Notes under the pieces: generated by a model
What the model was told of the DNA's origin: nothing
The model's database searches: none
Seen by the model: only the letters and a program-made list of their open reading frames with translations
Part shown: one piece after another, positions 1 through 64,000 of the stretch
Layout of the letters: every line of letters starts with the position of its first letter
Numbering within the stretch: position 1 is the first letter of the stretch
Position numbers and translations under genes: made by a program
Assembly: GCA_001643675.2 (NCBI GenBank)
Contig: LSRY02000014.1
Span: 186,001-250,000, forward strand
DNA from: Monocercomonoides exilis PA203
Lineage: Eukaryota; Protista; Preaxostyla
Direction of reading: 5' to 3'
DNA length: 64,000 nt

Positions 1-1700
1 CAAACACTCAAAATGGGGAATTGCATATGAAGAACTGTGCAATAAGCGCGATTGGAGGGAAGCAGAACACGATTGGATTTTCTCTTATCAAATCAATTGG
101 GAAAATAGTTGAATTGGAGTTTGTCACGATTTCAGATGTGAAATCAACCGTTTCGTTATTTTCAATTTCACTTTCCTCATCAAATATTAATGGACTGGAA
201 TACAAAGTGAAGCTGTCGAATTGCACACTGGAAGGATTGGAGATTGATGGAAGTGAAGAGGCAGCAGTGTTTGGAGGGAACGTGGGAGTTGGGATGGCGA
301 TGAATGGAAGCAAGATAGAAAGGGCATTGTCGGAGAAGAGCAAAGAAGGAGGAGCACTGAAGATAGTACTGAATGAAGGAGGATTTATTGCAATTGAAGA
401 GAGTTCATTAACTGGATGTATTTGCGAGAATGTGAGTGAGGGAGGAAAAGGAGGAGGGATATATTTGGATTGCAGTTTGATCGAAGAAGCATTTCAGCTC
501 TCATCGATATCATTTTCTGGATGCTCAGCAACAGTGGGGAAGAACATGTTTGTGAAGAGTGGGAATCTGGTGAACAGTGTGAATATTGTGCGGTTTGCAT
601 TTGATTGCTCAGATTACAGAGAAGATGGGAATGCATTTATTCGAGAAGATGAGAAATATGGAGAAATGGATCTTCGAGTGTTTCTTGTTTCTTTGAAGTG
701 GGTGGAGGTGTCTGTATCGACTGGTGGGCATGACACATTAGGGTGTGGAAGTGGAAAATTACCATGCAAATCACTGAAAAGTGGAATTGACCACATTGAC
801 AGAAGTGGGACAGAAGGAGAAAGGAAGGTGAATGTGAAGGATGAAGGGACAATTGAGAATATTTATTCCTTTACAGATGCACTTGTGATAGAAGGATGTG
901 TGAATAAGGGAGATGAAGAACAATATAAGACTGTTCAATTTTATGAAAAAACCAATGGGGATTCTGCGACAACTGTGATTTCATCAACTGCTTCACTAGG
1001 CTTATTATCTTTGAAGCTGCAGATTCCAAATCAATTCACACCAAGTTTGAATTCTTTGATCTCATCGAGTGGAGATCTTCAACTCGAAAACTGTTTATTT
1101 GAGATCCGATCAACAGATATTATTCAATTCTCATTGATAACAACAACAAGTGGAAGTTGCACATTGAAGGGATGCAGTTTGTCGGATTGTTCGTTTGTCG
1201 AATCACCATTGGTGATGGCTTCTTCTGTTTTATTTGAGAGCAACAACTTTTCAAATATTGTGAACAAGGGCAGCGGTGAAGAAGGAGGCGTTGAAAAAGT
1301 GACATTGCAAGGGAATGAAAAACTGGAAATAAAATCAACAAATGCATCATTTTGTTCACTTTCTTCAAACAATGGAAAAGGAGGATTTTTATATTAGGAT
1401 TGTCAAAATTGTTTGATTGAATACCCATTTGTTTTTGATGCTGACGTAACTTTTAAGAATAACAATGCGGCCATTGGAAAGAACTTGTTCATTTTAGGAA
1501 AGGATTTTAATTCTTCTGTTACGACTGTGGCATTCAGATATGATTACTCATCAATGATTAATGATGGAAATTTATTTGTGGGAAGTGATAACTTTCATTC
1601 AAACAAAGATTTGTTCATGTTCCTCGTTCCATTCAGCTCATTCGAGATATTTATTTCATCGAGCGGATTTGATGTGAGAAGATGTGGAAATAAAGGAGAG
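1..1700 (+). pseudogene. Fragment of a large beta-helix-like (GGG-x-Y / CG..PC repeat) surface protein family member, 5' part outside the window
   Basis: ORFs 21-1397 and 1413-1745 are in one frame separated by a single TAG (GGFLY*DCQNC). Repeated motifs GKGGGIYLDC, GKNMFV and GHDTLGCGSGKLPC. Family-like sequence ends abruptly at GFDVRRCG near 1690. Confidence 0.75.
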
Positions 1701-3983
1701 GCAAGGCTTGCGGTTTATAAGCTTGCTGTTCTGCTGACAGCATAGCAAGAGAAAAAGTAGTTGCTGGAAAGAGCGTTGGGGTTTTCATTATTGTTAACAA
1801 AAAGTTTTGTTGGGAGGAAATCGAGGAAGGAAGTAAATTTTTGGTGGCTAATGATTGCGTATGGATAGCGAACGGATGAGAGATGGAGAAGGAGAGTGTT
1901 TTTGTGAGAGAGATTGAGTTTGGCGAAGTCGGAATTATAAAGGTGGTATGAAGGAAGAGTGGAGCAGGGATTTCTCGTAGTGGAGTATGTGAAGACAGAC
2001 GGAATAGTTGTAATAGACAGGTTATAGAAATAGGAAAAAAAATGAGGATGATGATGAAAAAGAAGAAACAAAATGCGAATTATATGAGGAGTTGTTGTTA
2101 ACATCAAATTTGAAAGGTTTTTGGACAATGAAAGCATAGAAAAAGAAAAATAGATTTGTTTGATCATAATAGAAGTAAACTGAGAAAGCTTGTGTTGGTT
2201 GGAGTGATGAGTGCTTATGTGGAATAGAATTGGGAAAAAGGATTAAATGTGCATGCGATTTGTGCGAATTTGCGTGAAACATAAATTCAAAAACAATTTG
2301 AGATGGAGTTTGTGGATGACGATAAGAAGAACAAGGCTGAGCTGAGGAAAAGAAGATAACAACAAGTCTGAAAGGAATTCAACGGATTAACTTCTTCCTG
2401 TCATGAAGTTTGATGGAGATGTTGCTTTCTTATGTTAGCTGAAGAGAAATAAATACGAAACAGAAAGAAGAGCGGTGAATGTCTGAGTGCAAAGATGTCT
2501 GAGATGAGACTTCTTCATAACTTTTGAATTGTTGAAAGCATGGTTCTGTGAACAGAAGCCGGGAAAGTGAATGAGTCGAATGTGGGATTTGAGTTGGGAT
2601 GGAGCAAGATTGTCGAACACAGGATTATGTAAATGCAAAGGGGGATTAAGGATAAACAGAATCGCTCTTCTGGAAGAGTATCATTTGAGAATGTGATGTT
2701 GTCTGTGCATCTGAGTTTGATTGTCGAAGGATTGAATGTGGAATGCATTGTGAATCAGAGGAACAAAGAAGTGGTTGCGATGAGAATTGTGCTGAAAGGA
2801 GAAGAGAATGACGTATTGAGATGCAGGAGTGGAGCGAAATGAATTCACTCTGTGAGGAAAGGAAGCATGAAGTTCAAGCATTCTTGAGGAAGTGAGAAGA
2901 CGATTTCTGCTCTATTGAAGCGGAAGTGGGTTATATTTGTGGATAATTACATTAGAAAGTGAAAGAATGCGGATTTGGAAAGCACAGATTTTAATAGGAG
3001 ATTTTGTGAAGAGATATTTGCGTTTCAATTTCGAAAGATGGAAATTTCAACTATCTGCATTGTGGGATTGATTGAATTATTAAGTGGAAAAATTTGTTTT
3101 TGTTCTTTGTTGGATAAGAAAATTGCACAATATGCGTTTGTCGAATCTGGAGAAATGTTATGTGATTGATTAAAGAGGCAGATTTGTCCCACCTATTCTG
3201 GAAGGGTGCGAGCAAATGAATGTGGGGCTGAGGATGAGGAAAATTATGATTGGAAATATTAGCAATATAAGGGGAAAACATATTTAAAAAAGCTGTTCTT
3301 TGTCAATTCAAGTGAATTAAATTGGAGTGAATTTGTGCAACATTAATTCAAGGAGTGTTTTTGAGATATTTGTTTCATTGATATAAACGGAAGCTCGAAT
3401 ATGCATTGGATCTGAAACAGAAGAGGCAAAGCTGCACAGGACAGAATCTGCAAAGGATTTGAAAGGATAGTGAATTGAACAGAGTTTCTGGTTGTGAAAA
3501 GAACATTGAATGAAAGAATGGTTGCGAACTATCAGGATTGTATTGTGAAGGGACTAGAGTTGATGTGTCACGTTTTTCGCTGCGAAAGAGGAAGGGAATG
3601 AGAGATGATGTGAAATGCATGATGATAGAAAAAAAGATGTACCATAACATTAAACTGTTAATATTGGATGATGATGATTATTGGGAGAATTTGATATATC
3701 ATTTGTTTTTCTGACATAGCCACATGATTATCGTTTGAGAGTTTGAATGCGTGAAAAATGTTGTCTTGTGAAAATAATCAATCTGATTGTTATTTCAATA
3801 TTGTTATTCAAATGGAATTAAATTATAATCGTGAAATCAACGAGATAATTACAAATGGCACGTTGACAATACTTGTGTTTTGTTTTTGTTTGAAATTCAT
3901 ATGCCATCATTTGTATTAATTGGATTTTCTTATTGCAAAGTGATCAAAATGTGATGCGATAAATAGTGATGTGAAATAAAAAT

Positions 3984-5491
3984 TCATAAATTTATTGGAG
4001 ACTGTTCTGTTCCAATATTTGTTGATTTTATAAAGCTTCTGAGTATTTTTCGATTGAGAATTGCATTTGTTTTTTCTTTTTCTTTTTTCTCCATTTCTTC
4101 TATTTTTCTCTCTTTTTTTTCGCAAAACTTAAGAGTTTCAAACTCCAACGTTTTCAACTGTTGGCTATCGTTATTTTTCAGAAATCTTCCGTCACATGAT
4201 CTATATCTTATCTTTTTCTTCTTTCTTGCAGTATTGCAATCTGAGTCTGATGAGTATATATCATCTCCAGTTTCATCTTTTGTTTCTGTTTCTTTCTCTT
4301 CTTTCTCTTCTTTCTCTTCTTTCTCTTCTTTCTCTTCTTCCTCATCTATTTTTCTTCTTTTTGAATTTGTAGATACTTTTGTTTCTGATATTGGCTTTGA
4401 TGATCTTTTTTTCTTTAACATTTCATCAAGTTCATTTTCATCACACATTTCATAGTAATTTCTTTTTCTCAATTCATCTTTCTTTAACGAATAAGAAGAT
4501 AATTTGAATTTTCTCTCTTTCAAAAGAATGCTTTTTAAACTTGCAACGCTTTCGCTGTAAGCTCTCAAGAAAATATCCAAATTTTTCTTACTGATTTTTG
4601 AAAGTTCCTTAATGTATGCTGTCGGTGTGAGTCTATTGTTGAACCGATATTGAAACTCATACACATATTCTTTTGTCTTTATAAAAGTTCTTCCTCTTTT
4701 TGGTATGTGGTTTTTCAGATGAGACCACACACTTTCTATTGTTTGAGTGTAAACTTTTGGATTTTCGGGTTTGACAAAATTGAGTGAATGATTGACACTG
4801 TCAATGGTGAAGCCGTTTTCACTTATGCAGTTATATGCTGACCATTTGTCAGACATAATTGTTGATGATTTATCTATGTTCTTTTTCACAAAATACAATA
4901 TTGTGTCTGCTTTTCGATCTGGAAGAAATTCGACTATCAATTTTTGTGGCTTTCCAATTTCTTTTCTCTCAACAACCCCCCATAACCATTGCTGTTCTCT
5001 GCATCTCCCAACACCGTTCTTTCTTTTATGAATTAAAGTTTCATCTATTTCCACTATTCGATCTTTTCCTATTTTTTCCATTTCGAATGTTTCAAAATAA
5101 CAACATATTCTTCTCAACTTTTCAAATAATTTCACAACAGTTTTGTTTGATATTTTTGTTTTAAAAGTGACTTCCTTTATTGGGTGTTTATACCAAAAAT
5201 GATACAACAATGATGTTAGTTTGAATGGTGAAAGGTGAAATTCCATAAAAATTGAGTTATGATTCCAGCTGTAGTTTTTCCCTATTTTTTTGAACATTTG
5301 TAAATATAGTAATCACAATCTTTTTTTTGCGTCCTTAATTCCATCAGTTTTTCGCACTTCCAACATGTTCGATTTTTTTTTATAATCCCAAATTTGGACA
5401 GCAGTTCAATAGCCATGTGATTTTTGTTGTTTGATCGCTTCAAAAACTCACTGAAAGTTAATTCTTTATCTATTAATTCGGTCTCAACCAT
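3984..5491 (-). mobile_element. Merlin / IS1595 (ISXO2-like) DDE transposase split by a -1 frameshift at the T7 run 5285-5291
   Basis: Motifs IVEIDET, QWLWGVVER, IMSDKWSAY, VNHS..FV, TQTIESVWSHLK, YVYEFQYRFN. N-terminal CWKC...KC zinc ribbon in ORF 5282-5569 (ATG 5491). Acidic/Lys-rich C-tail. No convincing TIRs found. Confidence 0.9.
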
Positions 5492-6051
5492 GTGTTTGAT
5501 AGAATAATTTCGAAAATGATCAAAAATTTGAAAAGTTAAATAATTATTATGGCTTATTTTGAGAATCAAAAGCTAATGTTTGTCTATGTATTTTGAAATT
5601 TGAATTTTGGAAAAATGATAATAAAATCTGCTTTTCAAAATAATCAGCACAATTTGTTAAGCAGTTTCAACACAAAACAACATAAACAAAAAAAATGAAT
5701 GCAATTCAAACATTGAATTAATTAGATTTTTCAATATATTCATAAATCAAGAGTTAGTCCTTTAAAACAATTTTTTCAATTCAAAACAAAAATAAACTTT
5801 ATTTCCTTTAAATTAAATTTGAAGCATATATTAACATGCAAAAATCCATGCATCAATGTATTCACACATACACATTTCATTTATTTCAAAATTGTCTTCA
5901 ATTTCTATCGCTTTTGTTGTTTGTGCTGTTCACATTACGTACAACAATAATGTCTTTGTGCTCATCTATCAGAACATACTCCACTATTCTGCTGCTTCTT
6001 CGAACACAGTTTTCGTATCTCGCCTCGCTGTTTCTGCCTGCAAAGCACATC

Positions 6052-9000
6052 TCATTTGACACTATCAGCATTGCTGCCTTCGCACGTGATTACCAAATAA
6101 ATTCTCCTTTCATTTCTGAAAATGATACTCTGTCTGGCATCTGAACCAGAACACATTTTCCCACCATTCCTTTCAGTCGAAACCGATCGACTTTTTTCAC
6201 ATTCGATCTCTCCCCATTCACAATCATCTGCCCCGCTGCTTATGTCGAATCCTCCCCAAACGGAACTTTGAGTGTCAGACACTCCAACAGCATCATTCCA
6301 ATCGAAAAAGCAACAGATTCCTTTGTTGCTCCCATCTTCTTGTTGATCAACAGCTCAGGTGCCTTCCACCTCAGGCACTCTTTTTTGAAGCTATCTTCAT
6401 CCTCAAAGGCGGATGAGGGCAGAGAGTCATCATCATCATCGCTGGCAGAAGTTACAACAGTTGATGAAGAGATGGAAGACGAGTCTGAATCATCATCTGA
6501 CAAGAAGTCAGAGTGCATCACAATGCAGATCACCATGTGTTCGGAGAAGAGAACAATGTGAGGGCACAGAGTGGAAAGAGAGGAAAGAGGGTTTTCCATT
6601 TCATCAAAGGAGTGGAGAGCAAGGTTGGCCACCCAGAACAGGATCTGAGCAGCTGTCATCTCTCTCTCCTTCAAAGAGCCAATCGGCATCTCCTTCTTCT
6701 CGTTCCTTCCATGCAACAACATGAACAGTGAATCTCTCAGATCCACAATCAGCTTCTCATGAGGTGATGAACAGGCCATTGCATCCACTAGATTAGACAT
6801 GGATGAGGTTGTTGGACACAGATCCTCCCCTCGAACAAATGTTGAATCTGAATCAGTTGAACATGTCGAAGAAATTGACGGTGATGGAGTCTGTTTTCTA
6901 ATTTCCTCTTCCTCAATCTTCTCCACCTTCTCCAATGCCCAATCAGGAATCTTATCGGAGTCCCTCCCCAAAATGTATTCTGTTGAGTCACTCTCGGCCA
7001 GCAAATACTCTTCAGATTCCGAATGCACCATCTCCTTTCCATTTATTCTCTTCTTCATCCTCTCTTCATTTTTCTTCTCTGCCTCTCTTTCTGCTCTCCT
7101 CCACTGCGCCTCTGGTGACATCTCCATCGTCACCATCTCAAATGCCTTCGGATCCTTTCTGATGTTGTCATTCACAATCTCTCTCAGATCTTCTGCTTCA
7201 TTCTTTGCCTTCTTCCACCGAACAACAAATAAAATAAATCCAATCAGAACAATCAACAATATCACAACAAGCGCAATCACGATCAACAACCAATAAGATT
7301 TTCCTTCTTTTCCTCCTTCAACGAGTTTTTCATCTTTCTTTGGATCAGACTCACTTCTGTTCTTCAGGATAAATGAATCAGTCGATGAAGGAGATTCTTT
7401 CTTTCCAAACAGAACACTCACGCTCACTTCCGCTTCTTCTCCTGCATTGTTTATTGTTTCAATGGGGACTTTTCCATCCACTTCATTTTCTGATACGCAT
7501 CCTTCTTCATTGAATTCATATCTTTCCACAACATCTTCATCAACAACTTGTTTCACAATCTTGAACGATATGTTGCATGGAAGCAACAGCTTTCCTTTGA
7601 ACCTCAGAAGAAGTTCTGCTCCCATCTCTTCTATTTCGACTATTCCCAACTCTGGAATGAAGAAGGATGACAATCTCTCAGAAACAATCCCGCTTATCTC
7701 ACATCCTTCATTCGACATCCAAAGTGAAGAGTCATCCTTTAATCCATCTCCTCCTTTCAAACTCATCACATTCAATGTTCCGGAATCGGAACAGATGATG
7801 TTCCTTCTCAATGATGAATATCCTTCAATAAATAGATTATTAATCAAAAATTCTCCCTTCTCAATCTTCACACTTCTTCCACTCAAAGTTATTACACAAT
7901 CTGGTGAATTCAAGATTGTTGTATCTTTCATCATCACAGAACTCTTCACAACATCCACAATAGATCCATCCCATCTGCACATCTCCTCTCACTCATTTAA
8001 AGTCTGCTCATTTCTTTCATTTGAACTCCCATCAAAAATGCAACTGTCCATTTTCATATCTGTGCAATCTTCCATTTTCATCAATTTACCTTTTGTAATC
8101 TGTGAATTGACTCCACCAATTGTGCAATTTGTCAACTGGATTGTCTTTTTCATTGACAAGCAAGATATCAATGATTCTTCATTTCCTTCAACTGTGATAT
8201 TTTCTGTATTGAAATCTTTTATTGTTTATTGCCCACATTCATGAATCTCAATCAGAGAAGATTTAGCTGTTGAATTGCAAATCGTTAATAAATAAATCAC
8301 TGATGAAAGTGATGATGAAAGATGCAATGCAGATTCATGAAGCACAAGATTTGACGCTGTGCATTTATCAAGTTGCAATTCTCCTTTTTCCATATTGATA
8401 ATGTAAAATGGAATGTTTGCAAATTCAGCATTTTCACCTTCCACCAGTAGTTTTGAACTGAATGAACAATTCATTATCTCAAGAATCCCTCCTTCTGGAG
8501 ATATCAGTGATTCATGAGAAGAGATGAAATTCGAATCAAATACAAAGTTCACTCTCAATAATGAGACTGTTCTAGTTGTTGTCACCAATGCATCCTTTCT
8601 TTTTTCAATCCCTTTTTCACTTCAACTTTGCATATATCTCTGTTCTTCGAGCTTAAATTCAATTCTTCCAGATTTGTCTCTCCTTCAATCATGCTCTTTT
8701 CCACAATGAACATCAGACGAACAAGTTTTGATGTCAGAGTCAATTCCACTTTTCAGTGATTTGCATGGTAATTTTCCACTTCCACACCCTAATGTGTCAT
8801 GCCCACCAGTCGATACAGACACCTCCACCCACTTCAAAGAAACAAGAAACACTCGAAGATCCATTTCTCCATATTTCTCATCTTCTCGAATAAATGCATT
8901 CCCATCTTCTCTGTAATCTGAGCAATCAAATGCAAACCGCACAATATTCACACTGTTCACCAGATTCCCACTCTTCACAAACATGTTCTTCCCCACTGTT

Positions 9001-9593
9001 GCTGAGCATCCAGAAAATGATATCGATGAGAGCTGAAATGCTTCTTCGATCAAACTGCAATCCAAATATATCCCTCCTCCTTTTCCTCCCTCACTCACAT
9101 TCTCGCAAATACATCCAGTTAATGAACTCTCTTCAATTGCAATAAATCCTCCTTCATTCAGTACTATCTTCAGTGCTCCTCCTTCTTTGCTCTTCTCCGA
9201 CAATGCCCTTTCTATCTTGCTTCCATTCATCGCCATCCCAACTCCCACGTTCCCTCCAAACACTGCTGCCTCTTCACTTCCATCAATCTCCAATCCTTCC
9301 AGTGTGCAATTCGACAGCTTCACTTTGTATTCCAGTCCATTAATATTTGATGAGGAAAGTGAAATTGAAAATAACGAAACGGTTGATTTCACATCTGAAA
9401 TCGTGACAAACTCCAATTCAACTATTTTCCCAATTGATTTGATAAGAGAAAATCCAATCGTGTTCTGCTTCCCTCCAATCGCGCTTATTGCACAGTTCTT
9501 CATATGCAATTCCCCATTTTGAGTGTTTGATTCGATCACTGATGTGATTGTTCTGCTAAAACTTGGTGGAATAATATTCCCAACGAACTTCAT
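6052..9593 (-). pseudogene. Chimeric pseudogene of a single-pass surface receptor with a degenerate C-terminal kinase-like domain
   Basis: Fragments 8685-9593, 8226-8588, 7989-8171, 6240-7982 and 6052-6282 are joined across stops/frameshifts. TM helix YWLLIVIALVVILLIVLIGFILFVV, then a cytosolic region ending CLRWKAPELL..ATKESVAFSIGMMLLECLTLKVPF (kinase subdomain VIII-IX-like). Confidence 0.8.
8739..9529 (-). repeat. Inverted near-identical copy of window positions 1-791
   Basis: The reverse complement of 8739-9529 matches 1-791 (identical translations in the ORF track). Identity ends at ...GGAATTGAC. Confidence 0.95.
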
Positions 9594-10343
9594 TTCTTTT
9601 TAACCTTGCGCTATTTTTGTTCAATTTTCACTCAAATCGGCTATATCATTTAATATCTATCTTTTTTCAGAATAAAATAAATGATATTTAATATGTTTTG
9701 CGAAAAATTTTAATAAAACAATGTTAATAATTAAAAAGAATGTTTCACGCGATTTGTTTGTTCTTCTATATTCATTATCAACATGGCATAACATTAATAT
9801 CCTACAACTGCACAAAATTGATCAGCTAAAAATTCATTAACAAAATTCATAAAAATTTGAACGATATATTGATAACAATTCATCGCACACTTTTAAACTT
9901 CATTTATATATATGATTTGTTATATGATCTCAAACGAGGGTTCAATTCTTGGCGAAAGAAAGCAAATTCTAAATTTTTGGATATTAAAAATATAATTGTG
10001 GGATTGATCAAAATATTTTAATTTTTTAATTTATTTTTTTTTATGTTTTATTTCTCAAATTATTATTATTAAAATAGGACAATGTAATAATTAATGACCT
10101 TTTATCCACTTTTTATTTCATTATTATCTTATTTTATATATTTTTTGAAAAAATACTCATATTTATGGGTCATTTTTAAAAATAGTTTTTTCACAAGAAA
10201 CAAAAATTTTTGCGAAAAATCGGTCCATACAAAAGTTTTTAAATAATTTTTGCTTTTGAAACATCACAAAATTAATAGTTAAAATCCAGAATTACAAAAG
10301 GTAGACAGTTACACCTATGCCATAAATCCATAACCACATGACA

Positions 10344-10575
10344 AAATTTTTTTGAAAAGTTCTTTTATTTTAATTTTCAAATAAAATAATAATTTCATAT
10401 TTCGATCAAATTTCTGTTTTCACTTACGAAATCACGCCTTAACGGATAAAATAACGTTGTCAAGGATTTGTTTCAATGGAAGCAAAATTTGGTGAGTGGG
10501 AATGGAAATTTGATCGAAATATGAAATTTTATCTTTATTTGAAAATTAAATAAAAAGAACTTTTCAAAAAAATTT
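10344..10575. mobile_element. Fold-back MITE-like element (about 70-bp imperfect inverted arms, about 90-bp spacer)
   Basis: 10344-10414 (aaatttttttgaaaagttctttt...atttcatatttcgatcaaatttc) is the near reverse complement of 10505-10575. No TSD seen. Confidence 0.7.
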
Positions 10576-11314
10576 ATACACATCAAATAAAACTTTCTTG
10601 AATAATTAATTGTTCAAATGATGATTATTGGAATTGTTTTTTCATAGAGAATTTCTTCATAAAATTCCACAGATTATTTCAATTTTTTAAATGATATTTG
10701 TTCAACATTTTTTCATTTCAATAATTATAATGAATTTATTTGTGATGTTTCAGTTTCAACGAATAATAAATGAATAACTTCATTTAATATTGAGGCGATT
10801 ATTTGTGATATCATCATATTTTTCGTGGTGTTAATTATTAATATGTTTTTCTCAATTTTCCAAGTCATTCTCATCCAAATGAAAAATGCATAAGAATGAT
10901 AACAGTGGCAATATTTTAATAAAAAAGTGAAAAAAGAAATGTTGATTAACAATGTTTTCACTTTTCTATGTGATTATCGATGATTTTTTCCTAATATTCA
11001 AACCGAAATTTTTAACATAAAAGATGTTTGATTTCAAAAATAATTACACAAATTATTTATTTATACATTTCTGAATTCTATTCAATTCATTTTCAATACA
11101 AACAAAATTTGTTTTCTTCATCCAAAATAAAAAGAAATTTCATTTTTTAACAAAAACATGAAATCTTGAAATTTTTCACGTATTTTTGAGTTACTCTATC
11201 GAATTCAATCACGATAATTTTTCTCAAAAGAATCGAACTTACGATTTCTTTTTCTCAAATTATGCAAATTGGAATAAAAGTTCTCTTCCTTTTTCGTGAA
11301 GAAATATCTATCGT

Positions 11315-12844
11315 TTACATATCTTTATTAAGGGAGTGTTCTTGGTTGGGCAAATCTTTGCTTTCACATATCTCAATACTTATATTCGTTCTTTCAGTCT
11401 CTGGTTCTTCTCTGATCTTCTCTGGTTCCTTCCTCTTTCCAGTATTATAGTCCTCTGGTTCTTCAATACTCGTTGTAAGAATTATCGTTTGACCAGGCCG
11501 TTTCGCGGGAATTGTTTGCTGTGATAGAAGCTTTGTGGAAGGAGCTTGTGTCGTGAAAGGTTCGGTTGCAACATTCGCGTGACAAAGTGACTTAAGTGAC
11601 GGAAGACCAAACGTCATGGTGGTTGTTTGCTGTGTAGCAAAGATAAGTTTGCCCTTTATTTGCTTTGGAATGTGGCTCTTCTTCACAACTGTGTTTTCTT
11701 CCTATTGTGAACTATCTTTGTCTGGGACAAGGAGCGCGCTGGCCATCCTGTTTGCCAGGTTAGCTTTATAGCATGATCTGGACGGTGTGTGAGCAGTTTT
11801 TGATGGTCGTCCGTGCTTGGCGATTCACACTTCCGGGATCCCATTTGACGCTAGCTTGGATATCGATGCATACTTAATTGTGGATGTCCGATATTCCTCA
11901 AGAACTTTTGCTTTCAACATCCCCATTCAAGCAAGCGTCCTTATTCCCTTTGGGGTTAGTGGTGAATGGTGCGTTGTGTTGAGAAGGATTGCATCTCTAT
12001 TTTCATACGTTGCTTTGACTCTCTCCCAAAGCGTGTTTATAGCTCTTGCCGGACATAATAGTTTGTGATCCTCCTCTTTGAATAAAATTGTAATGGATTC
12101 CCTGGATCTGGAAGTCTTGAGTTTTGTGGACTAATAAATCGCATCATTTTCAAATATGGATTTGGCCATTGATATCTGCTCGAGCTTATGGAATCAACAG
12201 GAACTGAACAACATAACCAGCAAAATGTACTTCACCGTCAGGTCTAAAAAAGAAAGATATTCGTTAAGCCAGATGTTCTCGTTACATAACAGCGCGATGT
12301 CTGGGCTCCGCATCTTTGCGTCCTTTTTTCTATGTGGGTAATTATTTTTGAAATCATAAAATTTTTCAGAGTGTTGATTTTTTTAAAGGTTGTTCGACAT
12401 TGAATTGAGATTTAATATTCAAATGTTAAAATTATCACAACTGTCTTTTAAACATATGTTTAAACCAAATGGGGCTAAACATTTTTCTTCAGGCACTTTC
12501 ATTGGATAATTATGCACCTTTGATAAACTTTTTGAGATCAAAAAACACAATAAAAATGTGTCCATTTTTTGACATAAGTGAAATGTCGCAAAACATTTTG
12601 TTGTCATTTCAATGGAGTTTGTTTATGGATATGAAAATCAAATTTTTAATGAAATCTGACAGTGTTTAATAATGTTATGAGTGAAGAAAATTTTTTTCAC
12701 TATACGCAAAAAATGCTTGAAAGTCCGTATTTTCACCCACTTGGACTTTGCGATGCTCTCCTTCGTCACGGAAATGATCCTGTCTGGAACTCCGCAGAGC
12801 CTGAGGCTTCTGCACCACCATTCTTCTCCAACTTCTCTTTCCAA
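11315..12844 (-). pseudogene. DIRS tyrosine recombinase remnant
   Basis: Manual translation gives LFSSC*FHKLEQI (catalytic Arg position is TGA at 12194-12196), LCPARA, YRTSTIKYASISKLASNG.P and IAKHGR. Interrupted by an AT-rich block at about 12340-12710. Confidence 0.75.
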
Positions 12845-13640
12845 TTGAGTGTTGCTGCTCTATTTCCCACGGGATGCAGCACTGCACCAGTTCTCATCAA
12901 TCCTGCTCCTAGGATTAAAACTGTTTTCGAGTTCCTCCAAACGAAATATTGAGACATCGTTTCTTCCAGTAATATGCTCCATATCTGATTCCTCCATGCT
13001 GGAAGAAGAATGATTGCTCTCGCTATCATTGCTTTTGCTTTCTTGAGACTCGGAAGAATCAACGGAATCGGGGGATGAATGAGCATTGTGTTCATTATCC
13101 AATCTGCGGTAAGACCATCTTGAGCGAATGAACTTCCTGGACCATGCCATGTATCCTTCCTCTTGTTTCCTTCGTATGCGAACTCGTCTATCTCTGCTGT
13201 CACTCCTAGAGTTCTGTCCGCTTCTTTCGAACATTGACTCCTTATCATATAATCTCCTGCAGCATCTAACCTGGATAATGCGTCTGCGTTTGTATTTTTC
13301 TCCCTGGAATGTGCATTGCTGTCATCATCAATTTCATCGACTGACATGTGGCCCTAATCTTTCTCAATAAAGGCAGGAGGTTGGGTCCCGCACCCCACCT
13401 GTTGATGTTGAATACCACACTGATGTTGTCGAAACGGAGAAGGATCTTTCTCACATGATTGAGATTGATTTGAAATGAAAAATTGTTGAAAGGCAATTAA
13501 ACTCTCAGGAGCTCCTTGAAACTGGATGTTTGGAGCTTTATGCTGCTGTTGAGCTATTTGTCAAAAAGAAATCATTCTCCTCCAACAACAAAGATTTCTC
13601 CACAAGCACATGAAGAAGCATCTGTTGAAAAAATTGCATC
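12766..13640 (-). pseudogene. DIRS RNase H followed by a Dam-like N6-adenine methyltransferase domain
   Basis: RNase H: STDASS (about 13610-13627), RFDNISVVFNINRW, HIPG, NTNADALSR. MTase-like: IDEFA..NKR, DGL..DW, LIHPPIPLI, ILLPAWRNQIW. Confidence 0.8.
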
Positions 13641-13938
13641 GGGCTTCGAGAAGTCCACCAGCTCTCTACTGTGATTCTCCTTGAGTCTTTAAATCCAGAA
13701 GTCCAGTTATTTCTTAATACTGCTGTTCAAGTGTACAGCTCCTTCTCAACGAATTTTATTTTACCTCCTTGTTGATGAAATGGAACGTTTTGTTCATGTG
13801 CAACGAGGCACCTTTGAACACGAACTGTCCAGTACTGAGCTGTCCTGTGAAAGAAGCGAACTCTCTTATCTTTGCAGAGCTGTTCTTCCTCACCCTCTTC
13901 ATCCATTTGATACATTCCTGCCTCAGTTCCCTGCGTGT

Positions 13939-14837
13939 CTATTGTTCCACTGAGATAATCATCCGGTTCGAACTCCACGTCCATCCGAGAGAGTCAAAGT
14001 TCTTCTTGGGACTCAACTCGCTCTTCTCCGTGTTGATGATTAGCCCCAACTTTTGAAACAACTTTTCAATTTCTTGAGTTGCGGTCTTCAGCTTGACTTG
14101 ATCTGGATCCAGCAATGGGACATCGTCCAAGTGGGAAATGCATCTCACCTTCCATCTTCTTCGGATTTCTTTCGAAACTTTTCTCATAACCTTCGTGAAA
14201 ATTCGCGGTGCGTCTTTGAATCCGAAGGGCATGCCTTTGAACCCGCAGAATCTTTCTTCGAACTTAAATGCAAGGAATGTGGTGAAGCTCTTGTGAATTG
14301 GTGTCAGGAAATAAGCCTGAGAAAGATCTCTCGTTCTGTTGGAAGAACTCCCTTTTGGATCAGCCTCTCCACAGTGATAATCTTCCATTAAAAAATAATA
14401 TCTTTCAGTGCAAAAAAAAGGAGACAGTAATCGAGGATCTGACGGAATGTCCCTGTCTTCTTCTTTATGAAAAATATGTTGTTCAAGCAACAGACCTCTC
14501 CTTCTTTTAACAGTGTTAATATATCTGTCTTGAGTTCTTCTTGAATCCATTCTGGACTGGACTCTTTCTCCTCTCTGCAGCCCAGGAAGCCTCCACCTTT
14601 CTCCTTTTCCTGTTTCAACTTGTCCCTTGCAGCTCTCCCCTTCCTTATCGGATTTATCCCGTCTTCTATCGAATTGGCCACTCCTGTCTTCTTCCATTCA
14701 TAGGCAAAGGCTTGTGTGCAACCCCCGATATTTCTTCGATAAAAATTGCTTCTTGAGGCTGAATGTGTTGATCTTCCAGTTTCAGAGCTTGTGGATCTCG
14801 CTCTCCATGAACCAATTCTCCTTGTTCTTAGTGACAA
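13939..14837 (-). pseudogene. DIRS reverse transcriptase domain (frameshifted)
   Basis: IFFIKKKTGTFRQILD, DLSQAYF, GMPFGFKDAPRIFTK, HLDD (YxDD equivalent), LGLIINTEKS, SLGW. Confidence 0.9.
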
Positions 14838-16201
14838 GTGCGAAACAGCGCTAACTTGTCTCCGCTCTGTTCAAGGCTGCAAAATGGGCTTTATCCTCCC
14901 CAACTGCTATGTTTTCAATAACGAGTTCTTTTTTCTTCCTGAAGTGTTTTTGAAGTACTGAATCCGAATTTGGATTGAATATGCATGTGGCGTGCAGCTT
15001 GGATAGCTACGACTGTAAGCATCATTGCATCTCCCTGGATTTTTTGTGCTTTTTCTGTCATCCCTCGTGTTGCCATCAACATCGCTTTTGAAGCGTGAAT
15101 CAATAGGGATTCCACATTGAACGCTCATTCATCACAAGCACTGGAAAAACAACTGTGCGATTGCGAATGTAGATGGGTCGTCGCAAGCAGGAACGTGAAA
15201 ACCGATAAGGATTAATAATCTTGAAATGTCTGGAATAGATCTCCTTGATCCACATGATAAGCAAATACTGGACTCTAGAATTTTCCACAAAGAACAATAA
15301 AGCTGCCTCTCATAGAGGTTGCTATAGTGAGTGAGATGCGCAAAATGAACTGGTTGATGATGAGGTTTTTAAGGTAGTTAAGGAGATAGCTGACATTGCT
15401 GTGAATTGGGTGTCGGGAGCATCTGAAGTTGGAATGGAGATGGCGGGCGCCATTCTAATTCCGCCTGTATATCCGCTTTAAGGAAATATCCTGCTCGGTC
15501 CCGACGCAGGTCCTTCCAATAAAGTTGTCATCTTTCGAATTATGTGATCGGTTGAGCCCATAATGCAGGGCTCACTCCCTTAAAAAAAGAGGTGTTGAAG
15601 AGAACGATTTTTCTCTTGAATTAATGAACTCTGCACTTTAATAATGAATAATGACAAAAAAAAAACCTTTATTTGAGTGATGAACGAAAAATGATACAAA
15701 AGGGAAAAATTCTTAAATTTTTCTTGATTTCACAAAAAAGAAAAACTGAAATTTCACAAAAAAAAAAAAAAAAATGATGAAAAGAACTTAAATACTAAAA
15801 TATTCGATTGTGGATGAGTAACAGACGACTATTATGCATATTTTTGAACATAAATGTTGTTAACAAGAATTATTTCACACGATTATTCGTTGAGAGCAAG
15901 AAAATTATTTTTTCTCCTTCTGTTTGCAAAGTGTCCAAAAATTTGGTTAGTATAAAAATATAAATTTCAAAAAAATTTTTTTCCAGCTTGTCAAACTGTT
16001 AAAAAGTAATTATGAACTGTGATGTGATGAATGCGGTCACAAATAATACATAAACGTATCTAATCAAACAGATGTAATGGAAGGGTAGTTAGAATTATGC
16101 GAAATGAATTGTGATCTCTCTTTGAACTACAAATAAAACAAAACAGTAATGATATGAACGCCATGTAATGACATTGAGAACAAGAAAATAAAATAATACA
16201 C

Positions 16202-17365
16202 TCAAAAAATTGTTTTGAAGAAAAAGATTAACAGTCCTATCAAAATGATTAATAAAATCAAGATCAAGCAACACTTTCCTTTATCTAAAGATTGAATAGC
16301 AAAATAAAAAATTTAAAGGTTAATATTCAAATTATTAAAATATATCAGAAACACAAACTTTGGCTCTTCCTTAATTTGTCAATTGCCTTATTAAGAACCC
16401 CAATTTTTCTTTCATTTTGCTCAACATCTCTTGTTGCTTTTTCAATTTCTCTGATCATATTTTGGAATAATCAAGTTTAAGTATTATTAAAATAATAATT
16501 ACAACAGTTAAAAAGAATCAAAAAGGACATACTGATTTGAATTATCAAGCTCATGGCCCATTTCAACAGTCATTTCTGTCAAACGACCTGTTACTTGATG
16601 CAGCGCATCTAATCTGTCGTCTTGTTGCCTCGTAATCATCTTGAAAAAAAAATTCAAAACAAAAGAATGCTTTCATCGTTCATACTTCTTGCTCTTGATT
16701 TTGCTCCTCAATGCTTCTTTGATTATATGAAACTAATTCTTCGTCCAATTTACTCATTTTGTTTCTGCGTTCTGTTTGAAGAAGACTCTAAAATTTTCAA
16801 TTTTTTGAAACAGTTAAAATTTTCGAAACAGTTCAAACCTCTTTTTGCTTTTTCATGTTTTTCTCTTTAACACTTGCAGATTCCATGGATTTTTCTATTT
16901 TTTTAGATTTCATTTGTATCGAACGAACAAACGCTCTTCTCTTTTCTATCTCTTCATGAGACACATTATATCTCAGCGGATTAGCTTCAGTAACGTCTAT
17001 GAAATTAAAAGAATATTCATTGGTTATGCAATGTTTTTATAAAAAAGAAATGATTACCAATTGATTCAGAAAGCATCTGTAAATCTCGCAACAATGTTTC
17101 AATCGATTCTTTCAGATCATATGTAGCATATTGATAATCATCTTGATTTCCATTATCTAAAAGACTATTCCATTTTTCATATTTTTCATTTAATATACTG
17201 ACACTCTCCTCAATTTCTCTTAAAAAGAAAATAATTAATATTAATCCGAAATATTAATTTATAGAAAATATACGAACAAATAAAAGCTGAAATATAGCAA
17301 GCAATAAAAATGTCAAACCCTTTTATTAGGAAAAACGGATCCATTGAAGAAGAATCACTTGCCAT
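16202..17365 (-). CDS. STX6: Syntaxin-6/Tlg1-like Qc-SNARE, 7 exons (absent from the ORF track)
   Basis: Manual splicing through six GT-AG introns gives MASDSSSMDPFFLIKREIEES...LLRDLQMLSESIDVTEANPLRYNVSHEEIEKRRAFV (syntaxin-6 N domain), SNARE motif QQDDRLDALHQVTGRLTEMTVEMGHELDNSNQEIEK and C-terminal TM CCLILILLIILIGLLIFFF. Confidence 0.88.
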
Positions 17366-17907
17366 TAAAGTAAAAATAATACCAAATGTATAATATAATG
17401 GTTAAGAAAATTGTTGTGTAAATTATTAACATCTTTCTTTACAATCAACAATAATTCTTCAATACTAAAAATATTTAATTTTATCTAAAGGAGGAATGAT
17501 TTGTTGAGTTGAAAGCTTCCAAATTTATTCAACATATACAATTCAATAAAAAAATAAAATAAAACAGAACTTTCACAAAACAATTGCTCAATATTTCATC
17601 ATTTTTGGAAACTCAAGTTATCCATTTTGCAAGATGTTTTCTTTTTTATGACAATCATTATTGATAACATTTTCATTTTTAATAGAAAACACTTTTGAAT
17701 AAAAAAACAAACCAAAATCATTGATATTTTTTATCTATTTTTTAAAGAAAGTTTTGTGAAAAAGAATATTATGAAAAGGAGCGGAGGTGTATGACCAATT
17801 GATCAAAACGCCTCAAGACACATCAACTTCAACATAATACCATTTAACACAAACAAAAAAATAAATGGCGTTTATTTATTTAATACAACAACAAAATATT
17901 CTTGCAT

Positions 17908-19308
17908 TTAATATCTGTATTCTTCCTTCTTGTATGGTCCTTCAATTTTGACACCAATGTATTCTGCTTGGGCTGGCGTAAGAACTGTCAATTTTGCTCC
18001 CAATTTTGGAAGATGAAGGCGTGCTACTTCTTCGTCAAGAATCTTTGGAAGTGTGTAGACATCAACAGCTTTGAATTCACCACGGGCAATTCCAATTTGA
18101 GCAAGAGTCTGATTTGTGAAGGAGTTGGACATCACAAACGATGGATGGCCATTGGCGCATCCCAAATTCATCAAACGACCTTCTGCAAGGAGAATGATTG
18201 AATGTCCATCAGGGAATGTGAATTTGTCAACCTGAGGTTTGATGGTTTCTCTCTTGACACCTGGCCATGCAATAAGCTTTCCAACTTCAATTTCGTTATC
18301 AAAATGACCAATGTTTCCAACGATGGCCATGTGCTTCATTTTAGACATATGTTCAGCTGTGATGATGTCTCTGTTTCCAGTGCAGGTCACATACACTTCT
18401 GCAATTGGCAAGGCATCTTCAACTGTCATCACTTGGTATCCGCTCATGCATGCTTGCAGTGCGCAAATTGGATCAATTTCTGTAACAATAACGCGTGCTC
18501 CTTGTCCGCGCAATGACTCTGCGCATCCCTTTCCAACATCACCATATCCACACACGCATGCAACTTTTCCTGCGAGCATCACATCAGTAGCACGCAAGAT
18601 TCCATCAACACATGAGTGACGGCATCCGTAAACGTTGTCGAATTTTGATTTAGTAACAGAATCATTCACATTGACGCATGGGATCAACAATGATTTTGCA
18701 GCTTTCATTGCATATAATCTGTTAACACCTGTTGTTGTTTCCTCACTGATACCGCGAACTTCTGGAACAACTTTATGGAACCATCCTTTTCCGTTTTTGT
18801 CCCAAACCATTCTGATGGCTTTGAACAGGCATTCTTCTTCTTCGTTTTCTGGTTTTGAAAGTGTTGATTCGTCATCTTCGGCTCTGAATCCTTTGTGGAG
18901 GAAAAGGGTCATGTCACCACCATCATCGACAATTTGCTGTGGTCCAAGACCTCCTGGGAACATTGCAGCACTTGCGGTGTATTGCCAGTATTCTTCCAGA
19001 GATTCGCCTTTACGTGCAAATACATTCACACCTTTAGATGCAACATATGCTGCTGCTGCATCGGTTGTGGAGAAGATATTGCATGAGCACCAACGGACAG
19101 TTGCTCCAAGTGCTTTAAGTGTATCGATCAAAACGGCTGTTTGAACTGTCATGTGAAGACTTCCGCTCAATCTAACGCCTTTCAATGGTTGATCCTTGGC
19201 ATATTTCTCACGTGTTTGCATAAGTCCTGGCATTTCATGTTCTGCAATTGTAACAATGCGCTGTCCAAGATCTGCAAGTCCGATATCAGCAACAACAAAA
19301 TCACTCAT
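17908..19308 (-). CDS. ahcY: S-adenosyl-L-homocysteine hydrolase
   Basis: [58 protein letters not shown] and YRY terminus. Intronless. ATG at 19308. Confidence 0.98.
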
Positions 19309-19393
19309 GTTTTTTCCACGTATGATCTGTCCCAATTCTGCTAAAAAATTTAATTCCGATTGCGCAAAGTCAGATCACTTAACATCATTCAAT
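19309..19393. promoter_or_regulatory. 85-bp bidirectional promoter between ahcY and P1 with symmetric CAGATCA motifs
   Basis: TGATCTG at 19323-19329 and CAGATCA at 19371-19377 lie 14 and 16 nt upstream of the two ATGs. Palindrome TTGCGCAA at 19360-19367. Confidence 0.7.
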
Positions 19394-19818
19394 ATGGCCA
19401 CAAAAGAAGAACTTGCATGTGTATACGCTGCTCTTATTCTCCACGATGACAAAATTGCAATCACAAAAGACGCAATCCAAGCAATTTTAACAGCAGCCAA
19501 TGTTAAAGTTCCAGCATATCTTCCAGTGTTGTTTGCAAAGATGCTGGCAAACAAGAACATTGAGGACCTTTTGTTCTCAGGAGGAGCTGTTGCTGCTCCA
19601 GCGCCAGTTGCAGCAGCTGCATCCTCAGAACCATCTCACAAGGATGACAAGAAGAAGGGAGATGACAAAAAGAAGAAGGAGGAAGAAAAGAAGAAAGTTG
19701 AAGAAGAAGAAGAACAGGATTTAGGAGGGTTATTTGACTTCTGTATGCCAATTATTTTTATTTCGATTTTTTGCAATTTCTTTTTTATTTTCTTTGTTAT
19801 TATTTCTCATTTTCAGAA
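19394..19818 (+). CDS. RPLP1: 60S acidic ribosomal protein P1; intron 19743-19816 splits the stop codon
   Basis: [19 protein letters not shown]...[15 protein letters not shown](19742) + GTATG...TTTCAG + AA(19817-18) gives TAA after splicing. Confidence 0.95.
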
Positions 19819-20066
19819 AAACTCTCATAATTTCCTTTTCTCTTCGTCCACTTCGTTTATTTGCACGAAATTCCGTGCAAATATTTCAAACAAAGCGGCA
19901 AATTACTCTTATTAAAAGAAAATTTCTTTCAAAGAAATATTAACATGTATTTTCAAAATAAATATTTTTATTTAACGAATGAAGGCGAATGGTTGTGAAA
20001 AAAACTAAAAAACCAAACAGAAAAGTTAAATTTTAACTTAATAATAAAAAAATTAAAAATTATAAA

Positions 20067-20846
20067 TTAAAAATGTTCAGATTCCGCATTTTTAAAATTT
20101 CTAAGAATAAAAAGCATATTAACATAATCATTCTTTTCAACATTAACTGAATAATCAATCTTTGATAAGAGCACAGTTTCTGATTGATTTAACACATCCA
20201 AAGGTATTCCAAATATTTTTGACCACCAGCTGTTGCGATATGGATGATCTCTTTCCACTTTTTGCGTTAATAGAATTGAGCACAAAAGAAGGGTTCCCAA
20301 GTTTCCTTCTGAAATGATGCTGTGATGCCCCCTTTCCATTCTTTTTTCTTCAGAACTGCAAAGTCTTGAAATGATTATTATGCTATGAGCCATCTCTGCT
20401 GTTGTCATCTGGGCATATTGCCGTGCAAATCTATAAAAATTTATTATTTTATCAAGCATTGCATTCCCTGCCTCTGAATATCTGAAGCATTCGACTCCGT
20501 TTTGATCTATCGATGGTTCAATTTTAAACAAGTCTGGCATATGGGCAGAAAGAAGAAGAGAGATCACTTTTGATCCTGCATCAATCCATTCATCTGATGC
20601 TAATTCAACCGAAAGATCATACAATTCTTTTTCATTAGCCTGCGAAAATTCATGATTCTCGAAATGGCTATCCTCTGATTCATATTTGGAATATGTTTCA
20701 GCCAAATTGGGGTAATCACTATGCTCTTCTTTTGCATCCTTTCCAGATTCCATAAAAGAAGCCAAACAACAAGCGGGCTCAACGCACTGAAGGAACTTAG
20801 AAAGTTTCAAACTTGGATCAACAGCGGATAATTCTTTGTTTATCAT
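20067..20846 (-). CDS. PHO80/U-type cyclin-box protein
   Basis: SIIIISRL...NLGTLLLCSILLTQKVERDHPYRNSWWSKIFGIPLDVLNQSETVLLSKIDY matches the PHO80-like cyclin N box. Confidence 0.8.
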   Translation of the reverse strand: MINKELSAVDPSLKLSKFLQCVEPACCLASFMESGKDAKEEHSDYPNLAETYSKYESEDSHFENHEFSQANEKELYDLSVELASDEWIDAGSKVISLLLSAHMPDLFKIEPSIDQNGVECFRYSEAGNAMLDKIINFYRFARQYAQMTTAEMAHSIIIISRLCSSEEKRMERGHHSIISEGNLGTLLLCSILLTQKVERDHPYRNSWWSKIFGIPLDVLNQSETVLLSKIDYSVNVEKNDYVNMLFILRNFKNAESEHF

Positions 20847-21076
20847 AATTTTAAAACTAATGAATAAAATGATCGAAAGACAATTATAATTAACTATGGG
20901 TCAATCACCATTTTCGCACTGCTTGAAATTAGTATTTTTAACAGCATTACTCGAAAATTTTAATAACTTCTTGAAAACTGTCACAAAATGAATTTATTCA
21001 TTTGCCAATTGTGATTTATCTAATTTTTTTTCAAAATTAAAATTTTGTAACTTTAACTTTAATTGAAAAGTTTTTT

Positions 21077-21560
21077 GGCAAGATGCTTCTTTAAGGGTAC
21101 CCGATTTTTTCGATAAATCCATGAATAAATAGCTAAAAAATGCAATGTTAAGATATTATAAATACATTAGGGAAATAATAACCAATTGATCAAAACTGAA
21201 AATGATTGAATGTTTTTTTTATTCAAATCTTAAGTTTTACGAGACTTTTTTCAAACTTCATTTGAATACTTAAATTGAGTTATTATCAGCCCTGACGTTC
21301 ACAAATAGCCCTTTAAAACTAATTGTATAACCTGAAAATGTCTTTTTCTTGTTATTTAATGAATTTCACAAAAAAGTCATTCAAAATATCAATTAGGGGT
21401 CAGTTGTGTTTGAGAACGAAAACACTAAAAAAATTAGATGATTAATAAAACATATTGTCAACGCCAAAGAGTGTTGATGAAAGTTCACTCGAAAACATTT
21501 TGCCTTTTCATGAAGCTAATTTTAAATTTTTTTTAGGTACCCTTAAAGTTGCCCTTTGCC
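21077..21560. mobile_element. 484-bp Merlin-type MITE
   Basis: 25-bp TIRs starting GGCAA (21077-21101 and 21536-21560, 20/25 matches), flanked by the 8-bp direct repeat AGTTTTTT (21069-21076 and 21561-21568). Confidence 0.85.
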
Positions 21561-21686
21561 AGTTTTTTTAATTCTTGAAATTCCAAGATTATTTTAAAAT
21601 ATTAAGAACTATCTTTCATTTTTGTTAGTTTTTTTTTTGATACCATTTGTGACATGTATTTAAAAAAAAAATAATAAGAAATTAAT

Positions 21687-24600
21687 TTACCTCCTCATAA
21701 AAACTTCATTTGGATCTTCCAAAGCGCTGTCATCAAGCAACGGATGCTTTGACGAATAAAAGTCATCTTCACTTTTATCCTTCCAGCTTTTCTCATCACT
21801 TTGCTCTCCTTTTCCTTCTCTCCTTTCGCTTCTGCTTCTGTGCCTGTGATTCCAGTCATCCTCATCCTCGTCATCATGACTCCTATGGCTTCTTCCTCTC
21901 CTTCTTCCTTTTCTTCTCGATGCTTCTTCTTCATCATCCTCCTCATCCTCATACTCACTGTCATTCCTCTCTGTTCTGCTTCTCCTTCTGTCTCCGTTAC
22001 GGCCACGCCCTTCTTCTTCGATGTCTTTCTCCTTCTGCACATCCTTCCCAAAACGACTCCGTCTCTTCCCAATCTCTTCTTCTGTTCTGTGATATGCTTC
22101 CTCGCTGTGTCTGTCTCCTTTGTCTTTTCCACTCATACCATCGCTGTCTTTGCCTTGTTCTCCATCATTCCATCCTGATGTTGCTGATTGTGAGACAGGA
22201 GGCCCCCACAAACTGTGTCTCGATGAAGACTGCTGCTGCTGCATCTGTTGTGATTGTTGTGATTGTTGTGATTGTTGCGAAGAAGCTGATTGGCTTCCAG
22301 CTGACTGCGCAGCCAGTGCCTCTTTGATGCGGAGTGCCTTCAGCTTCGCCTGCTGAATGGCATCTGTTACGCTTTCCTTTGACATGGTGGGTGTAGTGAA
22401 AGAGGTGGAAGAGTAAGACGAGGCTGATGACGAAGGAGAGGATGATGAGTTGTGAGATGGGTATGATGACTGCTGTTGTGATTGATAGGCTGCAGCTGTG
22501 GCAGCGCCTTGAGAAGGTTTTTTCTCGCCCAGCTTCTTCTTCACCAGCTTGATGACTGAGTCGAGCTCCTTCTCGCTCTCCACCGAGCGCACTGTCCGCA
22601 TCCACTCCACAATCTCCAGCACTCTCTTCCTCTGCTGCGGCACCAGCGTCGAGTGGTACGTCTCATGCAGCGTCCACACGAAGTCTGCCCGCACACTCCC
22701 CCTCAGCCCCGGGTTGACTGACGAGTACAGATACGCAATGAGCGTGGCCAGGTTGATGCGCGCCTCAGACTCTTCCTCCTGCTTCCTCCACTCCTCCACA
22801 GCCACCCGCGCCATCAGCGGCAGCACAGCCGTCGTCAGGTTCTGCTTCTCGTCCAGCGTCGGCAGCAGAATCGACATCGCCTTCTCAGAATCCACCTCCC
22901 CAACAGCCACCTTGTGTACTATCACATCCCACCCGGGGCACAGGCTGTTCGCTGCCTCCACCACCTCTTTCCCTCCCATCACTTTTACTGTCTCGGAGGG
23001 CAGCTCATGGAGAGAGGCACAATGCAACTTCGCCTCCTGTTTCGCCCTTGCTCTCGCCTCTTCCTCGCTGATGTGGTTCTGCTGGCAGTACATCTTCCAC
23101 TGGAAGTAGTCAAATCCTTCGCTCCCTTCCACCAGGAACGAGTGCTGGTTGCCTCTCCGCTTCTCTTCAGGAGTCATCGCGCTGAGCATCGCCTCTGCTG
23201 CCTGCTGCTTCTCTTTGAGGGCAGAAATGTCTCTTGTCGCATACTCACTCACAAACTGGTCGATGAATGCTGTCAGCTGCTCTGAGGGTGGAGGGCCAGA
23301 AGGAATATCAGAGACAAATGGATTGGATGGTGGAATAGACAAAGAAGAAGAGGAAGAAGGGAAGAAAGAAGAAGAGCGAGGCTTGCCAAGAGGAATGGCG
23401 TTGGCGTGTGTACCGAATGCACGGCCTGAGGAGGATGTAGATGTGGAGGTAGATGATTGGGTGTCTGTTTGGTTGAGAATGGTTGAAAGACGAAGAGGAG
23501 TATTCGATGGAGTTGGCTGGGGCTGAAAGGAAAAAAAAAAGAAAGAACAAAATTGAGATTAAATAATAAATAAATAAATAAAGAGAATATATTTTTATTT
23601 CATTTTTATCCAAAATGGACACAAATGCAGCATTAGAAGAACAACAAGAATTTCAAAGAAAAATAAACATTAAAAAAAAACGTGATAAAAACAGAAATAT
23701 CACAAACCTTTCCGAAATTGACTTTTAAAGGTGCTCCATTAAAAAGTGTCTGATGCATAGCAATCTTTGCATCTACAGCTTCCTCTTTTGATGAAAATGT
23801 AATGAAGGCGCAACTCTAACATTCATAAACATGAATTAAAGAAAAATCAAATAATAATATTTATTGAAAAAAAAATATTTTTTTACAACTCAAAATTCTT
23901 AGTCAAGTAAAAAATATAGTCACAAAGAATAAAGCTTTAATTCACATAAACACATTTCACTCTTCCAATTCAAATCATCTCTCTTTCGTTCTCTTCGCAC
24001 ACTTTTGCCAAATACATCTTGATTGTCTCGACTTTTCCGAATGGAGAAAAGGCCTCTCTCAATGCTGCCTCTTGTCCAGCGATGTTTGGCGTGCTCACCC
24101 AAAGTGTAGCACAACTCGCTGGATTTGCCAGTTCTCTTTCTCGTTGGGTCATCGCTGGTGCAGATGCTGTGAATAATGAGGAGATATTGCATAACATAGT
24201 GAAAGAGTTATTAAAATATATCAAAATGATATAAAATTAATTTCAGTATATATAAATATCAAAAAATCATAAGGCAATGTCAAAATCCAACTTCATATTT
24301 CAAAGATAGTTCCAAAAAAATTGCATCAACAGCGAATCAAGATATCAACACACATTGAGATTGGTTATAAGGATTAAAAGCGAATGAAGAAGTGCCCGAA
24401 GAAGGGAACGAAGAGGAAGAAGAAGAATTAGCTGATGTACCTGAGCCAGCAGAGTTGTATGAGCTTGCAGAAGATCCAGATGATGAAGAACTTCCAGACG
24501 AAGATGCCGATCCCAATGGAAGAAGCGATGAAATGAATGATGCTGTCGAAGTGACCGAAGAACCGCTTCCGGCTGCCCCGCCTGCTCCAGCATTCGAATA

Positions 24601-25714
24601 GCCAGGCTTTCCATCGTCTCTCCTTCTTCTGAAGTTCAGCTTCAGGCTGGCTCCTCTAATCTGATGGTGCGCCCCTTCCGCAACGACATGTATTGCTTGA
24701 CTTGACTCAGCAAACGTGACAAAAGCACATCGCCTATTTAGAAGCAGGTCAATGTTTTCAATCGTTCCATAGCTTTGAAACACGTTCTGCACGTCTTCCT
24801 TTGTTGTGTCTTCCGGTAAATTTCCAACATACACAACTTTTTCGCCAGCGTATTGTTCTGTCAGTAGTTGCTCCTTTGTCTTTTGTGGAGCCGACGAAGA
24901 AGGAGAAGATACGGCCATTGGATTTGTTGCTACAGTTCCTAATGGTCCTCCAACTCCCATTCCAACTCCCATTCCCATTCCCATTCCCATCCCAGGAGCC
25001 CCAAATCCTCCATACATCATCATCTGTTGCTCTGGTGTCATCCCTGCTCCAAACATAGGAGCTCCAAATCCGCCCATTGATGCTCCTGGTTGGCCATATC
25101 CAGGATAGCCTCCTGGATATCCCATAAGCATTCCTTGGGGCATAAAACCTCCATAATATTGTTGCCCCATGACCCCTCCTGCTCCTCCAGTCATGGTTTC
25201 TGCACTCTTGTCAGCTGACTGTTCTGAACCACTTTGAGCAGAAGTGTTAGCTTCCGTCTTTTGTTCGTGTGAAGATTCAGATTGATCGGAAGAGGATGTT
25301 GTTTGCGCGTCTTGGCCATTATTAGAAGGATTTTGAGCATTACCCTGAGAAGATGGTTGCATATAACCCATATAATACGGATAGCCTTAAAAAGTTTGAT
25401 GATTTCAAATGTTAAAAATGTGAGATGAAATAAATTTGAAATAGTAAAGTACTCAAAATATTGTACCGTATCCCTGCTGAAATCCCATTCCTCCAGGCTG
25501 TTGCTGGAACTGATTTAGCTGCTGTTGATATATAGCTCCAGTTGCATCTGACATTGCTCCAGAAGCGTCAAATTGAGAACTCGATGTTTGTTGCTGGTTT
25601 TGACTTCCTTCTCCTTCATCTATAAGATATTAAGAAATTAATTTCAAAAAAATATTTACAAATATTCTCAACAATTCCGTTTAACATACTTGTATCTTTT
25701 TTGTTTGAGTCCAT
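21687..25714 (-). CDS. Multi-exon RNA-binding protein: 2 RRMs, SURP-like and CID-like regions, RS/RD tail
   Basis: ATG 25714. RRM1 VYVGNLP...CAFVTF. RRM2 split over exons at about 23710-24170. SURP-like FIDQFV...SFLVEGSEGFDYFQWK. Arg/Asp-rich tail. 3' end uncertain. Confidence 0.75.
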
Positions 25715-26488
25715 TTGTTGAAAAAAAGTGATCTCAAAAAAGGAAAATTTTGATCTTAAATTGGGGTTTTGATCTAACTGAAATGAGAAAAAGAATTGAG
25801 AATAACGGTTAAAAAACGCAAATAGAGAATGTTTCTCTTATTTCAGTATCATCATCATCACAAGTTAAAAACTTTAAACCTGCTATATCATTGACTAAAG
25901 AATGAAATGAACAATGAACATCTCTAAAACAATTCGGAGAGAATAACCACAACGAAAAAGCTTTAACCAGATTAATGCTACAAAACAAATAAATAAGAAC
26001 ATCGCAAACAAGCAAAATCATAATTTAAATATGAAGTCACTTGAAAAGTGAAACAGAAGCAAGAGAAAGATTATTATCAAATGATTGCTATAATTCTAAT
26101 AACTACGAAATTTGACAGCAATCCTTAACGAAAATTAAAAACTTGTACATAACATTTTAAAAAAAAATCGTAATAAAACAGAAATGATGAATTGAGCAAT
26201 GGAGTAATTTAGAAGAAAACGATTGCTTTGTGAATTATTTCAGAAAAAAGATAACCGAAAGAGATAAAACAAGTGAATTGAAAAAAAACTTACAAATGCA
26301 TGTAAACATTATGACAAACTAATTTCAATAATTAAATAAATTAAGAAATAAATTGTCGTATTTCTTTAAAAAAAAGTTTAGAAAAAAAAAATAAAATAAA
26401 CACAACGCAATAGAGAATTGCAAATTGAAATGGCAAATTGAAGTGATTCTAGATAATTATGCCAATCCTTGTGAAATGAGTCCAACAT

Positions 26489-29400
26489 TCAAGAAATAGC
26501 TTCAGATGATTGTTTCAGTGCACCGCTGGATTCCTCGGGCGATTCCTCCAGCACTGGCAACACTGTCACATCTGCAGCCTCCATCTCAGCCATCTTCTTC
26601 TTCTTCTTCTTTTTCTTTTTCTTCATCATCAGCATCTTCTTCCTCTTCTCCTTCTCCTCTTCTTCCAGCTCCGCCAGTAGCGCCAGCTCCTCATTCAGCT
26701 TCTTCTGCCTCTCTGCCTCTTCCCTCAGCTGCCTCTGCAGAATCTGCAGCTGCGACTGAAAACGCGCTTTCCTCTGCAGCCGCATCAGCATCGTCGCCTG
26801 CAGCGCCACTGATGCAATTGACATCGACGACTCCGACCGGATGATCGGCGAGGGACTCATCTTCGCCCTGAACGGATTCCACCCTTTGGCTGCCCCAAAC
26901 AGCTCGCTGCTTTTTGAGGCATTCCCATTCCCAATCAGCCCATTCGATGGCTGTGTTGAACTGCCCAGCTGTTTTTCGTCTGACTGCCGCAGCTGCTCAA
27001 TCTTGTTCAGCAGATCAACAATAGTTGCATTGTCCTCTTCATCATCATCATTATCATCATCATCTGCACCACACCCTTTTGCTGCCTTTCTCTCTTCCAT
27101 CAGTTCTCTTTCTCTCTCCTCCTCCTCCTTTTTCCTTATCCTCTCCATCTCCTCCATCTGCATCTCTTGATGTATTCTATCGTCTTCCTCCTTCATCAGC
27201 ACCTTCTCTTCCTCCTCCCTCGCCTTCCTCGCGTCTTCCTCCAGCTTCTTCACCCGCTGTGCTTCAGTCATCTCTTCCCATCTCTTCTTCTCCTCCTCTT
27301 CTTTCCTCTTCCTCTCTGCCTCTTCCCTCCTTTGCCTTTCAGCTTCTTTCACTTTCTGCTCCAACTCTGCTGCCACCCTCGCCAGCTCCTCTTCCTGCGC
27401 CTTCCTTTCTGCCTCTTCCTCTCTCCTCAGCCTCTCCTCCTCTTCTTTGATCTTCTCCAGCGCCTCCTTCTCATGTTGTGCAGCTTCTGCAAGTGCATCA
27501 TCCAACTCATCAATGTGTGCTGCCTCTGCCTCAATCCTCCTCTCTTCCTCTTCTGGATCTTCCTCCATCTTCGTCAGCGTGTCGATAACTGCCTGCAGCC
27601 CTCCCCTCTTCTTCTTCTTTTCTCCTCCTCCACCACCTCCTTCTTCATTGTTATTCCCTGACTCCCCTTCTCCTCCATTTTGAGACTGAAACTCGTCTTC
27701 ATCTTCATCTGCTGTCTGCACTTTGGACACAGCCGAAAGAGCTGTCAGCATTTGACTCTGCATCATCGCCTTCTTATTCTTCGGCTTCTTCTTCCTCTTC
27801 AGCGCCCTCAGCTCATCCTTCGAAATAGCTTCGTCTCCACCATCCACTCCTGCCTCTGCCATCAACAGCGCAAACTCTTCTTCCAAATTGTCTTCCTCTC
27901 CTTCAAAATCTTCCTCTCCATTCTCTTCTCCTTCCCCTGCCCCAGCCACTGCCTTCTCATCCCCCAAAAACAGCTCTTCTTCTTCTTCTGCTTCTGCTTC
28001 TCCAAATATTCCCTTTTTAATCAACGAGGCGTTGCTGACATCAGCTGTAATGCTGAATCCGAACTCATCCACCGACGGAGAAGGAGAAGGTTTAACCAGC
28101 CAGCTTCCGTCTTTCTTCACATTTGGATTTCCTTTCAGAGGCTTAAAGAAGGCATTCACTACAATTGGTGCATAGACATTGGGGTCGAGTGAGTTTACTG
28201 GTAGCTTGTCGAAAGAGAGAGAGAAGCTGCGGATGGTGCGGCGGGTCTTCATGTCTTTGTACTGCTCATGGGAAGAGGAAGAAGAAGAAATAGAAGAAGA
28301 AATAGAAGAAGAAATAGAAGAAGAAGAAGAGAATTGAGAATGCACATTATTATTTTTGGAAAAAATAAAATAAAATGAAACAAAATGAAACAATAACAAT
28401 CATAACAATAATTAGAAAACAATAAATGCACATCCACTCTCAAAACATACAGCTTCAGACATTTCTTCCACAATGGGCATAAATGCCATGGCCTTCAGAG
28501 TCAAAAAAGTGGGAATGTTATGTTTCTTCTTCCCATCCGTGTTTCCATCACTTCCTGTTTTGTCACCTAAACCATCTCCTTCTCCTCCTTTTTCTCCTTC
28601 TTCTTTCACTAACATCTCCCCGCTTCCCTTTTCTCCCCCTCCTTCCTCCCCCTTCCTCCTCCTCTCCTCGTCCAATAGTCCCATTGCCATCTTCTTCAGC
28701 AGCCCATCTTTCGTCTCCTGGTTGACAATCGGCGCATAAAACTCCACGCACACTGCGCTCTCCACACTCAGCGCCATCAGCGGATCAACCACCCCGCTGA
28801 ACACACAGCCCCAGCCAGGGCAGCTGATGAAGGAGAGGCCCAGAAGAGGAGAAGGATCGGGAAGAGGAGTGAGATAAAGAGACTCAATCACATCGGGCGG
28901 TGGGAGGGAGAGTTTCGGGCGGCGGTGGAAGCCGGTGGAGTCGGTGCGGCTGGTGGAGAAGAAGGAGGAGGCAAAAGAAGAAGAGGAAGAAGAAGAAGAT
29001 GATGAAGATGAACTTTTTTGTTTGGATGAAGCAGATGAGCTCAAAACAGATAGAGGAATCTCTTCGTATTCATTTGAGATGGGAAGTATGAGTGAATAAG
29101 AGGCAAAGTCAGGGTATTTGCTGGTGTTGATCAGCGCCTCATACTTTTCATTGTCAAAATTAGCATCTTCTTTCTCTTCTTTTGCTTCATCTTTCTCTTT
29201 CTCTTTCTCTTTCACCTCTTCCTTCTCTATCTTTTTCGTTTCTTCCTCTCTTTTCTCTTCCTTCTCTCCCTCTCCCTCTTTCTCTTTCTCTTTCTCTTCT
29301 TCTTCCTTTTCTTCCTTCTCTTCCTTCTCTTCTTCTTTTTCTTCCTCTTCCTCTTCTTCTTCTTCCTCCTCCAACAGCAACTCCAACACCCTCTCTTCTT

Positions 29401-32400
29401 TCTCCTTTTCTTCTCTCAATTTCACCAAATACCCTTCCACTTCATCCAGCATTGCCTTATACACATCACAGCCCTCCTTCGAAGAAGAACTAAAACTCAA
29501 CGAAGATTGCAATTTATTCGAAGAAGAAGAAGAAGAAGATGCTGATGATGCTGATGATGATGAAATATCTTCATTTCCTTCAATCAGCTTCTCTTTGATT
29601 AATCCATCTTCTTCTTCTTCTTCTTCCTCTTTGATTTTTTCGTCTTCATTGTCAGACGTCTTTAACACAATTGGCTTATCCTTTTCATTCGCTTCTTCTT
29701 TCCCTCCTTCCTTCAGCTTTGCCTCAATCTCTTTTTTCTTCTCTTCCTGCTCTTCTATTTTGATAGAGAACAACTTTATCTTTTCCCTCGCCCTCTCCTT
29801 CTCTCCCTCTCTTTCCTCCCTCCTCCTCTCCCTCCTCTCCTCTCCCTCTCTCCTCACCTTCTCCCTCACTCTCCTCCTCCACCCTCCCTCTCCTTTCTCT
29901 CCTTCTCTCTCTCTCTCCTCCTCTGCCTCCTGCCTCACCTCCACACACACAAACGGCAGCATCTCCTGCGGATACCCCTCTTCATACACAGGCACCTCCA
30001 ACCCTGTCGGATCCATCTTCGCCGTCGCTGCTTCCCAATGGAGAGCCATCTTGTTCACTGCCCTCACTGCCACCACGGGTGGATAAGGCGAACAGATGCC
30101 TAAATAGGCAGGCGTCGAAACACGCAAGAAGGTGGAGAGCTTGTGGTGCATGAAGCAGCGGTTGATGGGCTTCTGGTGAGACACACGCAAGCCAGCGCAC
30201 AGGGCAAAACCTTGTTTTGGCTCCACGAAACGCACGAGAAATACCTCGTTTGCCTTCGCAGCAGCCTGCCGGAGGGAGATGGCGAAGGTCATCAGAGGAT
30301 TGTCTTTGTATTTGATGTTCTCATCTGCTTCATTCACTTTGGATGAAGAAGAAGAAGAAGACATCACAGAAGGTGCTGTTGATGGGCGGGCAGAGGAATT
30401 TCCTTCGTTTGGCTGGCTTTTGGGGGGAATTGGCTTCTGACTGATGACAGACAGAACAAGCTGGCTCCTCTGGTCAGACACAAGATGGAACTCCTCAAAC
30501 AAGAAACTGAAGAGAATGAGAAGAAGAAAGAAGAATTGAATAAGAAATGAGTCAATATAAATTATTAAAAAAATATTGAAAGAACAAAAATATAAAGAAA
30601 AATAAACCAAATCAAAATAAATATTTCTAAACAGAACAAATAAACATTCTTCACATTAACTCCGTTCATCTCCTTCATCTCCTTCCACATCTGCTCATTC
30701 ATTCATTCATTCATTTAACACACGCACACCCTCTTTCTCTGAACTCCTTCACGTATCCATTTCTGATGGGGTCTTCGGCTGTCTCAAACACTGCTGGCTG
30801 TGTCTCGCACATCTCCGACTTCACATCAGTCGTCCTCACCCGCACAATCACCCTCTTCGGCAGGAGAAAGTTGAATGCTGCTTTCTCCACTGCCTTCTTC
30901 TTCTTGTTCTTCTCCTCTTCCTCCTCTATCTGCTCCAGCCTCCTCATCACTTCCTCCTCCATCGCCTCTTTTTCCCCTTTCTTCCCTTTCTTCATCATCA
31001 GCATCTTGTTCCTCTCCTCCAGCTTCCTCTTCTCCTCCAGCGCTTTCTGCACCTCTGCCAGCCTGTCTACCGGAGGGTGCACAACTTCTGCCCCTGCTTC
31101 GACCCAAAAGAGAAGCAGCTGAATGTTCAGCGGACGATTCAGAGCAGCCATCTTCCGCTCTTCTTCCACATACTCCACTGCGTTGGCACATTGCTCTTCT
31201 TTTGTTTCTTCTGGTGCTGTTGAATGCTCTGTTATTTGATCTGTTGCGCTCAAAGGTTCCATTTGTGATGTCTGCTTGTTTTCTTCTCTATCCATCCCCT
31301 TCTCACTCCCTGACTCATCCACCTTCTTCATCTGATCTCTTTCTTCTTCCTCCTCTCCTCCTCCTCTTCTCTCTTCCTCATTCTTCTCCAGACAATCCAC
31401 CGTCACATGTGCTTTCCCCAGCAAATGCTGCATTCCACCTGCTGTGTTGCATCTTGTGTCTGACTGTGCAATCATTGGCTGTGTCATCTCCTCATCCAAA
31501 TCATAAGTCCGAAGAGAAGAAGAAGAAGAAGAGGAAGAGGAAGAAGAAGAGGAAGAGGAAGAAGAAGCAGCAGCAGAATAAGGAGAAATAGACAATGAAG
31601 CACTAATAGATCGACAAGAGTCGTGTGCAAGCAGCGGTGTCAGAGAAGAAGTAGATGCCTCTCTGCAGAGTGGAAGCGCAGTGTGGCAGAGGTCAGGGAG
31701 AGGGCGGGGTGTTTGGGAGCTGTTTTGAGGGCGCTGGAGAGGCAAGAGGGCATCTGTGGAAGAGGCAGGCGAGGCGGTGGGGGTGTCGAGGATGTATGGA
31801 GAGTACAGGGCAGATGAGAGAGACGGCTGGTGGGAGACAAAGGAGGTGGAGATGGAAGGGGTGATAGAGGAAGAGAGAGGAGAAGAGGAGGGAGAGGAAT
31901 CAGCAGTGAAGGAAGAAGATGAAGGAGTGAATGGAGCATCAGAAGAGTCTGCATTTCCTGTTGTTGCATACTCAGAAAACACTTCCGAATGCTTCATCTT
32001 CAGCGCCCTTGCCTCTGGTCTGCTGAACGCCAGCTCATCTGTTTTGGGCTCTGTTTCTCTGCCTTTCTCATTTCCATCAGAAATTTGCTCGTTTTGCTCG
32101 TTTGCCTGCTCTGTTGCATTCATCTGGCAGACTTCGAGTGTTTCTCCTTCTCCCTTCGCTTCTGTGCTTTCATTCTGCAGCATCTGCATCTCGCTCCCCT
32201 CTTTCCTCTTCACAGGAACCTTCACAACATAACTCACTTCTGGCGGGATTGAATATATCGATGGGAATATTGGGAATATCTGCAGCTCAATCCTCAGCAC
32301 AGCTGTGACTGCGCTGTCGATCCCCAACTCGGGAAGGCAAGAAGAGCTGAAGGCAGCAGAAGAAGGAGAGGGAGAGAAAGAGGGAAAGGAAGAGGCTTTG

Positions 32401-34020
32401 TTCTGTTTACTCAGCGAAGACAGCGCAGACACCAAGCTTGTTGACGGGAAAGGCGGAGGAGAGGAAGAAATTGGGGTGTTCACAGAAAGTGTGGAAGTGC
32501 TCGAGGCAGCAGACGACGGAAGAAGTGAAGCAAGAGAGGAGTAGCCAGAAATCAGAGGCGTCGGCTGCTCAGGAGACATGCTACTGAAAGCTGAAGAGCA
32601 GTCTGGTGATTTTGCAGGCGGGAGCATCAGCCGACAGTTGCCAACAGAGTCGAAATTTGACTGTGATGCATAACCTTCTCTGCCCCCTTTCCCTTCCTTC
32701 AGCCTCAGACTGCTTTTTGTCAGTGACTGCACCGGCCGCCCTGCTTCGAGTGTGCTGATTGCCGTCTTGCGCCCGGGGATCAGAAGTTTGTATGACACCG
32801 AGTGGAAGAAGGCAGAAATCGAAGGGACACGCGAAGTGGCCAGCTTTCTGTACATAATCGGCGCCAGCGATGCTCTGCTCGACAAACTCTGCTCTGCTCC
32901 TGACGCACCTCTGCTTTCAGCCGTGCTGCCTCTGCCTTCAATTCTCCTTCCATTGGCCCTGACAGCTCCTTCGTCTTGTGTGCTGAATGACCCGTCGTTC
33001 GCCATCACCAGCTGCATTTGCCTCTGAATGAACTGCACCTGCTTCACCCCGCCGTGCGTCCAGCACTGCATCGTGGATGGCAGGATCTTTGTTTTATACT
33101 TCCGGCGGTTGCTCATCGGCACCATAAGATGCAGCTTCCTTCCAGTCATCAATGTTGGGATGAGCTCTGTGATGTTGAGCTGAGCCACTCCAAGAACGGA
33201 ATATACTATTTCTTCTAATTTCGCTTGTGTGGAGTCACTTTCATCGCTTTCACAGTTCTTCGTTGGCTGCTCTTTTTCTGCAGTTTCGGGTCTTTGGCTT
33301 GCATTTTCACTTGCTTTCAAGTTGTCTGCTGCTTTGCGCGCTTCTGAATCAACTTCGCTTGTTTGGACTTCTTTGCCATTTGAAGGCTGTTCTTCAGTAG
33401 TTTGCATTGATGATTGATAAATTGCAGAATCATATGGTTTTTTGACAACATCATCATCGCAATTGCTAATCTGCACATTTTCCCTTGATTCTTGTGGTGC
33501 TTCAGCAAGAAATTTTTTATTTTCTTTCGTAGTAGATTCGTTAACTAAATCCTGAGATTGTTCGACAACTGTTGAACTCGGATTGTCACTTTTTTCGTCA
33601 CACGTATCCTGCTTTGTAGAGTTTGTTTCATGCTTTTCAATCCTCACAATCATTAGATTTAGTCTGGGGTTGAACTTTTTTATTGTAAATGGAAGTACTT
33701 AAAAGCAATAAATATCAGTAAGAAAAGAATCAAATCACACAAAAGTCTAAATTATTTTGTTTGTATTGTGGCGCATTGGAATTTTGAACGGCATCAGTTC
33801 GAAGCTGTTTTATCCGAGTTTGTCCCCTTTTTAAGGTAAAAATCAAAAAGTTTGAACAACATTCCTTTGTAATGAAAAGTGCACATAAAAATTTCAAGAA
33901 ATTATTGGCATTAATTTTTATTTATGCATACCTGCAAATCGACCCTCGATATGTGAACGCGGAGTACACATAAGGGAACTCTATTAAAAAAGGTACCAAA
34001 CGACAGTGCATCAATGACAT
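26489..34020 (-). CDS. Large multi-exon low-complexity (poly-S/E, coiled-coil) hypothetical protein
   Basis: Long same-strand ORFs 30711-33653, 28412-30610 and 26489-28399 are separated by AT-rich intron-like gaps. Putative first exons at 33680-34020. Could be more than one gene. Confidence 0.65.
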
Positions 34021-34921
34021 TAGTATTAACGCATTTGAACATTTGTTGAATTATATTCGAAAATGTTCTCATGGTTAATTATTGTTAATACAGTCCACGA
34101 AACCAGTAATAAAGTGTCTAAATATTTTTGCACTTGTGTGAGAATTTATTATGGGCAGAAAAAGAAGTTATCAACTCAGTCTTAAGTTTTCAAGTTTTCG
34201 CAGAATTGACGAAGGATTGTTATATGAAGTGTTGAATACGGTTCATATTTTTATGCATTATCGAAAGAGTTCTGTCAAAATCATTTTCTCATTTTTTAAT
34301 TTTTAACAAAAGAGGATGAAAAAGATGCACGCGATAAACACATTTTATCATTGAATCAGTTGATAAATAAGATTTAATTCTGTCTCTTTCTCTTCATTTT
34401 TGTGTGTTTTCTTCAAATGCCATTGAAAAAAAAAATAAAATAAAATAAAATAAAAGCGAGTGAATTGAATTGCAATATTTATCTTGCATTTTCATTCATT
34501 CATCAGAATTATTAAAAAATAAAATAAATTAAAATAAATAAATGTGCTCAAATGAAATGCAAAAGCTGTGCTGATGAATGACACGCAGGCAGCTTTTCTA
34601 GCTGCAGCTCTGACAAAGAAGAAGGCAGGAAAAGAAGCAGAGCAAGTCCTGCTTGCTTCGTGTTGCCCAGAAGCCGAAACTCAAGCCCTATCCAAAGCCA
34701 CTCGGCTTATTATTTTGTTTCTCGAGTTGTCGCTGCACACCCAGCACGGCAGGCACAAAAACAGAATCAGCAAAGACGAAAAAAAAAAGGCGAAAAGAAA
34801 GATGCTTCATGGCTTGCCCTGAACAATCGTATTTTATCTTCCCAAAGAAAGTGCATGCCACAGATATGTTTGTCCAACAGCAGGAGACGCAGCTGGCCTG
34901 CAGGCGGCGGAGACAGTCCAT

Positions 34922-36958
34922 TCACAGCGCGTCGTGCAGCGACTGCTCAAAGCAAGCAGATGGCTGGCAATCAGAAGAGGAAGGCATAGAAGCCCTGCCT
35001 GAACGCCTCGTTCGCTGTGCTTTTCGCTCACGCGATCCCAGAAGAGGGAAAAAGGCAAGGGAGTTCGCCTTTTCGCCACATGCACTCTCCAAAAGAAGAT
35101 CCAGCGATGCTGCTGTTGATCTGCGAAAGTCTTTAATCCTGCGACTTCTGGCCCCTTGGGAGGCAAAGAGAGAATCTGCATGTTGGCTGTGCAATTGCCT
35201 GCTGCCGCTTTGCATCCAGCCACGACAGTCGCACAAGTCTTGGCCAGACTCACACAAGCAAGGAGACAATGTTGAAGATGAATGTGGCATCAACCGCTGA
35301 AGCGGTGCCGGAAAGTAGGAAAAGGCATCGAAAAGAGCGAGCTGCATGTGCCTGCTGGGATTATTGGTATTGCTGGTATTGCTGGCATTGCTGGTGTTGC
35401 TGGGAAGCTGAGTCTTGTGGCAGTCGAGCAGAGAGGGCAGCTGCGTGAGGCGTGAGCGCCAACGCCCATGTGCAAGGAATGGAAGCACCAAAACCTCGCT
35501 CTCCTGCATCTCTTGCAGCAGCTCCGCGTTGTGTGCCTGTTCGGCTAGTGCAGCCCTCGCAAGACGCTTGCGCTGCATCCGCTCCTGCCGCGTGCCCCGT
35601 TTGGGGATCTCTCTTTTCGTCTTTTCGTCTTTCTCTATCAAGCACCGCTTGCCGTGCACATGCGCCAGCCCATCTGCGGCAGCTGCTTCCAGAACAGAGG
35701 TGGGCATAATGCTGTCTGAGGAAGAAGGCAGCGCCGAAAAGTTGCAGGAGAGTGGCAATTTATTGTGGAGCGGAGCGCAGAGAGACGACCCAGGAGAGCG
35801 CCGAGAGCCAGAAAAGCAGCGGAAGTGGGGCAATGCGCCAGATGCAGGTGGCGAAGAGCCTTGGCTCCGAATCCCGCATCCAGCACTTTCCCAGTCAACT
35901 CTGATGTGTGTCTTGCTGCCATCTGCTTCGTCTTTTTCCTTCGCTTGACTTTCACAGATTGTATTTTCGCGTTCTGCTGTTTCTTTTCTTTTTCTTTGCT
36001 TTCTTTTAGCCTTCTCTCGCCTTCGTGCTTTTTCCTTCATTAGCCTTTCTTTTTCTTCTTCGTCATATTCTTGGTCTTCGTCTATATTGCTTCCTCCATC
36101 ACTTTTCTCGCAGTGAATTCGTGTTGCAAGGTCAGCTGTCTTCCATTTCTTGTCCACTCCTTCATTTGCGTCGACCTCCTCCTCCAGCAATCTCCTGTTC
36201 AGCTTCAGATGAAGGATACGACGCTTTCCCAGATTTGACATCAGCTGATCGTCTATAGACACGGAAGACAATGAAGATGTGTCTTTCAATATGAAGGCAT
36301 CAGCTTCGGATAATTCTTCTTCCAGTTCGTTGCCTTCTTCACTCTTTTTCATTGATTTCAAAGAATCAGAGTAAATAGACGAAGGATCACAGGGAAAGAA
36401 GGATGTGAAGCTGGAAGAGTGCCAAAAAGGAGTTTTTTGTGTAGCCTTTGGAAAACTCATTTGCAAATAGTTTTCAGAGTACGATGGTGTTTGAGTCCCT
36501 GAAATTTCCGCAGAATTTGAAAAAGCAGGCAAAGCGGAAGATTCTGCTATTATTGAATGATGTAGTTGTTGATAGAATGATAATAAAGATAAATATATTG
36601 AGTTATGCCCGAAACATTGCTCGGAACGAAGGCTTTGACTTGGAATTTCAGGAAGTGGACGTCGAACGTCCAATAATTGAGAAGTAGAAAAGAATGTTTG
36701 CGAAGCATTGCCATTTTGCGAAGAACATTGAAAATGCTCGAGCATATTGTCAAAGAATAAGTATCCTTGCTTTGACGGGTGTTCGTTGCAATCCTTTGCT
36801 TTTATAATCTGAAATGGGAAAGATGAGTTTGAAGCTTTTATTTGTGATTGATCAAAAGAATTCACAATAAAATTTTTGCCTCTCAAAGCGGAAGTGACTA
36901 TTTTCTCCACTTGAGCAGAATTTGAAGGTACGTCGGGGAATGAAAGAAATGAAGCCAT
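34922..36958 (-). CDS. Hypothetical protein, left-arm copy (open frame)
   Basis: 706-aa ORF with first ATG at 36958 (MASFLSF). No recognisable domain. Confidence 0.6.
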   Translation of the reverse strand: MASFLSFPDVPSNSAQVEKIVTSALRGKNFIVNSFDQSQIKASNSSFPFQIIKAKDCNEHPSKQGYLFFDNMLEHFQCSSQNGNASQTFFSTSQLLDVRRPLPEIPSQSLRSEQCFGHNSIYLSLLSFYQQLHHSIIAESSALPAFSNSAEISGTQTPSYSENYLQMSFPKATQKTPFWHSSSFTSFFPCDPSSIYSDSLKSMKKSEEGNELEEELSEADAFILKDTSSLSSVSIDDQLMSNLGKRRILHLKLNRRLLEEEVDANEGVDKKWKTADLATRIHCEKSDGGSNIDEDQEYDEEEKERLMKEKARRREKAKRKQRKRKETAERENTICESQAKEKDEADGSKTHIRVDWESAGCGIRSQGSSPPASGALPHFRCFSGSRRSPGSSLCAPLHNKLPLSCNFSALPSSSDSIMPTSVLEAAAADGLAHVHGKRCLIEKDEKTKREIPKRGTRQERMQRKRLARAALAEQAHNAELLQEMQESEVLVLPFLAHGRWRSRLTQLPSLLDCHKTQLPSNTSNASNTSNTNNPSRHMQLALFDAFSYFPAPLQRLMPHSSSTLSPCLCESGQDLCDCRGWMQSGSRQLHSQHADSLFASQGARSRRIKDFRRSTAASLDLLLESACGEKANSLAFFPLLGSRERKAQRTRRSGRASMPSSSDCQPSACFEQSLHDAL

Positions 36959-37276
36959 TCCTGTTATTGTTTCAAAGATGATTGTAAAAGATTGAACAAG
37001 TTCTATCTTTATTTTAGTATTAAAGTTTTGTTCATAAAACACAATTGCACCAAATAAAAAAAGAAGGGTAAATTAATGTCAACAAATCAAGGAACGATAA
37101 AATTATTCTCAATAAAAAATATACAACAAACAATAATAATGGTTAAATAATTGAATATTCATTTGTTTCCAAAAATATTTGAAAAAGTCAAAATTTCCTA
37201 TAAACTTTAATAACAAAAATAATTAAATGAATAAAACTTCATAAAAAACTATATTTGAATAAAAAAACAAAAATTT

Positions 37277-37349
37277 CGGCCCGAGGCGGGCTCGAACCGC
37301 CGACCTTGTGGTTAACAGCCACACGCTCTGCCGACTGAGCCATCAGGCC
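37277..37349 (-). tRNA. trnN: tRNA-Asn(GTT)
   Basis: 73-nt cloverleaf with anticodon arm TGTGG-CTGTTAA-CCACA, T-loop GGTTCGAGCCC and a downstream T-run terminator. Confidence 0.97.
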
Positions 37350-38149
37350 TATATAAGAAAGGTGTTGCTGCTAAATATCTGAAAACAACTCTATTCCGAA
37401 ATAAAGTTTTTGAAATTTTGAGTTGTGTTTGATGAAATTGTATTGAAATTTATCCAATGTTGACGTTCTTAATGTGCCATTCCACTTTGATACCGTTTTT
37501 TATTATGTGTGCAACATTTTGACATTCGCTACTTTTATTTATTTGTTAAAATAATGTGGATTTTAGGTATAACGTTTCTTTGAGGGTTCACGTGCGATTG
37601 GTTATTCGCATAATAAAAAGGCTTCATATTTTTGACTAAACTAAGCCTTTGTGACTTAGAATGAAATTTTGTTTCAAGTCAGTCAGTGACTTATAGATAA
37701 TTGATCAAAATATTATGATCATTCCGGTACCATAACATAGAGAGAAAAAATATAAAGAAGATTTCTCTTCGCTAATACTGTGATATTAATACAAAATTGG
37801 CATTTTAACATATTCAATTTTAACTTTTTTGTCTTTTTAACTTCTTAAAACAGTTGATTTCTAGCCATTTTGGACAAACAAACAATTTGTTTTTATTTCA
37901 TTGTTTTCATTTCATCCGTTTGATTTTTCATTCTGATTTTTCAAATGCTTTCTTTTTTTAAAACAAACTTCTTTGTTGTGTGACATTAGAAAAAACTGCT
38001 TATTTTGGAATACTTTTTTTATGATATTTCAGATTGTGAAAAAAATTTAACATTTCATTGCTCATATTTATTGAACAACATTCAAAATGAACAACATATG
38101 GAATAATAAAAAAGTTTATAATTTTCAAATTAAATGTTTCATCCATTTT

Positions 38150-38987
38150 TTCCAGAAATGCACTTTCATTAACAATTCAAAATAGCACTTCCATCTTTTT
38201 CGATGTATTCCAGCTGTCTGTTTGCAGTCTTCCATTGCTTGCTTTGGTGCTGGATGTGAGTCAGCGTAAATACTTCTTCAAAATGTACTTGAGCCAACAG
38301 GATGAACACAATGTGGCTGATTGGAAGGTGCTTTACATGTTGTTTGATTCCAGAGCGATTTGATAAGACAGCGAGTTGGCGCTGGATGAAGCGGTGAGCT
38401 AGAAATTTTCGGAGGTATCGTATGTGGAGTTGTACAGGGGAATTGAGGTTGGACTAAAGCTGAGAGTGGATGCTGTGAAATCGCAAGTTGAGAAGAAAAA
38501 AAGTGTCGGATGCAATGTTCTGGATAGTACAACTGCTAATGTGGCAATAAGGGCTGCATATGAATTGGAATTAAGTGGAAGATGCGATATGAATTGCGCT
38601 GCCACTTGAGGATAACGCGTGTGTGCAATTTTGTTTTGAGACAGATTAACAGATGAAGAGGGAGAAAAGGCCAATGCCTTGTCAAGCTTCATCAAGATCT
38701 TCTTTTCTTCTTCTTCTTCTTCATCTTTTGCTTCTCCAAATATTTTCAATCATTATCCATATTATTCTTTTTTCCTCTTCCTTTTCCTCTTCCTCTTCTT
38801 CCTCTTCCTCCTCTTCAAATTCATCATTATCAAATTCTTCTTCTTCATTAAATTCTTCCTCTTCTTCCTCTTCCTCTCTTCTCCCCCTCATTCGCAACTA
38901 ACAACCTTCCGGTCTTCTTTTTACTTCAATAAATCTTTTCATTTCAAACAAAATGACATGCAAATGGAAAAAAATTTTCTTCTTCTT

Positions 38988-39018
<31 letters not shown>

Positions 39019-42000
39019 TTCTTCTTCTTCTTCTTTTCCTTCTTCTTTTTCTACTTCTTTTTCCACATTTTTCAATGAAAACAAGCCAATTTCTTTGAAA
39101 CATCAGCAAATCGACAATCAAAACGGAATGAAAATCGAACTGAAGAATTATGAGCCAAAAAATGAAGAGAAAAAAATTATTTTAAAAATAAGAAGAAAAA
39201 GAAGGAAAAAATGATGAAGAAAGATAAAAAGGAGAAGAAGGAGAAGAAAGAGAAGAGATTTTTAAGAAGAAGAAAAAAAAACAAGAAGAAGAAGAAGAGG
39301 AGGAGGAGGAGGAGGAGGAGAAGGAGGAAGAGGAAGAAGAGGGAGAAGAGGAGGAGGAAGAAGAAGAAGAAGAAGAGGAGGAGAAGGAAGAAAAAGAAGA
39401 AGATGAATTAGCTTGAGCCGCATCATCCACCACCGCATTGACCATTGTTTTTTAATATTCAAACACTTTGTTGATGACTAGACTCGCTGGCTGTTTCGAA
39501 GAAGAAGGAATCTCATCATTGAATGCCGCATCACAAGGGAGAAGGGTTGGGGCGAGGAGAAAAGCTACTGAAACGTCAGAGGAGAGGGATAAGAGGAACC
39601 AGAATACGAAGCTGAGACGCGATTTCACAAAGGAATTGAAAGAGAGAGAGATGAATTTGAAGGACAAGTCTGTTGTTGCTTCGAAGAGATCGGTGCGAGT
39701 GGCTGGGAAGTTGTGGGGGAGGGGGTGATTGTTGAAAGAGGAAGAGGAAGAAGAAGAGGAGGAGAAAGAAGAAGAAGAGGAAGATGAAAGTGTCAATGCC
39801 AACAGAGGAGCATGCTTCGCAAGCAAAGGCAAATGGAGAATGCTGCTCAGTCTTAGCAATTGCTTCATTTGGTTTGGGGGTGCTCTTATCAATTGATGCT
39901 GTGAATTCATCTCAAACACGACACTCACTGGAGACACAGGATGATGCAGAACTTTCATCATATGAAAGAACAAGTGCACAAGAAGCTCAGAAAACAAGCC
40001 ACACTCCATCGATGTTGAAAAGGTGAAAGAAATTTCTTCTCTTTCAGCTTCTTCCCAGAGAAGATCGAGCTGTGACTTGAACTCCACACTCAGTTCCTGT
40101 TTGTTGTATTCGATCTGCATATTCAGGGGGGACGTGCAGTTGCTTCCACACGAAATCTTCACATCCACTTTCTCAGGGACGATGTTGTTGAGCTGCTGAA
40201 GTAGAAGCATCACACTCTCTGCGCTTTCTCGGCTTGCTTCTTCTTTTGATTGCATTTTGTTGAAAGAGAAATTGTTGAGTTGCTCCAAAATGAAGAAGAA
40301 AGCAGATTTGAGCTCCTAAAGACTCGATGTGGAAGGAGGTTCGCTAAGTGGAAGGGGCTGGAGGGAAAAAAAAGGAAAAGGAGGAGGAAGAGTTGAATGA
40401 GATTAATTGTTGAGAGGGTGAAAGGAGAAGAGAAGGGAAGATGAGAAAGAAAAAAAAGGAGATTAAGAAGGAGAAGAAGGAAGAAGAGAAGAGGATTGTG
40501 AAGAAGGAGAGGGAAGGCTTTTTGGTGGATGTGAGAGGACAATTTTGAAGTTGTTATTGTTATTGTTGTTTTTGTTGTTGTTGGACATTTGAGAGGATGA
40601 AGAAGAGGAACTGTCGGATGATGAATGAGATAAAAAAGAGAATAAAGAAGAAGATGAAGAAGAGGAAGAGGAGGAGGAAGATGATGATGAATCAGTTAAT
40701 GATTTCGTTTTTAATACGTTTTTGTAAGTATTATTGTTGTTGTTATTTGCATTCACAATGAAATAAACGTCACTTTCAGATCGATTGTTCCACATTTCTT
40801 CTGAACACATTTCAAACAACATTTCATTTTCTGCTTCAAATATTGTGATGTGTTGGAGACGAGGAAGAATAAATGAAGAAGAAGAAGAGGAGGAGGAGGA
40901 GGGAGATGATGATGATGAAGGAGATAGAGAAGAAGAAGATGATGCTGATGATGTTTTTGAAGCAGCAGCAGCAGAAGAAAAAGAAGATAAAGAAGAAGAA
41001 GAAGAAGAAGAAGAAACATCAGAAAAATCACCAAAAACTGAGCAGTTCTTCTTCAGAACCCAGAGGAAGCTATGCACATATGAAGAGAGATTCAAACACA
41101 CGAGCTAAGATAAGCAAAGAAGAAGGCAAGTATTTTGAGAGCAAATGACTTTGCCTGCCAATAGTGAGGATGTCAAAGAGAAGGGGATATTGCGACAAGC
41201 TGCGCTTGTGTGAGAGGAAAAGAGAGGAAGCTGTTCTTTCTCTGCAGAAGGAGCGGAGGACGATGCTGATTTGGGAGGCGCAGAAGACGAGGGAGGAGAG
41301 AGCATCACTAACAGCGCTGGAGGCAGAGGTGTGGAAGGGGTGGAAGGGGTGGGAGAAAGAAGAGGGTTTCAATAGAGAAGAAGAAGAAGAAGAGGAAGAG
41401 GAAGAGGAAGAAGAAAGAGAAAAGTTATTATTATTGCTGCAACCACTCAAACACAACACGGCATAATCTCTGAGAGTTTTGTGTGATTGATCAAACATCT
41501 GCACAAAGGATGAATGAAAAACTTTTTCATCTTCTGTCTCATTTGCTACAGACAACACGAATGGCAGCAGAGCCACGTAACTTCTTTCAACTTCAGCTAC
41601 ATCTGCGTGTTTCTGTGTGGACAATGCTTCGATTGTCTGAAGAGAAAAAGTGAGGAAAGTGATGGAGGAATCAACAGCTTTTGCTGAATGGACGAAGGAA
41701 TCAGCATCCACATTTAGTGAAGATGTGCTGCTTCATTTGCTCTTCTTTTTCTTCTTCGCATTGGAAGAAGAAGAAGAGAAAAGAGAAGGAGAAGGAGAAG
41801 GAGAAGGAGAATGAGAAGGAGAAAAAGGAGGAGGAGGAGGAGAAAAAGAGGAGGAGGAGGAGAACATGCTGCAGACAAGAAGCCAGGAAGCGGTGTTGTG
41901 GGAGGGCAGAGATACAGTGGAAGAATAACACCGAAGAGGCATTTGGCTCTGGAGTGTTTAAAAATTTTTGTTATGCATGAGATAAGGAATGGTGCAAATA

Positions 42001-42874
42001 TAAAGAAGGCAAAAAAAGAGACTTGTGTGATAAGTTCTGCACGGTTGTCGAAGGCATCGAAGAAAAGCTGAGAAGTACGACTTTGATTACTGCATATGAA
42101 GAGGAAGGAAGGAGGTGATATGTTATGCGAACACACATATCCAGTTTCATCTTCGGAAGCTGTGCTGTGAAGTGGCAGCATCTGTCGTGATGGAGCACAG
42201 ATGATTCTGTGAAGGTGAAGTCAACAACGGAGTGGGAAATTTACGCTACAAGCAGAGCAGAGAAAAAGCGGAAGCAGACAATGTGAAGAAGATTCTGACA
42301 AATTGTTCAGTGATGACATGAGTACATGCGTTCGGGAGTGTGTTTGATGGGGCACCTGATCAGGAGACGCTACTGACGGGTTTGGAGGAGGGAAGACAAA
42401 CAGAAGAATGACGAGTGAAGACAGTCAGCCCATTCTTTTTGTAAGACAACAAATCGTACTTGGAAGAATTGATTGCTCAGAGATGGTGGAAAAATGCTGT
42501 GAAGATGGTGATCAATGCGTCTGCGAAACCTTGTCGGTCATTTCAGAGAGTCTGTGCATTTTCAGAGTTTATTCCGATGAGTGTTCCGAAGGCGTTGAGA
42601 TTTGTAGATGAGAATAAATGTAATGATTCGTTTCTTCTAATTCCTCTTCTTCCTCTTCTTCTCTTTCCTCTTCTTCCTCTTCTTCCTCTTCTTCCTCTTC
42701 CTCCTCTTCCTCCTCTTCTTCCTCTTCTTCCTCTTCTTCCTCTTCTTCCTCTTCTTTTGCATTTTCCTCTTCAGAAATAATGATTGAAGTGGATTGTTCA
42801 ACGAAGATAGTTTTATTGTCATTTCTTTTTATTGTGTTCATTTCATAATTGTTCATATGAAAGAGATAATGCAT
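38150..42874 (-). pseudogene. Cargo inside the hAT: fragmented low-complexity protein-coding sequence (boundaries approximate)
   Basis: Same-strand ORF pieces 42569-42874, 41714-42181, 41070-41711, 40463-41101, 39452-40288 and 38399-38749 with poly-E/S/N tracts. No transposase motifs. Confidence 0.6.
42645..42755. repeat. (CTT/CCT)n microsatellite encoding poly-Glu
   Basis: Direct reading. Similar tracts at 38978-39050, 39280-39400 and 41770-41860. Confidence 0.9.
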
Positions 42875-42976
42875 TTTTATCCCTTGTTTATTGAGATATA
42901 TTTGAAGGTTTCAAAAAATGAAATGTGTCAAAAAAAACTTAGCTGAACAAAATTGCAAAAAATGAATAAAGAAAAA

Positions 42977-45833
42977 CTATATTAAAAGCAATGCATTGAG
43001 AGTGTTGAATGAAAGAGAGTGTCTGTTATCTCCAGTGATTCTTTTCATCCTCGAGAAAATTCGTTCACAGCTTGCTTCGCTGCATGGTGATGAAACAATA
43101 GAAAAACAAATATTCGAATATATGGTGTGATCGAAACTTTTCTTAGATAAGTTAATGTAATAGATTTGAGCATTATCTTCAATAACAGAACTTGGCGATG
43201 CACTCAGCTCACTTTGGTATATCTTCATACATAATTCTTTCAGCCTATGATCTTCTTGAAATAAAACTGAATTTATTAATATTTCAAACCTTCGCTCCAT
43301 CCGATTGTTCCAATCTGACGTGATACAAGAAGATATATTGATGCACATTTCGTCTTCTTTGTCAGTCGAATGTGGAGAGATGATATCAAAAACTTTGCTT
43401 GCAAAAAGCAATTCAACTTCATCCTCTTCCGATTCAATTTCAACACCTAAAGATTCATTCGTATCTGAAAATGAATCAGAGGATCTTGATGATGATGTAA
43501 AAAAAGATGATGAACAAGACGAAGATGATGGTGGAGACGAAGACGATGAAGATGATGAAGATGAAGATGGAGATCTTGTTACTGAATCAAAAATATTAGC
43601 TGTTTGAAAATCAGGATCTTTCATATCTTTTTCTGCCATTAAAATTCCAAGAGGATCTTCTTCTAAATCATCCGAATCGTTTTCATATTCCTCTTTTGTC
43701 TTTGGTTCTTCTGGCTGTGGTGCTTCACCCCTTTCGACAGTATCTGCAATTCGAAGAAGTTTGATGATTTCTGCACAGATGTTATCAAGTTTCTTTTCTT
43801 CATAAATATCATCAAAGCAATTGAGGGACTGAGACATTGTGAAAAAGCTGACCTGTTCATCTCTAACAGATGAATGAAATCTTTCCAAAGCAAGATTGAA
43901 ACTATCATTTGATAAATAGAAATTATGTGTCATAGAATATGGAGAGAAAGTATTAATTGGAAAAGGAGAAGAAATATCACTAAGTTGATTTTTATCCAAA
44001 CTGGAAAAAGAACAATTGGATAAATTTGATTGCAATAAAGATGAAAAAGATGAATTTGTCGAGTTAAAAAAATCTGAGTGTGATGAAATATCCCTTGGTT
44101 GTGAAAACGAGGAAGATCTAATTCGAACGAATCTATTGTCTTCATTAATTTGACCTTGTTTATCAATAGTTTTTTCCGAATTTGAATGCTCACTGATTGA
44201 ATTGAGAAGATGTGCTGTTCCTCCTTTTGAATCCAACTTTTCTATCACGTGTTTTGCTTCAATAAATGAATTTGAAAATTCATTTCTAATGAACCTTTGC
44301 ATTCCAACTGGTGTTAAAACGTGTGCCAGTGATATCATTTCACCTGTTTTTTCCAAATAAAAAATGGTTATGCATCAGAACAAGAATATTAGTAATTGCA
44401 TTTTGCCAATTTGAAGATCTGAATCTTTGGAAGCATTTAATTCCATATAATATTCCAATTGTTTGAAGGATCATGGGGAAAATTTCACCAAGTTTTGTGT
44501 GATCGTTTTCCAAAAAAAGTTGCAGCCTATGAATAGGAAATAACAGTAATTCCATCAATAATGAATTTAACACTTTATCTGTAGAAATCAAAGAATGTTT
44601 TAAAATATCCTCGCTGTTTTTCCTTATAAATGAGCAAATTGGGTACAAACAAAGCCATCTCGTTTGAACAAATGAAGGACATTTTTGCTTTAGCAACTTC
44701 CTGATTGCCGAAGAATGGGCAAATTTTGCAAAAAATGTCAGATCAATCAATATTTGTCTAAGAAAATCAATTTTTGTGAAAGCTTTTGTAATAACTAAAT
44801 TTAAAAGATGGTTGGAACAATAAATAAAAAATGGAGCAACTTTAATTTTTGATAGCAAAGATTCTTCATATTCTTCAAGTGATGTAGTGAAGTTTTCCAG
44901 AGCTTTTTTCTGAGGTTTTAAACCATCTGAACAGAAACACCTAACACTTGCATGAAATGACTCCAATTCTTTTATTATGATCCAGGCTTGTTTTCTATAA
45001 TGACTAGCATTGAAACAAGGAGGATAAACTTTCCAAAAAAAAGTTGTAGTTTCTAGTGACAGAGGAGCAATTGTAACAACTGTGCATTTTTGTCCTCCAA
45101 CTATTCCACCATCCATCATGACACAAATGCATTTTCCGTATAATTCTTTCGCCCTCTTTTCTTTTGCGATTTCACTTTGAGAAATAATTAAGCTGCTTAA
45201 TTTTCAACTTGTTAAATATGGGAATATTTTTGTAGGATGTTTGTCTGGATTTTCTTGAGAAATTTTAATTAAGGCAGTAATGAAATTGTTAAATTCTTTC
45301 GACGATGCAGAAGCTATGGAAATATTGCAATGACTAACAATTTGCGCAAACAGAAATTCCAAATTAGTGCTTGTGTAGTTTACTGAATTGTCAAATTTTT
45401 TGGTTGGATCATCACGATTATTAATAACAGAAGAAAATTGCTTGAAACTTGTGATATTTTGTGTTAATAAAATTGAGCAATGATGATTTTTGATTCCAGC
45501 ATAATTCTTCCTTCCACTGACACCGCAAACTGCATCTCCTCTTGCATTTGGACAAAGGAATTGTTTGTGATATTCCCTAACTGGCGATCCGCATTCGTTT
45601 GATGGGATGTAAGATATCCATAATTTTTCGTTAACAACTTCCAACGTGACTTTTGTTAAAAACTCTTTTGCTTTAATAGGATGTTTGTAGACTTTGAATA
45701 ATTTTTATTGCGAATCAAAATAAAAGATATCCACAAGCAAACCTGCTCCTTTTTCATTTCGTTCCACCAGAGCGAGATTCAAAAAGTTGCATCCGTATTT
45801 TTTTAATTCATCGAGTTTTCTCAAATAACTCAT
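42977..45833 (-). pseudogene. hAT transposase, inactivated
   Basis: VMMDGG, CFCSDG, CSNHLLNL (CxxH), TRW and C-terminal SSPCSEASCERIFS..R.SL dimerisation motif. In-frame TAA (about 45706), TGA (45204-45206) and a +1 frameshift in the T6 run 44347-44352. Confidence 0.9.
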
Positions 45834-46569
45834 TGCCTAATTAAAAAAAAATGTTTTTACAAAAAAATGCAAGATGAAAAACAATAAAACTATTTTCGAA
45901 TCTATTAGTGCATCTTGAAACTCTTTGATTAGTGAATCTTTGTTTAAAATGATGGGCCCTGACATGACTTTTTTGACTGAGACACAAAAAGATCAACAAG
46001 TCACTGACTTGGAAATTCCCTAATTGTTGATCTGGTCATTTCCCATCATTAACAAAATATTCAAATTGATTTTTTTTTTGAAGTTATGATTTGAATATTT
46101 GAAATTCATGAAAATGATATGAGTGAATAAATTTCCTAACTGAATGAAAAATATTCCAAATTGAAAAATATTGTTTTGACTTAAAAAAATGAAAAAGTCA
46201 GTCAAAATCGTAATTTTTATCATTGAAAGTCAGTAAGTCACAAAGGCTTAGACTAAACTTTCATCATCACTCTTTAATATTGAATATAAGTTTTCATTAT
46301 CAATTTGCTTTTTTTTTTTTTTTTTTTTTTTTTTTTTGGTTTTCGTTGAAAAAAAAAATATAATTATCCCTTCATGTTTATTTATCCTTTTTTAGGAAAA
46401 TTATTTTTACAATTATAAAAAGATATTTTTAACATGCTTTATTGGAACGTAAGGATTATTTGAATTAATAGGGTTTATAATTGCTCCATTCAAGTATTTA
46501 AATGAAAGTTGAAAAAATAGTCCAATTATGGTTTTATTTTGAATTATGAAGTGTTCAAATTTTAATAGT

Positions 46570-46960
46570 TATGTCAAAAAAAATACCGGACATCGCAAAA
46601 AACACCGGACAAGATCGATATCTCAATAACAGCAAGAAGAAAAATTCTGTTAAATTTCCTCAAAATATATCTCATCAATACAAACTCACATGACATACGA
46701 GACTTTCAAAATAGCTTCATTTGTGCTCAGAAAATATTATTATAAAATTCTCGTAGAAACTCAAAATCCAATTTCTCCGAATTTTTAAAAATAATTTTTT
46801 CTGAGCACAAATATAGTTGTTTTGAAAGTACCATGTATCAATTGAGTTTGTATTGATGAGATATATTTTGAGGAAATTTAACAGAATTTTTCTTCTTGCT
46901 GTTATTGAGATATCGATCTTGTCCGGTGTTTTTTGCGATGTCCGGTATTTTTTTTGACAT
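46570..46960. repeat. Palindromic (fold-back MITE-like) core of the giant inverted repeat
   Basis: Perfect symmetry outside 46689-46842 and imperfect symmetry inside (e.g. TTTGTGCTCAGAAAA / TTTTCTGAGCACAAA). Tandem ACCGGACA motifs in the arms. Outer limits are a guess. Confidence 0.65.
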
Positions 46961-47553
46961 AACTATTAAAATTTGAACACTTCATAATTCAAAATAAAAC
47001 CATAATTGGACTATTTTTTCAACTTTCATTTAAATACTTGAATGGAGCAATTATAAACCCTATTAATTCAAATAATCCTTACGTTCCAATAAAGCATGTT
47101 AAAAATATCTTTTTATAATTGTAAAAATAATTTTCCTAAAAAAGGATAAATAAACATGAAGGGATAATTATATTTTTTCAACGAAAACCATAAAAAAAAA
47201 AAAAAAAAAAAGCAAATTGATAATGAAAACTTATATTCAATATTAAAGAGTGATGATGAAAGTTTAGTCAAAAATATGAAGCCTTTTTATTATGCGAATA
47301 ACCAATCGCACGTGAACCCTCAAAGAAACGTTATACCTAAAATCCACATTATTTTAACAAATAAATAAAAGTAGCGAATGTCAAAATGTTGCACACATAA
47401 TAAAAAACGGTATCAAAGTGGAATGGCACATTAAGAACGTCAACATTGGATAAATTTCAATACAATTTCATCAAACACAACTCAAAATTTCAAAAACTTT
47501 ATTTCGGAATAGAGTTGTTTTCAGATATTTAGCAGCAACACCTTTCTTATATA

Positions 47554-47626
47554 GGCCTGATGGCTCAGTCGGCAGAGCGTGTGGCTGTTAACCACAAGGT
47601 CGGCGGTTCGAGCCCGCCTCGGGCCG
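47554..47626 (+). tRNA. trnN: tRNA-Asn(GTT), identical inverted copy
   Basis: Exact reverse complement of 37277-37349. Confidence 0.97.
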
Positions 47627-47944
47627 AAATTTTTGTTTTTTTATTCAAATATAGTTTTTTATGAAGTTTTATTCATTTAATTATTTTTGTTATTAAAGTT
47701 TATAGGAAATTTTGACTTTTTCAAATATTTTTGGAAACAAATGAATATTCAATTATTTAACCATTATTATTGTTTGTTGTATATTTTTTATTGAGAATAA
47801 TTTTATCGTTCCTTGATTTGTTGACATTAATTTACCCTTCTTTTTTTATTTGGTGCAATTGTGTTTTATGAACAAAACTTTAATACTAAAATAAAGATAG
47901 AACTTGTTCAATCTTTTACAATCATCTTTGAAACAATAACAGGA

Positions 47945-49983
47945 ATGGCTTCATTTCTTTCATTCCCCGACGTACCTTCAAATTCTGCTCAAGTGGAGAA
48001 AATAGTCACTTCCGCTTTGAGAGGCAAAAATTTTATTGTGAATTCTTTTGATCAATCACAAATAAAAGCTTCAAACTCATCTTTCCCATTTCAGATTATA
48101 AAAGCAAAGGATTGCAACGAACACCCGTCAAAGCAAGGATACTTATTCTTTGACAATATGCTCGAGCATTTTCAATGTTCTTCGCAAAATGGCAATGCTT
48201 CGCAAACATTCTTTTCTACTTCTCAATTATTGGACGTTCGACGTCCACTTCCTGAAATTCCAAGTCAAAGCCTTCGTTCCGAGCAATGTTTCGGGCATAA
48301 CTCAATATATTTATCTTTATTATCATTCTATCAACAACTACATCATTCAATAATAGCAGAATCTTCCGCTTTGCCTGCTTTTTCAAATTCTGCGGAAATT
48401 TCAGGGACTCAAACACCATCGTACTCTGAAAACTATTTGCAAATGAGTTTTCCAAAGGCTACACAAAAAACTCCTTTTTGGCACTCTTCCAGCTTCACAT
48501 CCTTCTTTCCCTGTGATCCTTCGTCTATTTACTCTGATTCTTTGAAATCAATGAAAAAGAGTGAAGAAGGCAACGAACTGGAAGAAGAATTATCCGAAGC
48601 TGATGCCTTCATATTGAAAGACACATCTTCATTGTCTTCCGTGTCTATAGACGATCAGCTGATGTCAAATCTGGGAAAGCGTCGTATCCTTCATCTGAAG
48701 CTGAACAGGAGATTGCTGGAGGAGGAGGTCGACGCAAATGAAGGAGTGGACAAGAAATGGAAGACAGCTGACCTTGCAACACGAATTCACTGCGAGAAAA
48801 GTGATGGAGGAAGCAATATAGACGAAGACCAAGAATATGACGAAGAAGAAAAAGAAAAGGCTAATGAAGGAAAAAGCACGAAGGCGAGAGAAGGCTAAAA
48901 GAAAGCAAAGAAAAAGAAAAGAAACAGCAGAACGCGAAAATACAATCTGTGAAAGTCAAGCGAAGGAAAAAGACGAAGCAGATGGCAGCAAGACACACAT
49001 CAGAGTTGACTGGGAAAGTGCTGGATGCGGGATTCGGAGCCAAGGCTCTTCGCCACCTGCATCTGGCGCATTGCCCCACTTCCGCTGCTTTTCTGGCTCT
49101 CGGCGCTCTCCTGGGTCGTCTCTCTGCGCTCCGCTCCACAATAAATTGCCACTCTCCTGCAACTTTTCGGCGCTGCCTTCTTCCTCAGACAGCATTATGC
49201 CCACCTCTGTTCTGGAAGCAGCTGCCGCAGATGGGCTGGCGCATGTGCACGGCAAGCGGTGCTTGATAGAGAAAGACGAAAAGACGAAAAGAGAGATCCC
49301 CAAACGGGGCACGCGGCAGGAGCGGATGCAGCGCAAGCGTCTTGCGAGGGCTGCACTAGCCGAACAGGCACACAACGCGGAGCTGCTGCAAGAGATGCAG
49401 GAGAGCGAGGTTTTGGTGCTTCCATTCCTTGCACATGGGCGTTGGCGCTCACGCCTCACGCAGCTGCCCTCTCTGCTCGACTGCCACAAGACTCAGCTTC
49501 CCAGCAACACCAGCAATGCCAGCAATACCAGCAATACCAATAATCCCAGCAGGCACATGCAGCTCGCTCTTTTCGATGCCTTTTCCTACTTTCCGGCACC
49601 GCTTCAGCGGTTGATGCCACATTCATCTTCAACATTGTCTCCTTGCTTGTGTGAGTCTGGCCAAGACTTGTGCGACTGTCGTGGCTGGATGCAAAGCGGC
49701 AGCAGGCAATTGCACAGCCAACATGCAGATTCTCTCTTTGCCTCCCAAGGGGCCAGAAGTCGCAGGATTAAAGACTTTCGCAGATCAACAGCAGCATCGC
49801 TGGATCTTCTTTTGGAGAGTGCATGTGGCGAAAAGGCGAACTCCCTTGCCTTTTTCCCTCTTCTGGGATCGCGTGAGCGAAAAAGCACAGCGAACGAGGC
49901 GTTCAGGCAGGGCTTCTATGCCTTCCTCTTCTGATTGCCAGCCATCTGCTTGCTTTGAGCAGTCGCTGCACGACGCGCTGTGA
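47945..49983 (+). CDS. Hypothetical protein, right-arm copy with two +1 homopolymer frameshifts
   Basis: Same protein as 34922-36958 but split at about 48850 and 49880 by one extra A each. Confidence 0.55.
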
Positions 49984-51120
49984 ATGGACTGTCTCCGCCG
50001 CCTGCAGGCCAGCTGCGTCTCCTGCTGTTGGACAAACATATCTGTGGCATGCACTTTCTTTGGGAAGATAAAATACGATTGTTCAGGGCAAGCCATGAAG
50101 CATCTTTCTTTTCGCCTTTTTTTTTTCGTCTTTGCTGATTCTGTTTTTGTGCCTGCCGTGCTGGGTGTGCAGCGACAACTCGAGAAACAAAATAATAAGC
50201 CGAGTGGCTTTGGATAGGGCTTGAGTTTCGGCTTCTGGGCAACACGAAGCAAGCAGGACTTGCTCTGCTTCTTTTCCTGCCTTCTTCTTTGTCAGAGCTG
50301 CAGCTAGAAAAGCTGCCTGCGTGTCATTCATCAGCACAGCTTTTGCATTTCATTTGAGCACATTTATTTATTTTAATTTATTTTATTTTTTAATAATTCT
50401 GATGAATGAATGAAAATGCAAGATAAATATTGCAATTCAATTCACTCGCTTTTATTTTATTTTATTTTATTTTTTTTTTCAATGGCATTTGAAGAAAACA
50501 CACAAAACCACTTTGCACATGCGTGTACGTGCGTGCTTTGCAAAAAACAGAAAAATGATCGAACAGAGGAGTAATAAAAAACTTCAGGCAACTTCAATTG
50601 GCTTTGAATTCCTTTGTGCCTCTGCCTCCACACATCTAACTCTGCACCTCGCTGCTTCACGCATAGAATTTTTTGTTCTGCATTCTGGTTAGGCGCAAAA
50701 GAAAGAAAGAAAGAAAGAAAAAGTGTTTTATTCCTCGAGAACTGGCTGTTTCAATCAAAATCTGTTTTTGTGCAAATAGCACAATTGTCTGTCAGATTAT
50801 TTGCAATCCACGACAATGGGTATGAATTTGTGTTTTGGGTATTTTATTATTTGCGATTGGATTATCTCGGATTTCCTTTTTCTTTCTTTTTTTCCTTCAT
50901 TTTTCCCTCTCCATCATTCAGAATCTTTTCGATTTACGCCTTCGACTCATTTTATCTGCGAATTCAAGCAGGCACCAGATTTGCAGAAAAACGTGAGAGA
51001 TGAAAGAGAAGTGTTTGTGCTTTTTTTCTATTTTTTGTCTGGTGCGCGAAGGATGAAATTCTGCTTCTTTTCCTTTTGCTATTTTTTTGTGTGTTTGTTT
51101 GTTTGCTATTCAATTCACAG

Positions 51121-53950
51121 AGGCTTGCATCCCGAGCAGAGAGGGGAAGAGGAGCAGGACGATGTGCATCCGCCAATGCTCCCATTTGCAGCACGCGGCT
51201 GTGGGCAAAAGGCGGCTGTAGCAGAGCCACAAGTGGAGCAGTGCTCCGAAGAATCAGCTTCGAATCTGGTTAGTGCATCACCAACTGCAAAGCCGTCACT
51301 TTCCTATTTTCTGCCATCGTCTTCATTGCCATCCTCCGATTCGCTCCAGTCATCCTTGCCGTTCGACCAGCCCTCTTCTCAACTCTCGTTGCCTTCAGCC
51401 AAGTTTTCGGTCTCGAGGCTTGGTAGCTGCACCGATGGAGGATTTTCATCCAATTTCGGTTCTTCTCATAAATTTCGATATTCTACTTCTGTGACATCGT
51501 CATCATCATCATCTTCTTCTTCTTCATCTTCTTGCGTTTCAGCACAAAAAAGCAATCAGATATCTTTTCAGAGTAACAGTTACACCTTTGACCTCGAAAG
51601 GCATCAGCAACCGTCTGCAATCAGTCGTCTTCCATCTACCGATACAAAAGCAGGAGAGTTTGAAGCACAGCATTCTGTTCAGTACGGGACGATACACGAG
51701 CTGGGGAGACAGTTGGCTGCAACAAAATTGCATAGACAACTTAACGAGAAGGATCAGCATGAAACGTACAAAAACGAGAAGATGCACAATAAAATGAAGA
51801 GTAAGGTAAAATGCAACAGTTTATTTAATGACTATGAAGAGAGAGATCCAACAACATTAAAAGCTTCTGAGATTAACACGATCGGGAAAAGGATGATTTG
51901 TACATCTGATTTTGATGAGCATTCTGATCTTGATCATTCCAGAAATGCTTCTTCCTGTTTGTTGCAATCGTCTTCACATCTTTCTTCTATTTCTCTTTCG
52001 ATGAGGAAAAGTTCTCAGGCAAGAAAAGAAAGCTTCTTACCTAATTTTTCGAATTCACCACAATTATCCCCTCCTTCTCCTCCCTCGTCAACACCGCCAT
52101 CATCTCCGTCATCCAACTCTGTGTACTTCTGCTCGGACTGTGCTTCGGAATGCTCGCTGGATTCGCTCCTGTTTGAAAACATCACACGATGGAAGCCGTC
52201 GAAGCGGGAGACAAGCAACATGGATGCAACGGTTGTTGTGGTGGAAGGAGCTGAAGGGGAGGCAGGGTCGACGATGCAGGAAAGAGAGAGGAAGAAAATG
52301 GAGGAGCAGTGGAGGAAGGAAGACGAGAAGTGGATTGCGCGGAGGATGTACGGAAGAGAATGTGAAGATTTTGGGAAGCAAAGGATCGAGAAGATAACTG
52401 GCATGAAGGAAATTAGAGAAAAGAAGAAAGAAGAAAGTTTTGGTGAAAAGAGAATTGAGCAAATGACAGGAAAAGAAAAAGAGAGGGAAGCAAGAGCCAA
52501 ACAGAAGGAAAGAGAGAAGATTGTAAAGAAGCAGATTGGAGATGCTAAGAGGCTGAAGCGTGTTTTGGGGGTGTGGGTGAGGAAAGGATGGGTTCTGGAC
52601 GAGTGGGAAGGAGAGATGTGGGACGAGGCCGAGAGGAAGATGGCTGAGAAACAGGTGATGAAGATGGTGGGAAGGATAGGAGAGGACGGAGAAAGCAGAG
52701 GAGAACAAGAATGTGGAATGAAAGAGAGGAAGAGGAAAGGGAATGAGGAAGGGGATGCGAATTATGATAGAGTCATTGCAAATTGTGAAAAGGCGAACGA
52801 AGATTTGCGAAATAACGAATACCGTGGGATGACAATTGAAGAACTAAAGCGTATATTTGAGGAGAAGGGAGCGGAAATGGAAGAAGAGAAAAGAGAGGAG
52901 TTGAAGAGGATAATACGACAAAAAGAAGCAAAAGAGGCAGAGAAGATTGAAAAGCGAATGTTGAGCGATGCCGAGCGGTTGCTTGCAGAGAAAGAGAAGA
53001 AAGCAAAGAAAAGACAAAAGAAGGAACAAAAATTCAGGGAAAAAGAAAGAAGCGAAGGAACTGCTAGAAAAGAGGGAAACAGAACAAATGGATTTTATAA
53101 AAGCGATGCAGATGGAAGCGAAGAAGAAATTAGAGAAGAAAGGATCAGAGAACACAATTTTCAGGGCAGAGACAAACAGAGAGACAGCAATTCGCCTTTA
53201 TCTTTCTCTTCTTCAGCGAAAAAAGGAGCTGAACAATCACCAACGTTATTTCAGCCATTATCTTCCTGCTTTCCCTCGACTTTGGACAATGCTTTCCAGC
53301 AGATACAGTTTGATTGCTCAGCAGCAAATGATGTTATTCAATTGCAGCCGCAATCAGAGTTTCCATTGTCATTTCCATTGCCTTCTTTCCCGCTTGATTA
53401 TGCGGAAAATGACGAACTTGGCAGTTTTCCTTATTCTTATTCGGAGCTCCCACCTTATCCTCTCCTTCAAACAAACATTCTGCCTTCCTCTTTCTTACCA
53501 ATTTATCCAGTTTTTTATCCACCGCCTCCATCTTTGGAGCCATTGCCATTTCCGTCTGAAGAATCATTCCAGAATGTGAAAGCACATGCACCTTTGTCAT
53601 CTGAATGGGAAGGACTTCCAACACAGCAAAAAACAAACAACAGCAGAGATGGTTCGCATCAAGTGCAGCATTTGGGGCACTTGGAGAAGAAGGAGAAGAA
53701 GGAGAAGGAAAAGGAAAAGATGGAGCAGAAAGTTCCGAAAGGGAAGCCCAGAAACCCGTTTGCATCTCCAGTTGAGCTCCAGCAGCAAGCAAGCACTGTT
53801 TATGTGCAGCCAAAAGCGCTGCCACCGCTGCTGGCTCTGCCAAATGCAGGAAAAGCTGCTGAATCAATTGGCGGAAGTGGGATGATGATGATGAATAATC
53901 CGAGTGCGAAGTTTGGAGTGGGGCAGTTTATGGACGGTTGGGGCGGATGA
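51121..53950 (+). CDS. Large terminal exon of a low-complexity coiled-coil hypothetical protein
   Basis: Long ORF 50801-53950. Its first about 320 nt look intronic (polypyrimidine tract ending CACAG at 51120). The upstream exon is not established. Confidence 0.65.
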
Positions 53951-54719
53951 GTTTCTGTTTGGCGTTCTTGCAAAGGAATATGAGAAAAATAATTGATGCT
54001 TCAATGTTTCTGATCAGAAGCAGATGATTCGCGTTTGAGTCAATTGGAAATCAGCTGAGCTTCTGCTGGATACATTTCAATATGAGACAAAATTTCAATT
54101 CTTCAAACCTTGCAACATTTGTTCAAGTTAACATGTGTATGACTCGAAAAATGTGCATAATGTTGTATGAACTGATCAAAATTTGATAAATAAACAAAAA
54201 GCGATGAAGGCTAATTTGGCGATGAACAAAAAATGTTGGTTAACTGCTCAATGTTCCTTCGTCATGATTTTATTTACTATTTCATCTCTCTTTCTCAGAC
54301 TCGAAATTGTTTATTTACTAGTTTGAATTTATCAGGAATACACCAGCAATTAGTTTAAATGCTAATATTTGGATTCAATCGTTTATATTTTGAGCTCAAA
54401 ATCGTTAAATTGCAATCAGTGCAATTTCTATTATATTCAAATTCATTTTTTTGCTAAAAAGACAAAATAATTATTCAATTAAAAACACAAAATAGGAAAA
54501 AATTTTTTTCTTAAGGTATGTTTAAATATTACTATTTTTTTGAAAAATTTTAGGAAAAAATATTTCGATTTTCTTATCAGGATTCTGTATTATTTTAAAA
54601 AATCTCTTGTTTGATTGAAACGAAATATTCTGTGTGAATATAGGTTTCTTTTGCTAATAACTGCATAAATCCTAAGGGTTTTTTAATAATTGATAGATTT
54701 CTGAAAAAATGAAGTAGTT

Positions 54720-57700
54720 ATGCATTGGATCAAAATGATTTTGCTGTTTTTAATTTTGTTTTGCATTGAATTTGCTAGTTGTCTAACTAAGAGGCAAATC
54801 GTAAAATCAATAACAACATTCCCACCTTATGGTTCCCAAATAAATCCTAGATATTCCCCTTTTTTTCAATGTTTTGTAAATGAAGGCGTTCCATGCTTGT
54901 TCGTTTATGGCGGAACAACATATAATAATCGCATAACATCCGACGGATATTTAGTAAAAACAGATAATATTCAAATATCACCAGTGCAAATACCGCTGGA
55001 AAGCAAAAAACCATTAGTAAGATTTTGCGCTCAGTTCAGAGTTGGTGAAACATTTTATATTTGGGGTGGATGGCAAGACACAGGAATTTCAAATACCTTG
55101 TGGTCATTTGACTTTTCAACTTGCATTTGGAAGGAAGTGGATCAAGGAGATTCAATTCCTGAAGCAAGACATTCAATGGCATATGCATCAAACGGGGACA
55201 AGTTGTATATTTTTGGAGGAATAAGTGCTTCTGGGCTTATGAAAGATCTATGGGAGTTTGATTCCCAAGCGAAACAGTGGAGAGAATTGAAGATTAATTC
55301 TGGAGAGAATGATCCTGAACCATGCAGCGGAGCGGGAATGTTAGTTTCAAATGGATATGCTGTTGTGTATGGCGGAGATAATGGTGGTGACGTCGTTCCA
55401 AAGCTCAAATTGTTTAGGGTGAAGATCGATACCGCTTCTTCTCAATCTTGGGAAAAAATGAAAATAACAGATATAAATGGGAATGAGAGCAATGTTCCAG
55501 ATTCTCGAGCCAATTTTGGACACGCCACATTCATCAGCTCAAGCAAAGCACATTCATACATTTTTGGTGGTTGGCAAGCAAATAACCTATTTACTGAATT
55601 AAATTCGTTACTTATTCTTGATTGCAGTCAAGTTGTAAGCAGTGGAAGCGGTGAAAAAACAGCTAGATTCAAAGAGCTGGTATTTGACCACCCTCCAAAT
55701 GAATATTATGCACTACAACGAGGAGATTGTGGATGTGCAACAGATGAAGAAGGAAACCTTTTCATTTTCGGAGGAAGAATGAGCACTAGAATAAATTCTG
55801 ACATTTTAGCTGTAATGAAAGAGGATTTATCATTTGATCAAACGGACACAGGAACTTATTCGCAAGAAGCAAACGAGCGAAGAAGAGAATTTAGAAGGAA
55901 ATCTTGTAATCATAATGGCTTGGAAACACTTTTTGGTGAGAATAAAAATGTGAATTCCGATGAAGCATCCGCCTCTAATTCTTCCTCTTCAAAGAAGAAA
56001 GTTTGGATGGGCATTGAATTGAATAATACAAACTCTGCACCAATATTCGACCCCATTTCATCTCCAAGAAATGCAAACTCTCCCTTCCAGCTTTTAATTT
56101 TTGTTAATGACTTTGCGCCTTCTCCTCGTGTTAATCCAATTATTGGTACGATCAATGGATCGCTTTATGTGTATGGAGGCCGTGATCCTATTACTGGAGA
56201 TATTTTTAGTGACATTCACATTCTAATGCCTCTTTACAGTTTATGGTTGAAAATTAATGTTGGGGCATTATCAGAAAATCCTCCAGCGAGAGAATTGGCC
56301 TCATGCGTTGCAGACAATGGGCGCTTGCTGATGTTTGGAGGTTTGGGTCCAAATTCCCAAACAGGGAAAATCGAACCATCAAATGAGTTGTGGGAGTTCA
56401 CTTTTGAAACAATGGGATGGAAGCAGTTGGGAAAAAATTCATTAATCAAGCCATTTCCTGTGTCTGGAGCAGCAATAGCGATTTATATGGATTACCTTAT
56501 TGCATTGGGCGGACAATTGATAGATGGAACTCTGTGTGATGTGGGATTTATGTTTAATTTTGCGATTGACACGTGGGAATTTAGGTTACGCTCTGTTCAA
56601 CTATTGAAGCCTTCGATTCTTGTGATGGACATGACTGTGGATAGTTTTGATCCAAATTATTATTTAGAACAAAGATATGAGATGAATGAACAATATTTAG
56701 CAAGCACATTTAATTCAACGAAACGCAACGAAGACGAAAGAAAATACAAGAAAAGAATTTCGATTTCAAATAATAACAAGCACAATAAAACAGCTGGACA
56801 AACAATTGACAACAACACAGCTATGCATCCCATACTAATTTTATTTGGCGGAACGAGGGGCACTCTACCATTTCGTGGTCTAGGGGTAAGTGACTTGGTT
56901 GACGAATTTATTAAAGCTAGAAAACAGAACAAAGATAGCACACAGCTGAATATGAACAATGCTTTGAAGTTTCCATCTTCAACCAGAAATGCAAATTTTG
57001 ATGAAGATGAAACATATCAGATTTATCACTATCTCGATGGTGTATCCTTACCGCTTGATGATAAAGCGTTAATGTTTGGAGGAAGAAAGAGAGATCGAGC
57101 GATGGATACTTTTAAAGTTGTCAAATTCAATCAAAATGGAGGTTTTGATATTAAAGAAGATGATGGTTCAAGTTTTACAAATGGTTTACATCTTGATGTT
57201 GTAGAAGCCGGATGCACAGTTTATCATCGAAGTGTTATCTGCTTTGGTGGAAGACAAATTAGCAAAGGAAGGACTGTTACACCCGCTGCACTTGATACTT
57301 TTCGAATCATCAACCTTCACGAAGATTTGTTTTCTTGCACCCCTGGCTCTTATGAGGGCAAGAACGGAGAATGTGCTGATTGCCCAATGGGTTCATTCTC
57401 GAATGATTACGGAAGCAAGGAATGCAAAAAATGTCGAGCAGGAACTGTCGGATATTTGTACGGTGCTCAAGAGTTCGGATGCCTTGCTGTTCCAGAAGGC
57501 TATTATTCAGATACTGCTGGCTCAATTTCAACAAAAAATTGCTCTCATGAACAGTATTGCCCAATCGGCTCAGCAGCATTAAATAATAAGATACCAACAG
57601 CAGATCAGTCAAAAACGACACAGCCTTCGCCATATCTTTCACCCGTTCAGACAGAAAATTTTTTGATGGTAGGACTTTACATAGGATTCACCATTATTGG

Positions 57701-58977
57701 TGTTGTAGTTGCTTTGCTTCTTCTTTGCTTGCCAACAAGATCGTTTGTGTATAAGCTGGACAACTTTTCGAACAAGTATGTAGACACGCTTGATCCAGAT
57801 ACACATACCACAGTGAAACACATCAAAAAAACGACATTCGGAGGCTTTATTTCAATTGTTGCCATATTTTTTGTTTGTGGAGCAGCACTTTTGGTAATCT
57901 TGACATTTGCATTTCTGAACACAATTGAAACAAGAACAACAGTTGATGTTTCAATGGAAAAGGAGGCAGACTTGGTTACTTTCAAAAACAATAAGGTGCT
58001 CGCTGAAATAACTTTAATGGATTATACTGGAACATGCATTGGCCCCCCAGAGGATACTGCAAGCGAGTTATCTGGTAAATGCTCAGATAAATTGGGATTC
58101 GGGAAAACAACTTATGATCCATTTAGTATGCATCATTTTTTCCCCATTATCATTAACTTTTGATTGCTTTTTTTTTGAAATTAATTACTAAGATTGGTAT
58201 AATAAAAAAGATTACTCCATGACTCCGAAGTGCACACAAATCCCTTCCACAAATCAGTTTCATTCTCCAACACATCACTGCAAGATAACACTTGAAGCAA
58301 AAAATGTGAAACTTCCAATTCAAAATTCCCTTGTGAACTTCTTTTCGATGCATTCATCTGAAAGAGAGGCATCATGCAGAGCAATAAAGGTGTTTGCATC
58401 CACAGATTCGGCGGTGCCTGTACAACATGACCTGAAATTTGGACCAGACACTGCATTATCTTCAACAGAGTCAATTTTTGTGAGCGACACAGCTCACATC
58501 CTGCGCGGCTCGAACCCCACAAATGTCACAGTTGAATTAATCCCTTCTGTCTATCGGAACGAAAAGAGCTCTAAGCCATCTGTAGGGAAGGGCCATCTTG
58601 TCAACTACATTTCATTTGACATTGGCTCCTATGCGGACTACATTCATCTCTCCAGCAGCATGGGATTTGGTATCAACATTCAATTGAAGTTGGACAAAAC
58701 AGTCGCACTCACTCGCCACTCAATGAAAGTCACTTGGTCAATGCTTCTCACCTCACTCGGAGGGACGTTTGTGTATTTGGGATATTTTGGCAATATTTTA
58801 CCAATATTCGAGACACTTTTGAATATCAACTGGCCCTGCGGGAGAAAAGTTCAGAAGAAAATTACCACAGTTTTTCATGACTCGTCAAAAAAAGGGCGCC
58901 AAACAAAAGTAAATCGTGAGTACGCGGAAGAGATGAAAAATATGATGGAAGAGCATCTTACATCAAACATTGCATGA
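54720..58977 (+). CDS. Signal peptide + Kelch repeats + Cys-rich (TNFR/GCC2-GCC3-like) repeats + 3-TM membrane protein; one intron
   Basis: Many Y/F-x-F/Y-GG...W Kelch blades. CTPGSY..C..CPMGSF..C..C.AG. Intron from 58126 (GTATG) to AG at 58192 or 58210, both in frame with ORF 58219-58977. Confidence 0.85.
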
Positions 58978-59987
58978 GTTGTAATGTTTTTATAAGTTTT
59001 GAGAATTATCTTTTTATTTTTAAAACATCCACAGAGAATGTTGAAGAGCGAATGATTTGAAATAATTTAATTTTTGCAAATTTGTTTTTCACAACAGTTT
59101 TTTAAGAGGGATCTTTTATTAATGGTTCATGCATCTCGATAAAATTATACATTTTTAATTTTTGTCTTTTAGTTTTGTAAAGTTCCTTTTTTTCCTATTC
59201 ATTTATTTTTGAATTTTTTGATTGAATTTCTAATGGAAAAAAGAAATTTTGTTGATTTTCTTCTGTGTTTTTGCATCTGTTCATGTTGTTGAAATTTTAT
59301 TTCAAGATTTTTGTTTTCATTTTCATATCATTCGAAAGATAGGTTTAAAACAAACATTTGTAATAATCATTATTTTTTAAAATATTTCTTGGAAACTTTG
59401 TGTTAAATAAAAACATGACCAATCCAGAATCAATCATTATTTCATTCTGTCAACTTTTTCAAGATTTCATCGATGGATTAATGCATTTAAATACTTCAAA
59501 AAGAAAAAACAAGTGTTCTTCTCTTTTCCATTTTCAAGATAATAATATGAATGATTAATTCAACAAGTTTATTGGTCCCAGCAGTTTATTCACAAGCTTG
59601 AAAGTTAATTAATCGAAGATGCCAATATGGAGAGGATACGAGTCCATTTCCACAAGAAAAAAGTGTTGCGATATTTTATATTCTTGATTCCCCTCATGTT
59701 TCTCATTCTTAACTTTCTCTGCACACAAAAAGTTCGTCTCACTTACAAATCAGCCCTTTCAGACTTCTGAACACTAAAATTATTTTATTCATTTGAAATT
59801 CTTCAATATAAGTGCACTACAATAAAATATTCGAATTCATTAAAGTGTAATAATTTGTCATGTATTTTTTCAAATTGCAGTTGATGCAAAAGCAAACATG
59901 TAAAATAACATTGAAAAAGGATAAAAAAATGGAAAACTTAAAAAATATATTAGAATGAGCTACTTTATCTAGAAAAATGGCTTTGCG

Positions 59988-61854
59988 CTAACAATCATCA
60001 GGGTAAAGGGTCCAATTAGGCCCTTTTGACTGACATCTGTTAAACATGTTTTCATGTGGCAAAATAGAATTGAAATGTGGAATATCGATCCGATACGGAC
60101 CTGAAATTTGACAAAACTGAGGAATAGTGGATGTTGAAGAATCCTCACAAATTGTTGGAAGGCGAGTGGGATCATATATTTTTAGCATCAACAAATTATT
60201 AATTGTTGCTTCAAGAGGATTAATATTTATTCCTTCATAAGTTTTTCTTCGCAATCGTTTTTGTCCATTGAACCATCTTTCAAAAAGAGGATCTTTTTTC
60301 TGATGCTCTTTTCTTTTTGTTTCAAATCTTATTTCATCTTTCGTGTGAGGAGAAAGAACAGATTGAGCATCGCTAAATGCACCAGCTTCCCTTAGCATGG
60401 CCATAACCAATGCAGCTGGATGCACCGACGTTCCCGTATCGTATTTCCATTCCTCTCTTTCTTCAAGATTCATAAGTGTGAAGATATCAACTCCAACACG
60501 CTGGCATTCCTCAAGGCAATCTCCAACTGTTGTGCAAGGACCCGCACCGAAATGATGATATAATCTCATTGACATTCCCTTCACAAACAAGCGATTAATC
60601 ACATTAGGATATTTTTGTTCTAAGAACATCAACGACAAAACAACAACATTTGGAGAAAAATCTTGTGGAAGATTATTTTCCAGATCGTCAATATGCGCAT
60701 ATGGAAGAGATACATTCGTAAGCGCTTGTAGATTCTTCTCAAACCACTCAACGGCCTTCTCTTTTCCACTCACAAATCGCTGACTCACATCATTTGCAAG
60801 AGGAAGCCAAGCTATTGAGTAGTTCGCAGCAGAATATGAATCTATCCATTGCTTAAATTCTGTGCGCCTAAAGCCATTGCCCCATGGAGTTGGAGGGCCA
60901 GGGAAGAAATCGTTGGAGGTTGTTTCATAAATCATGACCCTACCCTTTTCATCGCCTGGCTCTTCGGCGTCTTCTCGCACAATTATTCCAACATGAGACA
61001 CATGGCTTCCAGTAAAATACCAATGCAACTGTGACAAGCCGTCCAATTTGTGAAGAGCAAGAACATCTCCAGATTTTAAATAAGGCTCGATATCCATCAA
61101 AGGCTTTGGATCTTTTGGTATCAAGTGATAACCCAATTGTTCCTCAGTAAAAGATATAAGATCTTTTTCTTTGGATTTCATTATCTTCTTGAAAAATGAA
61201 TTTAATTTCATAATATTTTTAATAGTTGGGAGTGCTCTATAAAATCAATAATTGAGTAAGAAAGCACAATGCATAATAAAAGAAAAGATTAAAATTTGCA
61301 AATATAAATTCAAATTCAATTTCAAACTTTCCGTCAAATGTGAAAATTCTCAATCCATTTTTAAGAAGTTCAGAATATTCTTCTGTTGAATCCCATTTCC
61401 GTTGTTTTATCGTATGATTTCCTTTTTTTCCGACGATATTAAACGACATGCCTTCAGAAGTCATGAGAACATACCAATCTTGACAATACCAATTTTTTGG
61501 TTCAGAAGTTTCCAAATGTAATTGAAATCCTTTCTTTTCAGTAATTTCGATTGTTGCTTTTGTTTGTTTAAAGCAGCTATTTTCCCAATTTGCCTCCTGA
61601 TCAACTTTGACAGATGTCAGATACTTTGGCATTGCATCAAAAGGAGCCTGAGACTTCAATAAATCTTTTGTTGAATTATCTGGTGGAACTTTAGAAAACA
61701 ATTCGTTGATGCTAAGTTTGTTCAAATAAATTTCATGAGTATAGACAGTTGTGCCATTCACTTCTGAAGAACTTGAAATAGTTGTCTGAAATGGAGGAAA
61801 CTGCGTTACAATGCAGAAAGAACCTCGAAGAAAAGTTAACAAAAGCAGTATCAT
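59988..61854 (-). CDS. Secreted protein with a permuted papain-like NlpC/P60 (YiiX-like) core; one intron 61237-61327
   Basis: Signal peptide MILLLLTFLRGSFC. LKSGDVL...FTGSHVSHVGIIV...IYE. The GT-AG intron joins the two ORFs in frame (DGK-ALPTIKNIMKL). Confidence 0.7.
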
Positions 61855-62670
61855 TACTATGTTCCAAGTAAAAATTGAAGTTTTCGACTGTAGAACATTT
61901 TAAAACAGTAAATAACATTCACATTTAAAAAATTATAGTTATGAATGTGATCAAAATTTTCAAACTGCCTCAAATCATGAAAACTCCATTTAGAATATTC
62001 AATTTTACGCACAACGACTTTAAGACAAAAGATAATTTTTAATTTCAATAAAAAAAGACTTTTATACTTCAATTATTTTTTAAAGGTTGAGGTATTTGTA
62101 ATTTCAATTGAGAAATGGATGGTGGATTTGTCAATGATTTATATAAAAAATAATAATTATCAAAATAAAAAAATAATAATAATGAAAAGAAAGAAATGAT
62201 AAGAAAAAAAAAATAAAACGAAAGCGGTGGCTAAAAGATTTTAAAACAAAGTGTAAAAAGAGACAAAATATCGTTAAAAATGCATTATCAACAGCCATAT
62301 TAATGCACATGCAATGCTCATATTACCTCATGCATATATAATATCTATTAATTTTTAAGAAATTGCGTTCAGAAGAAGATTATTTGAAAATACAAGCGAA
62401 TCTGTTCCATAGTCTCATTGCATCAAAATAAAGAAGATGTTGTAAAGGTAAAAATGATTGAGACGTGAAATAGGTTTATAAGCACTGCAAATGCATTGAT
62501 TGAAATTCCAACTCTTCGATTCTTCAAGCCCGCTAATTGAAAAGATATTACCAAAACGAAAAATCATGGTGGGAGCGAATTCACAAGGAAAATAAAATTT
62601 CCTTCTAGTAAGAAATAAAAGCAGTTCCACTACTAATTCTCTCAATTATTAATCACTGGCAAAAAAACGC

Positions 62671-64000
62671 TTACCAATCCACTTTATCTGCAAGTGATGT
62701 ATCAAATATAATAGCCATGGCTAACGAGAAGATGCCAAATACGATTCCACACCAGAATGTCAACCAGGCAAGGAATACTCCGCACGAGCACCCAACAACC
62801 TTCTTTTTCATTTGTGCTGTTCTCCTCAAAAACTCTTCAATTCCTTCTGGACGAGTTGTATTTGGATTTCTGTGTTCATTCACGAATCTTTCTGGAACAG
62901 TGATGATCCTCCAATACATCATAGATGGAATGAGAAAAGCAACTGCAACACCCGCCGTTGAACCGAGGAAATCAAACACAAAGTTCACCTGACTCAAGAA
63001 AATAGCAAGAACCACAGCCAATGCAACCATGCATGATCCAATTATTGAAAACAGCCATGTCTTTCCTGTGAGGCAGCCATATTTCTTCTTATACCAGTCT
63101 GGCTCGCGTTCTAAATCACCATTATCATGAGAATCTCCTCGCTTGTTTTGGAGCTCTCTTTGTTGCTTCAATGCCTCCTCATCGTCTTCAGGTGCATAAT
63201 GCACGCTGGCTCCTTCAACGCTATCTGTGTTGATATGAGGTGAGCTTTCATACGATGCAACTACAACACGCCCAGAATCTGAGCTTGATTCGTTTTCACC
63301 CAACTCTTTGTCTGCTGCGCTCTGTTCATTCAAATTTTCGCTGTTGTTTTCTTTATCTCTTCTTTCTGCATCAGGATGTTCAACTAATTCCAATTGCATT
63401 GGACCAGTTTCTTTCACTTCTTCATATGTGGATACAACAGGCGTTCCAGTAGGTGACACAGTAGGATATGGGGATTGTGATCCCTCAGCCATAAGCTCCA
63501 CTTGTGATGGTGGTCGTGTGCTGTCATAGTCAGCACTTTCTGGATATGGCCTTACGCGATTTGACTTTGGATGACTGTTGCGCTCTCTCCACAAACGCCT
63601 AACAGCATTGATAATGTTGAAGAGTGCAATACGAGCAGGAAGTGAATTCATTGGGCAGCAGAAGACAACAGTCACCAGAGATGCAATACGTGCTGCAAAT
63701 ACCAGCCAGTCTCTATCGTTGTAAAGAGTTAAAATATTTCCTGACGTATCTTTGTTATCGAAAAACATTTGAGTAAACTGGATATAGCCAAAAATCCCCG
63801 CCATCATATAAAAGAATCCAACAATTGAAACTGAAATTAGTGTAATTTTCAGCATCGATTTTGTAGATTTTTCATGAATTTCTCCTTGAATAATTGGTAC
63901 ATTCTGTTGGCACCCAAATGCAAAGCATAACGTTGAAAAAGTTTGAATCATCGAAGGACTTGGGCGAACGGCTTCAACATACTCATGATTAACTTGATCA
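62671..64000 (-). CDS. Amino acid transporter (Aa_trans, SLC38/AVT-like), 5' part outside the window
   Basis: FAFGCQQNVPII..E, GIFGYIQF, GNILTLY, FDFLGSTAG...FLIPSMMY. Long acidic loop. Confidence 0.9.
   Translation of the reverse strand, partial: DQVNHEYVEAVRPSPSMIQTFSTLCFAFGCQQNVPIIQGEIHEKSTKSMLKITLISVSIVGFFYMMAGIFGYIQFTQMFFDNKDTSGNILTLYNDRDWLVFAARIASLVTVVFCCPMNSLPARIALFNIINAVRRLWRERNSHPKSNRVRPYPESADYDSTRPPSQVELMAEGSQSPYPTVSPTGTPVVSTYEEVKETGPMQLELVEHPDAERRDKENNSENLNEQSAADKELGENESSSDSGRVVVASYESSPHINTDSVEGASVHYAPEDDEEALKQQRELQNKRGDSHDNGDLEREPDWYKKKYGCLTGKTWLFSIIGSCMVALAVVLAIFLSQVNFVFDFLGSTAGVAVAFLIPSMMYWRIITVPERFVNEHRNPNTTRPEGIEEFLRRTAQMKKKVVGCSCGVFLAWLTFWCGIVFGIFSLAMAIIFDTSLADKVDW

Follow-up and report, generated by a model that had tools for sequence, protein, structure and literature searches.

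Canonical hAT transposons such as Hermes, Ac, hobo and Tol2 are about 3-5 kb long and carry a single gene. An element of about 8.6 kb in the protist Monocercomonoides exilis (assembly GCA_001643675.2, contig LSRY02000014.1), here called E1, has the ends of a hAT transposon and holds several kilobases of other DNA behind its transposase gene. This locus raises the question of whether the additional DNA belongs to the transposon and moves with it, and whether any part of it is a working gene. We examined E1 in a window of 64,000 nucleotides (positions 186,001 to 250,000 of the contig), to which all coordinates refer unless another locus is named.

Limits of the element and its empty site

E1 is flanked by a perfect 8-bp target site duplication (TSD), GACTAAAC, which was read directly at 37634-37641 and is repeated in identical form at 46251-46258. 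Its terminal inverted repeats (TIRs) are 17 bp long and perfect: TAAGCCTTTGTGACTTA occupies 37642-37658 on the forward strand at the cargo-side (3') end, and its exact reverse complement occupies 46234-46250 at the transposase-side (5') end. No further match to the TIR was found in the window with up to three mismatches (chance expectation 0.16). Next to the cargo-side TIR lies a 3' subterminal region (37659-38200, reverse strand) rich in the motif TGACTT/AAGTCA; 10 of the 14 copies of this motif in E1 fall within the terminal 300 bp of either end.

The element sits in one arm of a palindrome, and the twin arm contains the target site once, unoccupied, at 47262-47269, as the reverse complement GTTTAGTC and without a footprint. 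When E1 and one copy of the TSD were deleted in silico, the left arm (34398-37641 joined to 46259-46759) aligned unbroken to the reverse-complemented right arm (50507-46772) over 3,747 columns with 99.15% identity. Because of this unbroken alignment the limits of E1 are exact, and its ends and TSD bound precisely the DNA that is absent from the twin arm. The perfect TIRs, the perfect TSD and the single pre-insertion site had all been reported in a preliminary description of the locus, and each was confirmed.

The palindrome axis lies at 46760-46771, 500 bp from the end of E1, and the centre has its own imperfect core of 150 bp. Outside these central 150 bp the 3.6-kb arms show zero substitutions and differ only at homopolymers. 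Given the exact empty site, the simplest reading is that E1 inserted after the palindromic duplication, which is also the order of events first proposed for this locus. We considered whether E1 had itself created the palindrome axis by alternative transposition and rejected this, as the axis is 500 bp away and the twin target site is untouched.

The palindrome and the neighbouring empty site are known from a genome assembled with nanopore reads. A filled and an empty site could in principle end up side by side if two haplotypes or cell lineages that differed in carrying the insertion had been mis-joined. Two observations would fit such an artefact, namely the restriction of arm differences outside the centre to homopolymers and the existence of two short-read contigs from other runs that match the flanking gene solely in its left-arm version. 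We nevertheless consider it improbable. After a fold-back read error the two arms would be identical and would either both carry the element or both lack it; a distinct imperfect core occupies the centre; and the locus is internal to a 1.86-Mb contig. A mis-join would not alter the element, its limits or its exact empty site, and the insertion would have to be recent all the same. A small ORF at the end of E1 was looked up by exact match in order to find junction-bearing short-read contigs, and no record was returned. A sequencing-run search identified four DNA runs from one study that contain 51-68% of the sampled words of E1; they probably represent the source sample and would then not be independent.

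The transposase and related elements

E1 is a hAT element, as had been suggested: the 8-bp TSD, the short TIRs, a C-terminal dimerisation domain and a match to Hermes agree on this assignment. The Pfam family PF05699 (hAT C-terminal dimerisation) scored 23.1 bits on a piece of the E1 transposase (E = 6.5e-5; cut-off 21.4 bits) and 20.0 bits, slightly below the cut-off, on the 908-aa frame of a second copy, E2. The dimerisation region aligns to Hermes residues 444-504. The Hermes match (6DWW, 2BW3, 4D1Q; E = 8e-5) places query residues 293-369 on Hermes 187-263 and covers both the CSxHLLN...RW block and a block at the C terminus. The motifs MMDGG, CSDG, CSNHLLNLV, TRW and CSEASCER are invariant between E2 and a relative of 878 aa with 31% identity; MMDGG, CSDG and CSEASCER are candidate DDE motifs. 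Residues C51, C60, H74 and C76 of the E2 frame are invariant in the distant relative, and Pfam found no BED zinc finger in the E1 or E2 transposase frames.

The transposase gene lies on the reverse strand and probably comprises two exons, with about 934 codons in total. A putative exon 1 (45743-45833), starting MSYLRKLDEL, is open in both E1 and E2 and is conserved at the protein level in a sister family described below. It would be joined to exon 2 (42977-45691, about 905 codons) by removal of a predicted GT-AG intron of 51 nt (45692-45742) that holds the sole in-frame TAA between the exons; the donor, the acceptor and this TAA are identical in E1 and E2. Alignment to E2 revealed two lesions in the E1 transposase, a nonsense codon at 45206-45204 and a frameshift (A6 versus A5) at 44352-44347. 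The frameshift may be an assembly error because it falls in a homopolymer, whereas the nonsense codon is a substitution, and because of it E1 is unable to make transposase.

E2 is located on contig LSRY02000015.1 (locus L006, 5014-13448) and is 8,435 bp long. Its 17-bp ends are identical to those of E1 (the cargo-side TIR is at L006 13432-13448), it is flanked by a different TSD, ATAATGTT, and its transposase frame is uninterrupted over 908 codons. This open frame is unannotated. Identity between E1 and E2 is 92.9% in the transposase part, 87-89% over 2.4 kb of cargo and about 90% over the 560-bp cargo-side end, in which the subterminal region corresponds to L006 12880-13431. Substitutions in the transposase are distributed 44/41/102 over the three codon positions (dN/dS 0.27), and the protein carries low-complexity inserts. 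Because E2 combines the same ends and 2.4 kb of common cargo with another TSD, the cargo is part of the element and is mobilised along with it. A copy elsewhere with cargo, transposase, TIRs and a distinct TSD together was the check proposed in the preliminary description, and E2 supplies it. E1 and E2 are the two copies found, which points to a low-copy family with a unit of 8.4-8.6 kb. The order within the unit is a 17-bp end, the two-exon transposase gene, about 4.8 kb of passenger DNA, a 0.5-kb subterminal region and the other 17-bp end.

A search with the C-terminal piece of the transposase, in which low-complexity words swamped the candidates, returned MONOS_12692c2 as its single hit. 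No relatives were found when the transposase was aligned against metagenomes or in viral scans. A distant relative, P0005, lies on contigs of 3.4-3.6 kb, on which we found no convincing pair of terminal repeats. The MONOS_12692c2 match was the route to a sister family, which consists of two 9.3-kb copies that are 99.84% identical and have perfect but differing 8-bp TSDs, CTGGTCAC and GTTTAGGG. Its layout is like that of E1, the transposase being followed by about 5.9 kb of further DNA, and the terminal concentration of TGACTT motifs seen in E1 is repeated both in E2 and in this family. The sister cargo shows no similarity to the E1 cargo by tblastx or blastp, so a second gene conserved across the clade is unlikely.

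Structure and constraint of the cargo

The cargo of E1 (38150-42874, about 4.8 kb) is non-transposase DNA and makes up about 55% of the element, in agreement with the initial estimate of more than half. At the cargo-side end, a variable segment (38201-39393) of low-complexity runs and unique DNA is unrelated to its counterpart in E2; comparison with these 2.0 kb of E2 (L006 10868-12879) gave low-complexity matches only, and the segment has no Pfam match. At the transposase side, a segment bounded by GAA/GAG and TCC runs (41811-42773; analysed minus 55 nt, 42632-42686) is specific to E1, and in E2 position 8486 of L006 joins 8483 where it would be. Between them lies the cargo shared by both copies (39394-41810, reverse strand), which corresponds to L006 8483-10867 and contains the remains of a reading frame.

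This shared core consists of piece B (41732-41073), piece C (41104-40466), a low-complexity linker and an ORF that we call D. All of these pieces are in a single frame in E2; in E1 the frame changes at 41089, where 1 nt is inserted. In E1 and E2 alike, the frames on the transposase strand of the shared core are longer than those in all 1000 of 1000 local shuffles, which bears out the earlier view that the cargo is gene-like and co-oriented with the transposase. Judged from these frames, the core looks like what survives of a single long reading frame that had the orientation of the transposase and ancestrally about 750 codons. The upstream cargo is now broken in both copies: E1 has a frameshift and stops, and in E2 a stretch of 170 bp is inverted and two stops are present. 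Of 8 indels that separate E1 and E2 in the shared cargo, 6 have a length divisible by three, compared with 0 of the 9 indels in the non-coding ends. Triplet repeats contain many of the cargo indels, and slippage in such repeats is enough to yield multiples of three. Total divergence of the cargo is 11.6%, compared with 11.2% at third positions of the transposase, and constraint was not significant for pieces B5 and B/C.

Pfam found no match in any cargo frame of E1, E2 or the sister family, and Rfam and tRNA scans of 37634-42631 were likewise negative. Piece B gave only a low-complexity match in a HMMER search of 1.84 billion representatives, and the ESM Atlas yielded nothing usable for B/C.

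ORF D (39452-40255, reverse strand) encodes an intact, annotated orphan protein of 267 aa (P0003), and its paralogue in E2, MONOS_5516, is 83% identical. D is open in both copies (211-267 aa). Between E1 and E2 it has a dN/dS of 0.33, and it accumulated 27 amino-acid changes, fewer than the 39.3 +/- 3.2 that 58 random substitutions would produce (P = 0.0004). In the two wrong-frame controls P was 0.72 and 0.55. D thus shows signs of purifying selection of a strength similar to that on the transposase, in a single pairwise comparison. All of the evidence for selection comes from this one comparison because two copies of the family were found. A search for relatives of D among candidate proteins of 147-467 aa found only the E2 twin, viral scans found no relative, and the ESM Atlas returned nothing usable. 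Pfam recognised no domain in D, its AlphaFold2 model is of low confidence (pLDDT 45), and the sequencing-run search found no RNA run.

Origin of the cargo and relation to known elements

We consider it quite probable that E1 belongs to a low-copy hAT family that carries an ancestral passenger including D, and that it was recently moved in trans. The passenger did not enter by a later nested insertion; it was present in the common ancestor of E1 and E2 and has been carried along since. We take D as a putative working gene because it is intact in both copies and appears to be under purifying selection; it would most likely derive from an old acquisition of coding DNA. Because the transposase of E1 is dead, its insertion postdates the near-identical palindrome arms and the ends of E2 are identical to its own, E1 was most likely mobilised in trans, very recently, by an intact relative such as E2.

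Three other origins of the cargo were weighed against this passenger family. It is somewhat unlikely that the cargo is simply a piece of a host gene, acquired once by gap repair or template switching and decaying since, with the signal in D due to chance or being a remnant. Such decay would agree with the broken upstream cargo in both copies and the near-neutral overall divergence, and the variable and copy-specific segments, together with the different cargo of the sister family, would represent turnover in a cargo bay. However, no host parent was found by the searches with B or D, and D is intact twice with a deficit of amino-acid changes. We give a low probability to the alternative of a two-gene transposon, modelled on PIF/Harbinger or CACTA elements with their second ORFs, in which D, as part of the ancestral frame of about 750 codons, would be an accessory protein that the family needs or profits from for transposition or its control and that element-level selection maintains. 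The frame is co-oriented with the transposase and has a fixed position behind it, D has survived in two transposing lineages that diverged by about 10%, and its dN/dS of 0.33 is close to the 0.27 of the transposase. Yet a homologue of D is absent from the sister family, a second gene would hardly fit on the contigs of the sole distant transposase relative, even the copy with an intact transposase has a broken upstream cargo, and D has no recognisable domain. Finally, it is very improbable that the cargo represents one or more separate transposons nested in a hAT element of normal size. Low-complexity runs bound the segments at 41811-42773 and 38201-39393, which may have been added later, but the 2.4-kb core occupies the same place in E1 and E2, has no inverted ends or TSDs of its own beyond low-complexity repeats, and contains neither a transposon-type domain nor an RNA gene.

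The passenger-carrying family shares with canonical hATs the 8-bp TSD, short TIRs, subterminal repeats, a CxxH...RW block and a C-terminal dimerisation region. It differs in the length of E1 (8.6 kb), in its 55% of non-transposase DNA and in its long transposase (about 934 aa). PIF/Harbinger, CACTA and MuDR elements have a second ORF that is conserved throughout each superfamily. A second ORF is also kept beside the transposase here, but D is confined to one hAT family and is absent from the sister family.

The preliminary description assigned E1 to a Pack-type family. By definition, Pack-TYPE elements are non-autonomous, lack a transposase and contain recognisable fragments of host genes, with hAT-based examples in plants (PMC8903248). 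As in those accounts, TIRs and TSDs enclose coding-like non-transposase DNA that is mobilised with the ends (PMC8903248): in both E1 and E2 the cargo lies within the ends, part of it is common to the two, and their TSDs differ. However, the family has a transposase gene of its own, broken in E1 and open in E2, and is for this reason not Pack-type in the strict sense. Nor does its cargo have a host source that can be recognised. The broader suggestion that the family moves captured or accessory genes stands as far as extra DNA travelling inside the ends is concerned; for capture, no host parent was found.

Further parallels are the hATs of Pseudocercospora fijiensis and related Dothideomycetes, which are complete elements carrying a captured copy of histone H3 (PMC6710886). 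These fungal elements likewise retain the transposase, which is amplified or moved together with the extra gene-like sequence as a unit (PMC6710886). Their parent gene is known, and their copies are inactivated by RIP (PMC6710886). In the M. exilis family, by comparison with what is reported there, no parent was found, copies are very few, the cargo is much larger (4.8 kb) and one ORF appears constrained. Gene-carrying hATs as a kind are thus already known from fungi and plants.

DNA transposons make up 4.5% of the M. exilis assembly, a figure given as a total (PMC8767320). E1 provides a clean and datable case in which a large hAT element has moved very recently in this amitochondriate protist. 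That E1 is mobile despite its dead transposase implies a live source of transposase in the genome. We know of no earlier hAT lineage with a functional second gene; if D did serve the element in this way, the family would be the first, and still active according to the insertion of E1 into a substitution-free arm. Transposase-encoding hATs of this genome can carry several kilobases of coding-like DNA across many rounds of transposition, and at least one of the carried ORFs, D, appears to be kept by selection. For oxymonads the family is therefore a candidate genetic tool, and it offers a test case of the survival of transposon-borne genes.

Limits of E1 and its empty target site

E1, the 8.6-kb hAT element at 37634-46258 of the window (record coordinates on LSRY02000014.1 are window coordinates + 186000), is bordered by the target duplication GACTAAAC at 37634-37641 and 46251-46258. 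Directly inside the duplications lie two 17-bp ends, TAAGCCTTTGTGACTTA at 37642-37658 and, at 46234-46250, the same sequence in perfect inverted form. A search of the 64-kb window for this end that tolerated up to three mismatches gave no match besides these two (0.16 expected by chance), and no further copy of E1 was found within the window. The insertion lies in a palindrome (34398-50507) whose arms of 3.7 kb flank a 12-nt centre (46760-46771); the right arm, which has no element, contains the target octamer once, at 47262-47269. With the element and one copy of the duplication cut out, the left arm (34398-37641 plus 46259-46759) aligned in one piece with the reverse complement of 46772-50507 (3,747 columns, 99.15% identity). 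Because this alignment is unbroken and the octamer is single in the twin arm, the limits of E1 are exact. The perfect terminal repeats, 8-bp duplication and single pre-insertion site of the preliminary description are thus confirmed.

The arms are separated by 19 substitutions, 18 of them at 46689-46754 and the other at 46336 beside a poly-T run. Beyond the innermost ~70 nt on each side of the centre, the arms differ by this last substitution and four length differences (two single T, one poly-T length and one 4-nt A run), and this near-identity means that they are either very young or kept identical. hAT excision normally leaves a footprint, and the target site in the twin arm is single and untouched. 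The simplest reading is that E1 inserted after a very young duplication. Even if the assembly had wrongly joined a filled and an empty allele into a palindrome, this would change neither the element nor the conclusion that it is recent.

E1 sits between the left-arm copy of a 678-aa gene and the palindrome centre, its edge (37641/37642) 684 bp upstream of the ATG (36958), and could affect the expression of that copy only. The left-arm ORF is an annotated M. exilis protein, and two extra T in the right-arm gene (48858 and 49884; left-arm equivalents 36045 and 35020) break its frame. Neither extra T occurs in L004 (ERR12411804) or L005 (ERR12411573), short-read contigs of other runs that match the left-arm version with 100% identity. 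The two additional T may be nanopore errors, or the left copy alone may be intact.

A second copy and the family transposase

The annotated cargo protein P0003 (267 aa, 40255-39452) has one paralogue, MONOS_5516 (83% identity), and its locus on contig LSRY02000015.1 (L006) holds a complete second element, E2 (L006 5014-13448; 8,435 bp). Its 17-bp ends are identical to those of E1, and its perfect 8-bp duplication, ATAATGTT, differs from that of E1. The two copies share the 5' end and transposase (window 46253-42774, L006 5011-8486; 92.9% identity), a cargo core (41810-39394, L006 8483-10867; 87-89%) and the 3' end (38200-37642, L006 12880-13448; about 90%). The segment 41811-42773 is present in E1 and absent from E2 (42632-42686 within it was masked in the later searches), and between core and 3' end, 38201-39393 of E1 and 2.0 kb of E2 are unrelated except for low-complexity runs. 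Had the cargo been absent from every other element with these ends, this would have spoken against the earlier proposal; the cargo core proved to lie inside the ends of E2 too. Since it occupies the same ends in both elements, the core belongs to the family by descent.

Three minus-strand pieces of E1 (45704-45207, 45203-44343 and 44374-42980) jointly make up one long transposase. The last of these scores 23.1 bits against the hAT dimerisation region in Pfam (cut-off 21.4; E = 6.5e-5), and the uninterrupted transposase of E2 matches Hermes transposase (PDB 6DWW, 2BW3; E = 8e-5) across the CSxHLLN...RW block and the C-terminal block. A single distant relative of full length was retrieved, a protein of 878 aa with 31% identity in three metagenome assemblies, and it shares MMDGG, CSDG, CSNHLLNLV, TRW and CSEASCER invariantly with the family transposase. 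In addition, 10 of the 14 TGACTT/AAGTCA motifs in E1 lie within 300 bp of one end or the other. Together, these matches, motifs and end-clustered repeats, with the 8-bp duplications, identify E1 as a hAT element. The 878-aa relative is the same intact protein, with all core motifs kept, on three contigs of 3.4-3.6 kb (L008-L010; ENA ERZ27234820, ERZ28573572 and ERZ1667814), and no terminal inverted repeats were seen on them.

In E1 the transposase has two defects, an AGA to TGA nonsense codon (45206-45204) and an A run of six rather than five (44352-44347), the latter of which may be a nanopore error. With both, a full-length transposase is not producible from E1. E2 has an open frame of 908 codons (L006 5557-8280). 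Upstream of the main frame, and in the same frame, both copies carry an ATG-initiated stretch (starting MSYLRKLDEL) that is parted from it by one TAA and is conserved at the protein level in a sister family; a possible 51-nt GT-AG intron (E1 45742-45692) would contain the TAA. The hAT transposase gene at L006 5428-8283 (LSRY02000015.1, ~872.9-875.8 kb) comprises the 908-codon frame and a short first exon, and the NCBI record has no gene model for it. From its sequence this gene is apparently intact and a candidate source of active transposase. Because E1 and E2 differ by 7-11%, the nonsense codon of E1 very probably predates its insertion, from which we infer that an intact member of the family mobilised E1 in trans.

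Coding state of the cargo and selection on ORF D

In both copies, frames of the shared core on the transposase strand are longer than in every one of 1000 shuffled sequences with composition preserved per 60-nt block, and those on the opposite strand are unremarkable. The cargo pieces of E2 (L006 8432 to 10633) form one frame, broken by two stops and by a 170-bp stretch that is reversed between the copies (L006 8788-8958, window 41505-41341), E1 retaining the open orientation. A 1-nt insertion at 41089 puts pieces B and C of E1 in different frames, and its linker contains stops. Indel lengths are divisible by three in six of eight cases in the shared core and in zero of nine in the non-coding ends; many of the core indels lie within triplet repeats, where slippage alone yields multiples of three. 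Total cargo divergence (11.6%) is close to third-position divergence of the transposase (11.2%).

Selection was assessed from one pairwise comparison, E1 against E2. The transposase has 44/41/102 substitutions by codon position and a dN/dS of 0.27, with wrong-frame controls of about 1. ORF D, which encodes P0003, has 16/14/28 and 0.33 over its first 165 codons without low complexity. There, 58 substitutions placed at random with the observed spectrum would be expected to cause 39.3 +/- 3.2 amino-acid changes, and 27 were observed (P = 0.0004; wrong-frame controls P = 0.72 and 0.55). Pieces B and C give a weak signal (16/16/23; dN/dS 0.51, P = 0.08), and piece B5 gives none (13/9/11; 0.70). We read the cargo as formerly one long frame in transposase orientation, most of it now decaying, with its last ORF, D, intact in both copies and retained by selection.

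No Pfam domain was found in any frame of the cargo. The sole match of piece B among 1.84 billion representative proteins was of low complexity, and D matched only its E2 twin among proteins of 147-467 aa. ESM Atlas and AlphaFold2 gave no usable result, Rfam and tRNA scans of 37634-42631 detected no RNA gene, viral and metagenome scans were blank, and the protein searches run retrieved no host parent gene.

A sister family and known gene-carrying elements

The C-terminal transposase piece of E1 matches MONOS_12692c2 (48% identity), encoded twice on LSRY02000015.1 within a common 9.28-kb unit (L001 7532-16804 and L002 7529-16808; 99.84% identity). The ends of this sister family start with TAAGCCTGGGTGAC, and its 8-bp duplications differ at the two loci (CTGGTCAC and GTTTAGGG). 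Its transposase is homologous to that of E1 and E2 over its length, and is split over several frames by introns or decay. Behind it lie ~5.9 kb, including a 615-codon E/K-rich frame (L001 13325-15169), in which no similarity to the E1/E2 cargo was found. With DNA of this size behind the sister transposase too, this hAT clade of M. exilis habitually carries large cargo, its content varying by family. This difference favours independent gain of cargo by each family over one second gene conserved throughout the clade.

Complete hAT elements with a captured histone H3 copy have been described in fungi (PMC6710886), and Pack-TYPE elements in plants (PMC8903248). The M. exilis genome paper assigns 4.52% of the assembly to DNA transposons and is silent on both hAT elements and palindromes (PMC8767320). 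The E1 family is a well delimited member of an already known kind, the gene-carrying hAT elements. Two of its features stand out: an orphan cargo ORF maintained by purifying selection, and the clear evidence that a transposase-defective 8.6-kb copy moved very recently.
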